Positions 1 through 64,000 of a stretch of DNA of 64,000 nucleotides are shown in pieces. The notes under the pieces were generated by a model. The model was not told the DNA's origin. It searched no databases and saw nothing but the letters and a program-made list of their open reading frames with translations. Position 1 is the first letter of the stretch, and each line of letters opens with the position of its first letter. The DNA lies in the NCBI GenBank assembly GCA_039683575.1, contig JBDKRC010000323.1, positions 1 through 64,000 of the forward strand, given 5' to 3'. The translations under genes were made by a program, and so were the position numbers. Origin of the DNA: Armatimonadia bacterium. GTDB taxonomy: Bacteria; Armatimonadota; Zipacnadia; Zipacnadales; UBA11051.

Positions 1-1474
1 GTGGCTGGTGGAGCTGACGGACTTCTCGAACGGCGCGCCGGAGAGGAAGCCGGCTTATCTTGTCCACGCCAATGTGCATGCGGTGGAGGTCTCAGGCACC
101 ACGGCTTCGCTGGTGCTGATACAGGACTTGCTGACCGACCCGGAGTACGTCAGGCTGCTCGAGGACGTCGTCTTCTACGTCATCCCTCGCGTGAACCCCG
201 ACGGAGCGGAATATGCGCTGACCACGGGCGGGCAGATCCGCAGCAAGTATGAGTACCGCCCGCGCAAGAACGGGCTGGTGGGCCAGGACCTCAATGGCGA
301 TGGGCTGGTGCTGACGATGCGCTGGCAGGACCCCTATGGGACTCAGCGGCCCGATGACGAGGACCCGCGGCTGATGATCTCCCGAAAGGCCGGGGATACG
401 GGGCCGTTCTACCATGTCGTTCGTGAGGGCTTGATCGAGGACTATGACGGGGGAAGCATCCAGGAAGCGGTGCGGGGCTTCGACTTCAACCGTAACTGGG
501 GCTACAACTGGCAGCCGGAGCACCTGCAGTATGGCGCGGGCGACTATGCCTTCTCCAACCCGGAGATGAAGGCCCTCGCGGACTGGATCTACGCCCATCC
601 CAACATTTTCGGCATGCTGGGCTTTCACAATGGCTGCAACTCGGTGCTGCGCCCATCGGCGACGGTGCCGGATGATGAGATCAACCCGTCGGATCTGCAC
701 GTGATGAAGGAGATCGGGGAGATTGGCGAGCGGCTGACGGGCTTTGGGCTGCGCGCGGTGCGGGACTACCGTACGGACAGGTCCAAGCCCATCTCGCTCA
801 AGGGGCATTTCACGGATTGGGCGTACTTCAACCTCGGGCTCTTCGCGTATGAGATCGAGCTTGGCAACATGTACAACGCCTCCGGCATTACGACCGCTGA
901 GTATTTCGCGGCCGATGCCCACACGCGCGAGGTGCTGTACGGGCGGCAGATCATGAAGTATGCCGATTCCATCCCCGGCGCCTTTGTGGACTGGAAACCC
1001 TTTGAGCACCCGCAACTGGGGCCGGTGGAGATTGGCGGGCTCAGGTCGACCTTCTGGGCCACTCCCCCGCCGCAGGCGCTCGAGGGCATCGGCCACCGCT
1101 GCGCGCACTTCATCGTCGAGCACACCGAGCGGCGCCCGAGGCTCGAGATACACAACCTCGCCGCTGAGCATGTGGGCGGGCAGATATACCGGCTGACGGC
1201 GACGGTGGCCAATGTGGGGGCGCTGGCGACGCAGATCAGCGAGCAGGGGCACCGCATCGCCACCAATGGCCCGGTGACGGTACGGCTGCTGGCGAGCGAG
1301 GGCGTTGAGGTGCTGTCTCGCAGCAACACGTGGGAGTTCCCGTCACTGCATGCGCTGACCGGCCATGCGGAGGTGGAGTGCTTTGTGCGGGCGCAGGATG
1401 GCGCGCAGGTGAAGCTGCGGGCGGAGGCACCGAAGGCTGGTGTGGTGGAGCAGGTGGCGCGGCTGAGACCGTAG
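1..1474 (+). CDS. M14 family zinc carboxypeptidase, 5' end outside the window
   Basis: HxxE zinc motif (NVHAVE), VIPRVNPDG, DFNRNW and a later GFHNG/YEIE; the reading frame is open from the window edge. Confidence 0.85.
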   Translation, partial: WLVELTDFSNGAPERKPAYLVHANVHAVEVSGTTASLVLIQDLLTDPEYVRLLEDVVFYVIPRVNPDGAEYALTTGGQIRSKYEYRPRKNGLVGQDLNGDGLVLTMRWQDPYGTQRPDDEDPRLMISRKAGDTGPFYHVVREGLIEDYDGGSIQEAVRGFDFNRNWGYNWQPEHLQYGAGDYAFSNPEMKALADWIYAHPNIFGMLGFHNGCNSVLRPSATVPDDEINPSDLHVMKEIGEIGERLTGFGLRAVRDYRTDRSKPISLKGHFTDWAYFNLGLFAYEIELGNMYNASGITTAEYFAADAHTREVLYGRQIMKYADSIPGAFVDWKPFEHPQLGPVEIGGLRSTFWATPPPQALEGIGHRCAHFIVEHTERRPRLEIHNLAAEHVGGQIYRLTATVANVGALATQISEQGHRIATNGPVTVRLLASEGVEVLSRSNTWEFPSLHALTGHAEVECFVRAQDGAQVKLRAEAPKAGVVEQVARLRP

Positions 1475-1481
1475 CTCTCAT

Positions 1482-1615
1482 CGCGTGGTAGGCATGCTCC
1501 GCATGCCGGACCCAGTGAACATGACGTCAACGTGTTCCGGCATGCGGAGCATGCCTACCACGCGGATGGATGCGACGGCAGCATGTTCCGGCATGCGGAG
1601 CATGCCTACCACGCG
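1482..1615. repeat. REP-like family A (CGCGTGGYAGGCATGCTCCGCATGCCGGA), three copies
   Basis: 29-nt unit at 1482-1510 (+), 1536-1564 (-) and 1587-1615 (-), with an internal hairpin GGCATGC-TCC-GCATGCC. Confidence 0.9.
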
Positions 1616-1659
1616 CAGAGGGGCAGGTCATTATTGGCGGCGGCGGGAACCTCCCGGCC

Positions 1660-4600
1660 ATGTCTACCATCCGCCATCGCCACTACACTTGCGGTTTCCA
1701 TTCTGACGTTATCTGGCTCGAAGATCAGCGCGACTATGCCGTTGTGCTCATGGGCTGCATGGGGCAGAATCTGCAGGCCTGTCGCGCCGACGACGGCTAC
1801 GGCGTATTTCTGCATGAACTGACCTACCTCAAGCCTTACCTCGACTCTCACCCCCTCGACCGCCCGCTCTTCTTTGACCTGCTCAAGGCCGGTCGCATCG
1901 GCACGGGGGGCGCTCACAGCCTCCCCTCGGAGAACCTCATCAGCGGTGAGGCTTTCATCCGCAACTTCGCCTACGGGCGGGCCTATCACGAGTACCTGGG
2001 CGACCGTCCCGAGATCGCGATGCTTTGGGATGTGTTCGGCCACTGCTCGCAACTCCCGCAGATGCTGGCAGGAATGCGCTTCACCGGCTTGATCTGGTCG
2101 AAGGACATCCGCGGCGCGCACCCGCTGTTCTGGCACCAGGGCCTCGACGGCACCAAGCTGCTGACCCGGCGGGTGATGTACGGCCACGTAGATCGCCCCC
2201 GGGAGACTGTGGAGCAGCATCTGGATGAGTACCTGCCGGAGTTGGAGTCGCTCGGGCATGACGTGGACCTGCGGGTCCACTGCAATGACTTCACGCCGCC
2301 GGCCGGGTGGATCGTCGGCGCATGTAGGGAACTGGCGCAGAAGGCGGAGTTGCCGTGGCTGATCAGCGGGCAGGCGCACCGGCATTACTTCCGGGAGATC
2401 CACAAACAAGCCCGGCGCAAGCAGTTCCATATCCCGACGTCAGCCCGCGACTTCGAGTATCACCATATGGGCACGGGCCTCGCGCACATAGACCTGAAGA
2501 TACTGAACCGCCGGTGCGAGAACGAACTCATCGAGGCGGAGAAGTGGAGTAGCCTTGCAGCCCTGCAGGGGCTGCCCTACCCGCATTACAGCCTCGATAA
2601 GGCCTGGCGGCAGGTGTTCTTCGGACAGCACCATGATGCGATTACTGGGCCGTGCTGCGACCGGGCCTATCTGGACCTGATGGACGGGTACCGGGAGGCG
2701 CTGCAGCTAGCGCGGGCGGCGGGGCAGCGGGCGCGGGAGTGGCTGGCGGAACAGGTTCGGCAGAGCAGAGCGCAGGGTATCCGGCTCGTGGTATTCAACA
2801 GCCTCAACTGGCAGCGGCGGGACATAGTGGAACAGGTTGTCACGTTCGATCCCCCCGTTGAGGGCTTTGTGGTGCAGAACAGGCAGGGCGACGAGATACC
2901 CTTCGAGGCCCGATCGGTCGAACTGGAGCGGGGCCTGGTAACGCGGGCGATGGTCAGGTTCATCGCCGAGGCGCCGTCGCTGGGGCATGCGACGTATCGC
3001 GTGGTGCCGGTTAGCAAGGCGCTGCCGAAGCTCAAGAGCGGCAAGCGGCCCCAGATTGAGAACGAACACTACCGTATCAAGGTGGATCCCACGCATGGCG
3101 GGATCGTGAGCCTGTGGGACAAGCGGCTGGATCGGGAACTGCTCACCGGCGACGGGCCGGGCAATGAGTTGGTGGCGCTCGCGGAAGACTTCGCGAATCA
3201 CCCCGAGCCGCCGTGGGAGCTGAATACCTCAGGCGGCAAGGTCTTGTCGCGTGACTTTGCGGCGAAGGTGCGGCTGGAGCAGGGCCCGGTGAGCAGCACG
3301 CTGACGATAACCGGCAAATTCAAGGACTGTCGCCGGGTGCAGCGCATTACGTTGTACCAAGGACTGCCACGGATCGAGTTTGAGACGGAACTGCAGCATT
3401 ACGACGGGCGCGAGGATCTCATCGCGGTGACCTTCCCGGCGGCGCTGCCGGGGGCGACGCCGGTCTTCGACGACCGCTTCGGCTGCGTGACCAAGCGCCG
3501 CAGCCGCGGGAAGCTGGACTACCGGACCTGGCAGTGGCGCAACTACAGCGACTGCGGGGCGCGGCGGGCGCACCAGTGGGTGGACCTGTCTTCGTCGGCG
3601 CGGCTGGTGTTTGCAGAGGGCAAGGAGGTCAGGAGCAGCTACGGTCTGGGGCCGATGAGCCTGGTGTTTGGCGCGGGCGAGGGACTTGAGGAGGCTCTGA
3701 ATGGCCTGCAGGCGGCGCTGGTGCGGCGTGGGGTGACTTCCACGATCTGCCGCGACGACTGCGAGCGGCGGCGGCGGTGTGCACTTCCCCGCGAAGACAG
3801 CACCATGCCGATTGAGCACCCCAATGAGGACCTGCCGTGGGGGACGGCCTTCCGGCTGATGGCCGACCTTGACGACACGAACCTGCTGTGGCAGGCCTTG
3901 CGGACGGAATTGGATGAGGGGCAGGTTGAGCGGCTGCAGCAGCGCAGGGCGAATGATGGCGTGGCGGTTGCGTTTGCGCTGGACCCCAACGTCCCGGAGG
4001 GCTGGGCGCCGCTGCCTACGTTGGTGGTGACCGGGCTGACGGTGGAGGCGGTGCAGAAGTTGCTGGCGCAGATGGGCCGGGAGCTGGCGCGGACGGGCGC
4101 GATCACCTTGCCGGCGGAATATGACCTGTCGCCAGAGCCGGCGGCGCTCCCTGAGTGGGGGCTGGCGATGCTGAACCACGGCACGCCGCTGCACTCGGTT
4201 GAGGCGGACGGGACGCTGGTGCTGATGCTGATGCACTGCGTGCCCTGGGCACGGACGCCATGGGGGCCGGACCGGCTCGACTTCCACATCGTCGCCGAGC
4301 ACAAGACGCACCGCTTCGAGTATGCGCTGCAGCCGCATGGCGGGGACTGGCGGGAGGGGGACACGGTACGGGGCGCGTATGAGTACAACAACCCGCTGCA
4401 GGTCGTGCAGACCACGGGGCAGGGCGGCAAGCTGGCGGGCGAGATGAGCTATTGCGAGATCGAGGGCGGCATTGTGACAGCGCTCAAGCCTGCGGGGTAT
4501 TCGATACCGCAGTACGAGCGGCCGGAGGAACTGCCGCTGCTCTTGCGTGTATACGAGCCGCACGGGCAGCAGAGCAAGCTAACGGTGAAGTGGCCGGGCG

Positions 4601-5418
4601 GACTGTTGCGATCACAGCGGGCGAACATGCTGGACGAGACGCAGGAGGCGCTGCCGCTGCAAAATGGGCAGTTGACGGTGGGGATGAGGCCATTTGAGAT
4701 CGGTAGCTACCTGCTCAGCCCGAAGGCGGCCAGGGAGGCGGGAACGCTGGCTGAGCGCGAGGCGGGGGTCATTCCCTCGCGGTACTGGCAACACAACGTC
4801 GGCGAGGCGCCGATGGGCTATATGCCGGTGTCGGTGACGCTGGCTGGTGAGGTGCAGACCAATACGCACGTCATGCACGGCGGGTACACGGTGAACGCGC
4901 TGACGGTGGGGGTGGCGAACAACTTGCAGGAGACGGCGCGCGGGAAGGTGCAGTTGCTGGTGGGCGAGGGCTGGCGGACAGTGCCGGAAGAGATTGAGTT
5001 TGAGGTTCCGGCGCAGGGCGGGGCAGAGTACCCCGTGACGCTGATCTTTGATGACTCCCGCCGGGCAGGAGTCGTGCGGGCGCGGTTTGAGTGGGACGGG
5101 CAGGTGTATGAGGATGTGCTGGTGGTCGGCGACGCGCCGGCGCCAGTGTGGACGGCGAAGGTGAAGAAGGACGTGTTGCGGGCGGTGGTGGAGAATCCGG
5201 GCGTGGACGTGCTCAATGCGGACCTGTACCTGATCGCGCCGCATGAGGCGTGGGAGGGCATTCCAGTGCGGCGGGTGCCGCTGGCGCTGGGGCCGGGGGA
5301 GAAGACGGAACTCACCATGCCGCTCGAGTTTCAGAGTGACTACGATACGCAGGACCTGTGGCTGGTAGCCAAGCTGGCGTATAGGGGGCAAGTTGAGTAC
5401 AAACCCGTGATCCTGTGA
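1660..5418 (+). CDS. GH38 alpha-mannosidase-like glycoside hydrolase with an internal insertion and an Ig-like C-terminal extension
   Basis: HSDVIW metal motif, WDVFGH nucleophile motif, QHHDAITG, VFNSLNWQR and IENEHYRI; start moved to ATG 1660 because the upstream extension is REP-derived. Confidence 0.88.
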   Translation: MSTIRHRHYTCGFHSDVIWLEDQRDYAVVLMGCMGQNLQACRADDGYGVFLHELTYLKPYLDSHPLDRPLFFDLLKAGRIGTGGAHSLPSENLISGEAFIRNFAYGRAYHEYLGDRPEIAMLWDVFGHCSQLPQMLAGMRFTGLIWSKDIRGAHPLFWHQGLDGTKLLTRRVMYGHVDRPRETVEQHLDEYLPELESLGHDVDLRVHCNDFTPPAGWIVGACRELAQKAELPWLISGQAHRHYFREIHKQARRKQFHIPTSARDFEYHHMGTGLAHIDLKILNRRCENELIEAEKWSSLAALQGLPYPHYSLDKAWRQVFFGQHHDAITGPCCDRAYLDLMDGYREALQLARAAGQRAREWLAEQVRQSRAQGIRLVVFNSLNWQRRDIVEQVVTFDPPVEGFVVQNRQGDEIPFEARSVELERGLVTRAMVRFIAEAPSLGHATYRVVPVSKALPKLKSGKRPQIENEHYRIKVDPTHGGIVSLWDKRLDRELLTGDGPGNELVALAEDFANHPEPPWELNTSGGKVLSRDFAAKVRLEQGPVSSTLTITGKFKDCRRVQRITLYQGLPRIEFETELQHYDGREDLIAVTFPAALPGATPVFDDRFGCVTKRRSRGKLDYRTWQWRNYSDCGARRAHQWVDLSSSARLVFAEGKEVRSSYGLGPMSLVFGAGEGLEEALNGLQAALVRRGVTSTICRDDCERRRRCALPREDSTMPIEHPNEDLPWGTAFRLMADLDDTNLLWQALRTELDEGQVERLQQRRANDGVAVAFALDPNVPEGWAPLPTLVVTGLTVEAVQKLLAQMGRELARTGAITLPAEYDLSPEPAALPEWGLAMLNHGTPLHSVEADGTLVLMLMHCVPWARTPWGPDRLDFHIVAEHKTHRFEYALQPHGGDWREGDTVRGAYEYNNPLQVVQTTGQGGKLAGEMSYCEIEGGIVTALKPAGYSIPQYERPEELPLLLRVYEPHGQQSKLTVKWPGGLLRSQRANMLDETQEALPLQNGQLTVGMRPFEIGSYLLSPKAAREAGTLAEREAGVIPSRYWQHNVGEAPMGYMPVSVTLAGEVQTNTHVMHGGYTVNALTVGVANNLQETARGKVQLLVGEGWRTVPEEIEFEVPAQGGAEYPVTLIFDDSRRAGVVRARFEWDGQVYEDVLVVGDAPAPVWTAKVKKDVLRAVVENPGVDVLNADLYLIAPHEAWEGIPVRRVPLALGPGEKTELTMPLEFQSDYDTQDLWLVAKLAYRGQVEYKPVIL

Positions 5419-5425
5419 GGCAGCC

Positions 5426-6535
5426 ATGACATCGAAGGAACGCGTTGCGACGGCGCTCAAGCATCAGGAGCCCGACCGGGTGCCCCTGATGGAGTTTGCG
5501 ATCGACTACACGATCATCGAGGACCTGCTGGGGCACGAGACCTTCTGGCGGGCGCACTTCAAAGAGATGCAGGCCTACTGGGACGGGCGGCGGGATGAGA
5601 TCGTGGAGAGCCAGAAGCGGGATATCGTGCAGTTTGCGCGGGAGTTCGGGCAGGACGGCATCGCGGTGAACCTCGTGCCGCCGAAGGGCTTTCAGCCAGA
5701 GCGGCTGCAGCAGCTTGACGAGGAGACGTGGCGGGACTGGCAGGGCAACGTCTACCGCTACAGCGCTCTCACGCACGATTTGGGGATGATCAAGGAGAAG
5801 GCGCTGGACCCACAGCCCGCGCCGGACCTGTGGGAGGCTCCGGCGGAGATGGACGAGTCGGAGTGGGAGCTGATTGACTACGTCCTGCAGGAACTCGGCG
5901 ACACGCATTACATCATGGCCCGGCCCGGCCGCCGGGCGTCATTGGGGTATGTCTCCGCGCTGGGTTGGGAGCCGATGATGATGCGGCTGGCCGAGGACCC
6001 CGAGGGAGTGCGCGAGGGACGCATCAGGGGCGCCCAGAACCTGGACTGGGACATCTTCTTTGACCGTGGCTGCGACAATCTTGCCATTGGCGAGGACTTC
6101 GGGCATAACCACGGGCCGTTCATGTCTCCCGCGACTTTTGAGCGGGTCTATGTGCCGTCGGTGAAGATCCAGTGTGAGGAGATCCACGAGCACGGAGTGC
6201 AGACGCTGTGGCACGCGTGCGGTGACAACCGGCTGATTCTGGGGCAAATGATCGACGCGGGGATTGACTGCTATCAGGCGATCCAGCCTGAAGAGGACAT
6301 CGCGGGGCTGCGCGGGACATGGGGGCATAGGCTGGCGCTGTGGGGCGGCATCTCGACCCATACGCTGGTATGCGGCGGCCCTGAGGAGATTCGGCAGCAG
6401 GTGCGGGAGGCGGTGGCGGGCTGCGCGCCGGGCGGAGGGTATGTGGCAGGGGCCTCACACTCGGTCTGCGTCAGCAGCAAGGCGGAGAACTACCTGGCGG
6501 CGATTGATGAGCTTTCGCAGGTTGGTGGATATTGA
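5426..6535 (+). CDS. Uroporphyrinogen decarboxylase / MtaA-CmuA methyltransferase family protein
   Basis: MTSKERV...PDRVP start, EDFG...FMSP, HACG, LWGGI and PGGGYV motifs. Confidence 0.85.
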   Translation: MTSKERVATALKHQEPDRVPLMEFAIDYTIIEDLLGHETFWRAHFKEMQAYWDGRRDEIVESQKRDIVQFAREFGQDGIAVNLVPPKGFQPERLQQLDEETWRDWQGNVYRYSALTHDLGMIKEKALDPQPAPDLWEAPAEMDESEWELIDYVLQELGDTHYIMARPGRRASLGYVSALGWEPMMMRLAEDPEGVREGRIRGAQNLDWDIFFDRGCDNLAIGEDFGHNHGPFMSPATFERVYVPSVKIQCEEIHEHGVQTLWHACGDNRLILGQMIDAGIDCYQAIQPEEDIAGLRGTWGHRLALWGGISTHTLVCGGPEEIRQQVREAVAGCAPGGGYVAGASHSVCVSSKAENYLAAIDELSQVGGY

Positions 6536-6548
6536 AGGGTGGCTCTTT

Positions 6549-6653
6549 ACAGGATGTACAGGATAACGGCAAGGATGGGTAGGATGCAGGCAGGGAGTGG
6601 CATTAATCAACACCATTATCCTGATCATCCTTGCCTTCATCCTTCCCATCCTG
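6549..6653. repeat. AGGAT-periodic inverted-repeat element (family B)
   Basis: Left arm 6549-6586 ACAGGATGTACAGGATAACGGCAAGGATGGGTAGGATG and inverted arm 6618-6653; related copies at 61180 and 63119. Confidence 0.85.
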
Positions 6654-6691
6654 CAAAGAGCCTCACAAAGCTACATGGCAAGGTGATCTAG

Positions 6692-9472
6692 ATGAGAGTA
6701 ATGCTGCTATTGGCTACATTGGCGGCGGGAGCGGTTTGGGCGCAGACCGTCCCCAATGGCGGTTTCGAGCAAGGCACCGACCAGCCGACCGTGTGGTCCT
6801 GGCGCACGGGTGAGGGCGGGCAGGGCGTGTTCGAATGGTCCAAGGCTCCGGTTCATTCCGGCGAGCGGTCCATGCGGGTCAAGCGCAGCGGCGCGGCGGG
6901 GTATACGGCGCTCGACAGCGACTACGTGCCTGTCACCGCCGGGAAGACTTACCGCATCAGTGCGTGGGTATTTCCCGTCAAGCCCGTGCGGCGCGGCGTG
7001 TACTTCATGATCACCCAGCACAAGCCGGACAGTGACGCCGATCAGGTCCCGAACGCTTTCGGTCGCACTTCGCAGGCCTTGGTGCAGCAGACGTGGCAGC
7101 AGATGACCATCAAGGTGCCCATTCGCGAGGGCATGACGCGGATTCGTATCCACTGCATACAGGCGATGCAGGTCTCGGACTTGTACTGGGACGATTTCGC
7201 CATCGCCGAAGATACCGCGGAAGAAAAGCCGCGGTATGAGCCGCCGACGAAGGAGACCGTGCCGGACCTCGCTCAGGTGCAGGCCGAGGTGGCAAAGCGC
7301 CCGCGGGCCACGGCGAAGCTGGAGATGCGCGGCGAGCGGGCGAGGCTGATCGTGGACGGCAAGGCGCAGCCGTTTGCATGGTATGTCAGCGCCTTCGGGG
7401 GACCTGGGTTCTTTGAGAACACTCAGATCGGCGACTTCAAGCGCGCGGGTGTGCATACGTACCTTGTCCCGCTGGTCCTCGGCAATGGGCTGTACGGGGC
7501 GAAGGGGCCGTGGCTGGGGAAAGACCAATATGACTTCAGCGTCGTTGATGACCTGATCTGGCGGGTGCTACGGGTGGATCCGCAGGGGCAAATCGTCTTC
7601 TACATGTGCTCCGATCCCTATCCGGCGTGGGGAGCGGAGAACCCGAATGATGTGACGTGGGATCAGGATGGCAAGAAGGCCATTGTCTGGATGCATCCCA
7701 AGCGCTGGGGTGACGACCCGCAGGCCAATGAGCGCTTTGCGCCGAGCATCGTGTCTCACAAAATGCGGGATGATGTCGCGGCGACGCTGAAGCTGCTGGT
7801 GAAGCACGTGGAGAGCAGCGAGGCCGGCAAGGCGGTCATCGGCTACCATGTGGCGGGGTTCAACGACGGTCAGTGGTTCCCGTGGCACAGCCTCAACCCG
7901 GCTGACCTGCATCTGGCGGACTATTCCCCGGGCGCGCAGGCAGCGTATCGGGACTGGGTGAAGCGCAAGTATGGCACGGTCGAGAACCTGCGCCGGGCCT
8001 GGAACAACCCACAGGCGGCTTTTGAGACCGTGACGGTGCCCGGCATGGACAAGCTGTGGGCTGAGTCGGTGTATGTGGACCCGAAGACCGAGCAGGACGT
8101 GGCTGACTACCAGCGGTTCTTCTCGGAGGGCGTGGCCGAGAACATCATGTACCTCGCGGGGACGATCAAGCGCGAGAGCAAGCGGCCGGTCATCTGCGGC
8201 ACGTACTATGAGGATATCACCTGCAACAGCGTCAACCACATCGCGCTGGGACAGTTCCTGAATTCGGGCGAGATTGACTACCTCGCCGGGCCCGCCGCGT
8301 ACGCGATTCGGATGGCGGGTTACCAGGGCGCGGTGCGCAACGTGTTCGGCTCGACGGTGCTGCATGGCAAGTCGTACCTGACCGAGCAGGACTGGCGCTC
8401 GTGGCACTCGGTGCCCAGCGATATCCCCGAGAACAACTTCAGTTGGGGCCGCGCGGAGACCGCTGAGGTACACAATGCCATGGTGCGGCGGGAATGTGGC
8501 ATGATGCTGGCCTTCGGGCTGGGGACATGGTGGTATGACATGTCCGGCGGGTGGTTCCGTGACGACCAGATCATGGCCGGGATCGCCGAGGCGGTGCGAG
8601 CTTTCAATATCGACCTCGTCGACAAGGACCTGCCGCAGGCTGATCTGGCAGTGTTTGTGAGTGAGGAGAGCGACAGCTACATCCGCATGCGCTATGGCGG
8701 GCCCTATCGCTATCAAGGCGTCTCCAGCCAAATCGAGGAACTGAACACAGCGGGCGTGCCCTACCGGCTGTACCTGCAGTCGGACCTCGGCAAGATGAAG
8801 CTGCCGGAGCACAAGGCGTACCTGTTCCTGAACCCGTATTTCATCAGCCCGGCGGAGCGGAAGGCCATCGAGGGGCTCAAGCGCGAGGGCAAGCTGCTGG
8901 CATTCGTGGGCTCGCCGGGACGTGTGGGGGCTGACCCCGCACAGGCCGCGAGTGAGATCACCGGGATCAAGCTGAGGCCGTTGAAGGACGTCCTGGCCCA
9001 ACAAGCAGGCGCAGACGCCGTCGTGCCGGACCTCAAGCATCCGTTACTCGTCGGCATCGAGGACAGCGCGATCATGGCCGCGGGCGCGCCCGCGGAGGCG
9101 CTGACAGTGGTTGATCCGGCGGCGAAGACCTTGGCTGCATATTCGGATCAGGCTTCGGCGGTGGGGTGCGCCGCGCGGGACTTCGGCAAGTGGAAGTCGG
9201 TCTTCATCGGCAGCGCCGGTATCAACGCGGATTTCCTGCACAATCTGGCGCAGTGGGGCGGCTGCTGGACCACCTCCGCGCCGGGAGACGCCGTCTACGC
9301 GAGCCAGCACTTCCTGACCGTGCACGCGCTGTTCCCCGGCCACAAGGTCCTCAAGCTACGCCAGCCGGCGAAGGTTGTGGACCTCACCAGCGGCAAGGTT
9401 GTGGCGGAGCGGGCGACACAGATTGAACTCGACATGGAGCGCGGGACGACGCGCTGGTTCCGGTTGCAGTAA
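6692..9472 (+). CDS. Secreted GH42-like (beta-galactosidase-type) protein with an N-terminal CBM4/9-like domain
   Basis: Signal peptide, PNGGFE and YWDDF CBM motifs, YRDWVKRKYGTVENLRRAWN (GH42-like) and a trimerisation-like C-terminal region. Confidence 0.7.
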   Translation: MRVMLLLATLAAGAVWAQTVPNGGFEQGTDQPTVWSWRTGEGGQGVFEWSKAPVHSGERSMRVKRSGAAGYTALDSDYVPVTAGKTYRISAWVFPVKPVRRGVYFMITQHKPDSDADQVPNAFGRTSQALVQQTWQQMTIKVPIREGMTRIRIHCIQAMQVSDLYWDDFAIAEDTAEEKPRYEPPTKETVPDLAQVQAEVAKRPRATAKLEMRGERARLIVDGKAQPFAWYVSAFGGPGFFENTQIGDFKRAGVHTYLVPLVLGNGLYGAKGPWLGKDQYDFSVVDDLIWRVLRVDPQGQIVFYMCSDPYPAWGAENPNDVTWDQDGKKAIVWMHPKRWGDDPQANERFAPSIVSHKMRDDVAATLKLLVKHVESSEAGKAVIGYHVAGFNDGQWFPWHSLNPADLHLADYSPGAQAAYRDWVKRKYGTVENLRRAWNNPQAAFETVTVPGMDKLWAESVYVDPKTEQDVADYQRFFSEGVAENIMYLAGTIKRESKRPVICGTYYEDITCNSVNHIALGQFLNSGEIDYLAGPAAYAIRMAGYQGAVRNVFGSTVLHGKSYLTEQDWRSWHSVPSDIPENNFSWGRAETAEVHNAMVRRECGMMLAFGLGTWWYDMSGGWFRDDQIMAGIAEAVRAFNIDLVDKDLPQADLAVFVSEESDSYIRMRYGGPYRYQGVSSQIEELNTAGVPYRLYLQSDLGKMKLPEHKAYLFLNPYFISPAERKAIEGLKREGKLLAFVGSPGRVGADPAQAASEITGIKLRPLKDVLAQQAGADAVVPDLKHPLLVGIEDSAIMAAGAPAEALTVVDPAAKTLAAYSDQASAVGCAARDFGKWKSVFIGSAGINADFLHNLAQWGGCWTTSAPGDAVYASQHFLTVHALFPGHKVLKLRQPAKVVDLTSGKVVAERATQIELDMERGTTRWFRLQ

Positions 9473-9596
9473 GTAGATGGAGGGGCCGAATACCGGCAGT
9501 CGTTTGGCCGGTATCCGGCCCGGTGGCGCAACCGTGGGCCGGATGCGCGATGAGGCTGCGCATTCGGCCCCTCCATACAGAAGAAGGATGATCCCT

Positions 9597-12527
9597 ATGG
9601 CACGCAGGCTCCTGATACTCTTCGCACTGGTCGTGGCAGTCCCGCTGTGGGCGCAGACCAAGCCCACTGCTTACTTCAGCTTTGAGCAGGACATGAATGG
9701 CGTCAAACCGCAAGGCAGTCTCGTGCCCGAGGTGCAGGGTAAGCCGGTGCTGGTGCCCGGCAAGATTGGGCAGGGGCTGCAGGTCGGGCCGACGTACGGC
9801 GTATTGAGCTGCCCCTCGGCCGGGGTGCTCAGGCCGGATGCGGGGACCGTGGAGATGTGGGTGAAGGCTGTGGACTGGGACTCGAGCGACCCGAAGTTCC
9901 ACGTCTTCTTTGACACCAGGGGCCAGGGCGTCCTCTACCTGTACGAGTACTTCAACACCGAGCGCCTGCTGATGCTGTGCGGGCCGGATGTGGCGGGGCC
10001 CTTGAGCAACAGCCAGCTCACGAGCGCCTTCAAGCCAGGCGAATGGCACCATATCGCGGGCACCTGGTCGCCGCAGGGCGTGATGGCCTATTTCGATGGC
10101 AAGCCCGCCGCGGCTATGCCGATACCGGGGCAGCTACCCAGCAAGGTTGGGGACTTCTTCCTGATCGGTGACGAGCCGTGGCAGTTCCCGCGCGAGAATA
10201 GCTCAGTCATTGACGAGGTGCGCATCTACGACCGGGCGCTGTCACCGGCCCACATCGCCGCCCATGCGGCAGGGAACTACGACTTCACGGTGCCGCTGAA
10301 GGCCGACTTGGCCACGCTGGACTTCGAGATTGACCCGGATAAGGGGACGGCAGACGTGTGGGTGGATACCGGTGGGGCGGATGTTGAGGACAGCCAGCTT
10401 ATAGGGCAGATCACGATCAAGCGGCCGGGAGCGCAGGAGCCGGAGAAGCTCGCGTCTCCCGCATTCAAGTCGGGCAAACAGCGGGTGACGGTGCCGATTT
10501 CAATCAAAGAGCCAGGAAGGTATGAACTGGCGGCGACGCTGGCGGAGAAGGGCAAGGAGAGCACGCCGGTTACGCTGCACAAGGACCTGATCGTGCCGAC
10601 GACGGAGTGGCTGGGCAACCAGATCGGACTCGAGGACAAGGTTCTGCCGCCGTGGACGCCGGTGGAGACGCAGGGGACCAACCTGCGGTGCTGGGGCCGC
10701 GAGTATAGCTTTGACAAGGCGATCCTGCCGACGCAGATCACGGCGGCGGGCAAGCCGGTGCTGGCTTCGCCCATTGCGGTGAAGCTTGCTGATGGGAAGC
10801 AGACTCGGACCCTGACTGCCCAGAGCGTGAAACAGGCAGGGACGCCGACACCGACGAGGGCCCGGCTGATGGGGCAGGCAAGCGCGAACGAGGGCGGCAA
10901 GGCTGCCACCTTCCGCTCCAATATGACTTTTGAGTATGACGGGCTGCTACGTGTGGAGATGACCTGCGACAAACCGGGAGACCTTGGCGCGCAGGGGCTG
11001 ACGATTGACAGACCCGTCAAGGCCGAGCACGCCCTCTATCTGCACCGCTACATCACGCGCTGGATCCCCAACTCCGGTTCGATGCCTGAGGGACAGGGCG
11101 TGATCGACAAGACGGCCTTCGTGCCGTATGCGTGGTTCGGCGACAACGACCGCGGGTTGTTCTGGTTCTGCGAGTCCGACGAGATGTGGCCCAATGGTCA
11201 GGCCGAGAATGCGATTGAGATCGTGCGCGAGGGCAAGCAGGTGGTGCTGCGGCTCAATATCATGGGGAAGGACCAGAAGCTGCCGGAGAACTGGAAGCTG
11301 GTCTTCGGCCTGCAGGCAACGCCGGTCAAGCCGCTCGACCCCGAACGCCGCACGTGGCGTATGACGGGGTCGTATGCCGGGGATAGGCTTCGCACACGCC
11401 AGAACATCCAGATCGTGTGGCCCAATCCCAAGCCCAAGAAGAACGACTCGCTGGCCGCGTTCGGCTGGCCCGAGGCCAAGGACCCGACGGCCTTTGCGCA
11501 GTACCTCAAAGAGCAGCACGACGCGGGCCTGATGGCGATACCGTACCTGTGCCTGACGTGGGTTACGGACGATACTCCCGAGTGGCAGTTCTTCCACAAG
11601 GAATGGGAGGGCAAGAGCTGCGACCCGAGCATCCCGGAGGCGGGCTGGCCGCACCAGTTCGCGCTGGTGTCGCCGGTGGGCAGGGGCTACTCGGACTTCA
11701 TCATGTGGAAGACGAAGCAGTTCATGGAGAAGTACCACATCGACGGCACTTACCATGACCAGACCCATCCGTACACCTCCACCAACACGCGCTCCGGCTG
11801 GGGCTACAAGCGCGACGGCAAGGAGTACGTCAGCTACCCGATCCTGGGCTACCGCGCCCTCTACCGGCGCAACTATGCCATGGTGAAGTCGCTGCCGTGG
11901 CCGACGTGGACGCAGGCGCACATGTCCGGCAAGGTCGTCGCGCCGGTGCTGGCCTATGAGGACACTTACCTCGACGGCGAGCACTTCCGTGGGGTGGTCA
12001 AGGACAGCTACATGGACGTCAGCACGCTCGACGCCTTCCGCGCCGAGTACATGGGCCGCCAGTGGGGCCTCAATGCGGTGTTCCTGCCTGAGTTCGACGC
12101 GGAAAACCGCCCCAAGGTCGAGCCGACGCGCGGCCTGATGGCCCTGCTCATGATCCACGACATCAACATCTGGCCGATCTGGTGCAACGCCAACGTAGTG
12201 TATGAGGCGCAGGCGGCGCTGGATGAGTTCGACTACGCCCATGCGGAGTTCATCCCGTACTTCGACCCGCAGCCGCCGCTGAGCACGAGCCTCAAGGACA
12301 TTCAGGCCAGCGCCTACATGAAGGCCGACGGCAGCGTACTGCTGGTGGTGGCGAACCTGAGCAAGGAAGACCGCAGTGGGGACGTAAAGATCAACCTGGC
12401 GCGCCTGGGCCTACCGGCCGCGAAAGCCATCAGTTGGCCGGACAAGGCGGCGCTGGGGATGAAGGACGGGGTGGTGAGACTGGACGTGCCGCGGCTGGGG
12501 TACCGGATGGTGCGGTTGGGGAAGTGA
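9597..12527 (+). CDS. Secreted LamG/ConA-like domain plus putative glycoside hydrolase (DUF6067-like)
   Basis: Signal peptide after an AAGGA RBS; GTVEMWVK, WHHIAGTW and IDEVRIYDRALS (LamG); DGTYHD in the TIM-barrel region. Confidence 0.7.
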   Translation: MARRLLILFALVVAVPLWAQTKPTAYFSFEQDMNGVKPQGSLVPEVQGKPVLVPGKIGQGLQVGPTYGVLSCPSAGVLRPDAGTVEMWVKAVDWDSSDPKFHVFFDTRGQGVLYLYEYFNTERLLMLCGPDVAGPLSNSQLTSAFKPGEWHHIAGTWSPQGVMAYFDGKPAAAMPIPGQLPSKVGDFFLIGDEPWQFPRENSSVIDEVRIYDRALSPAHIAAHAAGNYDFTVPLKADLATLDFEIDPDKGTADVWVDTGGADVEDSQLIGQITIKRPGAQEPEKLASPAFKSGKQRVTVPISIKEPGRYELAATLAEKGKESTPVTLHKDLIVPTTEWLGNQIGLEDKVLPPWTPVETQGTNLRCWGREYSFDKAILPTQITAAGKPVLASPIAVKLADGKQTRTLTAQSVKQAGTPTPTRARLMGQASANEGGKAATFRSNMTFEYDGLLRVEMTCDKPGDLGAQGLTIDRPVKAEHALYLHRYITRWIPNSGSMPEGQGVIDKTAFVPYAWFGDNDRGLFWFCESDEMWPNGQAENAIEIVREGKQVVLRLNIMGKDQKLPENWKLVFGLQATPVKPLDPERRTWRMTGSYAGDRLRTRQNIQIVWPNPKPKKNDSLAAFGWPEAKDPTAFAQYLKEQHDAGLMAIPYLCLTWVTDDTPEWQFFHKEWEGKSCDPSIPEAGWPHQFALVSPVGRGYSDFIMWKTKQFMEKYHIDGTYHDQTHPYTSTNTRSGWGYKRDGKEYVSYPILGYRALYRRNYAMVKSLPWPTWTQAHMSGKVVAPVLAYEDTYLDGEHFRGVVKDSYMDVSTLDAFRAEYMGRQWGLNAVFLPEFDAENRPKVEPTRGLMALLMIHDINIWPIWCNANVVYEAQAALDEFDYAHAEFIPYFDPQPPLSTSLKDIQASAYMKADGSVLLVVANLSKEDRSGDVKINLARLGLPAAKAISWPDKAALGMKDGVVRLDVPRLGYRMVRLGK

Positions 12528-12552
12528 AGTTTCCCGTTGGCGGCTGATTCAG

Positions 12553-12580
12553 GCAGGATATGGCGATGCGGTCGTTGAAT
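12553..12580 (+). promoter_or_regulatory. SigH-like promoter motif GCAGGA-N18-GAAT
   Basis: AGGA 12555-12558 and GAAT 12577-12580; the same motif recurs before three other DUF1559 genes. Confidence 0.55.
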
Positions 12581-12626
12581 CAGTTATCAGGTCTAAATCG
12601 CCACGATATCTTCACAGGAGGACGAG

Positions 12627-13310
12627 ATGCGTAAGGGCTTCACACTGATCGAATTGCTCGTAGTTATTGCGATTATCGCCATCTTGGCGGCGATCCTGTT
12701 CCCGGTGTTCGCCAAGGCTCGTGAGAAGGCTCGACAGACGAGTTGTTTGAGTAACCTCAAGCAACTCGGCACCAGCGCTCTGATGTATGTGCAGGACTAT
12801 GACGAATGCCTCTTCGGGCACATTCAGGGCACCCGCGCGACTTTCTATCCACCGTCCGGTGACTATCTAAACTGGCCGCAGCAGATCTACCCGTACCTCA
12901 AGAATGAGCAACTGCTGGCCTGCCCGTCGAACTCGACGGCCACCTTCGTGTACTCGGCTCTGATTCCCAAGGATTACAACTTCGGCTACGGCATGAACTA
13001 CTGGCTGACGTACTACTACTATGCCGCCACTCTCGCTGACATCAAGTTGCCGGCAGAGACGATCTGGTTTACCGACTGTAACTACTACCTGGTCTATCCG
13101 ACGTACTACCTGTTCACCTATCCCGCCGACCCCACGTACGGGCAAGCTGGCTCGGCACGGCTGCAACTGCGCCACAACGACGGCGTGAACTGCACCTTTG
13201 TGGACGGGCACTCCAAATGGATGAATCGTCAGACCATCGAGGGTGACATAGGCGGCGGCCCAACCGGGACCACCGCTAATGGTATCTCCAAGTTCTGGTG
13301 GGGGCGCTAG
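12627..13310 (+). CDS. Prepilin-type N-terminal cleavage/methylation DUF1559 protein with H-X9-DG motif (#1)
   Basis: [10 protein letters not shown] class III signal, [14 protein letters not shown] and [23 protein letters not shown]. Confidence 0.92.
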
Positions 13311-13332
13311 ACTCCAGACCTGGAGACGAATT

Positions 13333-13368
13333 ACGGGGGCAGGCTTAGGCCTGCCCCCGTTTTGCTTT
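13333..13368 (+). terminator. Intrinsic terminator between convergent genes
   Basis: ACGGGGGCAGGC-TTAG-GCCTGCCCCCGT followed by a T-rich tail. Confidence 0.75.
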
Positions 13369-13428
13369 ACGGTCCAGGGAGTGATGGAGCGACCTGCCAC
13401 GAGCAGCGGCACTCTGCCGGGTTCTGCC

Positions 13429-14754
13429 TCAGAACTCCGTCCCGCTGCTGAAGTTGAAGCACTCTATCTTCAGCGCCGGGCACCACACGTAGTCTGTGAG
13501 CTTGCCCTCGCGGGAGATGGCTGAGACGCAGGATAGGGCGTCCAGGATGCTTTGCGTGAAGCGCAGGTTCTTGATCCCGCCGACGATCTGGCCGTTCTCA
13601 ATCAGGAACGTACCATCGCGGGTCATGCCCGTGAAGACCGTCAGGATCGGGTGCACCATGTTGGTGTAGTGGAAGCGCGTGATGAGCAGACCGCGCTCGG
13701 TGCCGGCGATCATCTCCGAGACGCTGCTGTCGCCGGGGGCCACGAACATGTTGAGCGGCATCGGGCCCCAGTCGTTCGGCGCGGGGAGAGCGTGGCCGGT
13801 GGACTTGGTGCCCGCCTTGCCCGCTGTGTAGCTATCCCATACCACGCCAGCGGCCACCCCGTCCTTGATCAGGTCTACCCGCTGCTTGGGGAGCCCCTCG
13901 AAGTCATAGGCAAGCTGCTGGCCGCGTGGGTCGAGGCCATCGTCCCAGATGCTGATATTGTCCCCGCAAACCTTCTCCCCCATGCGTCCGGCCATGAACG
14001 TCCGGCCCTCCTGCATCGCCAGCGCCCCGAAGTCGTACAGCCCCATCATCCCGATCATGTCGCCGGCGGCCTCAGGCTCGAGGATCACCGAGTACTCTCC
14101 AGGCTCGAGGTCCTGAGGGTTGGCGGAGGCGCGGCACTTCTCGACCGCAATGCGCCCGAGCGCCGATGGCTCAATTTCTGCTACACGCGGGGAGACCGCG
14201 CGGGCATAGCCGGAACTGCTCTCTCCTGCCACAATCGCGCTCAACTCGGCGCCGGTCCGCGCCTGGAAGGTCCGCACACCGAGGGAGTTGGCAATCGCGT
14301 AGAAGCTATCCCCGGTGGCGAAGGCCCCGGCGGCGGAGAAGCCTTCGGCCGCGGAGAGTTGCAGGACCTCGGCGACCCCTGCGGCGCGCTCCTCGGGCGA
14401 ATAGGCTGCCGTGGCGGGGTCGCGGAAGTCATCGGGGCCGTCGTACGGCTGTGGCTCAGGCAGGGAGCGGAAATCCTCATCTGTCGCGGACAGGCGCGCC
14501 AGTTGGTAAGCTTTGTCAGCCAACTCCCGCAGGCCCTCAGGCGAGGTATCGGTGCTGGAGGCGACGCCGATTTGCTTGCCCACCACCGCCCGCACGGAGG
14601 CGGCCGTTTCCTGCTCGGCCACGTTCTGGTGGATAGTGTTGTTGGCGAAGCGGGTCAGCGCTGACAGGCCGCCGCTGAGGCGCACCTCGGTTTGATCGGC
14701 ACGGCTGGCCTGCAGGACGATATCGCAGAGCTCAAAGGCGGCTTCTCGTTCCAT
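13429..14754 (-). CDS. pmbA: TldE/PmbA family protein
   Basis: TRFANNTIHQN, DFEGLPK, STGHA and TGMTRDG...GGIKNLRF; lacks HExxGH; lies downstream of tldD. Confidence 0.85.
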   Translation of the reverse strand: MEREAAFELCDIVLQASRADQTEVRLSGGLSALTRFANNTIHQNVAEQETAASVRAVVGKQIGVASSTDTSPEGLRELADKAYQLARLSATDEDFRSLPEPQPYDGPDDFRDPATAAYSPEERAAGVAEVLQLSAAEGFSAAGAFATGDSFYAIANSLGVRTFQARTGAELSAIVAGESSSGYARAVSPRVAEIEPSALGRIAVEKCRASANPQDLEPGEYSVILEPEAAGDMIGMMGLYDFGALAMQEGRTFMAGRMGEKVCGDNISIWDDGLDPRGQQLAYDFEGLPKQRVDLIKDGVAAGVVWDSYTAGKAGTKSTGHALPAPNDWGPMPLNMFVAPGDSSVSEMIAGTERGLLITRFHYTNMVHPILTVFTGMTRDGTFLIENGQIVGGIKNLRFTQSILDALSCVSAISREGKLTDYVWCPALKIECFNFSSGTEF

Positions 14755-14777
14755 GTTTCACCACTGTTGTTTTGTAT

Positions 14778-14874
14778 CGCGTGGTAGGCACTTTGAACGC
14801 GTGGCAGGCATGCTCCGCATGCCGGACTAACGCAACGGGGTTCCGGCATGCGGAGCATGCCTACCACGCGTTCA
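14778..14874. repeat. REP family A inverted doublet plus a truncated copy
   Basis: Partial copy 14778-14790, full copy 14798-14826 (+), inverted copy 14842-14870; flanking TGAA/TTCA extend the inverted repeat. Confidence 0.9.
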
Positions 14875-14882
14875 GAAGAAGA

Positions 14883-16334
14883 CTACGACTTCATGACCCC
14901 GACGTGCACCTTGCGGAAGCGGGCGCACGAGGCGCCGTGGCCGACGTGAGCGGTCTGCCCGGGCTCACCCTTGCCACAGTTGGGCACGCCCCACATCATC
15001 CACTCGTCGCGGTTGCCAATGGCGTCGCAGGACTGCCAGAACTGCGGGGTGATGCCGCTGTAGGTGGCGTTCTTGAGCAGTTGTCCCAGCTTCCCGTTCT
15101 TGATCTCGTAAGCCATCTGGGTCCCGAACTGGAAGTTCAGGCGGCGGTCGTCAATGCTCCAGGAGGTGTTGGTGAGCAGGTACAGCCCGTCCTGCGTGTC
15201 CTCGATGATCTCCTGGAGCGTGGCGTCTCCGGGTTCGAGGTTGACGTTGGTCATGCGGACCAGCGGAATGCGGCTGTACCCATCGGCGCGCATGGCGCCG
15301 CTGCTGGACAGACCGATCTGCGAGGCCGTCTCGCGGGAGCTGAGGTAGCCCACGAACATGCCTTTCTCGATAATCGGCGTCCGCTGGCCGGGGACGCCCT
15401 CATCGTCGTAGGCGAAGCTCCCTAGCCCGCCGGGAACGGTCGCGTCGGCGTTGATATTGACGATATCAGAGCCGTAGCGGAAGTTGCCGAGCTTCTCGGT
15501 GGTCAGGAAGCTCGTGCCGGCATAGCCCGCCTCCATACCCAGCACCCGGTCAAGTTCGATGGGGTGGCCGCAGGATTCGTGTACCTGCAGGGCCAGTTGT
15601 GAGCCTTCGAGGATGATGTCTTTCACCCCGGAGGGGCACTGCGGGGCTTCGAGAAGCTCCACCGCCTCCCCGGCGATGCGCTCGGCGTTGTCCACGAGCT
15701 CCATTTCCTCGATCATCTCCCAGCCCCGGCTGCCCATGTTGCCGCCATGGGAAGAGGGGTAGGAGCGGACCTGGGTGTCGGAACCGTCGGCGGAGACGGC
15801 GCGAGCGTCAATCCCGCCGCCGGTCTCGAGACGCTCCTGCCAGATCTCTGAACCCTCGCTGGACACGAACAGCTTCTCCTCGCCGACGCAACGCAAAAAG
15901 CCGCTACGGACCTTCACCTGCTCTGCCCCGTGCATGGCCTGATCGCACTCAAGCAGGAGCGCGATGCGCTGCTCCAGGGGGACTTCAAAGGGGTCCCGCC
16001 GGGCAGTGTGGCTGAGGCGCGCGCGCACGGGCTCTACGCCCGATAGCACGATAGGGCTTTTCGAGGTGGTGGCGCTGGCGCGGGCAATGCGGACGGCAAG
16101 CTGCGCGGCTTCCGTCACGGACCGCTGATCGAGGTTGCTGGTGCCGGCGAAGCCCCAGGCGCCGCCTGCAATCACACGGATGCCAATTCCCTGGCTCCGG
16201 CTGGCGGACAGCCCGGTGACGGCGCCGTTTTTCACATGCACCTGCTCTTCGCGCTGGCTCACGAAGCGGGCATCGGCATAGTCAGCTCCGGCGGCTTTGG
16301 CGGCTTGTACGGCCAGGGGGGCGAGTTCTTCCAT
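14883..16334 (-). CDS. tldD: TldD metalloprotease
   Basis: HESCGHPIELD catalytic motif, YDDEG, RMTNVNLEPG and CGKGEPGQ; GGAGGA RBS before ATG 16334. Confidence 0.92.
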   Translation of the reverse strand: MEELAPLAVQAAKAAGADYADARFVSQREEQVHVKNGAVTGLSASRSQGIGIRVIAGGAWGFAGTSNLDQRSVTEAAQLAVRIARASATTSKSPIVLSGVEPVRARLSHTARRDPFEVPLEQRIALLLECDQAMHGAEQVKVRSGFLRCVGEEKLFVSSEGSEIWQERLETGGGIDARAVSADGSDTQVRSYPSSHGGNMGSRGWEMIEEMELVDNAERIAGEAVELLEAPQCPSGVKDIILEGSQLALQVHESCGHPIELDRVLGMEAGYAGTSFLTTEKLGNFRYGSDIVNINADATVPGGLGSFAYDDEGVPGQRTPIIEKGMFVGYLSSRETASQIGLSSSGAMRADGYSRIPLVRMTNVNLEPGDATLQEIIEDTQDGLYLLTNTSWSIDDRRLNFQFGTQMAYEIKNGKLGQLLKNATYSGITPQFWQSCDAIGNRDEWMMWGVPNCGKGEPGQTAHVGHGASCARFRKVHVGVMKS

Positions 16335-16535
16335 GGAATCCTCCGGTGAGGCTGGGAGAGAGGGGTACTCATCTCGAACAACGACGACAGCAACGTTGTC
16401 TATGTTCTGCAAACATGCCCTTGTGCGGGGACAACCCCTATACGTGAGTCTTCGGCGCTCAGAGGCACTTTCCCTTCCGCTGACGGGCTGCGTGAACCGC
16501 CCCAGAAAAAAAGTTGAGGGAATCTTGGGAACTAT

Positions 16536-16563
16536 GCAGGTCACATTTTTGTTCTCGGCGAAC
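16536..16563 (+). promoter_or_regulatory. SigH-like promoter motif GCAGGT-N18-GAAC
   Basis: Matches the motif found before DUF1559 genes #1, #4 and #5. Confidence 0.45.
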
Positions 16564-16645
16564 TACGCCTGACAGCGTGCTAACGCTGGAATACCCGGCT
16601 GTCGCATCAGTCGGGCAAACGCAGGTCCATCCAGGAGGAGTTTTC

Positions 16646-17302
16646 ATGCGAAGGGCCGGTTTCACACTCATTGAGCTGCTGGTAGTAATCGCCATCATCG
16701 CAATCCTGGCAGCCATCCTCTTCCCCGTCTTCGCCAAGGCCCGGGAGAAAGCCCGCCAGTCAAGCTGTCTGTCGAACATCCGGCAGATCGGCACGGCCAT
16801 GATGTCCTACGCCCAGGACTACGACGAGACCATGCCGCTTCTGTATACTGATCCCGCCGGGGACGGCGAGACCACCGGCGTCGACTACACCTGGCGCAGC
16901 GAAGTACTGCCCTACGCCAAGAACGCACAGATCTTCCAGTGCCCGAGCCTGAAGCAGTCCAGCGCTTTCAGCGGTGGCATGGATGCGGGCGATAACGCGG
17001 GCTATGCGATGAGCGCTGTACACTGGGTCAGCGGCAACTCGGAACCGGTCTATGCCCAGTCCCTGGGTTCGATCCAGTACCCCGCGTCGTGTATCCTGCT
17101 TGCGGATTCGGAGGGTAGCACATCTGGCTTCTCGAACACCGGCGGCGCCAATGCCCACGGCTTCGTCTACAGCGGCAATGCGTCCAAGCGCCACAATGAC
17201 GGCTGCAACTGGGCCTACTGCGATGGCCATGCCAAGTGGAACAAGCCGGCCAGCATCAAGTGCGCGAACGGCAACTGCGACTTCAGCATCAGCGGCAACT
17301 AG
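16646..17302 (+). CDS. Prepilin-type DUF1559 / H-X9-DG protein (#2)
   Basis: [19 protein letters not shown] leader and [14 protein letters not shown]. Confidence 0.92.
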
Positions 17303-17325
17303 CCAAACAGCCAACCTGATGATAC

Positions 17326-17365
17326 AAAGCGGCGCCTGAGGTTCAGGCGCCGCTTTTCTTTCTTT
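17326..17365 (+). terminator. Intrinsic terminator
   Basis: AAAGCGGCGCCTGA-GGT-TCAGGCGCCGCTTT followed by a T-rich tail. Confidence 0.85.
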
Positions 17366-17511
17366 CACAGTAAATCATTAGCATACCATCTTCAATATAA
17401 TATGGTTACGTTGCAGGATTCCCAACGGACGACAGACAATTGGCTCTGCAGGAGCGGTTGAGGCCGCTACACCGGCGTGTGGGCCGGAAAATGTCGTTGG
17501 GAGGAAATGTC

Positions 17512-18171
17512 ATGCGAAAGTCTGGTTTCACTCTTATCGAATTGCTGGTAGTGATCGCCATCATCGCGATACTGGCAGCCATCCTCTTCCCGGTGTTCGC
17601 CAAGGCTCGCGAGAAGGCCCGGCAGTCGAGCTGTCTGAGCAACGTCAAGCAGATCATGGTCGGTGTCCTGGCATACGCCCAGGACTACGACGAGTCCTTG
17701 CCGCTGTACTATGCTAACTGTGATGGTGACACGACCTTCAACGCGGGTGATTACAGTTGGCGCTCGCAGATTCTCCCGTATGCCAAGAACGCGATGATTC
17801 TCCAGTGCCCGAGCAAGAAGTTCACGTCCAATGCCTTCAATGGCGGCAGCGATAGCGCCGAGCTGGCAGGCTATGCGATCAACGTCGTCCACTGGGCCTG
17901 GGACAGTAGTGCCTACCCGACTGGCAAGTCGCTGGGCAGCATCGAGGATGCATCGAAGTGTGTTCTGCTGTCAGAGATAGACGGCGGCACCATCGGCTTT
18001 AGTGATGGCGAAGATGCGACAGGGCACGGCTTCGTCTATGGTGACGCGGGCGCCAAGCGTCACAATGACGGCTGCAACTGGGGCTTCATGGACGGTCATG
18101 CCAAGTGGTCCAAGCCCGCCGGCATCAAGTGCGCCTCCGGCAACTGCCAGTTCAGTTGCGGTGGCGGTTAG
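17512..18171 (+). CDS. Prepilin-type DUF1559 / H-X9-DG protein (#3), tandem paralogue of #2
   Basis: [18 protein letters not shown] leader and [14 protein letters not shown]; aligns with #2 along its whole length. Confidence 0.92.
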
Positions 18172-18192
18172 CCGCGCCGAGCTGGTGACCTT

Positions 18193-18227
18193 AGCGGCGC
18201 CTGAGCTTCAGGCGCCGCTCTTACTTT
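18193..18227 (+). terminator. Intrinsic terminator, duplicate of the hairpin at 17326
   Basis: AGCGGCGCCTGA-GCT-TCAGGCGCCGCT followed by CTTACTTT. Confidence 0.75.
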
Positions 18228-18308
18228 GGCCGGGGAGGGAACGCTGGTGGCGACGCGGAATGGTATCAGTGGCAGGCCAAAGGCTCGCCCTACCGCAGAT
18301 GGAGGCTG

Positions 18309-19340
18309 ATGATGGCACAGTTCAAGCGTATGCAGGTTCTGAACGCAATCTATGAAACCGGGCTTGTGCCCGTGTTCTACAACAAGGATGTTGAAGTCGC
18401 CAAGAAGATCGTAGATGCCTGCGCCGCCGGCGGCGCGAAGGCTGTCGAGTTCACTAACCGCGGCGATTTCGCCTACGAGGTCTTCGCCGAACTGGTGAAG
18501 TACTGCAAGGAGAACCGGCCCGAGATCGTCATGGGTGTCGGCTCGGTCATTGACGCCCCGACGGCGGCCCTATACCTCGCCAATGGCGCGAACTTCATCG
18601 TGGGCCCGGTCCTGAACCCCGAGGTGGCGAAGATCTGCAACCGGCGGAAGGTCTCCTATTCGCCCGGCTGCGGCAGCGCCAGCGAGATCTCGACAGCCGA
18701 GGAGCTCGGCTGCGAGATCGTGAAGGTCTTCCCCGGCGGCGAGGTCGGCGGGCCGAAGTTTGTGAAGGCGGTCCTGGGGCCGACCCCGTGGACGAGCATC
18801 ATGCCCACCGGCGGCGTCGACGCCACTGAAGAGAGCATCACGGCGTGGATCAAGGCCGGGGCCGCGGCTCTGGGCATCGGCAGCAACCTGATCACCAAGG
18901 ACATCGTCGCCACGGGTGATTTCGCGACACTGACCAAGAACGTCGAGCAGTGCCTGCTGTGGATCAAGAAAGCCCGTGGCGTACCGACGTTCCTGGGCAT
19001 CGAGCATCCCGGCATCTATCCGAATGAGGATGGCGGCGGCGAGGCCATGGCGCAGTGGTACGCCGACACCTTCGGCCTCAAGGTGACCGTCGGCAACTCG
19101 TCGATCTTCGTCTCCGGCCCCGGCAAGGGCCGCCTGGAGATCGCGAAGAACGCCCTGTACGACAAAGCTCACGTCTGCGTGCTGGTCTCGAACTTCGAGG
19201 CGGCGCTGGAGGAACTGCGGGCCAAGGGGTTCGATTTCGAGGAATTCGGCGAGAAGCCAGGGCTGAAGGCCGCGTACCTCAAGGGCACCGACCCCGCCGG
19301 ACACCGGGTCCACTTGCTGTGGAACCCGTCGGTCACGTAA
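18309..19340 (+). CDS. eda: KDPG/KHG aldolase fused to a C-terminal VOC (glyoxalase-like) domain
   Basis: EFTNR, GVGSV, VKVFP and IMPTGGV in the aldolase part; IEHPGI...WYADTFG...HVCV...DPAGHRVHL in the C-terminal part. Confidence 0.85.
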   Translation: MMAQFKRMQVLNAIYETGLVPVFYNKDVEVAKKIVDACAAGGAKAVEFTNRGDFAYEVFAELVKYCKENRPEIVMGVGSVIDAPTAALYLANGANFIVGPVLNPEVAKICNRRKVSYSPGCGSASEISTAEELGCEIVKVFPGGEVGGPKFVKAVLGPTPWTSIMPTGGVDATEESITAWIKAGAAALGIGSNLITKDIVATGDFATLTKNVEQCLLWIKKARGVPTFLGIEHPGIYPNEDGGGEAMAQWYADTFGLKVTVGNSSIFVSGPGKGRLEIAKNALYDKAHVCVLVSNFEAALEELRAKGFDFEEFGEKPGLKAAYLKGTDPAGHRVHLLWNPSVT

Positions 19341-19359
19341 TCCCACACAACACAAATAG

Positions 19360-19389
19360 AAACGCCCCCTCCGTCGGAGGGGGCGTTTT
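19360..19389. terminator. Bidirectional terminator
   Basis: AAACGCCCCCTCC-GTC-GGAGGGGGCGTTTT between convergent genes. Confidence 0.85.
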
Positions 19390-19411
19390 GGGTTCTGTAG
19401 ACTGACTTGAT

Positions 19412-19909
19412 CTACTTCTTCGGGGCGGCTATCGGCTGCTTGGGCTTGGGCGTCTCAGGCATCTCTCCGCCCATCGCCGCGACGACCTCGTCTTCAGTGG
19501 CAGGCTGGAGGTTGCCCTCAAGTGCCGCCTGCACGGCCGCCTCCAGGTCGGGGTGAGTCCAGATGTACCCGGCAGGCATGCGGAAGGACATCACTTTCGT
19601 GGTCTCGCCCTGCTTGAACTTCACGTTCGGGCTGCCGTTGATCTCGATGGTCATGCACTTGTGGCCCGAATCCTGCCAGCGCTGGGCGCCGGCGCCGCCA
19701 TCGCCAAAGTCCACGAACTCGACCTGAACGCGCGGGTCCTTTGCCGGCAAGCTCTTCAGCAGGTCCACCGTCTCCTGCTGGCAGCCGCTGCTGACGTTGA
19801 TATAGGCGAGTATCTTCACGGGCGGGGCCTGCGTGGCTGTGGGGCCACCAGCTTTGCAGCCGCACAGCGCCAGCATCCCCAGGAGCGATAGTGAGAGCAA
19901 CTGCTTCAT
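19412..19909 (-). CDS. Lipoprotein, possibly thioredoxin-like fold
   Basis: Lipobox LALCGC; GGAGGAG RBS; ILAYINVSSGCQ...VEFVDF...IEING pattern. Confidence 0.6.
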   Translation of the reverse strand: MKQLLSLSLLGMLALCGCKAGGPTATQAPPVKILAYINVSSGCQQETVDLLKSLPAKDPRVQVEFVDFGDGGAGAQRWQDSGHKCMTIEINGSPNVKFKQGETTKVMSFRMPAGYIWTHPDLEAAVQAALEGNLQPATEDEVVAAMGGEMPETPKPKQPIAAPKK

Positions 19910-20092
19910 GAGAAATGCTCCTCCACAAGAAGTGACTCAGTTTAGCATTTTCCGCGCGCGTCGAAAGAGGAAGAATCTCGGAAGGCGCCGCGCGCTGTAC
20001 GAAACTACTCATTGACTTGGCTTGTTAGACAATACAAGATGTTGGCTATTCCGGCCGGAACGTGGTCTGCTCCGGCTGATCGTGAGGCACGT

Positions 20093-23000
20093 ATGCTCCG
20101 CTATCTTTCCCCTCTACTGCTGCTCAGTCTGCTCGTGACGGTACCTCTGATCGCTCAGGAACCGGTTCTGACACCGGTGCCCATCCGTAACGGTGGCTTC
20201 AGTGAAGGCACTGATGCCAGGGGGATACCCGTAGGCTGGTCACAGTATGCGGGCTCACCCGCCGCTAAGTTCGAAGTCGCGCCGCAGAATGGCGCGCTGA
20301 TCATCGACGATCAGGACGCGACGGCGGAGATCGGAGTCGTGCAGTCCTTCGACGTCAAGCCGAACGTGGGCTATGAGGTGAGCGTGGACGTGAAGACCTT
20401 CGAGGGACGCTCAGCAGACGGAGCTTTCCTGCAGTTCCGGTTCCTGCCCTCGGGCCAGTTCACGCAGGTGGACCTCGGAACCGAGTCTACCGACAAGTTC
20501 GAGACAATCACCGCTCGTGGCTATGCGCCCGCGGACACCAGGCAGGCGCAGATCTACCTGTACTCACACCGCGAAACCACCCCGAAAGTGATGGTGGCGA
20601 ACGTGAAGGTAGTCTCCGGCGTCGCCCCGCCCCCACCGCCCCCGCCCGACCCGGTGCCGCCAGTCTATGACAAGCTCAAGGACCTGCACAGCATCATCCC
20701 GCTGGTGCAGGATGGCAAGGCCAACTGCAGCATCGTTGCGGGCAAGAACACCGCTGAAGCTCAGATCATCCAACAGGCCATCGAGAAGCTGACCGGCGTC
20801 AAGGTTCCCATCATCAAGGACAGCGATGCGGGGGCTGCGGTGCCGCTGACCCAGAATCTCATCGTGGTCGGCAACCGCAACACCAACAAGACCTCCAGCG
20901 GGCTGTATGACAACTATTACAGCCTGATAGACCTGAAGTATCCGGGCGCGGGCGGATATGTCATCCGCAGCCTCCACAACCCCTACGGCAACGGCTTCAG
21001 CGCGGTGCTCGTCGGTGGCAGTGACGCCGAGGGCTGTAAGGCTGCTGCTCAGGCGTTTGCACAGGCGAAGAACCTCAAGGCCAGCAAGGGCACACTGTCC
21101 GCCGGCTGGCTCATGGAGACGAAGCTTGGCGCAGGCGTCAAGGTACCGACCGACCTCAAGCAGTTCCTCACCTGGGAAGACTCCAAGGGCTACGGCAACA
21201 CTGGGTACTTCGGCTGGAATAGCATCAGCAAGCGCATGGCCATGTACTACATGACCGGCGACCCGTTCCATGCGCGTGAAGTCATTCGCCTGGCCTTCCC
21301 GGACAAGCAGGCGACCAAGGAACTTGAGGAGATTGACGGCGAGCGCATCGAGAACAAGCACGACCCTCTCGCCGGGCCATACCACTATAACGCGATGATG
21401 CTGATCCTGTACTGGGATCTCATTGAGGAGAGCCCGGTCTTCACGGACGAAGAGCGCCTGAAGGTCACGAACTCCTTCGCCCGACGGCTGGCGCACCCGC
21501 AAGACTTGGGCACCTACAAGCTTGACGCCATCCCCTCCGCCGTTGGCTCGCGCCATGGCCAGTGGTCGGCCATGCAGCTCTATACGTTGGGCCGCTACTT
21601 CAACAAGTACTATCCCTCGCCGCTGTGGGCGCACGCAGAGAGGGCCGGGAAGCTCCATTTTGCGTCTCTACACAAGCATGCGTGGGTCAACGGCGAGGCG
21701 GACAACCTCTACTGGTACAGTACCGGCACGGCTCCGCTGGTGACCTACCTGGTCATGACCGGGGACCGCAAGCCGCTCGAAAATGGCGTGCTGGCACAGC
21801 TTGTCAAGGCCCAGGAGGTGCTGATCTCCGGCCGTGTGCCTGACTGGGCGCTGAACTACGCCGCGCTTGATTATCTGCTCAAGACCGCCTACCTGACCAA
21901 TGACGGGCGCTGGCTGACCTATCTGCAGCGCACGCAGCAGGATACCGATACCTTCCGGTTGGGCCAGTCCTTCTGGCCGGACGAGAGCCTCAAGCCCTCG
22001 CTGCCCAATGATCTGGCGAACAAGTGGACCATCAACCAGATGCCCAAGCCCATGTGGGTTGGGCGCGGCAACGGTTTCACGCTGGACCAGTCGTTTCTCA
22101 ACGGCAGCTTCCGCAGCGCCCCCGATGCCTCCGGCGACTATGTCCTGCTGGACGGCTACAACGGCGCTTCGCGCAACCCGTACCATACCTATGACATCCT
22201 GGAACTGCGCCTGAACGGGCGCACGCTCCTCCAGGGGTATGCCAACCAGGTGCTGACCTCCGCCGATGGGATGGTCTCGCCGATTGTGCCTATGGACGGG
22301 GCCTTGCTCTACAGCGACGTACTGGGGACAACAGCGGTGGCCGTGGGCGAGGTGCCTAAGATGCCCTTCGCCTCATGGCGGCGCACTCTCGCCCAGCGCA
22401 CCGGCAGGTACTGCCTGATCGCCGACGACCTGAGGTTCGGTACTGATAGCCAGAACATGAAGGTGAGCACCAGTTGGGAACTGCAGGGCGGCGCCTGGAA
22501 CGCTAAGGAGCGCGCCATACGCTTCCAGGCCCCCGGTTCCGCAGTGGTGCTGCCCGGCTGGGTCTCCTTCCGCGCTGTCGATATGAAGTGCCGCACCAAG
22601 CCGGAATCGCCGGACATGATGGCGCCCCTGGATTCACTTGGCATAATGATACTGCGCGCCCGTGAAGCCGACTCGCACATCGAGATGCCGTTCAAGGTGA
22701 CGTCCGAGATCACTGGCGAAGCCTTCGTGGACTTCCTGAACTACACCGACCGCGGGGTTGTGCAGTGCTATCTCGACGGCAAGCCCTTGGGCGAGAAGTA
22801 TGACAACTATGCCGAGGGCGTCACCGAGGGCCGTGCACCGCTTGGGAAGGTCACGCTTACGCCGGGCGAGCACGTTCTGCGGGTGACGGCGCTTGAGGCG
22901 CATCCGGGCAACGACAGGATGTTCGTGGGTCTCAAGGGCCTGAGCATCAAGACGTCCCAGGCGATGGCTGAGGGCACCGCGAGCTTCTTTGAACTCCGCC

Positions 23001-24757
23001 CCTCCGACGTGCAGGAAACGACCGGCGGCGGGACGTGCGTAATGAACTGGGTTGGCGGGGTCAAGAAGGACGACCGGCGAGTGGCGTTCTACCTCCTCGG
23101 CCAGAACACCGACAAGGCTCCGGCGCCGTTGGCCTGCCTGCGGATCGCTCCGAACGCGGCGGCTTTGAGCCTGCCGACGCCAGCCGTGGCAGTGGCGGGT
23201 GAATACCAGGGGCTCAAGGGTGAGCTGCTTATTCTGGCGGCTGATCACCTCACAGGCCACAACCTCACCCTCGCCGGCGTCATGGCAGCCGATAAGCCCG
23301 TGAATGTGGACTGGGACTTCGCTGCCGGGGCAATGGACCTGGTCACCACTGCGCCAACCAGGGTCAACTTTGACCTGGAGAAGGCAGACGCCGTGCAGAT
23401 GGACGGCAAGCCTGTGCAGTTGCAGAAGGCGGGTCTGATGGCCGCGCTTGACGTGCCTGCCGGGCGCCACACCCTCGCCGGACTGAAGCCGGCCGGGCTT
23501 GCGAAGCTGCAGGGCGAGCTTGCGAACCTGCTGGCGGCTGGCGCCACGCAGCGACAGAAGGACATAGCCGCCGCCTCGGTAGTCCCCGCTGCGCCGCCCG
23601 CCTGGGCTGCGACGGGCACCGCCAACATCGGCGGCCGCGTCAGCAACCTCATCACCATCAACTCCTCGCAGGGCAAGCTGGTAGCCACTGCGGCAGACAA
23701 CGTGATCCACCTGCTCACGCCGACCGGGCAGGCGGTGCGCCGCTTCAACACTGACGGCAAAATCCGTACGCTGTACTGGTGGGACAAGCCCAAGCTCCTG
23801 CTCGCGGGGTGCGTGGATGAGAAGCTGATTGCCTTCGACGAGCAGGGCAACCGTAAGTGGGTCTTCATCTCCGAGATGGACCCGGCGGTCTACGAGGCCG
23901 CCAAGACGTACTGGTTCAAATCCGCCCCCGGCCATGAGGGCGTCCACGGGCTCTTCGCCGGCCAGTTCCTCGATGGCAAGGAGCAGTGCTTCGTCGGCGG
24001 CGCGTGCACGTTGGAGATCGTTGACGAGAACGGCAAGCTCGTGAAGCGCATGCCTGCCTTCTGGGGCCCGGGGTCGAAGTTCAACCTCATCCCGCGCGCC
24101 GACGGCAGCATTGATCTGCTCTTTGCCAAAGAGCCCACTGACTCGCATTCCATGTACATCCTGAACAACCGCACGATGCAACTGCGCCGCGCCTTCGATG
24201 GCGTGCCCTCCGGGCATACCTACGTCGGCGGCTGGGCCAATATGAGCCGCGACCACATCTTCCACGCCGACCTGGATGCTGATGGCAAGCAGGAGATCGT
24301 CTCGGAGATCAACGGCGCGTGGAACCGCATCACGGTGTGGAATGAGGACGGGGCCCCGCTCTACAACGCGCAGTTCGGCCCTGGCAACCCCATCCCGTAC
24401 CGCAACATGCGCGACGTGGACCTGGTGGACCTGAATGGCGATGGGAAGATCGAGATCATCACGGCAACCTCGCAGGGCCTCGTGGTGGCTCTCAACGCCC
24501 ACTGCGAGAAGGTCTGGTCGACGCGCTTGACCAGCCCCGCGACGGTGTTGAAGACGGTTGCGCAACCCGGCAAGCCCCCTACGATCGTGGTCGCCTGCGA
24601 AAACGGCAGCGTCCTGTCGCTCGACGCTCAGGGCAGCATCCAGAAGGCAGGGCAACTGGGATCAGCCGCGACGAAGATCGAGCTGGTTCAGACGCCCGAG
24701 GGGCCGCTCGTGTTACTCGGCGGCAGCAAGGGTGAGGTGGCGGTCTTCCAGCCGTAG
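20093..24757 (+). CDS. Large secreted modular protein (CBM-like, poly-Pro linker, lyase/heparinase-like core, C-terminal FG-GAP beta-propeller)
   Basis: Signal peptide, IRNGGFSEG, a Pro7 run, and DLDADGKQEI / DLNGDGKIEI calcium-binding loops. Confidence 0.65.
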   Translation: MLRYLSPLLLLSLLVTVPLIAQEPVLTPVPIRNGGFSEGTDARGIPVGWSQYAGSPAAKFEVAPQNGALIIDDQDATAEIGVVQSFDVKPNVGYEVSVDVKTFEGRSADGAFLQFRFLPSGQFTQVDLGTESTDKFETITARGYAPADTRQAQIYLYSHRETTPKVMVANVKVVSGVAPPPPPPPDPVPPVYDKLKDLHSIIPLVQDGKANCSIVAGKNTAEAQIIQQAIEKLTGVKVPIIKDSDAGAAVPLTQNLIVVGNRNTNKTSSGLYDNYYSLIDLKYPGAGGYVIRSLHNPYGNGFSAVLVGGSDAEGCKAAAQAFAQAKNLKASKGTLSAGWLMETKLGAGVKVPTDLKQFLTWEDSKGYGNTGYFGWNSISKRMAMYYMTGDPFHAREVIRLAFPDKQATKELEEIDGERIENKHDPLAGPYHYNAMMLILYWDLIEESPVFTDEERLKVTNSFARRLAHPQDLGTYKLDAIPSAVGSRHGQWSAMQLYTLGRYFNKYYPSPLWAHAERAGKLHFASLHKHAWVNGEADNLYWYSTGTAPLVTYLVMTGDRKPLENGVLAQLVKAQEVLISGRVPDWALNYAALDYLLKTAYLTNDGRWLTYLQRTQQDTDTFRLGQSFWPDESLKPSLPNDLANKWTINQMPKPMWVGRGNGFTLDQSFLNGSFRSAPDASGDYVLLDGYNGASRNPYHTYDILELRLNGRTLLQGYANQVLTSADGMVSPIVPMDGALLYSDVLGTTAVAVGEVPKMPFASWRRTLAQRTGRYCLIADDLRFGTDSQNMKVSTSWELQGGAWNAKERAIRFQAPGSAVVLPGWVSFRAVDMKCRTKPESPDMMAPLDSLGIMILRAREADSHIEMPFKVTSEITGEAFVDFLNYTDRGVVQCYLDGKPLGEKYDNYAEGVTEGRAPLGKVTLTPGEHVLRVTALEAHPGNDRMFVGLKGLSIKTSQAMAEGTASFFELRPSDVQETTGGGTCVMNWVGGVKKDDRRVAFYLLGQNTDKAPAPLACLRIAPNAAALSLPTPAVAVAGEYQGLKGELLILAADHLTGHNLTLAGVMAADKPVNVDWDFAAGAMDLVTTAPTRVNFDLEKADAVQMDGKPVQLQKAGLMAALDVPAGRHTLAGLKPAGLAKLQGELANLLAAGATQRQKDIAAASVVPAAPPAWAATGTANIGGRVSNLITINSSQGKLVATAADNVIHLLTPTGQAVRRFNTDGKIRTLYWWDKPKLLLAGCVDEKLIAFDEQGNRKWVFISEMDPAVYEAAKTYWFKSAPGHEGVHGLFAGQFLDGKEQCFVGGACTLEIVDENGKLVKRMPAFWGPGSKFNLIPRADGSIDLLFAKEPTDSHSMYILNNRTMQLRRAFDGVPSGHTYVGGWANMSRDHIFHADLDADGKQEIVSEINGAWNRITVWNEDGAPLYNAQFGPGNPIPYRNMRDVDLVDLNGDGKIEIITATSQGLVVALNAHCEKVWSTRLTSPATVLKTVAQPGKPPTIVVACENGSVLSLDAQGSIQKAGQLGSAATKIELVQTPEGPLVLLGGSKGEVAVFQP

Positions 24758-24775
24758 CCGTACAGCCCCAAACGC

Positions 24776-24811
24776 AAAAAGCCCGCTCTCACATCGAGAG
24801 CGGGCTTTTTC
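24776..24811. terminator. Bidirectional terminator
   Basis: AAAAAGCCCGCTCTC-ACATC-GAGAGCGGGCTTTTT. Confidence 0.9.
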
Positions 24812-24824
24812 ATTGCTTCGCTTC

Positions 24825-26366
24825 TTATATTGTGCCGGTCGGCTGCTGCCGCTGCCTGCGCTTGTGCGCCACCACCCGGCATAGCGTGCCGTTGAGGTCC
24901 TTGATGGTCACCGGCTTGGCGAGTACTGCATCGGTCCGGCCGTCATCATTGCCGCCGACCTTCTCGCCCCACCCGGTAAGCAGCACCACTGCTGCCTGCG
25001 GCTGAAGCTTGCGGGCCAGATAGGCCACTTCCCACCCGTCCACATCCGGCATCACGAGGTCCAGCACCAGCGCATCATAGCCATCCTGGTAGCGAATGAG
25101 ACTCATGGCCTGCCGCCCGTCCACGGCCTGGCTCACGCGGTGCCCCAGGCTCTCCAGCGACAGCGCCACCGTCTCTCGCACCCCCGGCTCATCGTCTACG
25201 ACCAGCACATTCAGGTTGCGCAGCAACTCCGGCACATCATCCGGCTTGTGCCGTAGTTCCCGCCTGACGGCCTTGAGGTTCGCCAGCGGCAGCGTGAGGC
25301 TTACTTCCGTGCCGGTGCCCGGCCGACTGCTCAGCGACAACCTGCCGCCAGAGCGGGTGACGATACCATGCACGACACTCAGCCCGAGGCCAAGATGCCC
25401 GGCCGCCTTGGTGCTGAAGAAAGGTTCGCAGGCCTGCCCGAGAGCCTGCTCCGTCATCCCCTGGCCGGTATCGCTGATTCGTATGATGGCTTCTTTGCGC
25501 TCGCACGCTACCGAGACGCAGACTTCGCCGCCCTCCGGCATTGCTTCACGGGCATTGTTGAGCAGGTGGCTGATGATGTCGCGGATATCCGGTGCGCTGG
25601 CCAGGACGTGCAAGTCCTCGGCCGCCTCGATCCTGAGATGCAGCGGGGTTCGTGATCCTGAAGCCGCCTCGGCGTCCGCCCAGCGAGCCTCGGCCGCAGT
25701 GCGCACCAACTGCCCCAAATCCACGAGGTCCTGATCCGGGCTGGGCCGCGAGCCGCTGAAATCCTCGAGTTGCTGGAGAATGCGCGCCCCCTCGCCGGCC
25801 TTCTCATAGATAATCTGCACGCATTCATTGCAGGCGGCGTTGTCACAGTCGGCGCGCGTCATCTCAGCCCGCAACAGGATCGTCGCCAGGAGGTTGTTGA
25901 AATCATGCGCGAAGGAACGGACGAGTTGCCCCTGAGCGTGCAACCTCTCCTTGCGCACCAGCCGTTCCTGCTCCTGGCGGGCGGCTGCTGCCTGCGAGCG
26001 CGCGGTCTTAAGCTGCAGGGCAGCAAGCGCCAGCCGGGCCACCAGGGCAAGCTGCTCCGCCATGCCGGCCGGGCCCTCCCCGTTGTCCGGGCACACTGCC
26101 ACGGCGCGTGACGCTCCCCGCTGACGGTAGGCGAGCGCCCAGGCAGGCCCGTCAGGCGTGTTCACCTGCATGGGGTTTTCAGTCCGAACCTCCGCCGTTG
26201 CCTGTTCCCATTCAGTCAGGACCTCCGGCGAAAGGCGCCGCAACGAGAGTTCCTGGGTATTCCATTCATACAAGGCCCGTTCACTGCCGCTTGAGGTGTA
26301 TGCGAGGCAGTGCCGGGCGCTTGCTTCAGGGCCCCCCGATTCGGTCCGCTCCTCGGTGTTTGCCAT
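24825..26366 (-). CDS. Cytoplasmic hybrid histidine kinase / response regulator
   Basis: H-box AHDFNNLL, N-box LLNNAREA, G boxes DTGQGM and GLGL, REC domain VVDDE...LDLVMP...KP; start codon uncertain. Confidence 0.85.
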   Translation of the reverse strand: MANTEERTESGGPEASARHCLAYTSSGSERALYEWNTQELSLRRLSPEVLTEWEQATAEVRTENPMQVNTPDGPAWALAYRQRGASRAVAVCPDNGEGPAGMAEQLALVARLALAALQLKTARSQAAAARQEQERLVRKERLHAQGQLVRSFAHDFNNLLATILLRAEMTRADCDNAACNECVQIIYEKAGEGARILQQLEDFSGSRPSPDQDLVDLGQLVRTAAEARWADAEAASGSRTPLHLRIEAAEDLHVLASAPDIRDIISHLLNNAREAMPEGGEVCVSVACERKEAIIRISDTGQGMTEQALGQACEPFFSTKAAGHLGLGLSVVHGIVTRSGGRLSLSSRPGTGTEVSLTLPLANLKAVRRELRHKPDDVPELLRNLNVLVVDDEPGVRETVALSLESLGHRVSQAVDGRQAMSLIRYQDGYDALVLDLVMPDVDGWEVAYLARKLQPQAAVVLLTGWGEKVGGNDDGRTDAVLAKPVTIKDLNGTLCRVVAHKRRQRQQPTGTI

Positions 26367-26631
26367 CTCACAATCCTTGTCGCGCCCGGACGCAGACACA
26401 TACGACTGCGTCAAGTCCACGCGTTTCGGCAGCCCCCAGGATGGCGCCGGTCTCACGTCATATGCAATATAGGCCCAGGCTATCAAATGGATGGCAACGG
26501 GGACTCAAGATGGACGCAAGAAGGGCAGGATGAGAGGAAAGAAAGGGGACAAGACTGATCAAGTTCTACGCAAATCACACATGATGCTGCAATGACCGTC
26601 CATGGCGACGGCGGCCCGCGTTTCAGGGCAT

Positions 26632-27162
26632 CTACGCCTCGATAAGCTGTGGTGCGAAAGGCTCCAGATAGTCGCGCCAGTGCGGGTTCTTGGCCGCTGC
26701 CGCAAAGGTCGCAAATGACAGGTAGGGGATGAAACGCGGACGGCGCGGCTTGCGCAGCAGCGCCATGTCGGCCTCCCGCAGCGTCTTACTCCCCTTCTTG
26801 TTGTTGCACTTCATGCAGCAGGCCACGAGGTTGTCCCAGGAGGCGGGCCCACCCTTCTGCCGGGGAATGACATGGTCAATGGTGAGGTCGCGCGAGCTAT
26901 GCCCGCAGTACTGGCAGGTATGACCGTCCCGCGCCAGGACGGCCCGGCGCGAGAGCTTCAGCTCGGGCAGGGGCCGGCGGATGGGGTTGGCCAGACGGAC
27001 CACCGTGGGAAGAAGCAGCTCCGTGTTTGGCCCATGTACCACCTGCGTATCATGCTCAAGTGCAATCGCCTTGCCCAGGCAAAGCAAGGAGACGGCGCGC
27101 CGCCAACTGCAGACATTCAGCGGCTCGTAATTCTGATTCAGCACAAGTACCTGATTGTTCAT
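26632..27162 (-). CDS. Small HNH endonuclease (McrA-like, VLVLNxxYEP N-terminus)
   Basis: RDGHTCQYCG...TIDHVIP...GG..WDNLVACCMKCNNKKG. Confidence 0.92.
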   Translation of the reverse strand: MNNQVLVLNQNYEPLNVCSWRRAVSLLCLGKAIALEHDTQVVHGPNTELLLPTVVRLANPIRRPLPELKLSRRAVLARDGHTCQYCGHSSRDLTIDHVIPRQKGGPASWDNLVACCMKCNNKKGSKTLREADMALLRKPRRPRFIPYLSFATFAAAAKNPHWRDYLEPFAPQLIEA

Positions 27163-27206
27163 GCGACATACACCGTAGAAGAAGGCTTCGGATCATCTAC
27201 CTCAGG

Positions 27207-27244
27207 AAAAAGAAGAACCCGCAGACCTCGAGGGTTGCGGGTTC
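27207..27244 (-). terminator. Attenuator-type intrinsic terminator 5' of the HNH gene
   Basis: Minus strand GAACCCGCAACC-CTCGA-GGTCTGCGGGTTC-TTCTTTTT. Confidence 0.8.
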
Positions 27245-27362
27245 AGAAACACGTTCGCAGGCACAGACAGGACTCGTAAAGCCCGTGTATCCGGAAACAG
27301 GCAGTCCTGTTGAACAGGGCCTGCCGATGCCATAGTTGTTGCTTGCCGAGACGCAGTAACAT
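27243..27362 (-). CDS. Putative 39-aa leader peptide MLLRLGKQQLWHRQALFNRTACFRIHGLYESCLCLRTCF
   Basis: AAGGAAG RBS upstream of the ATG; stop TGA overlaps the terminator 5' arm; contains TTA, CTA, AGG, ATA and CGA codons. Confidence 0.6.
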   Translation of the reverse strand: MLLRLGKQQLWHRQALFNRTACFRIHGLYESCLCLRTCF

Positions 27363-27430
27363 CACGTCTTCCTTTTTGGCAGGGAAGTCAGCGAGGCCGG
27401 CGCCATCGCAGCGGCACCGTGCCCGGCATA

Positions 27431-27460
27431 ATAATACCAAAAACGGCCTGTTCTTGTCAA
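27431..27460 (-). promoter_or_regulatory. Sigma70-type promoter for the leader/HNH unit
   Basis: TTGACA-N18-TATTAT with an extended -10 TG. Confidence 0.7.
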
Positions 27461-27601
27461 AGAGGAGCATGGGCTGGACCGCCCGTATCACCATGCAGGT
27501 ACACCGCCATCAGCGTCGAAGCTGTGTGCGGTTCCTGAACCCTACGGGATCTCCCCCCGAACCTCGGGTTGACCAACTTGAAGCGAAGGAAGTGACAGTT
27601 C

Positions 27602-28993
27602 ATGTCAGACCTTGTTGCCGGGTTAGCCGCCGCCGACATCACGCCTCCCCTCGGCGTTGCCATGGCCGGGTACGGTGCGCGCGACAAGCCCGCTGAGAGC
27701 CTTGTGGACCCACTGCAGGCGCAGGCGTTGGTGCTTGGCTCCGGTGACCGCTATGCTGCAATAGTCTGCACCGATCTCATTGGGCTGCACCCGGATGTAT
27801 ATGTGCCGGTACGCGAACAGGCTGCGACCCTGTGTGGAATTGACCCCCATGCCATCATGGTCTGCTGCAGTCATACCCACTGGGGCCCGATCGTCAGTGG
27901 TGGGCGGTACATGCCCCAGTACCTGCTCGATACCATCTCGGAGGAGTACCGCCTGACGCTCATCAAGACGCTCGCGGGCCTGGTAGTGGAGGCGAAGGCC
28001 AAGGCCGTCCCCGTCACCGCAGGCTACGGGGCAGGCTTTGCCGACCGCATTACCTTCAACCGCCGCAACGTCGGGGATGACTTCAAGACCGAGATGCACC
28101 TGGTGCTTGATCCGCCTGCCGCCCACGCCGCCTCGGCGGAGGGAAACCGCCTCGCACGGGCGTGGCAGCGCGGCGAGCACAAGGGCCCGCGACTGAGCGG
28201 CCCGCTGCCGGAAGTCAGCGGCAAGCGTGTCGGGCCGGCCGACGCCGAAGTCACCGTTCTGCGGCTGCAGAAGACCTCCGGCGAGCCCTTTGCCGGCCTT
28301 GTCAACTTCGCCTGTCACGCCGTGTGCGGTGGCGGCGACTTCTACGGCTTCTCGGCTGACTTCCCCGGCTACGCCCGGAGTGTATTTGCGGACTTAATTG
28401 GCGCGCCGATGCTCTTTGCGGCGGGTGCCTCGGGCGATCAGGTCCCGCGTTGGCGCCAGAATGACGCCCGCCAGCGCGTGGGCAAGTCGATGGGCGCCGA
28501 GGCTGCCCGCGTGTGGCTGCAGACGGATGAGCAGCGCGCCGACCTGCCGCTGGCAACGGCCTATGAAGTCGTCAACCTGCCTCTGAGCGACAAGATCATC
28601 CCGGCAGAGCAGGCTCGCGCGAATCTCGCCGCCAAGCCCAATCCAGAGGGCACCGACGCTGTATACGAACGCTGCATGGTGGAACTCGCCGAAGAGACCG
28701 AGGGGTTGACCGAAGGCTATCCGGCCGAGGTCTGGGCCATGGCGGTTGGTGATCTCGGCATTGTAGGTGTGCCCGGTGAGGTGCTTACGGAGATAGGCCT
28801 GCAGATCAAGCAGCGCTCGCCCTTCGCGCATACCATGGTTGTCAGCCTCGCCAACGGCTGCATCGGGTACCTGCCCACCGATGATGCTGTAGACGAAGGT
28901 GGCTACGAGCCCGGCTGGACTCCGGTCGGCCAGGGCACCGAGAAGATGCTCGTGCAGACCAGCGTATCGCTCCTCCAGCAGCTCCACGGCTAG
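27602..28993 (+). CDS. Neutral/alkaline ceramidase-like zinc hydrolase family protein
   Basis: ADITPP...MAGY, DPL, CSHTHWGP, NRR, NFACHA, SADFPG, PGEV and GYLPT...GGYE. Confidence 0.8.
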   Translation: MSDLVAGLAAADITPPLGVAMAGYGARDKPAESLVDPLQAQALVLGSGDRYAAIVCTDLIGLHPDVYVPVREQAATLCGIDPHAIMVCCSHTHWGPIVSGGRYMPQYLLDTISEEYRLTLIKTLAGLVVEAKAKAVPVTAGYGAGFADRITFNRRNVGDDFKTEMHLVLDPPAAHAASAEGNRLARAWQRGEHKGPRLSGPLPEVSGKRVGPADAEVTVLRLQKTSGEPFAGLVNFACHAVCGGGDFYGFSADFPGYARSVFADLIGAPMLFAAGASGDQVPRWRQNDARQRVGKSMGAEAARVWLQTDEQRADLPLATAYEVVNLPLSDKIIPAEQARANLAAKPNPEGTDAVYERCMVELAEETEGLTEGYPAEVWAMAVGDLGIVGVPGEVLTEIGLQIKQRSPFAHTMVVSLANGCIGYLPTDDAVDEGGYEPGWTPVGQGTEKMLVQTSVSLLQQLHG

Positions 28994-29234
28994 TCCGTAC
29001 GGGGGCCGGGTTCGCCAGCAGCGCGGATCCGGCCCCTGCCCCTTCTTCCTCTTCCCTCAAGCTCTGCCAAAAAGCCCCCCATTATCAGGTCTGCCCTGAT
29101 TGGAATGGATGCGCCGCGACCGTAGACTGCTATACACAGGGCCACCGCAGGACTGGGGGTACCGGTGGCGCACAGCAGGCCATACTGAGGCAGGGCAGCC
29201 AGGCGATGGCTGGCCAGGTGGAGGAGGAAAGAGT

Positions 29235-29729
29235 ATGGATAGCGATGTGCGGGGGTCGGAGGAAGCGCGAAGCGAAGGGGCACGAGCTGAGCAGGCGAGA
29301 TCGGAAAAGCGGACGGACGAGAACTGGGAGGAAACCCGGCGCCTGGAAGGGTCCCGAGATCGAGATGAGGTCTACGCGCATCGCGTAACGTACGACCCGG
29401 GTCCCAGTGGCACCGCAGTCGCGGGCCTGATCATCGGCCTCATTGCCCTCGCAGTTGCCATGTATGCGGCCTTTGCCCCTCGTGAGACGGTGCGAGAGGG
29501 ATCACAGGCGGTCACCACTGCCTGGGAGCAGACAGTCGACGCTGAACGGTCGAAGCCGCAACCCGCTGCCCAGTCAGCGCGACAGGAGCGGGGCGTGTCG
29601 GCCTCCGAGATCCACACGGTGGTGGCCAGCGAGGTGCAGAAGGAAGTGGCCTCGATGAAGGCTGAGCTGGTGAAGCTGCGCAGTGACATCGCCAGAGGCG
29701 ATCAAACTAAGCCAGCGTCACAGAAATAG
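29235..29729 (+). CDS. Hypothetical single-pass membrane protein with a coiled coil
   Basis: GGAGGA RBS; acidic N-terminus, one transmembrane segment (AVAGLIIGLIALAVAMYAAFA) and a helical tail. Confidence 0.65.
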   Translation: MDSDVRGSEEARSEGARAEQARSEKRTDENWEETRRLEGSRDRDEVYAHRVTYDPGPSGTAVAGLIIGLIALAVAMYAAFAPRETVREGSQAVTTAWEQTVDAERSKPQPAAQSARQERGVSASEIHTVVASEVQKEVASMKAELVKLRSDIARGDQTKPASQK

Positions 29730-29759
29730 CACCGGGCGAGTTGGGGAACGGAGAGTACG

Positions 29760-30032
29760 ATGACAACGCCGACGCTCGAGGCACAGGTCACAATCAGCCA
29801 CGACAAGATCCGCGAGTGGACTGAGGCTCGTCAGGGCAAGCCCGCACGTGTCAAGGGCACCGGCGACGGCAACGGCGGGATAGTGCGCATCGACTTTGAG
29901 GATGTCCACGAAGAGCATCTCGAACCAATCTCATGGGAAGAGTTCTTTGAGAAGTTCGAGGCGGAGAACCTTGCCTTCCTCTATCAGGATGGCGCGCAGA
30001 GCCGCTTTAACAGAATGATCAACCGCGACTAG
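29760..30032 (+). CDS. Small conserved acidic stress-associated protein
   Basis: HDKIREW.EARQGKPARVKGT...RIDF...ISWEEFFEKFE..NLAFLYQ pattern; general-stress gene neighbourhood. Confidence 0.7.
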   Translation: MTTPTLEAQVTISHDKIREWTEARQGKPARVKGTGDGNGGIVRIDFEDVHEEHLEPISWEEFFEKFEAENLAFLYQDGAQSRFNRMINRD

Positions 30033-30059
30033 TACCTGAAACGGCGAAAGGCGAGATAG

Positions 30060-30563
30060 ATGCCGCTCAACAGCATGCGCGATCTGATCAAGCAAGAGCT
30101 GGAGGAGCTATACGGCGCTGAGGAACAGGTCACGGAGGCCCTGCCGAGGATGGCGCGTGCCGCGTACTCTGAAGATCTCAAGTCCGATCTCGAAGAGCAT
30201 CTCGAGATAACTCGACAGCAAATGCAACGCCTGGAGCAGATCTTTCGGATTTTGGAACTGGAGCCCACTGGCAAACCATCCGCCGGCATCGCGGGTCTCC
30301 TGAGCGAGAGCAACGAAATCATGAACTCACAGGGCGACCCCGACGTCAAGGATGCCGCCCTTATAGGCGCCGCGCAGAAGATTGAGCATTACGAGATGGC
30401 CACTTACGGCACCCTCAGGTCGCACGCTCTTGAAACAGGATACGACGAAGCTGCGGAGTTGCTGCAGGAGAGCCTGGACGAAGAGGCCGAGACCGACGAA
30501 CTGCTGACGGAGATCGCGGAAAACGACATCAACGTTCGGGCCGCCGAGAGTACCTTGGTCTAA
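30060..30563 (+). CDS. yciF: YciE/YciF ferritin-like protein (DUF892)
   Basis: ELEELYGAEEQ, EHLEIT, AAQKIEHYEMATYGTL and SLDEE. Confidence 0.88.
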   Translation: MPLNSMRDLIKQELEELYGAEEQVTEALPRMARAAYSEDLKSDLEEHLEITRQQMQRLEQIFRILELEPTGKPSAGIAGLLSESNEIMNSQGDPDVKDAALIGAAQKIEHYEMATYGTLRSHALETGYDEAAELLQESLDEEAETDELLTEIAENDINVRAAESTLV

Positions 30564-30594
30564 CGGGCGCGCAACGCCAGAAAGGAGCACGAGC

Positions 30595-31053
30595 ATGGGA
30601 ACCAGGACACATGACGAGACCATAGTGGACGCCCTGACCAAACTCGCGCGGGCCAACCGGGACAGCGAAGAGGGCTATACCACGGCGGCTGAGGCTGTCA
30701 GGGAGTCCGATGCCGACTTGCACACGCTGTTCCACAGATATGCTCAGCAGCGGGCGCATTTTGCCGGCGAGCTGGAGCAGGAGATACATACCTACGGAGG
30801 CGAGTATCCCGTTGAGGGGAGCATCAGCGGGACGCTTCGGAAGGGTTGGCTGAACCTCCGTTCAGCGATCAGCGGGCACGACTCGCATGCCATCGTCGCC
30901 GAGTGCCTCAAGGCCGAAAACGCTACCCTGGAGGGCTACGAGGAGGCGCTGCGTCAAGACCTGCCCGAATATCTCAAAGAGATGATTCGCGAGCAGCATG
31001 ACGACCTCCTGGAGACCCGCCAGCGGCTGCAGGCCATCAAGCAGGCGACCTGA
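30595..31053 (+). CDS. PA2169 family four-helix bundle ferritin-like protein (DUF2383)
   Basis: NRDSEEGY..AAE, QRAHFA.EL, GSISGTLRKGWLNLR and EC..AE...YEEAL. Confidence 0.85.
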   Translation: MGTRTHDETIVDALTKLARANRDSEEGYTTAAEAVRESDADLHTLFHRYAQQRAHFAGELEQEIHTYGGEYPVEGSISGTLRKGWLNLRSAISGHDSHAIVAECLKAENATLEGYEEALRQDLPEYLKEMIREQHDDLLETRQRLQAIKQAT

Positions 31054-31131
31054 GGATCCGGATAGTCTCGCAGTCCCCGGCAGTTCGCGTTGCGACTGCA
31101 CATCCCGATAGACAAAAGGAGTGACAACCCT

Positions 31132-31305
31132 ATGCTCAACTGGGCCATCGTGTTCCTGATTGTGGCCATTATCGCCGGCATCCTGGGCTTCTCAGGCATC
31201 GCCGGAACCGCCTCCACCATTGCGTGGGTGCTGTTCGTGGCCTTCCTGATCCTGTTCGTGATCTCGCTGATCGCGGGCCGGGGACGGACAACTACCGCAG
31301 TTTGA
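31132..31305 (+). CDS. DUF1328 (YtjA/UPF0391) small membrane protein
   Basis: [25 protein letters not shown]...IAWVLF; AAGGAG RBS. Confidence 0.9.
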
Positions 31306-31948
31306 TCGAGGCGGCGGGCAAGGTGGCCTGCCGCAAAACAAGGCTTCTGGTCGCGGTGTCTCCAGTGGGCGCAAGGGCAGAGAACTGGAGATTGCGGCGA
31401 AGGATGGATAGCTTGACCGGAGTGGCGGAGAGGACTGGAGCGGCAATCGAGGGTGGTTGTGGGCGGTGGAGATCTGGCGAGGCCTGGGTCACCGGATCCA
31501 AACACTCTCGAAGGCCGCAGGGAACGCAGGAAAAGCGCAGGTGGTGGCGACGTGGTGGCTGCTGAGGTGGCGACGCGGGCGCCCGTGGAGGCGGAGGACT
31601 GGAGCGTTCCCGGGAACTGGCGAAGGCGCGCGGGGTGGGACCGGCAGAGGGGTGGCGAAGGGGCAGGCAAGTGGTAGTACTGAGGGCCGGTCAGTGGTGG
31701 AGAGCGCGCGGACTGGAATAGCCGCCAAAAGCGGCAACGGTTGAGCCAGGTGGTGGCGAGAGAACCATCGCCGCAAAGTGGGCCGCTGCTGGGACATACG
31801 ACGACCAGAACAACGCATGGCGCGCCTGCTCAACCTCGGAGCAGGCGCGTTATGCATTTCAGGACCTGGAAGAAGTGGCTGGACGCCTGGCGTGCACCGC
31901 CTGTGCGAACTGTGCTCCCGTGGGGTTGCAGGTGAGGAGGGCTGTGTG

Positions 31949-33211
31949 GTGGATACTGTGCACGAGGATCGAGTCGTTCTTGCTCCGGCAGAGGAACGCC
32001 GTCGCCGCTGGTGGTTCATTGGGGGCTTGGTCGCACTCTGTCTGGTACTGGTGGCGGTCGTCCTGGCGATTGTCTCCCAGTATCGCTTCCGTGAAGTTGC
32101 GGTTACCCGCCGTGACATCATCGCCCACGAATCGCTCGCCGGCAGCGTGGTGGCCCCGCCCAACGCGCTGGCGGTCATCAACTGCCATTGCTCTGCCCCG
32201 GTCTCCAGGGTCTTCGCCACCGTCGGCCAGACAGTGCGCAAGGGCGACGTCTTGGTTGAGCTATCTCATCCCACTGCCGCCGCCAACTACCAGGCCGCAC
32301 AGCAGGAACTAAGGCTGGCACGCAGCACCTTCCGGCAAGCGCAGGCGGTCTATGCCTCAGATGTCAACGAGGCGCAGCAACGTCTTGCCGACGCTCGAGC
32401 CCAACGCCAGTACGCGGCCCAGCGGATCGAGATCCCGACCGGCATGAATGAGGACGGGGGCCCCGCCCCTGGCACCAATCTTGCGCGGGAGCAGGCAGAT
32501 GAGGCCAATGTCCAGGCCGAGGCTGAGTTGGCTACGGCCACCAGACGTAGCAACGAGTATCTCGAGCCCTACCGGCAGCGGCTTGCCGCAGCCTCTCAGA
32601 GCTTCGAGGAGGCCCAGGCGGGACGCAAAGCCTCGTTTATCCGCGCGCCCATAGCCGGCCAGGTGATCGAACTGAATGCCCAGCCGGGCCAGGCCGTCGA
32701 TCAGGCACCCGATACAATAGTAGCGACCGTTGCTGACCTTAGCGCGCTCAAAATGCACGCCCGCCTCGATGACGCGCAGCGGGGACGCGTGCGACCTGGG
32801 ATGCCCGTGACGCTTCGCCTTTCGTCCTTGCCTGAAGAGACCTTCGTGGGCGAGGTTCAGCAGATCGCTGTCGAAATGGGCGGACAGGTCACCAACCGCG
32901 AGCGGGAGGTTCAGCCGATAGCTGTCATCAGCTTCATCAACCAGCAGGGGCTGGCCAAGCCGGAGATGAGTGCCCACGCCATCGTGGAGACTGAGCGGGC
33001 GGATAACGCTCTTTCAGTGCCGGTGCAGGCCGTGGAGCGGGATGGCGATGGCAAGCCCTTCGTGGGCGTCCGGCGTCGGGGGCGCTGGGTACAGACGCCG
33101 GTACAACTTGGCCCCTCTGACGGTATGTACGTCGCTGTCCTGTCTGGCCTGAGAGAGGGAGAGGTCGTACGGGTACCAGTGCGGCGTGAGACAGAGATCA
33201 CCTCGGCCTGA
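31949..33211 (+). CDS. RND/ABC efflux periplasmic adaptor (membrane fusion protein)
   Basis: N-terminal transmembrane segment, lipoyl-like halves VGQTVRKGDVL and IRAPIAGQV, and VPVQAV...SGLREGE; GTG start after AGGAGG (31946 also possible). Confidence 0.8.
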   Translation: MDTVHEDRVVLAPAEERRRRWWFIGGLVALCLVLVAVVLAIVSQYRFREVAVTRRDIIAHESLAGSVVAPPNALAVINCHCSAPVSRVFATVGQTVRKGDVLVELSHPTAAANYQAAQQELRLARSTFRQAQAVYASDVNEAQQRLADARAQRQYAAQRIEIPTGMNEDGGPAPGTNLAREQADEANVQAEAELATATRRSNEYLEPYRQRLAAASQSFEEAQAGRKASFIRAPIAGQVIELNAQPGQAVDQAPDTIVATVADLSALKMHARLDDAQRGRVRPGMPVTLRLSSLPEETFVGEVQQIAVEMGGQVTNREREVQPIAVISFINQQGLAKPEMSAHAIVETERADNALSVPVQAVERDGDGKPFVGVRRRGRWVQTPVQLGPSDGMYVAVLSGLREGEVVRVPVRRETEITSA

Positions 33212-33395
33212 GACGGTGCAGCGAGGGGTCTGAAGAGTGGCTTCACTGGGAGGCGATGCCTCTTTGGTAGTTATCGAAGAGCAAGATAGGGTGTGCCCTT
33301 ATTGTTCCGGCCTGCTTTCCAAGATACCCTAGAAGAAGATGATGGACAGGGCGTCCATCACATGCCTCGGAGCGCTGGCGCAGGTGGAGGAAGGC

Positions 33396-34511
33396 ATGCA
33401 GAAGGTATTGATCACGGGTGGGGCAGGTTTCATTGGCTCCCATCTGGCCGACGAACTGCTTCGGAGCGGGTATCAAGTGCGAGCACTGGACAACCTGTCG
33501 CCCCAGGTTCACGGCCACGGGCAGGTGCGCCCGGCTTACCTGGACCCCGAGGTTGAGTTGCAGGTCGGCGACGTGCGCAATCCGGACGACGTCCGGGCGG
33601 CGCTCAGAGACATGGACGCGGTCTTTCACTTCGCAGCGGCTGTGGGCGTTGGCCAGAGCATGTATGCCATCGCCGACTACACCAGCGTCAACAACCTCGG
33701 GACCGCAGTGCTCCTCGAGGAGTTGATGGAGCAGCGCGTCAGCAAGCTGATCATCGCTTCCAGCATGAGCCTCTACGGTGAGGGGCTCTATCTCACGCGC
33801 AGCGGTAACGTGGTCCCCGGCTATGATCGGCCGCTGTCGCAGCTTCGGCGGGGGCAGTGGGAGCTTTGCGATAGCGACGGTAACACGATGTTGCCGCTCG
33901 CGACCCCGGAGACCAAACAGCCGAACCTCGCCTCCGTGTATGCCCTGTCAAAGTACGATCAGGAGCGGCTTTGTCTCATCTTCGGCCGCGCCTACAACAC
34001 CCCCACAGTTGCCCTGCGCTTCTTCAACGCCTTTGGCACCCGCCAGGCGCTCTCGAACCCCTACACCGGCGCGCTGGCAATCTTCACCTCCCGGCTACTC
34101 AACAACAAGCCTCCCCTGATCTACGAGGACGGGCTGCAGCAACGCGACTTTGTGAGCGTACATGACCTTGCCCGAGCCTGCCGCCTCGCCCTCGAGACGC
34201 CAGCGGCCGATGGCGAGGTCTTCAACCTCGGCAGCGGACTGAGCTACACCATCCGTGAAGTGGCCCAGCGGGTCGCGGAGGCGCTCAACAAGCAGTACCT
34301 GGAGCCGGAGATCACCGGCAAGTACCGCCTGGGTGACATCCGCCACTGCTCCGCCGATATCACAAAGGCGGAGGAGATCCTGGGGTACGACCCGCAGGTG
34401 ACGCTCGAAGAGGGTTTGGTGGAGTTGACGGAATGGCTTGAGGGGCAGATCGCGGTGGACCGAGTAGATCAGGCCGCGGCCGAACTGGCGGCGCGAGGTT
34501 TGACTGTATGA
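33396..34511 (+). CDS. NAD-dependent nucleotide-sugar epimerase/dehydratase (extended SDR)
   Basis: GGAGFIGSH, YALSK, RDFVSVHD and GDIRH. Confidence 0.9.
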   Translation: MQKVLITGGAGFIGSHLADELLRSGYQVRALDNLSPQVHGHGQVRPAYLDPEVELQVGDVRNPDDVRAALRDMDAVFHFAAAVGVGQSMYAIADYTSVNNLGTAVLLEELMEQRVSKLIIASSMSLYGEGLYLTRSGNVVPGYDRPLSQLRRGQWELCDSDGNTMLPLATPETKQPNLASVYALSKYDQERLCLIFGRAYNTPTVALRFFNAFGTRQALSNPYTGALAIFTSRLLNNKPPLIYEDGLQQRDFVSVHDLARACRLALETPAADGEVFNLGSGLSYTIREVAQRVAEALNKQYLEPEITGKYRLGDIRHCSADITKAEEILGYDPQVTLEEGLVELTEWLEGQIAVDRVDQAAAELAARGLTV

Positions 34512-36667
34512 AGCTGCATAGCGCGCAGGATGAGCAGTCATCCCGGCCGTTGCTCGGAATGGTTGAGTGGTTCCGGCCGGGCGAGCACGAACGGGTCGAG
34601 TTGGTTCTATCCAAGCTCAAGGCCCTCGGCATCAGCGAACTGCGCACGGCCGTCTCGTGGGCCGATTGGCACACTCCCTACGGCGAGAGCTGGTATCACT
34701 GGCTGCTGCCCCGGCTCGCCAAGGATGTCCACTTGCTCCCCTGTTTCCTATACACGCCGCCTTCACTGGGTGTGGCGCCGCGTGCCTCCGCCCCGCCACG
34801 CGAACCGCGCGCCTATGCGGATTTCCTGGATCAGGTCATCACTGACTTCGATGACTGCTTTGACATGGTAGAGCTCTGGAACGAGCCCAACAACCTCAGT
34901 GAGTACGACTGGACCCTCGACCCGCAGTGGCACATCTTTTGCGAGATGATCGGTTCAGCGGCCTACTGGGCGCAGCAGCGTGGCAAAGGAACCGTCCTGG
35001 GCGGTATGGCTCCAGCCGACCCTAACTGGCTCTCTACCATCGGGTGCGGCGGCGTGCTCAACTACATTGACGTCGTCGGCATTCATGGCTTCCCCGGCGT
35101 CTGGGAGTTTGCCTGGCAGGGCTGGGATTACTACCTCGAGGAGACACGCGAAGTCCTCCGGCAGCATGACTGCGGGGCCGACATCTGGATTACCGAAACC
35201 GGCTTCTCCACCTGGCGCCACGGTTACCACAACCAGCTCCGAGCGTTCCTGGAGGCTCTCGACGCCCCGGTCGAGCGCGTGTATTGGTACGCCGTGCAGG
35301 ACCTGCAGCCGGAATATGCCACCGTGGACGGCTTCCACTCCGACGAGCGCGACTACCATTTCGGGCTGACGCATTGTGACGGCAGCGACAAGCTCATCTG
35401 CCGCGTCCTGCAACAGGAGGGGCAGTCGGGCCTGAGGCGCCTGGCTGATCTGGCCCATGCCGCCACTCCCCCGGTCCCCGTCCGGAAGTGCGAGGCGAGC
35501 AGCTGCCCCAAGGCCCAGGCCAAAGCCGTTCCGGCGACCTTGCACAAGGTGGGACCGGCCCAGTCTTCGGCCTCTGGACGCGTGCTGATCACGGGTGGCG
35601 CGGGTTTCATCGGCACTAATCTCGCCCATCGTCTCCTCAGCGAGGGTCGCGAGGTCGCCATCTATGACAGCCTGGCTCGCCGGGGCGCCGAGAGCAACCT
35701 CCGCTGGCTATCCGACACGTACGGTGACCGCCTGCAACTGCATCTTGCCGATGTGCGCGACCCTATCGCGCTCGGGCAAGCCCTGTCCGGGGTTGAACAG
35801 GTCTTTCACCTCGCGGCGCAGGTGGCAGTCACCACCAGCCTTGTCAAACCGGCAGTCGACTTTGAGATCAACGGGCTGGGCACCATGAACCTGCTGGAGG
35901 AGATGCGCCGCCTCGACAATCCCCCGCGGCTTGTCTTCACCTCCACCAACAAGGTCTACGGCGGCCTGGCAGACATCGGGTTGCGCCTCAGCGGCCAGCG
36001 CTACGAACCTGCCGACCCGGTCCTCCGCCACAGCGGCATCAGCGAGGCGCGCTCCCTCGACTTCCATAGCCCCTACGGCTGCTCCAAAGGCACTGCGGAC
36101 CAGTACGTGGTCGACTATGCCCGCAGCTACGGCCTTGAGACCGTGGTCTTCCGCATGAGCTGCATCTATGGGCCGCACCAGAGGGGCAGCGAGGACCAGG
36201 GCTGGGTGGCTCATTTCGTCCTGCGCGCACTCAAGGATGAGCCCATAACCCTCTTCGGCGACGGCTGCCAGGTGCGCGACGTGCTGTTTGTCGAGGACCT
36301 GGTTGAGGCTTTCCTCCTGGCCGAGGCCAACCTGCCCGAACTGGCGGGCGAAGTCTTCAACATCGGAGGCGGGCCGCAGAACACCATCAGTTTGCTGGAG
36401 TTGATTGACCTGATCGAGGAAATGCAGGGCGCCCGGCCGCTGCTGCACCACGATCAGTGGCGCATTGGGGACCAACGCTACTATGTCTCCGACACCCGCA
36501 AATTCCAGCGGGCGACGGGTTGGCAGCCTGAGGTAGACGTCCATAGGGGCGTCCAGCGGCTGCATGAGTGGCTGGTATCAGTTCATGGCAGCGCGCGGCT
36601 GAGCCTCTCAGCAAAGGCGAGACGACTGCCGGAGCCGGTTGCCGCCGCCGTCGCGGCACTGACTTAG
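34508..36667 (+). CDS. Fusion of a clan GH-A glycoside hydrolase-like domain and a CDP-paratose 2-epimerase-like SDR
   Basis: ELWNEPN and WITETG in the N-terminal half; GGAGFIGTN, STNKVYG, YGCSK and EDQGWVAHF in the C-terminal half; ATGA overlap with the previous gene. Confidence 0.85.
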   Translation: MKLHSAQDEQSSRPLLGMVEWFRPGEHERVELVLSKLKALGISELRTAVSWADWHTPYGESWYHWLLPRLAKDVHLLPCFLYTPPSLGVAPRASAPPREPRAYADFLDQVITDFDDCFDMVELWNEPNNLSEYDWTLDPQWHIFCEMIGSAAYWAQQRGKGTVLGGMAPADPNWLSTIGCGGVLNYIDVVGIHGFPGVWEFAWQGWDYYLEETREVLRQHDCGADIWITETGFSTWRHGYHNQLRAFLEALDAPVERVYWYAVQDLQPEYATVDGFHSDERDYHFGLTHCDGSDKLICRVLQQEGQSGLRRLADLAHAATPPVPVRKCEASSCPKAQAKAVPATLHKVGPAQSSASGRVLITGGAGFIGTNLAHRLLSEGREVAIYDSLARRGAESNLRWLSDTYGDRLQLHLADVRDPIALGQALSGVEQVFHLAAQVAVTTSLVKPAVDFEINGLGTMNLLEEMRRLDNPPRLVFTSTNKVYGGLADIGLRLSGQRYEPADPVLRHSGISEARSLDFHSPYGCSKGTADQYVVDYARSYGLETVVFRMSCIYGPHQRGSEDQGWVAHFVLRALKDEPITLFGDGCQVRDVLFVEDLVEAFLLAEANLPELAGEVFNIGGGPQNTISLLELIDLIEEMQGARPLLHHDQWRIGDQRYYVSDTRKFQRATGWQPEVDVHRGVQRLHEWLVSVHGSARLSLSAKARRLPEPVAAAVAALT

Positions 36668-36749
36668 CCCAATGTGGAACCGCTGACAGTCCGGCAGGGC
36701 TGGGAGGGGTCACTGACCCCGACAGATCAGGCACTTAGGGAGGGCCAGC

Positions 36750-37724
36750 ATGTCTCACCACAACAAGCACATGCAAGCAGCCGTTCTGGTAGAGCCGGGA
36801 GAGATAGAGCTCCAGGAGGCGCCGGTACCGGAGGCCGGAGCCGGTCAGATACGGGTGAAGCTCCAGGGCTGCGGTGTCTGCGCCTCAAACCTCCCGCCCT
36901 TCGAGGGCCGAGAGTGGTTCACCTATCCCTTCCAGCCGGGCCAGCTTGGGCACGAGGGCTGGGGCGTCATCGACCAGCTCGGTGAGGGCGTGACAGGTCT
37001 TGATATTGGCCAGCGCGTCAGTGTCCTCTCCGACCATGCCTACGCCGAGTACGACGTCACCGACGCCGCCAAGGCTGTGGCGCTGCCGGACGTGCTTGAG
37101 GGCCACTCCTTTCCGGGCGAGCCGCTCGGCTGCGCTATGAATATCTTCCGCCGCAGCGACCTCCACTCCGGCCAGACGGTCGCCATCGTCGGCATTGGCT
37201 TCCTCGGCGCCCTCCTGACCGAGCTTGCCAGCAAGTCCGGCGCGACGGTATTCGCCATCGCCCGCCGGCCCTTCGCCCAGAGCATTGCGCGCCAGATGGG
37301 CGCGGCCGAGGTCATCCCCATGGACGACCATTGGAAGATCATTGAGAAGGTCAAGGAGCTGACGGGCCAGGTCATGTGCGACCGTGTCATCGAAGCCGTG
37401 GGCAAGCAGTGGCCTCTCGACCTCGCCGCCGAACTCACCCGCGAGATGGGTCGCCTTATCATCGCTGGCTATCACCAGGACGGGATGCGCCAGGTCAACA
37501 TGCAGCTCTGGAACTGGCGTGGTCTCGACGTGATCAACGCCCATGAACGTCAAACGGAAGTCTACATCCGGGGCATCAGCGAGGCCGTACAGGCTGTCAC
37601 CGAGAGCCGGCTCACTCCCGAGCCCCTCTACACTCACCAGTTCCCGCTGAAAGACCTCCAGCAGGCGCTGGAGATGACCCGTGACCGCCCGGACGGCTTC
37701 TTCAAGGCCCTGGTGCGAATGTGA
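36750..37724 (+). CDS. Zinc-binding (MDR) sugar/polyol dehydrogenase
   Basis: CGVCAS, GHEGWG, EPLGC and GIGFLG; no 4-Cys structural zinc lobe. Confidence 0.85.
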   Translation: MSHHNKHMQAAVLVEPGEIELQEAPVPEAGAGQIRVKLQGCGVCASNLPPFEGREWFTYPFQPGQLGHEGWGVIDQLGEGVTGLDIGQRVSVLSDHAYAEYDVTDAAKAVALPDVLEGHSFPGEPLGCAMNIFRRSDLHSGQTVAIVGIGFLGALLTELASKSGATVFAIARRPFAQSIARQMGAAEVIPMDDHWKIIEKVKELTGQVMCDRVIEAVGKQWPLDLAAELTREMGRLIIAGYHQDGMRQVNMQLWNWRGLDVINAHERQTEVYIRGISEAVQAVTESRLTPEPLYTHQFPLKDLQQALEMTRDRPDGFFKALVRM

Positions 37725-37785
37725 CGGTCACGCGTAGGTCGGTGCGTCTCGCACCCACACCGACAGCAGACGTTGGAGTTTCACC

Positions 37786-38904
37786 ATGAAAGTCTTAATG
37801 ACAACGGACACAGTCGGCGGCGTCTGGACTTACTCCCTCGAGCTGGCTCGCGCCCTCGGCGAGCAGGGGGTTGAGATCGCCCTCGCAACGATGGGAGACC
37901 CCCTTAGCCCCTCCCAGCGCCGGGCCGTTGCCGACGTTCCCGACGTCACTCTCTTTGAGAGTACCTACAAGCTCGAGTGGATGCAGGACCCCTGGGACGA
38001 CCTGGAGCGTGCCGGCGACTGGCTGCTCGAGGTCGAAAACCGCTTCGAACCGGACGTCATACATCTCAACAGCTACGTCCACGGTTCGCTGCCCTGGCGC
38101 GCGCCGCTGCTCGTTGTCGGACACTCCTGCGTACTCTCGTGGTGGGAGGCAGTCAAGGCCCTGCCGGCCCCGCCGGAATGGGATCACTACCGCGAGCTTG
38201 TGATGCAGGGAATCCGCTGCGCCGGACTCGTCGTCGCGCCCTCACACACGATGCTCGATGCACTGGACCGCCACTATGGCCCCTTCCGCAACAGCGGCGT
38301 CATCTACAACGCTCGCAACGCCGGCTGCTTCAAGCCGGGCGGCAAGGGCCGCCTGATCTTCGCCAGCGGCCGACTGTGGGACGAGGCCAAGAACCTGCGC
38401 CTCGTCGAGCGGATCGCCTCGCAGGTGCAGTGGCCTGTGTACATGGCCGGAGAGAATGTCTCACCGGACGGCGGCATGGTGGAGTTTGGCGGGATGAAGC
38501 ACCTTGGCCGGCTCAGCCAGGCCGACATGGCCCAGTGGCTTGGGCGCGCCGCAATCTGCGTCCATCCTGCTCGCTACGAACCCTTCGGGCTGGGCGTGCT
38601 GGAGGCCGCTCTGTGCGGCTGTGCGCTCGTCCTGGGCGACATCCCCTCGCTGCGCGAGTTGTGGAGTGGCTGCGCGCTGTTCGTGTCGCCGGATGACGCG
38701 CAGGGCCTGCGTGACGCGCTCGAACTGCTCATCAATGACCCGGACCTGCGTCACGAACTCGCCAACGCCGCCGCCGAGCATGCCCGCAGCTTCGCGCCTG
38801 ACCGGCAGGCCGATGAGTACCTAGACGCCTACGATCTGGTCATGTCGCGCGCCATGTGGCCTGTCACTGCCGAGGCCTTACCCGTAGGAACGACACCTGG
38901 ATAG
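37786..38904 (+). CDS. GT4 family glycosyltransferase
   Basis: DTVGGVWTY, GRLWDEAKN and EPFGLGVLEA. Confidence 0.9.
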   Translation: MKVLMTTDTVGGVWTYSLELARALGEQGVEIALATMGDPLSPSQRRAVADVPDVTLFESTYKLEWMQDPWDDLERAGDWLLEVENRFEPDVIHLNSYVHGSLPWRAPLLVVGHSCVLSWWEAVKALPAPPEWDHYRELVMQGIRCAGLVVAPSHTMLDALDRHYGPFRNSGVIYNARNAGCFKPGGKGRLIFASGRLWDEAKNLRLVERIASQVQWPVYMAGENVSPDGGMVEFGGMKHLGRLSQADMAQWLGRAAICVHPARYEPFGLGVLEAALCGCALVLGDIPSLRELWSGCALFVSPDDAQGLRDALELLINDPDLRHELANAAAEHARSFAPDRQADEYLDAYDLVMSRAMWPVTAEALPVGTTPG

Positions 38905-38983
38905 ACTCGCGCAGAGTCACTCCTCCCGAACTGAAAGCACCCCTGAGACAGCGCCGAATGTGGCTGGGGGACAAGAAGGCATC

Positions 38984-40153
38984 ATGATGCGAATCACAAT
39001 GTTTTACCACTCGCTACTCTCTGACTGGAACCACGGCAACGCCCACTTCCTGCGCGGGATCGTGACCGAACTACAAGCGCGGGGCCATCATGTCGAGGTC
39101 TACGAACCCCGGCTCGGCTGGAGCCTGCAGAACCTCTTTGCCGAGCGCGGCGCCCAGCCTCTGATTGACTTCCAGGACGCCTACCCTGGTCTCATGAGTA
39201 CACTCTACGACCCCGAGCAGATCGACCTGGATGCCGTCCTGCAGGACACCGACCTCGTCATCGTACACGAATGGAACGAGCCGGAGTTGATCGCCCGGAT
39301 CGGTCGACACCGCAAGGGACGCTATCTCTCAGGCGGTCCCAACTATCGCCTGCTCTTCCACGATACCCACCATCGCTGCGTCACCGACCCACACAGCCTC
39401 GGACGCCTCGATCTCAAGCACTATGACGGCGTCCTGGCCTTCGGCGACATCGTCCGGGAACTCTATCTCGTCTACGGCTGGGCCCGCCGCGCCTGGACGT
39501 GGCACGAGGCTGCCGACACGCGTATCTTCCATCCCTACTACGATGTGGAACCCGAAGGCGATCTTGTGTGGGTTGGTAACTGGGGTGACGAGGAGCGCAC
39601 TGCCGAGCTACAGGAGTTCCTGCTTGAGCCGGTGCGCGAGCTGAGACTCACGGCCACGGTCCACGGCGTGCGCTACCCGGATCACGCACTACAGATGCTC
39701 AAGCGCGCGAAGATCAAGTACGGTGGCTGGGTGGCCAACTATGACGTACCCAGGCTCTTCGCAGCCCACCGCGTGACAGTGCACGTGCCCCGCCGCCCGT
39801 ACGTGCAGGCACTGCCGGGCATCCCCACCATTCGCGTTTTCGAGGCCATGGCCGCCGGCATTCCGCTGGTCTGCTCGCCGTGGAATGACTGCGAGCATCT
39901 CTTCACCCCGGGTGAAGACTTCCTCGTGGCCCACGACAAGCGCGAGATGAAGGGCCACCTGCGCGCGCTACTGCACGATGACGCCATGGCCCGGCAACTG
40001 GCCACCAATGCCCGCCGCACCATCCTCGCGAGCCACACCTGTGCTCATCGCGTCAACGAACTACTGGCCGTCTGCGGTGAGCTCGGCCTCAACACGGCTG
40101 TCCACGCCACGCGGCGGGCCGGCAGCCCCGCTCTGCAGGGGGTGCTTTCATGA
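38984..40153 (+). CDS. CgeB family glycosyltransferase #1
   Basis: SDWNHGNAHFLRG, HDTHHR and PTIRVFEA. Confidence 0.88.
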   Translation: MMRITMFYHSLLSDWNHGNAHFLRGIVTELQARGHHVEVYEPRLGWSLQNLFAERGAQPLIDFQDAYPGLMSTLYDPEQIDLDAVLQDTDLVIVHEWNEPELIARIGRHRKGRYLSGGPNYRLLFHDTHHRCVTDPHSLGRLDLKHYDGVLAFGDIVRELYLVYGWARRAWTWHEAADTRIFHPYYDVEPEGDLVWVGNWGDEERTAELQEFLLEPVRELRLTATVHGVRYPDHALQMLKRAKIKYGGWVANYDVPRLFAAHRVTVHVPRRPYVQALPGIPTIRVFEAMAAGIPLVCSPWNDCEHLFTPGEDFLVAHDKREMKGHLRALLHDDAMARQLATNARRTILASHTCAHRVNELLAVCGELGLNTAVHATRRAGSPALQGVLS

Positions 40154-41226
40154 GCAGGTCCTTGAACATCGCCTTCTTTGGTTCCAGTCTGGTCTCTGCC
40201 TACTGGAACGGCGCAGCCACCTACTACCGGGGCATCATCCGCGCCCTGGCCGGCCGCGGCCACCGGGTTACCTTCTACGAACCCGATGCCTATGACCGGC
40301 AGCAACACCGGGACATGGCCGATCCGGACTGGGCAAGGGTGGTGGTCTACACCGCTGAGGGCGAGGACGGGGTACGCGGCGCGCTCGCGGAGGCGGCGTC
40401 CGCTGACCTCGTAGTCAAGGCCAGTGGCGTCGGCGTGTTTGATGAACTGCTGGAGGCGGAAACGCTCGAACTGCGGAAGCCGGGCACCCTCGTCGCCTTC
40501 TGGGACGTGGACGCCCCGGCAACGCTCGACCGCGTGCAAAGCAACGCAGGAGACGCGTTCGGGCCCCTGATTCCGCGCTACGATCTCATCCTCACCTACG
40601 GCGGCGGCCGTCCAGTCGTGGACGCATATCTCGCCCTCGGCGCCCGGTCCTGCGTGCCCGTCTACAACGCACTCGATCCGGCCACCCACTACCCAGTTGC
40701 GCCTGATCCGCGCTTCGCGGGCCATCTGGGCTTTCTGGGCAATCGCTTACCCGACCGCGAAACGCGGGTGGAGCGGTTCTTCCTGCAGCCGGCGGCGGCG
40801 CTTCACGACCACCAGTTCCTCCTCGGCGGCAATGGCTGGGACAACAAGCCGAAGACGGAGAACGTCAGCTATCTCGGCCACATCTACACCGCCGACCACA
40901 ATGCCTTCAACTGCACTCCGCTGGCGGTGCTCAACATCGCCCGGGAGAGTATGGCGCGCTACGGCTTCTCTCCGGCCACCCGCATCTTTGAGGCCGCGGG
41001 AGCCGCTGCGTGCCTGATCACCGACCACTGGGAGGGCATCGAGCTCTTTCTGGAGCCCGATCGCGAAGTCCTGGTGGCCTGTGACGGCGCCGAGGTGGCC
41101 TATCATCTCGAGCGCCTGAGCACCCGTCGCGCCAAACAGATCGGCGAGGCAGCCCTCAAGCGGACGCTCGCCGAGCACACGTACCACCAGCGAGTGGCGC
41201 AGTTGGAGAAAGTCCTGGACCTGTAG
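40150..41226 (+). CDS. CgeB family glycosyltransferase #2
   Basis: SAYWNGAATYYRG, WDVDAP, PATRIFEAA and HTY; ATGA overlap. Confidence 0.88.
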   Translation: MSRSLNIAFFGSSLVSAYWNGAATYYRGIIRALAGRGHRVTFYEPDAYDRQQHRDMADPDWARVVVYTAEGEDGVRGALAEAASADLVVKASGVGVFDELLEAETLELRKPGTLVAFWDVDAPATLDRVQSNAGDAFGPLIPRYDLILTYGGGRPVVDAYLALGARSCVPVYNALDPATHYPVAPDPRFAGHLGFLGNRLPDRETRVERFFLQPAAALHDHQFLLGGNGWDNKPKTENVSYLGHIYTADHNAFNCTPLAVLNIARESMARYGFSPATRIFEAAGAAACLITDHWEGIELFLEPDREVLVACDGAEVAYHLERLSTRRAKQIGEAALKRTLAEHTYHQRVAQLEKVLDL

Positions 41227-41258
41227 AGCTATCCTCGACATCAGACAAGGTGGTTCCC

Positions 41259-42359
41259 ATGCCTGATAACCTGAACTTCGTCATTCTTGGCCTGTCTATA
41301 ACCAGCTCGTGGGGCAATGGTCACGCCACCACTTACCGCGCTCTTGTACGGGAGCTTTCCCGGCAGGGCCACAGCGTCACCTTCCTGGAGCGTGACGTCC
41401 CATGGTACGCTGAAAACCGGGACCTGCCGGACCCGGACTACTGCCGCACCTCCCTCTACTCCAGCCTCGAACAGCTCCATGACGAGCATGCTGCCGAGGT
41501 CCGCGACGCCGACATGGTCATCGTGGGATCGTTCGTGCCGGAGGGGGTCGCGGTCGGCAAGTGGGCGCTTGAGCAGGCAACTCAGTTGGTAGCCTTCTAT
41601 GACATTGATACTCCTGTCACCCTGGCCAAGCTCCAGCGGGGCGACCACGAGTACCTCGCTCCGCACTTGATCCCGCAATATGATCTCTACCTGTCCTTCA
41701 CCGGAGGGCGGACTCTCAACGTACTGGAAGAAGACTATGGCGCTCCCGCCGCCCGTGCCCTCTACTGTTCTGTGGATCCGGAGCTTTACTACCCTGAGCC
41801 GGTGGACCTCAAGTGGGACCTGGGCTACATGGGCACCTACAGCGATGACCGCCAGCCGCGACTGGAATCGATGCTCCTGCAGCCCGCGCGACAGTGGCTG
41901 CAGGGCAAGTTCGCTGTCGCCGGGCCGCAGTATCCGGCGGACCTGCACTGGCCCCCCAACGTCACCCGGTTCGAGCACCTGCCGCCCAGCGAGCACCGGC
42001 GCTTCTACAGTTCCCAGCGCTTCACCCTCAACGTCACTCGCGACGACATGACCCGCGCCGGCTACGCCCCGAGCGTCCGTCTCTTCGAGGCCGCCGCCTG
42101 CGGCACGCCGATCATCAGCGACTCCTGGGAAGGGCTGGAGACATTTTTCGCCCTGGGCACCGAGATTCTAATCGGCGGCCATCCCGCCGACACGCTGCGC
42201 TACCTCAGCGGCGTTCCGGAGGCGTGCCGCCGGCGCATCGCTGAGCGAGCGCGCAAGCGCGTCCTGGCCCAGCACACCTCTGCCCATCGCGCAGATGAAC
42301 TGGTCGGCTACACCCGCCAAATACTCGACCGTCTTGCCACCCCGGCCACCCTCCTCTAG
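41259..42359 (+). CDS. CgeB family glycosyltransferase #3
   Basis: SSWGNGHATTYR, YDIDTP and PSVRLFEAAACG. Confidence 0.88.
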   Translation: MPDNLNFVILGLSITSSWGNGHATTYRALVRELSRQGHSVTFLERDVPWYAENRDLPDPDYCRTSLYSSLEQLHDEHAAEVRDADMVIVGSFVPEGVAVGKWALEQATQLVAFYDIDTPVTLAKLQRGDHEYLAPHLIPQYDLYLSFTGGRTLNVLEEDYGAPAARALYCSVDPELYYPEPVDLKWDLGYMGTYSDDRQPRLESMLLQPARQWLQGKFAVAGPQYPADLHWPPNVTRFEHLPPSEHRRFYSSQRFTLNVTRDDMTRAGYAPSVRLFEAAACGTPIISDSWEGLETFFALGTEILIGGHPADTLRYLSGVPEACRRRIAERARKRVLAQHTSAHRADELVGYTRQILDRLATPATLL

Positions 42360-42395
42360 TCTCTCCGCCTCTGCGGCGTCAGGTCCTCCAGGCAC

Positions 42396-42433
42396 AAAAA
42401 AAGGGCTCCCCAAAGTGGGGAGCCCTTCTGCTT
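42396..42433. terminator. Bidirectional terminator closing the stress island
   Basis: A-tract, then AAGGGCTCCCCA-AAG-TGGGGAGCCCTT, then CTGCTT. Confidence 0.85.
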
Positions 42434-42446
42434 CATGTGGTGTTCT

Positions 42447-43394
42447 CTACTGGGACGTCTGCGTGACCTGGTCCTGATCGGTGCCATCCGGCAGCATTGT
42501 CCACAGCTCGCGATTGCGGGTGAAGGCAATCCGGCTGCCCGCCGCGTTCCATACAGGGTAGCCATCCGAGCGCGCGTCGGCGGTTATCGACACCGGGCTG
42601 GTGCCGTCCACATTCATCGTCCATATGTCGAAATCGCCGCGCCGGTTGGAGTGGAAGGCGATCTTGTTGCCATCGGGGGACCAGTTCGGAGCCTCATCAC
42701 GGAAGGTGCTGCTCTCGGTGATGTTGGTGGTGGTCAAGCTGGCGATGTCCAGGATGGCAATATCAGTGTTGGCGCCCGACCTGCCAATGCCCAGTTGGAA
42801 CGCGATCTTCGTCCCATCGGGCGAATAGACCGGCCACTGCGCGTCAGTCCCGGGGTCGTATAGCTCCGCCGCGTCCGTGCCGTCCCGGTCGACAGTCCAG
42901 ATCGTGTAGTGGTCGCCGCCGCCCTTGTTGCTCACGTAGACCAACTTGCTGCTATTGGGCGCCCAACTCGGCTGGAGGTCCGAGCCGGTCACGGTGTTGT
43001 CGGTGATCCGCGTCTCCCGGAGCCTGTTGCCCTGGGATGAATCGATGAGGTACAACGACTGCGAGCCGCCGCCACGCCGCGTGACCATCGCAATATCAGA
43101 GCCGTCCGGTGACCAGGCCGGCTGCTTGCCACCCTCGTTGCTGTCATCCTCGTCGTTGGTGCTCTGCGTCAGCAGCACGAGACTGCCGCCGCCGCTGCTG
43201 ATCGAGTAGATGTACTCCAGCCCGTTGCCGCCGAGGGATGTGAAGGCTACACGGTTCCCTGCCGGGTTGTAGCTCGTCCGGTCGATGACGTTCTGAAACA
43301 CCGTCTGGTCGTTGTTTCCGCCGCATCCGACCAGCACAACCGCCAGCGCCACAACCAACATTGCGACCATCACGACTTTAGCGTTCCACCGCAT
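42447..43394 (-). CDS. TolB-like PD40 beta-propeller lipoprotein
   Basis: Lipobox LVGC; repeated PAWSPDG, PVYSPDG and PNWSPDGNKIAF. Confidence 0.85.
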   Translation of the reverse strand: MRWNAKVVMVAMLVVALAVVLVGCGGNNDQTVFQNVIDRTSYNPAGNRVAFTSLGGNGLEYIYSISSGGGSLVLLTQSTNDEDDSNEGGKQPAWSPDGSDIAMVTRRGGGSQSLYLIDSSQGNRLRETRITDNTVTGSDLQPSWAPNSSKLVYVSNKGGGDHYTIWTVDRDGTDAAELYDPGTDAQWPVYSPDGTKIAFQLGIGRSGANTDIAILDIASLTTTNITESSTFRDEAPNWSPDGNKIAFHSNRRGDFDIWTMNVDGTSPVSITADARSDGYPVWNAAGSRIAFTRNRELWTMLPDGTDQDQVTQTSQ

Positions 43395-43509
43395 AGCGCA
43401 GAGGCTCCCTTCATCAGGCAGCGGTCATGGCAGGCATGCCGCTGCAAGTCAGTACCGCATTTGTTTGAGACAGCAGCCGTGCAGCAAGGTTTCCCCCGCC
43501 GCACGGTGA

Positions 43510-43539
43510 ATTATACGTACCTCTTCAACTACAGGTCAA
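43510..43539 (-). promoter_or_regulatory. Sigma70-type promoter for the TolB-like gene
   Basis: TTGACC-N18-TATAAT on the minus strand. Confidence 0.6.
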
Positions 43540-43595
43540 GCAATACCTCCCGCCTCGGCCGGGATCGCACCTGCCGGCAGCTAAGGACCAAGCCT

Positions 43596-44612
43596 ATGGA
43601 CTCCAAGATCGGTGTCGCCATAAATTCCTGTGGCTCAGTTGCCTATGAGCACGCCCGCGCCTACCTCAGCGATCCCCGCTGCGAGATCGTGGGCGTTGCC
43701 AGCCGCACCTGCAAGAGCGCCGAGAAGATGATCTCGGAGCTGGCCCTCGATTGCACGATCTATCCCGACTACGACGCCCTCCTGAGCGATCCCCGCGTCC
43801 AGGCGGTCTCCATCACCTCTCCCAACTACCTCCACGCCGCCGAGGCCGCTGCCGCCCTGCGCGCGGACAAGCACGTTCTGCTCGAGAAGCCCCCCGGCAT
43901 CACCCATGAGCAGCTTGACGACCTCTCCGCCGCCCTGCAGGGCCGCAGCCTCACCACGCTCTGCAGCTTCGTGCTCCGCTGGAACCCGCTCGTCGAGGCC
44001 CTGACCGCCCTGCGCGACCAGGGCGCCTTCGGCGAACTCTTCTTCGTCCAGACCGACTACTGGCACGGCGTCGGCAGCGTCATCAGCCCCGACCGCTGGC
44101 TCAGCAAGACCCAATACGCCGGCAGCGCCGTCCTCGCTGGCGGCAGTCATGCCGTGGACCTCGCCCGTCACTTCGCAGGCGATATCGAGAGCGTCTCGGC
44201 CTTCTCCCTCCGCCGCGCCGAGGGCTTTGACTACGACACCACCATCTCGGCCACGCTGCGCCTCACGAACGGCGGCACGGGCCGCATCAGCGTCTCTTTC
44301 GATGCCCCCGCGCCCTACCAGTTCAACATCGAATTCATTGGCAGCCAGGGCGTGTGCCGTCAAAACCGCGTCTGGAGCGAGCAGGCTTTCCCCGGCCAGG
44401 GCGACTGGGTCAGTCTCCCCCAGGCCGGCCCCGACAGCGGCGCGGTCTCACATCACCCCTTCAACGCCGAGATCGCCCACTTCCTCGACCGCATTCAAGA
44501 GGGCCGCGACGGCGATCCAAGCCTCAGCCACGCCATAGAGACCGCCCGAGTCTGCCTCGCCATAGGCGAATCCGCCGCCAAAGAGGGCCAGCCCGTAACC
44601 GTGAGACGGTAG
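43596..44612 (+). CDS. Gfo/Idh/MocA family oxidoreductase
   Basis: SPNYLH, KHVLLEKP and GGSHAVD; AAGGA RBS. Confidence 0.88.
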   Translation: MDSKIGVAINSCGSVAYEHARAYLSDPRCEIVGVASRTCKSAEKMISELALDCTIYPDYDALLSDPRVQAVSITSPNYLHAAEAAAALRADKHVLLEKPPGITHEQLDDLSAALQGRSLTTLCSFVLRWNPLVEALTALRDQGAFGELFFVQTDYWHGVGSVISPDRWLSKTQYAGSAVLAGGSHAVDLARHFAGDIESVSAFSLRRAEGFDYDTTISATLRLTNGGTGRISVSFDAPAPYQFNIEFIGSQGVCRQNRVWSEQAFPGQGDWVSLPQAGPDSGAVSHHPFNAEIAHFLDRIQEGRDGDPSLSHAIETARVCLAIGESAAKEGQPVTVRR

Positions 44613-44704
44613 GAGCGCTCCCCGGGCGGACGCTGCGTCCGCCGCGCGATGGTACGCCACCGACCTCTCGTCGCACCTTTGTACGAGCGATCACTGATCG
44701 CGAC
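44609..44704. repeat. GTAG-type REP family C, one copy with a nested hairpin and one simple copy
   Basis: GTAGGAGCGCTCCCCGG[GCGGACGCTGCGTCCGC]CGCGCGAT at 44609-44650; GTACGAGCGATCACTGATCGCGA at 44681-44703; related copy at 58223. Confidence 0.7.
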
Positions 44705-44729
44705 TAGCTCCATAAGGAGCCGCCATCCC

Positions 44730-45716
44730 ATGACCTCCCGCGAACGCATCACCCGCGCCATCAAATTCCAGGGCCCAGACCGCATCCCGTACAACCTCCC
44801 CGCCCCCTACGGCACCGATTTCTACTGGATCGGCCCCGGCGCCGACCCCTCCTTCGTGCCTTGCGTGAAGACCGACACCCAGTGGGAGGACGAGTACCAC
44901 TGCGTCTGGAGCAAGCTCCACGGCGACAAGACCATGGGGCAGGTCACAGGCAACCCCCTCACCGACTACGCCATGCTCGACGACTTCCCGTTCCCCGACT
45001 ACCAGAACCCGGTGCGCTACGAACACTGCGCCGAGGCCGTTGCCAAGAACACTGAAGACAAATTCGTCCTCGCGGGCATCCCCTTCAGCCTCATCCACCG
45101 CCTCGAGTATCTCCGCGGTCATGTCAATGCCTGGACCGACCCGTATGTCTACCCGAAAGAGATGAGCCGCCTGCTGAACAAGCTCGGGGACATTGCGATT
45201 GATGCCATTGACAGCCTCGCCGACGCCGGCATAGATGGCATCATGTCCTGCGACGACTGGGGCCTGCAGGACCGCCCGATGCTCTCCCCGGCCACTTTCG
45301 CCGAATTCTTCAAGCCGGTCTACAAGCGCGTCTACCACCACGCCCACGAGCGCGGCGTGCTGACCCTCCTGCACAGTTGCGGCCACATCGCCGACCTGCT
45401 CGACCACTTCATCGAGGCCGAACTGGACGTCATCCAGATGGATCAGCAGGAGAACATGGGGGTAGAGATGCTGGCGGAGCGCTTCGGGGGCCGAATCGCC
45501 TTCTGGTGCCCGGTGGACATCCAGAACACCATGGTCAACGGCACTGTGGAGGACGTCCGCGCCTACGCGCGCAAGCTCATCGACAACCTCGGCCGCTTCA
45601 ACGGCGGCTTCATCGCCCAGTGGTACGCCTCGCCGCAGGCCGTCAATCACTCAGACGAAAAGATCCAGGCCATGAGCCAGGAGTTCGTGGAGTACGGGGG
45701 GACGTTCTACCAGTAG
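44730..45716 (+). CDS. Uroporphyrinogen decarboxylase / MtaA-CmuA family protein #2
   Basis: MTSRERI...PDRIP, DDWGLQ...LSP, HSCG and GGFI; TAAGGAG RBS. Confidence 0.88.
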   Translation: MTSRERITRAIKFQGPDRIPYNLPAPYGTDFYWIGPGADPSFVPCVKTDTQWEDEYHCVWSKLHGDKTMGQVTGNPLTDYAMLDDFPFPDYQNPVRYEHCAEAVAKNTEDKFVLAGIPFSLIHRLEYLRGHVNAWTDPYVYPKEMSRLLNKLGDIAIDAIDSLADAGIDGIMSCDDWGLQDRPMLSPATFAEFFKPVYKRVYHHAHERGVLTLLHSCGHIADLLDHFIEAELDVIQMDQQENMGVEMLAERFGGRIAFWCPVDIQNTMVNGTVEDVRAYARKLIDNLGRFNGGFIAQWYASPQAVNHSDEKIQAMSQEFVEYGGTFYQ

Positions 45717-45719
45717 TCT

Positions 45720-45796
45720 CTGTAGGGCGGGGGCTTGTACCCCGCCGCAGTGATCGCCCTGCGTGGACCGGCGGGGTACAAGCCCCCGCCCTACAG
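45720..45796. repeat. REPIN-like doublet of a GTAG REP (family D)
   Basis: Perfect 28-bp inverted arms CTGTAGGGCGGGGGCTTGTACCCCGCCG at 45720-45747 and 45769-45796. Confidence 0.88.
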
Positions 45797-45825
45797 CTAA
45801 CGTTACAACGATACAGAGGCCCGAT

Positions 45826-47196
45826 ATGACCAACAAAGCCCTGCTGATAGCGTTCCTGCTAGTCCTGACGATTCTACTCACCGGCTGCCCCCAGACCTCC
45901 CAAACCCAGGCCCCGACGGCCGGAGCCGGGCCCATTCTCCCCACCCAGCAGCAGGCCGGCGGACAGAAGACCCTCCAGCTCTGGACCATCTGGAACACCG
46001 AGCCCCGCCTCAGCGCCCTCGGCGACCTCGTGAAGGCCTTCGAGACCGCCAATCCCGACATCAACATCCAACTGAACGCCCAGGAGCCTGATGCCTACAA
46101 GACCGGCATCCGCGTGGCTCTCGGCGGGGCGCAGCCCCCGGACATCTTCTTCGTCTGGAGCGGCGAAAAGATGCTGCACAACTTCGTCCGCGGCGGCAAC
46201 GTGGCCGACCTCACCGCCGACCTCGATGCCAACAACAAGGCCTGGCGCAGCCGCCTCGTCCCGACCTCCCTGGCCAGCTACACCTACGATGGCAAGACCT
46301 ACGGCGTGCCATACCTGCTCCAGACCACCTTCTTTCTCTACAACAAGGATATGTTCGCCAAGAACGGGTGGAAAGTCCCCACGACCTGGCCCGAACTCGT
46401 CGCCCTCAGCAACAAGATCAAGGCCAAAGGTATCATCCCCATCGCCCTTGGTAATCTCCAGAAGTGGCCCGCCCACCACTACCCGGCCGTCCTCGCCCAG
46501 CGCCTGATCGGCAAGGCCGCCGTCGAGCGCCAGTACGATCCCATGGGCCCCGGCACCTACAGCGAGCCCGCCTGGACCAAGTCACTTGAGATGTTCAAGC
46601 AGCTAACCGACACCGGCGCCTTCAGCAAGGCCCCCAACGGCGTGGACCGCGCCGTCGCCCGCACGCTCTTCTACAGCGGCAAGGCCGCCATGTTCTACAC
46701 CGGAACCTGGGACTTCGCGCGCCTGTCCAAAGGTGGCGAGGCCCCCGAGGGCTTCTGGAACGAGTGGGGCTTCTTCAACTTCCCGGCCGTCCCCGGCGGC
46801 AAGGGGGAGCAGGACTGCCTCGCCGGCTCGGCTGACGGCTACGTGATCTCCTCCAAGACCCCCAACCGCGAGGCCGCCGTCCGCTTCCTGCAGTTCATGA
46901 CCTCGGTCGAGCAAGCCCAGCAGTTCGTGCAAAAGTGCCAGGAACTCGTGCAGGTTGAGGGTGCCGTGACCGACCAGAACGCCGGCCCGCGCCTGCGCGA
47001 ATACCGCGACGCAGTAAAGAAGGCCCCGTGCCTCTCCGCCTGGGCCGACACCCTAATGGAAGAATCCGTCGCCCAGGCCTACATGACGGGCGTACAGAGC
47101 CTGATGGAGGGCAAGCTGACCCCGGCGCAGGTCATGGACTCCGTCCGCAAGCGCCAGCGCGAGGTAAAGCGCGACCTGCAGGCCAAGGGGCAATAG
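45826..47196 (+). CDS. Sugar ABC transporter substrate-binding lipoprotein (CUT1/SBP_bac_1)
   Basis: Lipobox LTGC, PDIF, DGKTYGVP, YNKDMF, PTTWPEL and GKAAM; no permease genes adjacent. Confidence 0.88.
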   Translation: MTNKALLIAFLLVLTILLTGCPQTSQTQAPTAGAGPILPTQQQAGGQKTLQLWTIWNTEPRLSALGDLVKAFETANPDINIQLNAQEPDAYKTGIRVALGGAQPPDIFFVWSGEKMLHNFVRGGNVADLTADLDANNKAWRSRLVPTSLASYTYDGKTYGVPYLLQTTFFLYNKDMFAKNGWKVPTTWPELVALSNKIKAKGIIPIALGNLQKWPAHHYPAVLAQRLIGKAAVERQYDPMGPGTYSEPAWTKSLEMFKQLTDTGAFSKAPNGVDRAVARTLFYSGKAAMFYTGTWDFARLSKGGEAPEGFWNEWGFFNFPAVPGGKGEQDCLAGSADGYVISSKTPNREAAVRFLQFMTSVEQAQQFVQKCQELVQVEGAVTDQNAGPRLREYRDAVKKAPCLSAWADTLMEESVAQAYMTGVQSLMEGKLTPAQVMDSVRKRQREVKRDLQAKGQ

Positions 47197-47206
47197 CAGG
47201 AAGAAA

Positions 47207-47233
47207 GCAGGAAAGTCGCGCTTAACGCCGAAG
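47207..47233 (+). promoter_or_regulatory. SigH-like motif GCAGGA-N17-GAAG
   Basis: Lies upstream of DUF1559 #4. Confidence 0.45.
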
Positions 47234-47264
47234 GCTATGATAAGAATGTTCACGGAGGTGACTA

Positions 47265-47909
47265 ATGCACAGAGGCTTTACGCTAATCGAACTGCTCGTC
47301 GTAATCGCGATCATTGCCATTCTGGCGGCGATCCTGTTCCCCGTCTTCGCCAAAGCACGCGAAAAGGCGCGTCAGAGTAGCTGTCTGTCGAACGTCAAGC
47401 AACTGGGCCTGGCCTTCTACCAGTACGCCCAGGATTACGATGAGATGAACGCCAAGTGCTATGGAGGCCCCACTTACTCTTGGAAGTGGTATTACCAGGG
47501 TGCGAGCAATCCCGGGTTCATCTATCCCTATGTCAAGAACTGGCAAGTCTTCATCTGCCCCAGCGGCAGTTCAACCTACGGCGGCAATCGCAACATTCTC
47601 CTCAGCAACGCCCACGGTCCGGGCTTGGCCATGGCCGCCATCCAGTATCCGGCTGAGACCGTGGTCTTCTCTGATGCCACACAATGGGCCTGTGACCCGG
47701 TTACCGGCCTCGGAGGCACCTTCCGCTATGGCATCGGCATGACGCCCTGGTCTACGTTTGCGGCCCACGTCGCAGGCGGGTGCACCGGCGGCGGCTGCAT
47801 GCTACCCCGCCACAACGACATGACTAACATCGCCTTCGCCGATGGTCATGCCAAGGCCATGAAGCCAGAGGCCACCGAGAAGCCTGTGAACATGTGGGAC
47901 ATCAACTAA
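47265..47909 (+). CDS. Prepilin-type DUF1559 / H-X9-DG protein (#4)
   Basis: [18 protein letters not shown] leader and [14 protein letters not shown]. Confidence 0.92.
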
Positions 47910-47935
47910 CGCCAGTAACCAGCAAGACCAGAAAG

Positions 47936-47969
47936 AAAGGCCCTGGCAGCGATGCCAGGGCTTTTCTTT
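47936..47969 (+). terminator. Intrinsic terminator
   Basis: AAAGGCCCTGGCA-GCGA-TGCCAGGGCTTTTCTTT. Confidence 0.85.
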
Positions 47970-47998
47970 GCCGTGGCAGCAGGCCGTGAACGTCCCTG

Positions 47999-48026
47999 GC
48001 AGGAAGCCTCACCCCGCACCGCGAAT
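47999..48026 (+). promoter_or_regulatory. SigH-like motif GCAGGA-N18-GAAT
   Basis: Lies upstream of DUF1559 #5 and immediately after the #4 terminator. Confidence 0.55.
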
Positions 48027-48060
48027 ACGTAATTACCGACTATTCCTGGAGGTGGTACGC

Positions 48061-48702
48061 ATGCGCAGGGGCTTTACGCTTATCGAGTTGTTGGTCGTAA
48101 TCGCGATCATTGCCATTTTGGCCGCGATTCTGTTCCCGGTCTTCGCCAAGGCCCGTGAAAAGGCCCGTCAGACGAGCTGTCTGTCCAACGTCAAGCAACT
48201 AGGCCTCGCCTTCTACCAGTACGCCCAGGACTATGACGAGGTCAACTGCAAGTGCTACAACGGCCCAACCTACTCGTGGCGTTGGTACTACAATGGCACC
48301 GCCAACCCCGGCATGCTGTATCCGTACATCAACAACTGGCAGGTCTTCCTGTGCCCTAGCGGCGGCGCCTATGGCAGCAACCGCAACGTCGTCGCCGCCA
48401 ACAACTACGGCTCCGGCGTAGCCATGGCCTCCATTCAGTACCCGGCCGAAACCGTCGTCTTCGCCGACTGCACGTGGTGGAACTGCGATCCGGTCACCGG
48501 GCTGGGTGGCAGCTTTGTCTATGGCGTGGGCATGGTCGAGGCGTCTCGCTTCGCCTGGTCTCTGGCTGGCGGGTGCAAGGGCGGCGGCGTAATGCTTGCT
48601 CGCCATAACGAGATGACCAACGTAGCCTTCGCCGATGGTCATGCCAAGGCCATGAAGCCGGCCGCCACCGAGAAACCCGTGACCATGTGGGACCTTAACT
48701 GA
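48061..48702 (+). CDS. Prepilin-type DUF1559 / H-X9-DG protein (#5), tandem paralogue of #4
   Basis: GGAGG RBS and [14 protein letters not shown]; closely similar to #4 along its whole length. Confidence 0.92.
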
Positions 48703-48722
48703 CTCAAAACCACCAGAACCAC

Positions 48723-48759
48723 AAAGGCCCTGGCAGCAATGCCAGGGCCTTCTGTTATT
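48723..48759 (+). terminator. Intrinsic terminator, duplicate of the hairpin at 47936
   Basis: AAGGCCCTGGCA-GCAA-TGCCAGGGCCTT followed by CTGTTATT. Confidence 0.8.
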
Positions 48760-48784
48760 CCCTTGACTTGATACTTCCCCCGTA

Positions 48785-49636
48785 CTAGACCGCCGCTACC
48801 CCCGCGCCGACTGCCTTAGCCAGCGACTGGAAGATCGCCATGCCCGGCCCAGGTCCGGTCATCGCACAGGCGTTGCCCCAGGCCTCTTCCTTCAGGTCGG
48901 CCCACTGACCGCCCAGTTCGCCCGGAATCTGCCGCAGGAAGCTCGCCCGCTCCGGATGGGGCATCATGCCCAGAACATTGCCGTCAGGGCTGCACAGGCC
49001 GGCAATATTGGCCATCGCGCCGTTGGGGTTGACCTCACGGTCTTCCGTGACGTTGCCATTCTCGTCGCAGTACTGGAAGACGATCTGGTCGTTCTCCCGC
49101 AGTTGGTCGATAAGCTCGGGGTCACTGGTGGTGAAGCGACCCTCACCGTGCGCAATCGGGATCGGGAAGACTTCACCAGTGGGGATCTCGGTGGTCAGCG
49201 CGCAGCGGCCCTGCGCCGCCGAATGCTTCAGGTACACCCACCGGCAGCAGAACCCTGCGATGCGGTGCTCCGGGTCGTGGAAGTTGGGCGCGAGGCCCAT
49301 CTCGACGTTGCCGGGGTTCAGACCGGGGATCAGACCGGCCTCGATCAGCACCTGTGCGCCGTTGCAAATACCCAGAACGGGCTTGCCCTGCGCGGTGACC
49401 TGCTGGAAAACGGTCTTCATGATCGGCTCTTTGGTGGCGATGACGCCGGAGCGCACGCGGTCCTGGTATGAGAAACCGCCGCCGATGATGTAGCCGTCAT
49501 ATTCCGGAAGTGCCGAAGGGTCGCGATTCCAGCGGAAGACATCGCAGACCAGCCCCACGGCCTCAGCCGCGCGCTTGGTCTCCCATTCGCAGTTGGAACC
49601 GGGGAATTGGATCAAAGCAATACGTTTGTCAGCCAT
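48785..49636 (-). CDS. purQ: Phosphoribosylformylglycinamidine synthase glutaminase subunit
   Basis: FPGSNC, GGFSYQD, GICNG, AHGEG, NPNG and MMPHPER. Confidence 0.93.
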   Translation of the reverse strand: MADKRIALIQFPGSNCEWETKRAAEAVGLVCDVFRWNRDPSALPEYDGYIIGGGFSYQDRVRSGVIATKEPIMKTVFQQVTAQGKPVLGICNGAQVLIEAGLIPGLNPGNVEMGLAPNFHDPEHRIAGFCCRWVYLKHSAAQGRCALTTEIPTGEVFPIPIAHGEGRFTTSDPELIDQLRENDQIVFQYCDENGNVTEDREVNPNGAMANIAGLCSPDGNVLGMMPHPERASFLRQIPGELGGQWADLKEEAWGNACAMTGPGPGMAIFQSLAKAVGAGVAAV

Positions 49637-49669
49637 AACATGCACCTGCTTGAGAAGTACGCAGCCCCC

Positions 49670-49698
49670 ATATTAGAACGAAAGCCCGGCGAAGGCAA
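49670..49698 (-). promoter_or_regulatory. Possible sigma70 promoter for purQ
   Basis: TTGCCT-N17-TAATAT on the minus strand. Confidence 0.45.
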
Positions 49699-49771
49699 GG
49701 GGGCCAGGCGGCGATTCTGCGTCCGGGCATACGGTGCGATCCAGTCCACTCACGCGGCCCCGTCGCCCCTT

Positions 49772-49798
49772 TGTCATGCTGAACGAAGTGAAGCATCT
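49772..49798. repeat. TGTCAT-type short palindromic repeat (family E)
   Basis: TGTCATGCTGAACGAAGTGAAGCATCT; related to the copy at 55785-55811. Confidence 0.7.
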
Positions 49799-50199
49799 CC
49801 CCTCTTCCGGCCCCTGACCGAACACTCAGCCCCGATCAGACGTCCACAACCTGTCGCCGCCTGCTCATCATGATGAAGATGCTCTGCCGGGACAAACGCG
49901 AAACATCTTGGCCCTCTGGAGCAACTATCCTCTGTAATACATGCGGCAGCATGCCGGGCACAACCTGCCCAAGTACCTTCGAGGTGTCTGCCATGCGGTC
50001 ATTTCTTCTGCGAGAGTTCTGCCCCCCAAAGCCGCTCCAGAGCCCGGAACGGCGCTCTCACGGCGAATCTGTCAAGACGCGCGCCCTCTTGCGGAGCAAT
50101 CTCATGTACGGCTGGCCCGCCTGCGTGGCAAGGACGCCCTGCCACCGCCATTAGTCGCGGTCCCCTCCCGATTCAGTCCTCGCTCAAGGCATCCTCAAC

Positions 50200-50229
50200 T
50201 TGACACTTCCCTCACCTGCCCGCTATAAT
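50200..50229 (+). promoter_or_regulatory. Consensus sigma70 promoter
   Basis: TTGACA-N18-TATAAT, both hexamers perfect. Confidence 0.8.
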
Positions 50230-50311
50230 CTTATCAAATTGTGCGTCGGGGTTGGACGGTCGTCGCACGATGCAAGATCAACACAATGCTGTCTGAGGAG
50301 GCGTCAGTTCG

Positions 50312-51013
50312 ATGGCCGATACTCCCAATACTCCCCGTGACGTCGATGACATTAGCCTTGACGATGCCCGACCCGCGAAGAAGAGCGGCAAGGCTGCGGG
50401 CATTCTTCTGCTGTTGGTGCTGATTGGCATCGTACTCCTGGTCTGGTGGTTCAGCGCGGAAGCCAAGCGCGCCGCTGAAGAGCGCCAGAAGGCCGAGACG
50501 GCCCGTCAGGCCCAGCTCACGATGGTCCAGGGCAACATCTCCGACGCAGTCGCCGCCGGCGAGGCTGGCAACGTGGACCTCGCCCTCAACAAGCTGCAGA
50601 TCGCCGAGGACAAGCTCGGCCAGATGATCTCCGCCGCCAACAGCGAGAACAACCAGCAAGCGGCGCAGGAAGCCTATACCAAGCGCCAGTTCGTCATCGA
50701 CGCCCGCAAGGCCATTGAAGAAGAGCAGACGCGCTTCCGCTCGGTAGTCAACGAGAAGCTCGGTAGCCTGCGGGCGGCCTTTGGCGTGGCCCAGTCTATC
50801 CCTTCCGCCACGCCCGCAACCGAAGGCACCACGGGTACCACGCCTGCGCCCGGCGCAGGTGTAGTCGCCCCCAACCCTGAGGCCCCGATCTCTCCCGAGG
50901 CCCCGCAGGTAGCCCCGGTTCCTGGCGCTGCGGCTCCGGCTGCCCCGGGCGCGACGCCGGCCGCCCCGGCGGCTCCCGCCGCTGCGGCTCCGGCTACCCC
51001 GGCCGCCAGCTAG
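50312..51013 (+). CDS. Hypothetical single-pass membrane protein with a helical domain and Pro/Ala-rich tail
   Basis: GAGGAGG RBS, transmembrane segment AAGILLLLVLIGIVLLVWWF, coiled coil and a low-complexity C-terminus. Confidence 0.75.
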   Translation: MADTPNTPRDVDDISLDDARPAKKSGKAAGILLLLVLIGIVLLVWWFSAEAKRAAEERQKAETARQAQLTMVQGNISDAVAAGEAGNVDLALNKLQIAEDKLGQMISAANSENNQQAAQEAYTKRQFVIDARKAIEEEQTRFRSVVNEKLGSLRAAFGVAQSIPSATPATEGTTGTTPAPGAGVVAPNPEAPISPEAPQVAPVPGAAAPAAPGATPAAPAAPAAAAPATPAAS

Positions 51014-51148
51014 CGCGCCGCTGAAACAAATCGTTCTGTTCCGGCCTGGCGGGGTCTCGCACCCCGCCAGCCGCTCACCGACCAGTTTTCCAGCGGGGCA
51101 CCAGCCCCCGCTGCAGAGGGTCCCTCAGGGGTCTTCAGGAGGCTATCT

Positions 51149-52459
51149 ATGGCCGCCATGAGCAAGCGGGCGGCGCAGCTCGTCTCCAAGCTACGCGCTA
51201 AAAGCTCGACGTCGCGTGATGAAGTCGTTGCCCAACTCGTGGAACTTGGCTCCGAAGCCGTTCCACCGCTCCTGCGTGCGCTCGCGCACAAGGATTACAA
51301 GGTTCGCATTGCCGCCGCCGAAGCCCTCGGCAAACTCCGCGATCCTGAAGCCATCACCGCTCTTATCGAAGCCCTCAGCGACTCCAGCAAGAACGTGCAG
51401 GAGGCTGCCGCCGAAGCGCTCACGCGCGTTGGCGATGCCGCCGCGCCTGCCCTACTGGACGCCCTGATCGGCAAGGACCAGGCGGCGCGCAAGTGGGCCG
51501 CAGAGGCCCTCGGCAACCTCGGCGACGAGTCCGTCGCCATGCAACTGATCGCCCGCCTCAATGACCCCAATGTCGAGGTGCAGCGGGCCGCAGTGACAGC
51601 CCTGGGCGGTCTGAAGAGCAAGCGCGCCATCGAGCCGTTGATAGACGTACTGGCGTCCGAGAACGTCGAGTTGGCCCGCGCGGCCGCCGAGGCTCTCGGC
51701 AAGATCAAGGGCACTATCGCGATCGAGCCCCTCACCACCGCGCTCTCCTCACCAAGCGTGGACGTGCGCGCTGCCGCGGCCTCATCGCTGGCCCGCGTCG
51801 GCAAGCGTGCCGTGCCTCATCTCCTCAAGACCATCCACCACGAGGACTACATCGTCCGCCGCTGGATCGTCGAGATCCTGGGTGAGATCGGCGCTGAAGA
51901 CGCCCGCGACGCCCTCATTGAAGCCCTCTCCGACCCCAACGAGCGCGTGGTGCACTACGCCGCCATCGCCCTCGGCCGGATCGGCAAGCCCTCCGTCATC
52001 CCGCACCTAGTGGCCCTTTTGGATCACGAGAAGGAAGACGTGCGCTGCGCCGCTGTGCAGGGCCTTTCGAGTATCGGCACCTACCAGGTGGTTCAGCACC
52101 TCTCGCAGATGCTCAAGGACCCTGACTGGGTAACACGCCTCACCGCGGCGCGGGGGTTGGGACAGGTCGGCACCCGCACCTGCGTGGAGCCGCTGGTCAA
52201 GGCCCTCAAGGACCCGGAGTGGAGCGTGCGCCGTCACGCGGCGGCTTCCCTCGGAGAAGTGGGCATCAAGAAGGGCGCTGCCGAGCCCCTTATCAAGGCG
52301 CTCGACGACCCCAAGCCGACGGTTGTACTCGCGGCTGCGCTCTCGCTGGGGCAGCTGAAAGCCACGGAAGCGATTCCGCGGCTCCAGAAGCTGCTCAAGC
52401 ACGATGACGACAAAGTGAAGCTGATGGCCCAGGAGATCCTGGATATGCTCGGGGAGTAG
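51149..52459 (+). CDS. HEAT/PBS-lyase repeat protein
   Basis: Tandem ~31-aa VRxxAAxALG...AIEPLIxAL.D repeats over the whole length; CAGGAGG RBS. Confidence 0.9.
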   Translation: MAAMSKRAAQLVSKLRAKSSTSRDEVVAQLVELGSEAVPPLLRALAHKDYKVRIAAAEALGKLRDPEAITALIEALSDSSKNVQEAAAEALTRVGDAAAPALLDALIGKDQAARKWAAEALGNLGDESVAMQLIARLNDPNVEVQRAAVTALGGLKSKRAIEPLIDVLASENVELARAAAEALGKIKGTIAIEPLTTALSSPSVDVRAAAASSLARVGKRAVPHLLKTIHHEDYIVRRWIVEILGEIGAEDARDALIEALSDPNERVVHYAAIALGRIGKPSVIPHLVALLDHEKEDVRCAAVQGLSSIGTYQVVQHLSQMLKDPDWVTRLTAARGLGQVGTRTCVEPLVKALKDPEWSVRRHAAASLGEVGIKKGAAEPLIKALDDPKPTVVLAAALSLGQLKATEAIPRLQKLLKHDDDKVKLMAQEILDMLGE

Positions 52460-52486
52460 TCGCGGAGTCAACCGGGAAGAACTAAC

Positions 52487-52519
52487 AGGAGCGGCCCCCG
52501 TGGGCCGCTCCTTGTGTTT
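52487..52519. terminator. Terminator hairpin between convergent genes
   Basis: AGGAGCGGCCC-CCGT-GGGCCGCTCCT followed by TGTGTTT. Confidence 0.8.
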
Positions 52520-52520
52520 C

Positions 52521-53321
52521 CTATCCCCAGATTTCGCTAAGCCACTCACCGCACAGATCAATCCACGAAGCCACATGCGGCTGCTCCGGCGCCAGGCCGA
52601 GCCCGTGCCTGCCCGAGCCGTACACATGCAGCTCAAAGGGCACCTTGTGCGCCGCGCATGCCTGCGCGAACAGCAGGCTGTTCTGGACGGGCACGCCCGG
52701 ATCATCAGCCGTATGCCACAGGAAGGTCGGCGGCGTGCTGCTGTTGACCTGCAGTTCGTTGCTCAGGTTCTCCAGCAGGTCCGCCGGGGGGGTCTCACCC
52801 AACAGGTTGATGAATGATCCCTGGTGGGCATTGGGCCCTGAACTGACGACGGGGTAGCAGAGAATGGCCGCGTCAGGCCGGCAACTGAACCGCGAGAGCG
52901 CGTCATCCCCCTCGATCCCTTCATCCCAGTGAGTAGCCGCAGTCGACGCCAGATGCCCTCCGGCGGAGAAGCCCAGTATCCCCACCTGCGCCGGATTCAC
53001 GCCCAAGGCCTCAGCATTGGCCCGCACCCAGCGCACGGCGCGCTGGGCGTCCATCAGCGGGTACGGGTGCCGGTACGGCGACACGCGGTAGTCGCATACA
53101 CACCCTGCGAAGCCGCGCTCGTTGAGGGCCTCGGCGATCGGCGCGCCCTCATGCGGCGCCCGGTGCGAGTATCCCCCGCCCGGCAGAACCACGACGCAGC
53201 CAACTGGCTCGCGGGTCTCAATGGGGAAGGGAGTGATGGTCGGCGCAAAGACGGGGTCGGCGCTGTCGAGGCCGGGTGCCCCCTCCGTCCAAAGCAGTTG
53301 CGGCTCACCACGGTTAATCAT
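52521..53321 (-). CDS. Alpha/beta-hydrolase (acetyl/feruloyl esterase-like)
   Basis: PGGGY oxyanion loop, GFSAGG nucleophile, and ADD / GRHG triad residues. Confidence 0.85.
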   Translation of the reverse strand: MINRGEPQLLWTEGAPGLDSADPVFAPTITPFPIETREPVGCVVVLPGGGYSHRAPHEGAPIAEALNERGFAGCVCDYRVSPYRHPYPLMDAQRAVRWVRANAEALGVNPAQVGILGFSAGGHLASTAATHWDEGIEGDDALSRFSCRPDAAILCYPVVSSGPNAHQGSFINLLGETPPADLLENLSNELQVNSSTPPTFLWHTADDPGVPVQNSLLFAQACAAHKVPFELHVYGSGRHGLGLAPEQPHVASWIDLCGEWLSEIWG

Positions 53322-53511
53322 TGCGAATCTCCTCGTTATCCTTAGACTGTGTCACAGGCGTCTGCGGCACATGTCCACAACTATCCTTAAACGCGCAGCC
53401 GATGCACATGTCCTCCTGGCAGGCGGTCTTCCCGCGCCAGGCTCGCGTCAGGTTCCGCACCACATACCACGCCGCCACCAGCACGATAATCCCAATGATG
53501 ACCTGTTCCAT
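53314..53511 (-). CDS. FeoB-associated Cys-rich small membrane protein
   Basis: N-terminal transmembrane segment then C-x4-C-x2-C-x5-C; GAGGAGG RBS; directly after feoB. Confidence 0.8.
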   Translation of the reverse strand: MEQVIIGIIVLVAAWYVVRNLTRAWRGKTACQEDMCIGCAFKDSCGHVPQTPVTQSKDNEEIRND

Positions 53512-53532
53512 CCCGCACCTCCTCAGAGCTCT

Positions 53533-55767
53533 CTACGCTCCGAGCCCCAGCAGCATCCCCGTCTGGTATACCACAAACCCGACCACCCACGCCAGCGCGC
53601 ACGTGTAGCCCACCGAGAACAGCGTCCACTTCCACGAGCACGTCTCCTTGTAGATCGCTGCCACTGTAGACACGCACGGGATATAGATCAGTACAAATAC
53701 CATGAGTGTAAAGGCCACCAGCGGATTGAGCCCCGGATCGGCCCGCAGGGCGCTGCGTAGCTCCTGCGACTTCTCGTCCGTGCCCTCCAGGCTGTAGATC
53801 GTGCCGAAGGTCGAGACGATGATCTCCTTCGCCGCCAACCCCGCAAACAGCCCTGTGGCGACCTTGTAATCAAACCCCAGCGGCTTCATGGCCGGCTCCA
53901 GCGTCTTCCCCAGCCGCCCCGCGTAGCTGTGCAAGATCGCCCGCTCCGCATTTTGCCCGGCTGTCAGGGCCGGATCAGCCGGCAACCTTGGATAGCTGAG
54001 CAGGAACCACATCACCACCGACATCGCCAGGATCGTCGTGCCCGCCTTGCGCACATACAGCCACCCCCGCTCCCACATGTGGATGAGCGTCCCCTTCAGC
54101 GTTGGAAAGCGGTACGGGGGCAGCTCCATCACAAACGGCGTCGGCGGGCCGGGGAAGAGGTACCTGCTGAACAGCTTGGCCATCAGCAGCGCCAGAAACA
54201 CCCCCAGCGCATAGATCGCGAAGATGACCTTCCCCGCCGCCTGCGGCGAGAAGAACGCCCCGGTGAGCAGGATGTACACCGGCAGGCGCGCCCCGCAACT
54301 CATCAGCGGCACCACCAGAATGGTCACCAGCCGCTCGCGGGGGCTCTCCAGCGTCCGCGTCGCCAGGACCGCCGGAACGCTGCACCCAAACCCGATCAGC
54401 ATCGAAATGAAGCTCTTGCCATGCAGCCCCACCTGGTGCATGACGCGATCCACCACAAACGCCGCCCGTGACATGTACCCGCTGTCCTCAAAGAGCGAGA
54501 TAGCGACGAACAGCAGCAGAATATTCGGCAAGAACACCAGCACCCCACCAACACCGCCGACCACACCGTCAGCGATCAGCGACTGCAACTGCCCCGGCGG
54601 CAGGTATGCTGTCGCGGTCGCATGAAGCCAGTTGAAGAAGATCTCAAGCCCCAGCATGAGCGGGTTGCCGAGGCGGAAGACCCCCTCAAACATCACCCAC
54701 ATCAGGAAGAAGAAGATCGGCAGGCCAAACACGCGGTTAGCCAGCACCGTGTCCACCCGCTCCGACCAGTCCCGACGGTCCTGCGCAACGCTCGTGACCG
54801 CCTCGCGGCAGGCCCCGCTGACGAACCCGTAGCGCCGGTCCGCCAGCGCAATCTCCGGGTCGTCGCCGAAAACCTCCGCAATATGCGCCCGGGCCGCGTC
54901 CGTCATGCGCAGCAGCGCCTCGCCCTCCGCCCCCAGCCGCTCGACTCGCTGCCGCACCTGGCTGTCGTCCTCAAGAAGCTTGATCGCCGTCCACCGCGCC
55001 GGCAGTTCAGATAGCGAGATATCGGCCAGCGCCAGGTCCGCATGCATACCTCGCGGCTTGAGGGCCTCACGTTCGTGGCCCCGTCCGGGCCCATGGTGCC
55101 GCCGCTGCCGCCCCCGACCCAGGTGCAGCGGCCCCCGCTGTACCTCAGCCGCTCCCCCCTCCGGCTCCGCTCGCAAGCGTTGTGCCTCTATGGCCGCGGT
55201 AAGCTCCTCAATATGCTGCTCCAGCTCCGGCCCGTAGTTGATCCGGATCTGCCGTGGCCGCCCCTCCTCCGCCGCCGCCAGCACCGCGTCAAGCAGCTTC
55301 TCCGCCCCATGCCCCCGGCGCGCCACAACCGGCACCACCGGCAGCCCGAACAGCTCTGACAGGAGCTCCACGTTGATCTGCTTGCCCTTGGTCTCCGCCA
55401 CGTCCATCATGTTCAGCGCCAGTACCACCGGCACGTCCAGCTCCAGGAACATGCTGGCCAGATACAGGTTGCGCTCGAGGTTCGACGCGTCCACCACATC
55501 CACCACGACGTCCGGCTTGTCATGGAGGATGAAGTTGCGGGCCACGACCTCCTCAAGCGAATAGGCCGTCAGACTGTACGTTCCCGGCAGATCAACAAAG
55601 TGCAGCCGGTGCCCGGCATACTCCCGGTCCCCCTCCTTCTTCTCCACCGTCACGCCCGGGTAGTTGCCGACATGCTGATGCGAACCAGTCAGCTCATTGA
55701 AGAGCGTGGTCTTCCCCGAATTTGGATTGCCCGCCAGGGCTACAACAATCGTCTTTGGCATATCCAT
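53533..55767 (-). CDS. feoB: Ferrous iron transporter FeoB
   Basis: GNPNSGKT, VGNYPGVTVE, DLPG, NMMD, GFGCSVP, MSCGARLP and YIPC. Confidence 0.95.
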   Translation of the reverse strand: MDMPKTIVVALAGNPNSGKTTLFNELTGSHQHVGNYPGVTVEKKEGDREYAGHRLHFVDLPGTYSLTAYSLEEVVARNFILHDKPDVVVDVVDASNLERNLYLASMFLELDVPVVLALNMMDVAETKGKQINVELLSELFGLPVVPVVARRGHGAEKLLDAVLAAAEEGRPRQIRINYGPELEQHIEELTAAIEAQRLRAEPEGGAAEVQRGPLHLGRGRQRRHHGPGRGHEREALKPRGMHADLALADISLSELPARWTAIKLLEDDSQVRQRVERLGAEGEALLRMTDAARAHIAEVFGDDPEIALADRRYGFVSGACREAVTSVAQDRRDWSERVDTVLANRVFGLPIFFFLMWVMFEGVFRLGNPLMLGLEIFFNWLHATATAYLPPGQLQSLIADGVVGGVGGVLVFLPNILLLFVAISLFEDSGYMSRAAFVVDRVMHQVGLHGKSFISMLIGFGCSVPAVLATRTLESPRERLVTILVVPLMSCGARLPVYILLTGAFFSPQAAGKVIFAIYALGVFLALLMAKLFSRYLFPGPPTPFVMELPPYRFPTLKGTLIHMWERGWLYVRKAGTTILAMSVVMWFLLSYPRLPADPALTAGQNAERAILHSYAGRLGKTLEPAMKPLGFDYKVATGLFAGLAAKEIIVSTFGTIYSLEGTDEKSQELRSALRADPGLNPLVAFTLMVFVLIYIPCVSTVAAIYKETCSWKWTLFSVGYTCALAWVVGFVVYQTGMLLGLGA

Positions 55768-55784
55768 TATTGTCTATGGTAGTC

Positions 55785-55811
55785 TGTCATTCTGAGCGAA
55801 GCGAAGAATCT
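55785..55811. repeat. TGTCAT-type short palindromic repeat (family E)
   Basis: TGTCATTCTGAGCGAAGCGAAGAATCT inside the feo operon, between the regulator gene and feoB. Confidence 0.75.
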
Positions 55812-55832
55812 CCGCCAACCACGCGCAAGCAG

Positions 55833-56873
55833 CTACTCCTCCCGCCTCACGGAAATATCCTGCGCAATTACCGACGCCAAGTGCACCTCATTCCCCTCCA
55901 CACTCATCGCCACCGTGTTCGGCTCCGCCGACTTCCGCACTTCCAGCCGCGCGCCCGCCTGCAGTCCCATCCCCAGCAGCCGCCGCTTCCGGCCAGCCGT
56001 CCCCTGTACCTCGACGACGGTCACGCTCGCGCCGGGTTCGACATCCACCAGCGCCTGCTGCAAAATCACCACCTCGATCTCCGCCGCCTCCTCCCGCCGG
56101 AGGGTCAGGTGGTACTCCATTACCGTGACTTCCATGGGATCGCCCAGCGGCGCCAGCCGCTCAACCTTCACCTCCGCCCCCGGTCGCAGCCCCATGTCGA
56201 GCAAGCGCCGCCGAATCGCCCCCTGCCCGCAGACCTTCAAAATCCGTGACACCGTCCCCGGCGCCGCGTGGTCAAGGCTCGTCCGGGGCCGCGTATCCGC
56301 CGGCTCTGCCTCCTCCACCTCACATTCCTCCGCCTCCGCCTGTGCCGGCGCGCTCACAGCCACGGGTGCCGCCACCGCTACCACCGGGGCCGCAACTACC
56401 GCCGGCGCGGCGACCTCCCCCGGCTTTTCCTCCACGGGCGCCTTCTGCAGATACCGCAGCCACTGCTCGCGGATGTTCTCGTCTGTCTGCATGAACTGCG
56501 TCAAAGCCACCAGCCGCTCCAGCGCCTCGGCGCTCAGCGCGTGCTCCAGCCCGCACGCCTCCACCTCGGCCCGCTCCGCCTCGATCATCATGATCCGCTG
56601 CAAAAAGCCCACGATCGCCTGGTGTCGCTGGTAAACCTGCCGCGCCAGATGCTCTCCCTCAGGCGTGAGCGTGATGTAGCCATACGACTCGTGGTTCACA
56701 AGCTCACGTGCCTTGAGGGCCTTCAGCGCCCCGCTGACGCTCGGCATCTTCACCTTGAGCCGCTGCGCAATATCGCGCACCCGCGCCACCTGATGCTCAA
56801 GCTGCATCTGGTAGATGGCCTCAAGATAGTCCTGCATGTGGGTGGAAAGATCAGCGGAAGCGAGGTCAGGCAT
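55833..56873 (-). CDS. DtxR/IdeR family metal-dependent repressor fused to two FeoA domains
   Basis: DYLEAIY, SVSGALK.L, RH and EACGLEH; FeoA repeats RRRLLDMGLRPG...APLGDP and RRLLGMGLQAG. Confidence 0.88.
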   Translation of the reverse strand: MPDLASADLSTHMQDYLEAIYQMQLEHQVARVRDIAQRLKVKMPSVSGALKALKARELVNHESYGYITLTPEGEHLARQVYQRHQAIVGFLQRIMMIEAERAEVEACGLEHALSAEALERLVALTQFMQTDENIREQWLRYLQKAPVEEKPGEVAAPAVVAAPVVAVAAPVAVSAPAQAEAEECEVEEAEPADTRPRTSLDHAAPGTVSRILKVCGQGAIRRRLLDMGLRPGAEVKVERLAPLGDPMEVTVMEYHLTLRREEAAEIEVVILQQALVDVEPGASVTVVEVQGTAGRKRRLLGMGLQAGARLEVRKSAEPNTVAMSVEGNEVHLASVIAQDISVRREE

Positions 56874-56892
56874 GGGAGGCACCCCAAAAAAT

Positions 56893-56944
56893 GTTAGGTC
56901 CTACTAACTACCGCCAATCTACCACAGCCCAGCCGCCTTGTCAA
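56893..56944 (-). promoter_or_regulatory. feo operon promoter with an overlapping DtxR-type operator
   Basis: TTGACA-N17-TAGATT (56944-56916) with extended TG; palindrome GTTAG-N6-CTAAC at 56893-56908 next to the predicted transcription start. Confidence 0.7.
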
Positions 56945-56996
56945 CTGGACCAGCTCTGGGGGTGTAACGTGCTGTTGTCGCTATCCGTGTCGTCGG

Positions 56997-57087
56997 ACTG
57001 TAGGGCGGGGGCTCCGTACCCCGCCGCGTGTGGCGATAGGTAATCGTAAATGACGGCAGGCGGGGTACGGAGCCCCCGCCCTACAGT
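56997..57087. repeat. REPIN-like doublet (family D)
   Basis: Perfect 29-bp inverted arms ACTGTAGGGCGGGGGCTCCGTACCCCGCC at 56997-57025 and 57059-57087. Confidence 0.88.
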
Positions 57088-57336
57088 GGGGAGTCACACC
57101 CAGTTCTGGACCGAATCATCCTACAGTCGCCCGAAATGGGGACGGAGCCTTCGCGCGCCACCTGCCCTGGCCAGAACCGTCTGCTCAGACTTCGCGCGAA
57201 GGCTCCGTCCCCATTCCGGCCGCCTAACTTCTGTCTGCCCGGACGCCTCCGCCCCTTGCAGCAACCCGCCCCTCCGGTGTATTCTGCCCCCTGGGACGCC
57301 CCCCGCATCACCTGTTATTGAAAGACGAGACCCACC

Positions 57337-58098
57337 GTGCAATTCACCTTTGACTGTCATGTCCACACCACCCGGTCCGCCTGTGGCGAAAACATCACCG
57401 ATGAGTGGCTCAGCGAGCAGGCTCTGAACGGCTTCAGCTTCGCCGTCACCGACCACTCCATGCACATGTACTACGAGCCCGAGATCGCCTGGGCCTTGCT
57501 CCGCGAGGACAGCGTCGAGCTCTTCGCCGAGCGCGTCGCAAAGGGCCGCGACAACACCCTCCGCTACATCGAGGACATCCGAGGCTGCAACCGCGACCAC
57601 ATGCACGTCGGCGTGGAGCTTGACGTCATGTACAACGGCCAGATCATGCTCGCCGACGACCTTCGCGACCAGTTGGACATCATCGTCGGCGGAGTCCACT
57701 TCCTCCCGACTATCGCCCACGAGGCTCCCCTGCCGGAGATCATCGACCAGTTCCAGGCGGAGACCCTTTGGCTCCTCGAATACGGCGTTGATGTCCTCGC
57801 CCACCCCTTCCGCATCCTCAGGGGCAAGGACTTGCCGGTGGATGACGACCTCGTGCACTGGACCGTTGAGCAAGCCCAAAAGTACGGTGCCGCCCTTGAG
57901 ATCAACTCCCACAAGATCATCCGCGAGCATGACGTGCTGATGACCAAACTCGCTCTCGAGCGCGACCTCAAGCTCGCCATCGGCACCGACGCCCACAACA
58001 CTCGCGAATTCGGCGGCTTCACCTACCACCAGGAGATCCTGCAAGCCGCAGGCGTCCAGCCCGACCAGCTCAACTCAGTGCTCTTCACCCTGAACTAA
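57337..58098 (+). CDS. PHP domain phosphoesterase (YcdX/HisJ-like)
   Basis: DCHVHT, VTDHS, GVE, GVH, LAHP, EIN and GTDAH; GTG start. Confidence 0.85.
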   Translation: MQFTFDCHVHTTRSACGENITDEWLSEQALNGFSFAVTDHSMHMYYEPEIAWALLREDSVELFAERVAKGRDNTLRYIEDIRGCNRDHMHVGVELDVMYNGQIMLADDLRDQLDIIVGGVHFLPTIAHEAPLPEIIDQFQAETLWLLEYGVDVLAHPFRILRGKDLPVDDDLVHWTVEQAQKYGAALEINSHKIIREHDVLMTKLALERDLKLAIGTDAHNTREFGGFTYHQEILQAAGVQPDQLNSVLFTLN

Positions 58099-58106
58099 CA
58101 CCTTTC

Positions 58107-58184
58107 CGCGTGGCAGGCATGCTCCGCATGCCGGAACATGTGAATGACTAGTGATTCCGGCATGCGGAGCATGCCTACCACGCG
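58107..58184. repeat. REP family A inverted doublet
   Basis: Copies at 58107-58135 (+) and 58156-58184 (-). Confidence 0.9.
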
Positions 58185-58222
58185 AACAAGAGGTCTGCCG
58201 TGGTGCGCCGCTAACAATGCCT

Positions 58223-58264
58223 GTAGGAGCGGTCACCAAGCGGACGCTGCGTCCGCACCGCGAT
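58223..58264. repeat. GTAG REP family C with a nested hairpin
   Basis: GTAGGAGCGGTCACCAA[GCGGACGCTGCGTCCGC]ACCGCGAT. Confidence 0.7.
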
Positions 58265-58285
58265 CCGCTCCAACGAGGTGCCACC

Positions 58286-61171
58286 ATGCTTCGTTTCACC
58301 ATCCCTCCCCTTCTCCTCCTGACCCTCACTCTCGCCCACGCCGCCCCTGAGCGGGTCCGGGGCAGCGACACTTGGGCCGTCTACCCCACTGCCTCCGCTG
58401 ACGACTGGCACTCCCTTCTCACCACCCAGAGCCTCGCCGCAGGTAAGCCGGTGGACCTGCGCCCTCAGCCCTCCTACGCGCCGCCCTCCGACCCCGATGA
58501 TTTCAAGCAACTCACCGACGGGCAGCTAGCCGCCAGCCCCAGCAACATCATCAGCGACAAGCGCTCCGTCGGCTGGTCCTATACGCCCTACGTCCGCCTT
58601 ACCGTGGACCTCGGCTCCCTCCAACCCGTCGGCCAGGTCCTCCTCCGCGTGCAGGTCCTCAGCAAAGACAACACGCTGCCCAGCCAGATCACCCTCTCGC
58701 TCAGCGAAACCGGCGACTACTTCACCCCCGTCCGCCGTATCAGCGAGAAGGTCCATCCCGACGATAACCCCGCGCTCACCTTCGAACCCCTTCCCGCCGA
58801 CAAACCCGGCGTCTACGTTATCGCCCTCCAGGCCGGCTACGGGGCCCGCTACGTCCGCCTCGACCTCGCCACCCACGGCCACTTCGTCACCGACGAACTC
58901 GCGGTCCTGGCTGGTCAGGGCAATCTCCAAAAGCTCCCACCCCCGCCGCAAGGCCGCCGCGACTGGGAAGACAACGTCTTTGACCGCCGCGACCAGTTCG
59001 CGAAACTCATCGCCCCCGGCAACCTCGCCGCTGGCCTCACCCTCCGCTACGCGCCCCAGCCCGGCTACCGGCTTACGACCGACGAAGCCGACCCCACCGA
59101 CCTAACCGACAGCCAGTTCGGCGAGCGTACGGATGAGAAGATCTGGTTCGAAAAGCGTGCCGTCTGCTGGCAGTCCAGCCCCCTCGTGACCATCTTCGCC
59201 GATCTTGGCCAGGTTCAACCCGTTGGCTCCGTCGTCGCCCGCTTCCTCGGCGGCGGCGAGCAGGGCGGCCTGACCTTCCCCGACGAGCTTCGCGTGCTGC
59301 TGAGCACCGACGGCAAGGAGTACTACCAGGTCACCACCCGCCACAAGCGCGGCCTCGACGATCTTTCGGCCGACGCCTACGATCTCCCCGAGGAGAAGCT
59401 GGCCTGGGTCCACAACTTCGCCCTGCCCGTCGGCTATCGCGCCCGCTATGTCGCCGTGCAGGCCGTCCACCAAAAGCAATTCATCTGCAGCGATGAAATT
59501 GCCATCGTCAAGGGCACAGACAACCTCCCCGACTTCACCCCCGCCGCGGGCAAGCGCGTCAGCATCGTCACCAGCGGCGTCGCCTTCGAGCCGGTCTGGG
59601 GCGATATCCTGCCCGTAGCCACCATGCCGCTGCGCACCAAGCTCGCCATCACCGACGCCCGCACCGGCAAGGCCTACATGGGCCCCTGCACCCTCGTCCT
59701 TGATCTGCCCGAGACCCTCAAGCTGGCCGCGCCCGCCCCGCAGTCCTCCACCGTGGACCACAACGGCCGTGCCTTCCAGCGCTACCGGATAGACACCAAC
59801 CGCCACCGGCTCGAGTTCTACCTCCAAAGCCTTCTGCCGCACGGCAAGACCGACACCCTCTACACCTACGGCGACAGTGGCCAGGGCCTCGAGAACGAGC
59901 GTCAGGTCAAGTGGCAATCGCTCGTCATTCCCGCCGCCCGCGTCCCCAAGCGCCTCCACGTCAGCCTCGCCTGGAGCGGCGCCGAGGGCCTCGTCAACGA
60001 TTGGCCCGACTATTTCAGTGCCATGAAGCACCTCGGCTTCAACGCCATCGCCACCTTCCCGCGCTACTGGAAAGAGTCCGACGTACCAAAGCATCAGGCC
60101 ACCCTCCAGGCTGGCCGCGACCTCGGCTTCCGGGTCATCGTCAACGAGTCGCCAGCCGGTGCCCTGGAGGGCTTCCGCAACCAACCCGAGACCAAGTCGC
60201 AACTCCCCGACGGCCCCGGTACGCACGTCTGCCCGTCCTACCGTGGCCAGTACTACCAGGCCGAGCACCAGGCCATGGCCCAACACGCCGTCTGGGCCAA
60301 ACCCGACTACCTCTTCTACGACATCGAAGCCTACTGGTCCGGCGCCATACAGGATGCCCCCCGCTGCAGCCGCTGCGTCGCCCGCTACCAGCAGGGCGGC
60401 TACAAGGACTGGGACGCCTTCCGCGAAGCCATGGGCCTTGAGATCCACCAGAACCTCAAGAGCGCCGTCGATCAAGCTCTCGCCCAGGCTAGCCTCAAGC
60501 AGAGCATCACCTACGGCAGCTACCGCACCGAGCCCATCACGCAGCTTAACGACGGCCTGTTCAGCTTCCTGAAGCTCTATCCCGACCTCCTGCAAGTCGG
60601 CATGCCCAGCCTCTACGTCGCGGGCAACGCCCAGGCCGTCGCCACTAGCATCAGCCGCAACCGCGCGCTGCTCGACAAGAACGACCTCATCCCCTGGCTC
60701 AGCACCGGCACCTACGGTGAATACGAGCCCTCCCACACCCGTGACATGATCCTGGAAGCCTTCGCCAACGGCGCCCGCGGCATCACGTACTACTGCTATG
60801 GAGACTTCGATCCGGCCCACTTCATGTACCACGCCCAGGCAGTGGACCTCGTCGCCCCCATTGAGGATATCTTCATGGACGGCAAGCCCCTGACCGGCCT
60901 CAAGTCCAGCAACGAGAAAGTGAAAGTCTGTGGGATGGGAATAGGTGGGGAACTGGCCGTCCTCGTCTCGAACTACTCCAACCTCCCGCCCGACACCACC
61001 GTCAGAATCAGCATACCCTTAGCCGCGAAAACCGCCGTGTATGACATGGACTCCGGCCAGAGGGTCGCCGACCTGACCCCCGGCAAGCCGCTTGAAATCC
61101 GCCTCGGCGACCGCTCGACAACCTTGCTCTACCTCGGCACCAAGTACGCCAAGTCGGTAGCCCGCGACTAA
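58286..61171 (+). CDS. Secreted protein with two discoidin (F5/8C, CBM32-like) domains and a GH-like barrel
   Basis: Signal peptide; duplicated LTDG...W...DLG...ARYV...DE motifs; HVCPSY...FYDIE in the C-terminal part. Confidence 0.65.
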   Translation: MLRFTIPPLLLLTLTLAHAAPERVRGSDTWAVYPTASADDWHSLLTTQSLAAGKPVDLRPQPSYAPPSDPDDFKQLTDGQLAASPSNIISDKRSVGWSYTPYVRLTVDLGSLQPVGQVLLRVQVLSKDNTLPSQITLSLSETGDYFTPVRRISEKVHPDDNPALTFEPLPADKPGVYVIALQAGYGARYVRLDLATHGHFVTDELAVLAGQGNLQKLPPPPQGRRDWEDNVFDRRDQFAKLIAPGNLAAGLTLRYAPQPGYRLTTDEADPTDLTDSQFGERTDEKIWFEKRAVCWQSSPLVTIFADLGQVQPVGSVVARFLGGGEQGGLTFPDELRVLLSTDGKEYYQVTTRHKRGLDDLSADAYDLPEEKLAWVHNFALPVGYRARYVAVQAVHQKQFICSDEIAIVKGTDNLPDFTPAAGKRVSIVTSGVAFEPVWGDILPVATMPLRTKLAITDARTGKAYMGPCTLVLDLPETLKLAAPAPQSSTVDHNGRAFQRYRIDTNRHRLEFYLQSLLPHGKTDTLYTYGDSGQGLENERQVKWQSLVIPAARVPKRLHVSLAWSGAEGLVNDWPDYFSAMKHLGFNAIATFPRYWKESDVPKHQATLQAGRDLGFRVIVNESPAGALEGFRNQPETKSQLPDGPGTHVCPSYRGQYYQAEHQAMAQHAVWAKPDYLFYDIEAYWSGAIQDAPRCSRCVARYQQGGYKDWDAFREAMGLEIHQNLKSAVDQALAQASLKQSITYGSYRTEPITQLNDGLFSFLKLYPDLLQVGMPSLYVAGNAQAVATSISRNRALLDKNDLIPWLSTGTYGEYEPSHTRDMILEAFANGARGITYYCYGDFDPAHFMYHAQAVDLVAPIEDIFMDGKPLTGLKSSNEKVKVCGMGIGGELAVLVSNYSNLPPDTTVRISIPLAAKTAVYDMDSGQRVADLTPGKPLEIRLGDRSTTLLYLGTKYAKSVARD

Positions 61172-61179
61172 CAATCACA

Positions 61180-61217
61180 CATCCTGAGCATCCTTGCCTT
61201 TATCCTGTACATCCTGT
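61180..61217 (-). repeat. Solo arm of the AGGAT-periodic element (family B)
   Basis: Reverse complement reads ACAGGATGTACAGGATAAAGGCAAGGATGCTCAGGATG. Confidence 0.85.
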
Positions 61218-61241
61218 AGAGAGCCTCCCTCGGAGACCACC

Positions 61242-61577
61242 ATGCCCGACAACCAACCGCAAGTCAGCAACGCCTTCCAGACCTTCCTCACCGAAGCGCC
61301 CGCCCATGCCGTTGCCTGGATGCAGGCCGTCCACGGCCTCGACGAAGCCTCCGCCCTCGACCCCAAGACCGCCGAACTGGCCTACCTCGCCGTCCTCGCG
61401 GCCCTGCGCCTCGAAAGCGGCGTCCCCTTCCATGTCCAGATGGCCCGCCAACACGGCGCCACCCGCGACGAGGTTATCAGCGCCCTGCTCGTCGGCCTCC
61501 CCGCCGCCGGCAACGCTGTAGTCCAAGTCCTGCCTGCCGCCCTCGCGGCCTACGACGCCGTACCTGATGAGGAATAG
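61242..61577 (+). CDS. Carboxymuconolactone decarboxylase (AhpD-like) family protein
   Basis: LDPKTAELAYLAV...FHV..AR.HGATRDEV; no CxxC. Confidence 0.85.
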   Translation: MPDNQPQVSNAFQTFLTEAPAHAVAWMQAVHGLDEASALDPKTAELAYLAVLAALRLESGVPFHVQMARQHGATRDEVISALLVGLPAAGNAVVQVLPAALAAYDAVPDEE

Positions 61578-61583
61578 CACCCG

Positions 61584-63119
61584 ATGAGAATACTGACCGA
61601 TCCTGACGCTCTCGCTGAATTCGATACCGACGAAGCTGGCGGCTTTCACGCCGCCGGCCTCGAGGCCGTCTACCTGCCCACCTCCGCGGCCGAAGTCGCC
61701 CAGATCCTCCGCGACGCCAACACCCGCAACCTCCCCGTCACGGTCTCCGGCGGCGGCACCGGCATCACCGGCGGCCGCGTCGCCACTTCCGGCGGCTGGG
61801 TCCTCAGCACCCGCGAACTGCGCAGCCCCGGACATTGCGACTTTGAACGCATCGAGCAGGAGCAGTTCGGCGAGCTCTTCACCATCTGCCTCGACCGCTC
61901 CAATCTGCTTGCCCGCGCCCCTTCAGGCATTACCCTCGAACACCTCAACCGGACCCTCCCCGGCGATCTGTGCTACCCGCCCGACCCGACCGAAGCCACC
62001 GCCACCCTCGGCGGCACCATCGCCACCAACGCCTCCGGTGCCGGAACCTTCCACTACGGCCCCACCCGCGACTGGGTTCTCGGCCTCGAGGTCATCCTGC
62101 CCACGGGCGACCACCTGAGCATTCGGCGCGGTGAGGTCGTTGAAAGCGGCGGTACCCTCGCCTTCGCCTCCACCGAGGGCACCCACTACACCGTGCCCGT
62201 GCCCGGCTACAGGATGCCCGACTGCAAGAACGCCGCCGGGCTGTATGCCTGCTCCGGAATGGACCTCGTGGACCTCTTCATCGGCTCCGAAGGCATCCTC
62301 GGCATCGTCACCTCTGCCCTCCTCAAGCTCCACACCCGCCCGGCAGACGTGGCCAGCGAGATCGCCTTCTTCAGCACCGAAGAAGACGCCCTTGCCTTCC
62401 TCGCCGACCTCCGCGCCGCCGCCGCTGACGGCCTGCAGGTTCTCTCCCTCGAATACTTCGACGCCAATTCCCTGCGCTTCATGCAGCACCCGCAGGTCCG
62501 TGGCGAGTATGCCGCCGCCGTCTACACCGAGATCGTCGGCACCCTCGACGACATCGAGCCCCTACTCGAAGCCCTCGAAGCCCACAATGTCGCCCAGGAC
62601 TGGTTCGCCGAGACTGAGGCGGATCGCAAAGAGCAGCGGGAGTTCCGGCATTCACTGCCAGAGGGGGTCAACACGTACGTCAGACGACGGGGGAGTCACA
62701 AAGTGGGGACAGACCTGGTCGTGCCCGCGGAGCATTTCCCGGCGATGCTCGCGCTCTATCACGAGGTGGGCGAGGAGTTCCGGCGCCGCTGCCCCCGCGA
62801 GGGCGAGCACTACCTGATTTTCGGCCACATCGGCAACTACCACCTGCACTTCAACTTCCTCGCCCACGACCAGCAGGAACTCGAAGTGGCCGGCGACCTC
62901 TACGCCCGCCTCGCCCGCCAGGCCATAGCCTTCGGCGGCACCATCTCCGGCGAGCACGGTGTAGGCAAGAAGACAATAATAGTGGACAACCAGCCCCTCC
63001 CGTACCTGCAGCTAATGTACGGCGAAGAGGGCCTCAAACAGATAGCAGCCACCAAGCGCGCCCTGGACCCCAAGTGGCTACTGAACCCCGGCAACGTCAT
63101 CCCAAGCCCTCAGACTTAA
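61584..63119 (+). CDS. FAD-linked oxidase (GlcD / D-lactate dehydrogenase-like)
   Basis: GGGTGITGG, PPDP, GGTIATNASG, GSEGILG, FGHIG..HLH, GEHGVG and LNPG. Confidence 0.88.
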   Translation: MRILTDPDALAEFDTDEAGGFHAAGLEAVYLPTSAAEVAQILRDANTRNLPVTVSGGGTGITGGRVATSGGWVLSTRELRSPGHCDFERIEQEQFGELFTICLDRSNLLARAPSGITLEHLNRTLPGDLCYPPDPTEATATLGGTIATNASGAGTFHYGPTRDWVLGLEVILPTGDHLSIRRGEVVESGGTLAFASTEGTHYTVPVPGYRMPDCKNAAGLYACSGMDLVDLFIGSEGILGIVTSALLKLHTRPADVASEIAFFSTEEDALAFLADLRAAAADGLQVLSLEYFDANSLRFMQHPQVRGEYAAAVYTEIVGTLDDIEPLLEALEAHNVAQDWFAETEADRKEQREFRHSLPEGVNTYVRRRGSHKVGTDLVVPAEHFPAMLALYHEVGEEFRRRCPREGEHYLIFGHIGNYHLHFNFLAHDQQELEVAGDLYARLARQAIAFGGTISGEHGVGKKTIIVDNQPLPYLQLMYGEEGLKQIAATKRALDPKWLLNPGNVIPSPQT

Positions 63120-63230
63120 CAGGATGCACAGGATAAAGGCAAGGATGGTCAGGATGAAGACATCTGATCTATCCTTGCCTCTGTTATTGCCTCCATCCTG
63201 TCTATCCGGCCGTCATCCTGCCCATCCTGT
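63119..63230. repeat. AGGAT-periodic inverted-repeat element (family B)
   Basis: Left arm 63119-63156 and degenerate inverted arm 63194-63230; fills the whole gap between convergent genes. Confidence 0.8.
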
Positions 63231-64000
63231 CAAGCTCTCCCAATAGCCATAGCCATCCCCATCCCGCCTCCGACACAAAGCGTCGCCAGCCCCAGCTTCA
63301 CGTCCCGCCTCTCCATCTCATATAGCAGCGACGTCACGATCCGCGCCCCGGTCGCCCCGATTGGGTGGCCCAGCGCGATCCCGCTGCCATTGACATTCAC
63401 CTTCGCCTCATCCAGCGCCAGCTCCCGCACCACTGCCACCGCCTGCACCGCGAACGCCTCATTCAGTTCCACCAGCTCAAAGTCCCCAGCCGCGCAGCCG
63501 AGCTTCCCGCACAGCTTCCGCACCGCCTCCACCGGCCCCATCCCCATGATCTCCGGCTCGATCCCCGCATAGGCCGCCCCCAGGATCGTCGCCCGCGGCT
63601 TCCAGCCCAGCGCCGCCGCCTTCTCCTCGCTCGCGATCAAACACGCCGCCGCCCCGTCATTGATCCCTGACGCATTCCCCGCCGTGATACATCCGTCTGG
63701 CTTGAACGCCGGTCGCAGCCCCGCCAACGCCTCCAGCGACGTCGCCCGCGGGTGTTCGTCCACCGCCACCGGCTCACCCTTTTTGCGCGGTACCGGCACG
63801 ATCTCATCCACAAACCGCCCCGCCGCAATCGCCGCCGCGGCCTTCTCCTGGCTCCCCAGCGCCCACGCGTCCATGTCCTCGCGGCTGATGCCGTACCGGC
63901 TCGCGATCTCCTCCGCCGTCAGTCCCATCCCCATCCCGGTCACCGAGCACGTCAACCCGTCCATGACGCCGTCTATCATCTCGACATTGCCCAGCTTCTG
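63230..64000 (-). CDS. Acetyl-CoA C-acetyltransferase (thiolase), 5' end outside the window
   Basis: [25 protein letters not shown] and LCVGGG. Confidence 0.92.

Follow-up and report, generated by a model that had tools for sequence, protein, structure and literature searches.

A leader ORF and adjoining terminator suggest translation-gated attenuation of a conserved HNH nuclease gene in Armatimonadota

Why does the gene of an HNH nuclease in an Armatimonadia bacterium lie behind a strong promoter, a short open reading frame (ORF), and a terminator-like hairpin, and what could such a leader sense? The locus is on the minus strand of a 64-kb window, by which is meant the whole stretch of DNA that was analyzed. 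The original prediction read the arrangement as ribosome-mediated attenuation, with a ribosome stalled near the leader end switching the nuclease on. The claimed architecture, a leader ORF followed by a terminator, recurs before the HNH gene in relatives, and because of this recurrence the arrangement goes beyond chance. Most likely, it forms a translation-gated attenuator. Leader-peptide attenuation is a design of known kind; its phylum-wide HNH version has not been described before, and literature searches returned no publication on a leader peptide with an HNH endonuclease and transcription attenuation, nor one on Armatimonadetes with a leader peptide and terminator.

The unit begins with a sigma-70-type promoter (27431–27460, minus strand) composed of TTGACA at 27460–27455, an 18-nt spacer, and TG-n-TATTAT, with TATTAT at 27436–27431. 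The promoter had been proposed from the letters as TTGACA-N18-TATTAT; it is present, matches 11 of 12 consensus positions, and is the sole promoter-like site in 26000–28200 (2.2 kb), a region for which shuffled sequence yields 0.3 sites on average. Transcription is predicted to start near 27424. A Shine-Dalgarno-like AAGGAAG, read directly at 27368–27374 (minus strand), precedes by 5 nt the ATG (27362) of a leader ORF of 39 codons plus TGA (27243–27362, minus strand; TGA at 27245–27243). The ORF listing also offers an 83-aa version of the leader, whose start is upstream of the promoter. Following the leader is the predicted intrinsic terminator (27207–27244, minus strand), a hairpin at 27244–27215 and then the U-tract UUCUUUUU at 27214–27207. 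The first two bases of the hairpin are the GA of the leader TGA, which gives a stop-to-stem distance of −2 nt. Its assignment as an intrinsic terminator is by the G+C-rich hairpin and the immediate U-run; the hairpin folds at −19.5 kcal/mol (z = −3.2), and none of 200 shuffles folds as well. A simple terminator scan, with a loop limit of 8, misses this hairpin. The HNH gene (26632–27162, minus strand; ATG at 27162, 176 aa) begins 45 nt past the terminator, across a spacer of 44 nt (27163–27206), and its product scores above the Pfam cut-offs. The ribosome-binding site, the 39-codon ORF, the hairpin starting in the TGA with its U-tract, and the HNH gene 45 nt further on had all been claimed beforehand, and each is where it was placed.

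The nuclease gene appears to depend on the leader promoter. An HNH promoter downstream of the hairpin, which the original prediction named as an observation against itself, was found by consensus scan neither in the window nor in any of 67 related loci at a score of at least 10/12 (terminator-to-gene interval of 16–117 nt). A comparable promoter with a score of at least 10/12 lies 5′ of the leader in 44 of the 67 loci, the windows scanned upstream of the leader and the terminator-to-gene intervals being of unequal sizes. In the spacer at 27163–27206 there is no convincing promoter and no Shine-Dalgarno site. Its top promoter-like match reaches only 6/12, the score of a weak −10-like TACGGT at 27177–27172, 9 nt before the HNH ATG and with no −35. 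This element is placed like the −10-like boxes before leaderless-looking Chloroflexota orthologues. Among the loci of genus g12 that are without a leader, L027 and L121 have a consensus promoter directly before HNH (TTGACT-17-TACGAT/TAGGAT), L030 has an HNH-adjacent promoter seen by eye, and none scored in L122. Metatranscriptome contigs from three runs of one study cover only the HNH coding region (26631–27164) and do not reach into the leader. One of them stops 2 nt short of the HNH ATG and could be read as a separate leaderless HNH transcript, contigs being unable to show transcript ends.

Across relatives, leader and terminator together are supported as a conserved transcription unit before the HNH gene. 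A strict terminator precedes HNH at 54 of 81 Armatimonadota loci vs 3 of 72 loci of other phyla; the remaining 27 Armatimonadota loci fail the strict test, and a few lineages are entirely without a leader. The terminator arms and U-run are kept in close relatives. These conclusions rest on the strict finder with its control in other phyla and on a motif-anchored test, described below. Because the genomes compared share ancestry, the counts make the support look more independent than it is.

The leader is most likely translated, as its open frame, stop placement, fixed length, and synonymous Arg codons support. The leader frame is open in relatives and its start and stop positions are kept without indels; even pairs only 52–75% identical in DNA have ORFs of identical length. 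Many related leaders have no Shine-Dalgarno site. Across relatives the peptide varies from 25 to 66 residues, and outside one short motif there is no purifying selection, with changes spread evenly over the three codon positions and most of them non-synonymous. No Pfam family matches the leader peptide. In other families a related peptide, R-L-L-[ED]-D-S-[FL]..., is encoded by differing synonymous codons. Several features named in the original prediction fare differently in this comparison. The codons TTA, CTA, AGG, ATA, and CGA, which had been claimed to be rare, are all present in the leader and all rare in its own genome: among Leu codons TTA makes up 0.4% and CTA 2.8%, AGG and CGA each account for 6.5% of the Arg codons, and 11% of the Ile codons are ATA. 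As a sensing feature, only ATA gains from the relatives, where it is conserved; TTA, CTA, AGG, and CGA are not. The four Cys residues are likewise present but not conserved, and since several related leaders have none, limitation for cysteine is not supported as the signal. The internal hairpin (27325–27300) can be seen in the window but is not conserved in relatives.

The conserved element is TTC CGG ATA (27288–27296, minus strand), encoding F23-R24-I25, with the Ile written as the rare ATA. Phe and Ile are the sole invariant columns among 26 aligned leaders, and the usual form in the window's order is F-R-I-R. All 28 loci write the motif Ile as ATA, although the search also admitted ATC and ATT, vs 13 of 101 Ile codons in the HNH genes, and ATA therefore appears to be under selection at this position. 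The motif Arg is written CGG, CGC, or AGG among relatives, and the base C following ATA is also conserved at the nucleotide level. TTY-NNN-ATA occurs in 21 of 30 order-level loci, with that frame open in all 21. The motif-anchored test took 28 loci with F-x-I located 40–75 nt before a terminator. When read in the motif frame, 26 of the 28 loci have their first stop between −20 and +14 nt relative to the beginning of the stem, vs 3 and 6 of 28 in the other frames. All 28 keep at least 20 open codons upstream in the motif frame, vs 18 and 17 loci in the other two. The overlap of ORF stop and terminator that the original prediction proposed to look for in orthologues is thus a conserved placement.

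The motif is 49–66 nt from the terminator in 26 order-level loci and 75 nt in L144 and L145, which puts it 11–24 codons ahead of the leader stop and not at the leader end, where the last residues and the stop codon vary among relatives. The conserved peptide stretch is ~10–15 residues with an abrupt end at F-R-I-R (then P in family f6), and the sequence downstream is free to vary. Each leader has a single conserved ATA codon, with two in some f6 leaders. A search of the own genome for similar leaders gave 203 candidate F-x-I(ATA) frames, six of which pass the terminator filter. Among these only the HNH leader appears leader-like; close inspection covered it and C149, which is apparently inside a coding sequence. 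Hairpins around the motif differ in register, with the motif in the loop in g1 and g4 and in the 3′ strand in f6, and one compensatory change is seen (CCGG/CCGG in f6 vs CAGG/CCUG in L020). A conserved motif hairpin was rejected on account of the differing register between families. The motif may act as the sensing element, a minor Ile codon combined with a conserved nascent peptide that is slow to translate or prone to arrest.

The geometry of stop codon and hairpin allows the claimed blocking of the terminator by a ribosome near the leader end. With the P site 0, 1, 2, 3, 4, and 5 codons before the stop, the modeled terminator probability in the window is 0.0, 0.0, 0.0, 0.1, 0.6, and 1.0, respectively. 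The naked leader folds the terminator with a mean probability of 0.83, and with a ribosome parked on the motif the value is 0.82. The stop-to-stem distance is −17 to +13 nt in 26 order-level loci and −24 nt in L144; the stop is inside the hairpin in L002, L017, L023, and L144, and the ORF runs through the terminator in L145. For family f6, with the stop 6–12 nt before the stem, a ribosome at the stop would hardly touch the hairpin under the footprint assumption used. No competing fold is predicted in the window. In the 115 nt searched upstream, the best complement of the 5′ arm in the window has −7.1 kcal/mol (z = +1.5), and across loci the mean z for an antiterminator is −0.65, with 11 of 62 at p ≤ 0.05, mostly in f6. 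The folding model predicts no structure switch with the ribosome on the motif, and folding of the whole leader is not unusual (z = −1.1). With an E limit of 10, Rfam returned no credible match for 26000–28200, the entries listed being snoRNA and miRNA noise, and five related leaders had none at gathering score.

The gene behind the leader encodes an HNH nuclease, as judged by Pfam scores (HNH_5, PF14279, 56.9 bits; HNH, PF01844, 53.3 bits; cut-offs 27.5 and 21.4) and by catalytic and zinc-binding residues. The invariant residues in 53 sequences are C83, C86, D96, H97, N111, C116, C119, and N120. Three parts are distinguished in the protein: a PLMP-like domain at ~3–66, a Cas9/IscB-type HNH domain at ~62–143, and a conserved C-terminal tail. 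In the AF2 model (pLDDT 88.6), residues 3–66 superpose on 9k2z_A 2–52 (IscB PLMP) with an rmsd of 1.7 Å over 51 aligned residues, 20% identity, and a Z of 6.5, a score under 8 that can reflect a common arrangement. Foldseek gives a probability of 0.99 to IsrB 8dmb_P, a structure without an HNH domain, and no Pfam entry matches the PLMP-like N-terminal part at E ≤ 0.1. The fold of the HNH domain is closest to NbaCas9, YnpsCas9, Cas9d, and IscB (Z 8.9–10.0), and among NCBIfam models the HNH region of IscB scores highest (NF040563; 73.8 bits, residues 71–131 vs model positions 183–243). Identity as a full IscB was rejected, as 73.8 bits is far under the 175 cut-off and the protein has only 176 residues. 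The gene is single-copy in its own genome and occurs in 40 of 41 genomes sampled in the order and 276 of 301 in the phylum; on this sampling, it is a near-universal single-copy gene of Armatimonadota.

A relative of the nuclease has a reported tie to translation. The original prediction had drawn a parallel to Anabaena, and the parallel is stronger than claimed: the window HNH shares 43% identity (157 columns, E 4e-37) with the HNH that immediately precedes the tRNA array on pCC7120delta and that by its position is all8564. According to PMC8421152 and PMC10272220 (Table 1), all8564 is induced by chloramphenicol and de-repressed without TrcR. Both papers describe TrcR in Anabaena PCC 7120 as repressing the HNH gene all8564 together with the trn tRNA operon. 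Chromosomal HNH orthologues of Nostocales have TrcR-operator-like tandem repeats. The plasmid copy has 24 tRNA genes directly downstream; the 64-kb window has none. All8564 and the window gene share a homologous nuclease with both domains and a control tied, in the window putatively, to the state of translation, whereas all8564 is governed by a DNA-binding repressor at the promoter and is plasmid-borne, beside a tRNA array.

In the proposed mechanism, transcription would start at the strong promoter and by default halt at the hairpin and U-tract, 45 nt before HNH. The leader would be translated to a stop at the hairpin foot or, in relatives, up to 13 nt before the stem, within it, or beyond it. 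Since the stop is at the hairpin foot, a ribosome positioned over the final three or four leader codons would keep the hairpin's 5′ arm inside its mRNA channel, and with the arm held, RNA polymerase would read through into HNH. If the hairpin is blocked in this way by the ribosome, HNH mRNA would be finished only when a ribosome closely trails the polymerase to the leader end. Timely arrival would be decided by the speed at which the ribosome clears F-R-I(ATA)-R. Given a translation-gated attenuator, slow decoding of the motif leading to termination and less HNH is slightly favored. The full explanation, direction included, is about evenly balanced between right and wrong because the direction is its least certain part. 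The favored direction is opposite to the expectation from the Anabaena relative.

The same parts could serve the opposite logic, as the original prediction had it; we consider this unlikely, if less so than the other alternatives. Translation stress would make the ribosome linger on the last leader codons, the hairpin would stay open, and the nuclease would be induced. Antibiotics, damaged or scarce tRNA, or a shortage of release factor that slows elongation or termination are the stresses in question. This version shares its blocking geometry with the favored explanation. Stress-sensing leader peptides such as PA5471.1-armZ, ermK, and bmrB turn on upon ribosome stalling. The homologous Anabaena tRNA-array HNH is chloramphenicol-induced and part of the TrcR translation-stress regulon, and Nostocales chromosomal orthologues have the TrcR-operator-like repeats. 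However, the end of the leader, where the ribosome would linger, is unconserved in its last residues, stop codon, and Cys. The sole conserved element lies 11–24 codons before the stop, and in the model a stall there leaves the terminator intact. A globally slowed ribosome would, moreover, come late unless the polymerase waits.

Two further alternatives dispense with gating by a ribosome. It is improbable that the leader is simply a small protein gene with an ordinary terminator, in which case nothing would be sensed and the peptide would work in trans, perhaps by partnering or inhibiting the nuclease. Expression of HNH would then come from steady leakage past the terminator or from its own weak promoter. 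A terminator right after a stop is the look of any gene end, the peptide does have a conserved 10–15-residue motif, and the RNA contigs are confined to the HNH coding region, one ending 2 nt before the ATG. Against this, several relatives have a leader that stops within the hairpin or reads on through it, and there translation and hairpin formation must collide. The peptide is also unconstrained outside the motif at 25 to 66 residues, it lacks a Pfam family, and the 16–117 nt between terminator and gene hold no promoter at 67 loci. More improbable still is that the conserved stretch acts as RNA or DNA without translation, as a regulator site or riboswitch-like sensor. A candidate regulator would be the nuclease's own PLMP-like domain, since in IsrB/IscB this domain grips the RNA hairpin immediately 5′ of its own gene. 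PLMP domains bind the terminal hairpins of the omega RNA, by the Shine-Dalgarno site (PMC9581776 and PMC9640706). Conservation of ATA and the next C as nucleotides would fit such a site, as would the small hairpins that contain the motif in some families, where one compensatory change is seen. Yet the register of the motif hairpin differs between families (loop in g1 and g4, 3′ strand in f6), the whole leader is not unusually structured (z = −1.1), no Rfam match was obtained in the window or five related leaders, and the reading-frame statistics and synonymous Arg codons fit coding.

A more specific reading of the translation-gated attenuator is that the leader is a nascent-peptide and minor-codon (AUA) sensor of the translation machinery, and that the nuclease is a housekeeping ribosome- or tRNA-directed enzyme made of a free-standing PLMP (IF3-N-like) domain and HNH. 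We regard this as speculative and probably incorrect in full. Such a protein, with the same two modules as in IscB, would be kept by most Armatimonadota, Chloroflexota, and Cyanobacteria. If the AUA-sensor reading is true, the leader peptide and Anabaena TrcR would be two unrelated controls that tie one nuclease family to translation stress, and the family would point to an undescribed nuclease of RNA quality control or repair. The leader offers an experimental handle on the role of the PLMP-like plus HNH protein and on its possible tie to the health of translation, a tie suggested by the Anabaena relative.

The protein resembles IscB, IsrB, and early Cas9 in its Cas9/IscB-type HNH and, tentatively, in its PLMP-like N-terminal fold, a likeness of protein only. 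Its 176 residues have no RuvC domain, bridge helix, or TI domain, and unlike those of IscB/IsrB the gene is single-copy, vertically kept, and outside any transposon, with no omega-like RNA detected. The leader peptide itself recalls the nascent-chain arrest peptides SecM, MifM, VemP, and TnaC, with ~10–15 conserved residues, an abrupt end (F-R-I-R), and free sequence downstream. In contrast to these, it has no link to secretion or a metabolite, and its arrest is putative. The 11–24 codons between motif and stop make a TnaC-like arrest at the stop codon unlikely.

To our knowledge, nearly all leader-peptide attenuators described so far come from a few well-studied phyla, where they precede genes for amino acids, pyrimidines, or antibiotic resistance. 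The HNH leader stands apart in being conserved across a poorly studied phylum, in a target nuclease kept by nearly every member, and in having a conserved peptide and rare-codon motif and no codon runs. PA5471.1-armZ of Pseudomonas, ermK, and bmrB-bmrCD likewise have a short ORF and terminator before a gene linked to translation trouble. Those systems switch by alternative RNA pairing upon a stall inside the leader, whereas no alternative pairing is predicted here except for a candidate in family f6. The attenuators of amino-acid operons, trpL, hisL, leuL, ilvL, and pheL, resemble this locus in their promoter, in a short leader that is translated and followed by an intrinsic terminator, and in a limiting or rare codon at which sensing probably takes place. 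Here, however, there are no codon runs for one amino acid, the regulated gene is not biosynthetic, the stop abuts the terminator, and neither the window nor most relatives have a 2:3 antiterminator. A classical trp-type attenuator was ruled out by the missing antiterminator and missing codon run.

A close likeness is to the pyrE (rph-pyrE) and pyrBI attenuators of E. coli, which control pyrimidine genes by sensing the tightness of transcription-translation coupling. Their upstream ORF stops just short of an intrinsic terminator, within it, or past it, and they lack an antiterminator. The polymerase reads through only with a ribosome close behind that prevents hairpin formation, and UTP is sensed via polymerase pausing at U-rich tracts. 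For pyrE, a stop placed ~10 nt ahead of the hairpin is enough, a distance that would also accommodate family f6. The window shares with pyrE and pyrBI an ORF that ends at the terminator (in relatives also within or past it), no predicted antiterminator, and the probable occlusion of the hairpin by a ribosome; it differs in the conserved peptide and codon motif within the ORF and in having a nuclease as the target. The HNH leader would be a clean natural case, outside E. coli, of a ribosome at a stop codon suppressing the adjacent terminator.

The HNH nuclease gene of the window lies on the minus strand behind a promoter, a short open reading frame and a terminator hairpin. The promoter, TTGACA-18-TATTAT (27460-27431), agrees with the consensus at 11 of 12 positions, carries TG ahead of its -10 element, and is the sole promoter-like site within 2.2 kb in a consensus scan. 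Downstream are AAGGAAG (27374-27368), 5′ of the leader start codon; a leader ORF of 39 codons, from the ATG at 27362 to the TGA at 27245-27243; and a terminator hairpin (27244-27215; -19.5 kcal/mol, z = -3.2, 0/200 shuffles equally stable) whose first two bases are the G and A of the leader TGA and which is directly followed by a UUCUUUUU run. The HNH ORF, also recognized by a profile match, starts at 27162, 45 nt past the terminator, and its start is fixed by an in-frame stop just 5′ of it. Each of these parts, ribosome-binding site included, had been named in the original prediction and is present on the minus strand. The leader codons it called rare are so in this genome of 63.5% G+C, where TTA accounts for 0.4%, CTA for 2.8%, AGG and CGA for 6.5% each, and ATA for 11% of their amino-acid families. 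Rfam has no family at the leader locus. Around the HNH gene are a hybrid histidine kinase/response regulator ORF (24825-26486, minus strand), which follows it after 145 nt in the same orientation; a 1581-aa ORF (20012-24757, plus strand); and a divergent ORF (27602-28993, plus strand) with a weak ceramidase-like match below the cut-off.

The leader is conserved around a short peptide motif, F-R-I-R, with ATA as the isoleucine codon (TTC CGG ATA, 27288-27296 in the window). Among the upstream regions of 30 HNH orthologues from the order, TTY-NNN-ATA occurs 100-200 nt 5′ of the start codon in 21, all with the motif-defined frame open on both sides; it is absent from the other nine, one of which offers just 38 nt. 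A motif-anchored test drew on 77 Armatimonadota upstream regions (the set later grew to 85), and in 28 of these F-x-I is sited 40-75 nt ahead of a terminator hairpin. Within these related genomes, whose counts are not independent, the first stop in the motif frame falls within -20 to +14 nt of the stem's first base at 26/28 loci, as against 3/28 and 6/28 in the other frames, bearing out in orthologues the stop-at-terminator arrangement that the original prediction had proposed to look for. Because the frame is set by the motif, this comparison is free of ORF-choice bias. Upstream, 20 or more open codons are present at all 28 loci in the motif frame, and at 18 and 17 in the others. From F-R-I(ATA)-R it is 49-66 nt to the terminator and 11-24 codons to the stop in order-level loci. 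In the peptide alignment F and I are the sole invariant columns, preceded by about 10 partly conserved residues, (R)(R/Q)A[ILM]xxxx[PAH][GEHY]; past I-R there is no conservation save a P-x-x-P in one family, f6. In L145 (family f24) the leader ORF contains x-I(ATA) in frame twice, as F-R-I-R and as V-W-I-H. Upstream regions of the Chloroflexota and cyanobacterial orthologues have no comparable leader, and a genome-wide search for motif plus terminator finds the leader only at the HNH gene in the window genome.

Several features are consistent with translation of the leader. Pairs of leaders at 75%, 73%, 72%, and 52% DNA identity have equal ORF lengths and zero indels, and their flanks differ by 1-3 nt in length. 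Outside the motif, substitutions fall equally on all three codon positions, and most of them are non-synonymous. By these alignments, selection acts on the frame and length of the leader and leaves the sequence outside the motif free, as is usual for regulatory leaders. The motif isoleucine is ATA at all 28 loci in a search that also permitted ATC and ATT; ATA makes up 11% of isoleucine codons in long ORFs of the window genome and 13/101 in the HNH genes of motif loci, and ATC is frequent at other isoleucine positions of the same leaders. The ATA enrichment is confined to the order of the window and a few further lineages, rather than phylum-wide, and the motif arginines use CGG, CGC, or, in L145, AGG. 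Recognizably related peptides, such as R-L-L-[ED]-D-S-[FL]-x-x-[RY] or V-W-D-S-Y-F, occur in further families of the phylum, where the synonymous codons vary and the peptide likewise ends at the terminator. Many leaders lack a Shine-Dalgarno site. Six loci of genus g4 (L007, L009, L010, L013-L015) share a conserved TGGAGGT between positions -22 and -16 relative to the HNH start, 13-15 nt ahead of the start codon and unusually distant for a Shine-Dalgarno site.

The window genome has one copy of the HNH protein, which is present in 40/41 genomes sampled within the order and 276/301 across the phylum (E <= 1e-30), including 223/238 of at least 90% completeness. Relatives at 44-55% identity are frequent in Chloroflexota, Cyanobacteria, Melainabacteria, Acidobacteriota, and others, a pattern search confirming 597/600 among the matches listed. 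Given its single copy and near-universal distribution, the gene is a vertically inherited core gene and no homing element. All 53 sequences compared keep the zinc-binding cysteines and the catalytic D-H...N...N residues unchanged. In an AlphaFold model (pLDDT 88.6), a beta-beta-alpha-beta-beta domain at the N terminus precedes the HNH domain, the latter nearest in structure comparison to those of NbaCas9, YnpsCas9, Cas9d, and IscB (Z 8.9-10.0). Residues 3-66 of the model superpose on the PLMP domain of IscB (9k2z_A residues 2-52; rmsd 1.7 Å) with Z 6.5, a modest value, so the domain is termed PLMP-like with no claim of membership; Foldseek also matches the protein to IsrB, which has no HNH domain. 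The protein combines a PLMP-like module with an HNH module of the Cas9/IscB type, the module pair of IscB without a counterpart of the RuvC part, and this two-module form is a single-copy core gene in several phyla. The passages on IscB and IsrB in PMC9581776 and PMC9640706 make no mention of stand-alone proteins of this kind.

A cyanobacterial relative may connect the family to translation stress. The window protein is 43% identical over both domains (E 4e-37) to an HNH protein of Anabaena plasmid pCC7120delta, whose gene precedes 24 same-strand tRNA genes by 202 nt and is, by its position, all8564. The stimuli that induce all8564 are described as those that induce the tRNA operon, chloramphenicol among them (PMC8421152, sections 22, 23), and in a mutant of the repressor gene trcR all8564 rises 17-fold and another HNH gene, alr0856, 7-fold (PMC10272220, Table 1). 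Chromosomal orthologues in Nostocales (L057, L062, L064) carry, 36 nt ahead of the HNH start, two tandem 9-nt repeats fitting the published TrcR signature with 1-nt spacing; the published spacing is 2-3 nt. Such tandem repeats occur at 3/11 cyanobacterial and 0/69 other loci. Partial copies are seen at L088, L058, and L060. By analogy with all8564 and from these repeats, the nuclease family may plausibly be tied to the state of translation; the identity of any signal read by the leader does not follow from this.

Promoter placement supports a single transcription unit for leader and nuclease. Scored out of 12 with an added spacer bonus, a promoter of 10 or more stands upstream of the leader at 44/67 loci, and the same consensus scan finds none at this threshold between terminator and HNH start codon at any of the 67, where the original prediction would have been contradicted by a promoter belonging to the HNH gene itself. 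Best scores average 9.8 and 5.8, respectively, a contrast somewhat inflated by the larger upstream search window. A strict terminator, defined by 7 or more pairs without interruption (5 or more being G-C) and a tract with 5 or more U in 8, lies 12-150 nt ahead of the HNH gene at 54/81 Armatimonadota loci versus 3/72 from other phyla, and several of the 27 Armatimonadota loci that fail have bulged stems or weaker U-runs. A looser automatic tally of terminator plus ORF gives 55/76 loci and 26/33 families, with about one third false positives (23/72 in the other-phyla control) and some hairpins mis-placed. The leader is dispensable, since some lineages do without it: in genus g12 (L027, L030, L121, L122) it is absent, and a consensus promoter stands immediately ahead of the HNH gene in L027, L121, and, by eye, L030, with none scored in L122; at L128 and L137 the leader is also absent and the upstream gene terminates just ahead of the HNH gene. 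Three f6 loci (L008, L031, L113) share a conserved purine-rich tract, about 30 nt long (GAAAGGCGGGRTCATCAA..AAGAGG), between terminator and HNH start. At L100 and L101 (Acidobacteriota), promoters followed by hairpin-rich leaders with U-runs are visible by eye upstream of the HNH orthologues and may represent another leader type.

There is a small chance that the window also produces a separate, leaderless HNH transcript. Metatranscriptome contigs (three runs of one study; 95-99% identity) cover the HNH coding region only, 26631-27164, one of them stopping at 27164, 2 nt ahead of the HNH ATG, and a weak -10-like TACGGT (27177-27172, minus strand) lies 9 nt ahead of that ATG. However, TACGGT has no -35 element, assembled contigs carry no information on RNA ends, and both outer contig limits coincide with the limits of conserved coding sequence, so that strain variation is a simple explanation. 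In Chloroflexota (L037, L040, L041, L043, L046, L052-L055), a -10-like TAnnnT after TGC is seen by eye in the last 25 nt before the ATG, 8-9 nt ahead of the HNH start codon, which suggests that HNH mRNAs of these lineages are leaderless.

The terminator is predicted to form readily on the naked leader, where its six outer pairs have a mean probability of 0.83 over the 28 loci and 0.95 in the window. With a ribosome parked on F-R-I the folding model gives 0.82 over the loci and 0.99 in the window. A trp-like antiterminator switch is unsupported, because a complement of the terminator 5′ arm is rare (significant in 11/62 loci, mostly f6; none significant upstream in the window leader) and folding is unaltered by a ribosome on the motif. 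The end of the leader behaves differently: sliding the footprint along the window leader gives terminator probabilities of 0.0, 0.0, 0.0, and 0.1 with the P site 0-3 codons from the stop, and little effect on the hairpin from 5 codons before the stop onward. At L002, L017, L023, and L144 the leader stop lies inside the hairpin, and the L145 ORF passes the terminator and reaches the HNH start region without a stop; a ribosome finishing these leaders must therefore open the hairpin. Under this model, termination is most likely the default, and read-through would require that a ribosome closely trail the polymerase where the leader ends. F-R-I(ATA)-R would then be a point of possible ribosome delay, whether through the minor tRNA that reads AUA or through the nascent peptide, and delay there would let the terminator form. 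The original prediction read the same layout in the opposite sense, with slow ribosomes lingering at the leader end and inducing the HNH gene; this reading draws on identical parts and may apply. In f6 the stop is 6-12 nt ahead of the stem and the footprint model gives little direct blocking; there the upstream complement, spelled by the codons R-Q/R-R-A, may do the job after the ribosome melts its partner.

Attenuation by a leader peptide is already known, and we rate its use at an HNH gene as having no published precedent that we found: full-text literature searches yielded no leader peptide or attenuator ahead of an HNH gene, and none in Armatimonadetes, and Rfam no model for an HNH leader. 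The abrupt end of peptide conservation after F-R-I-R is shared with arrest peptides, whose conservation likewise breaks off at one point. The layout of the window leader matches the attenuator logic of E. coli pyrE and pyrBI, where a ribosome near the end of the leader opposes the terminator hairpin.
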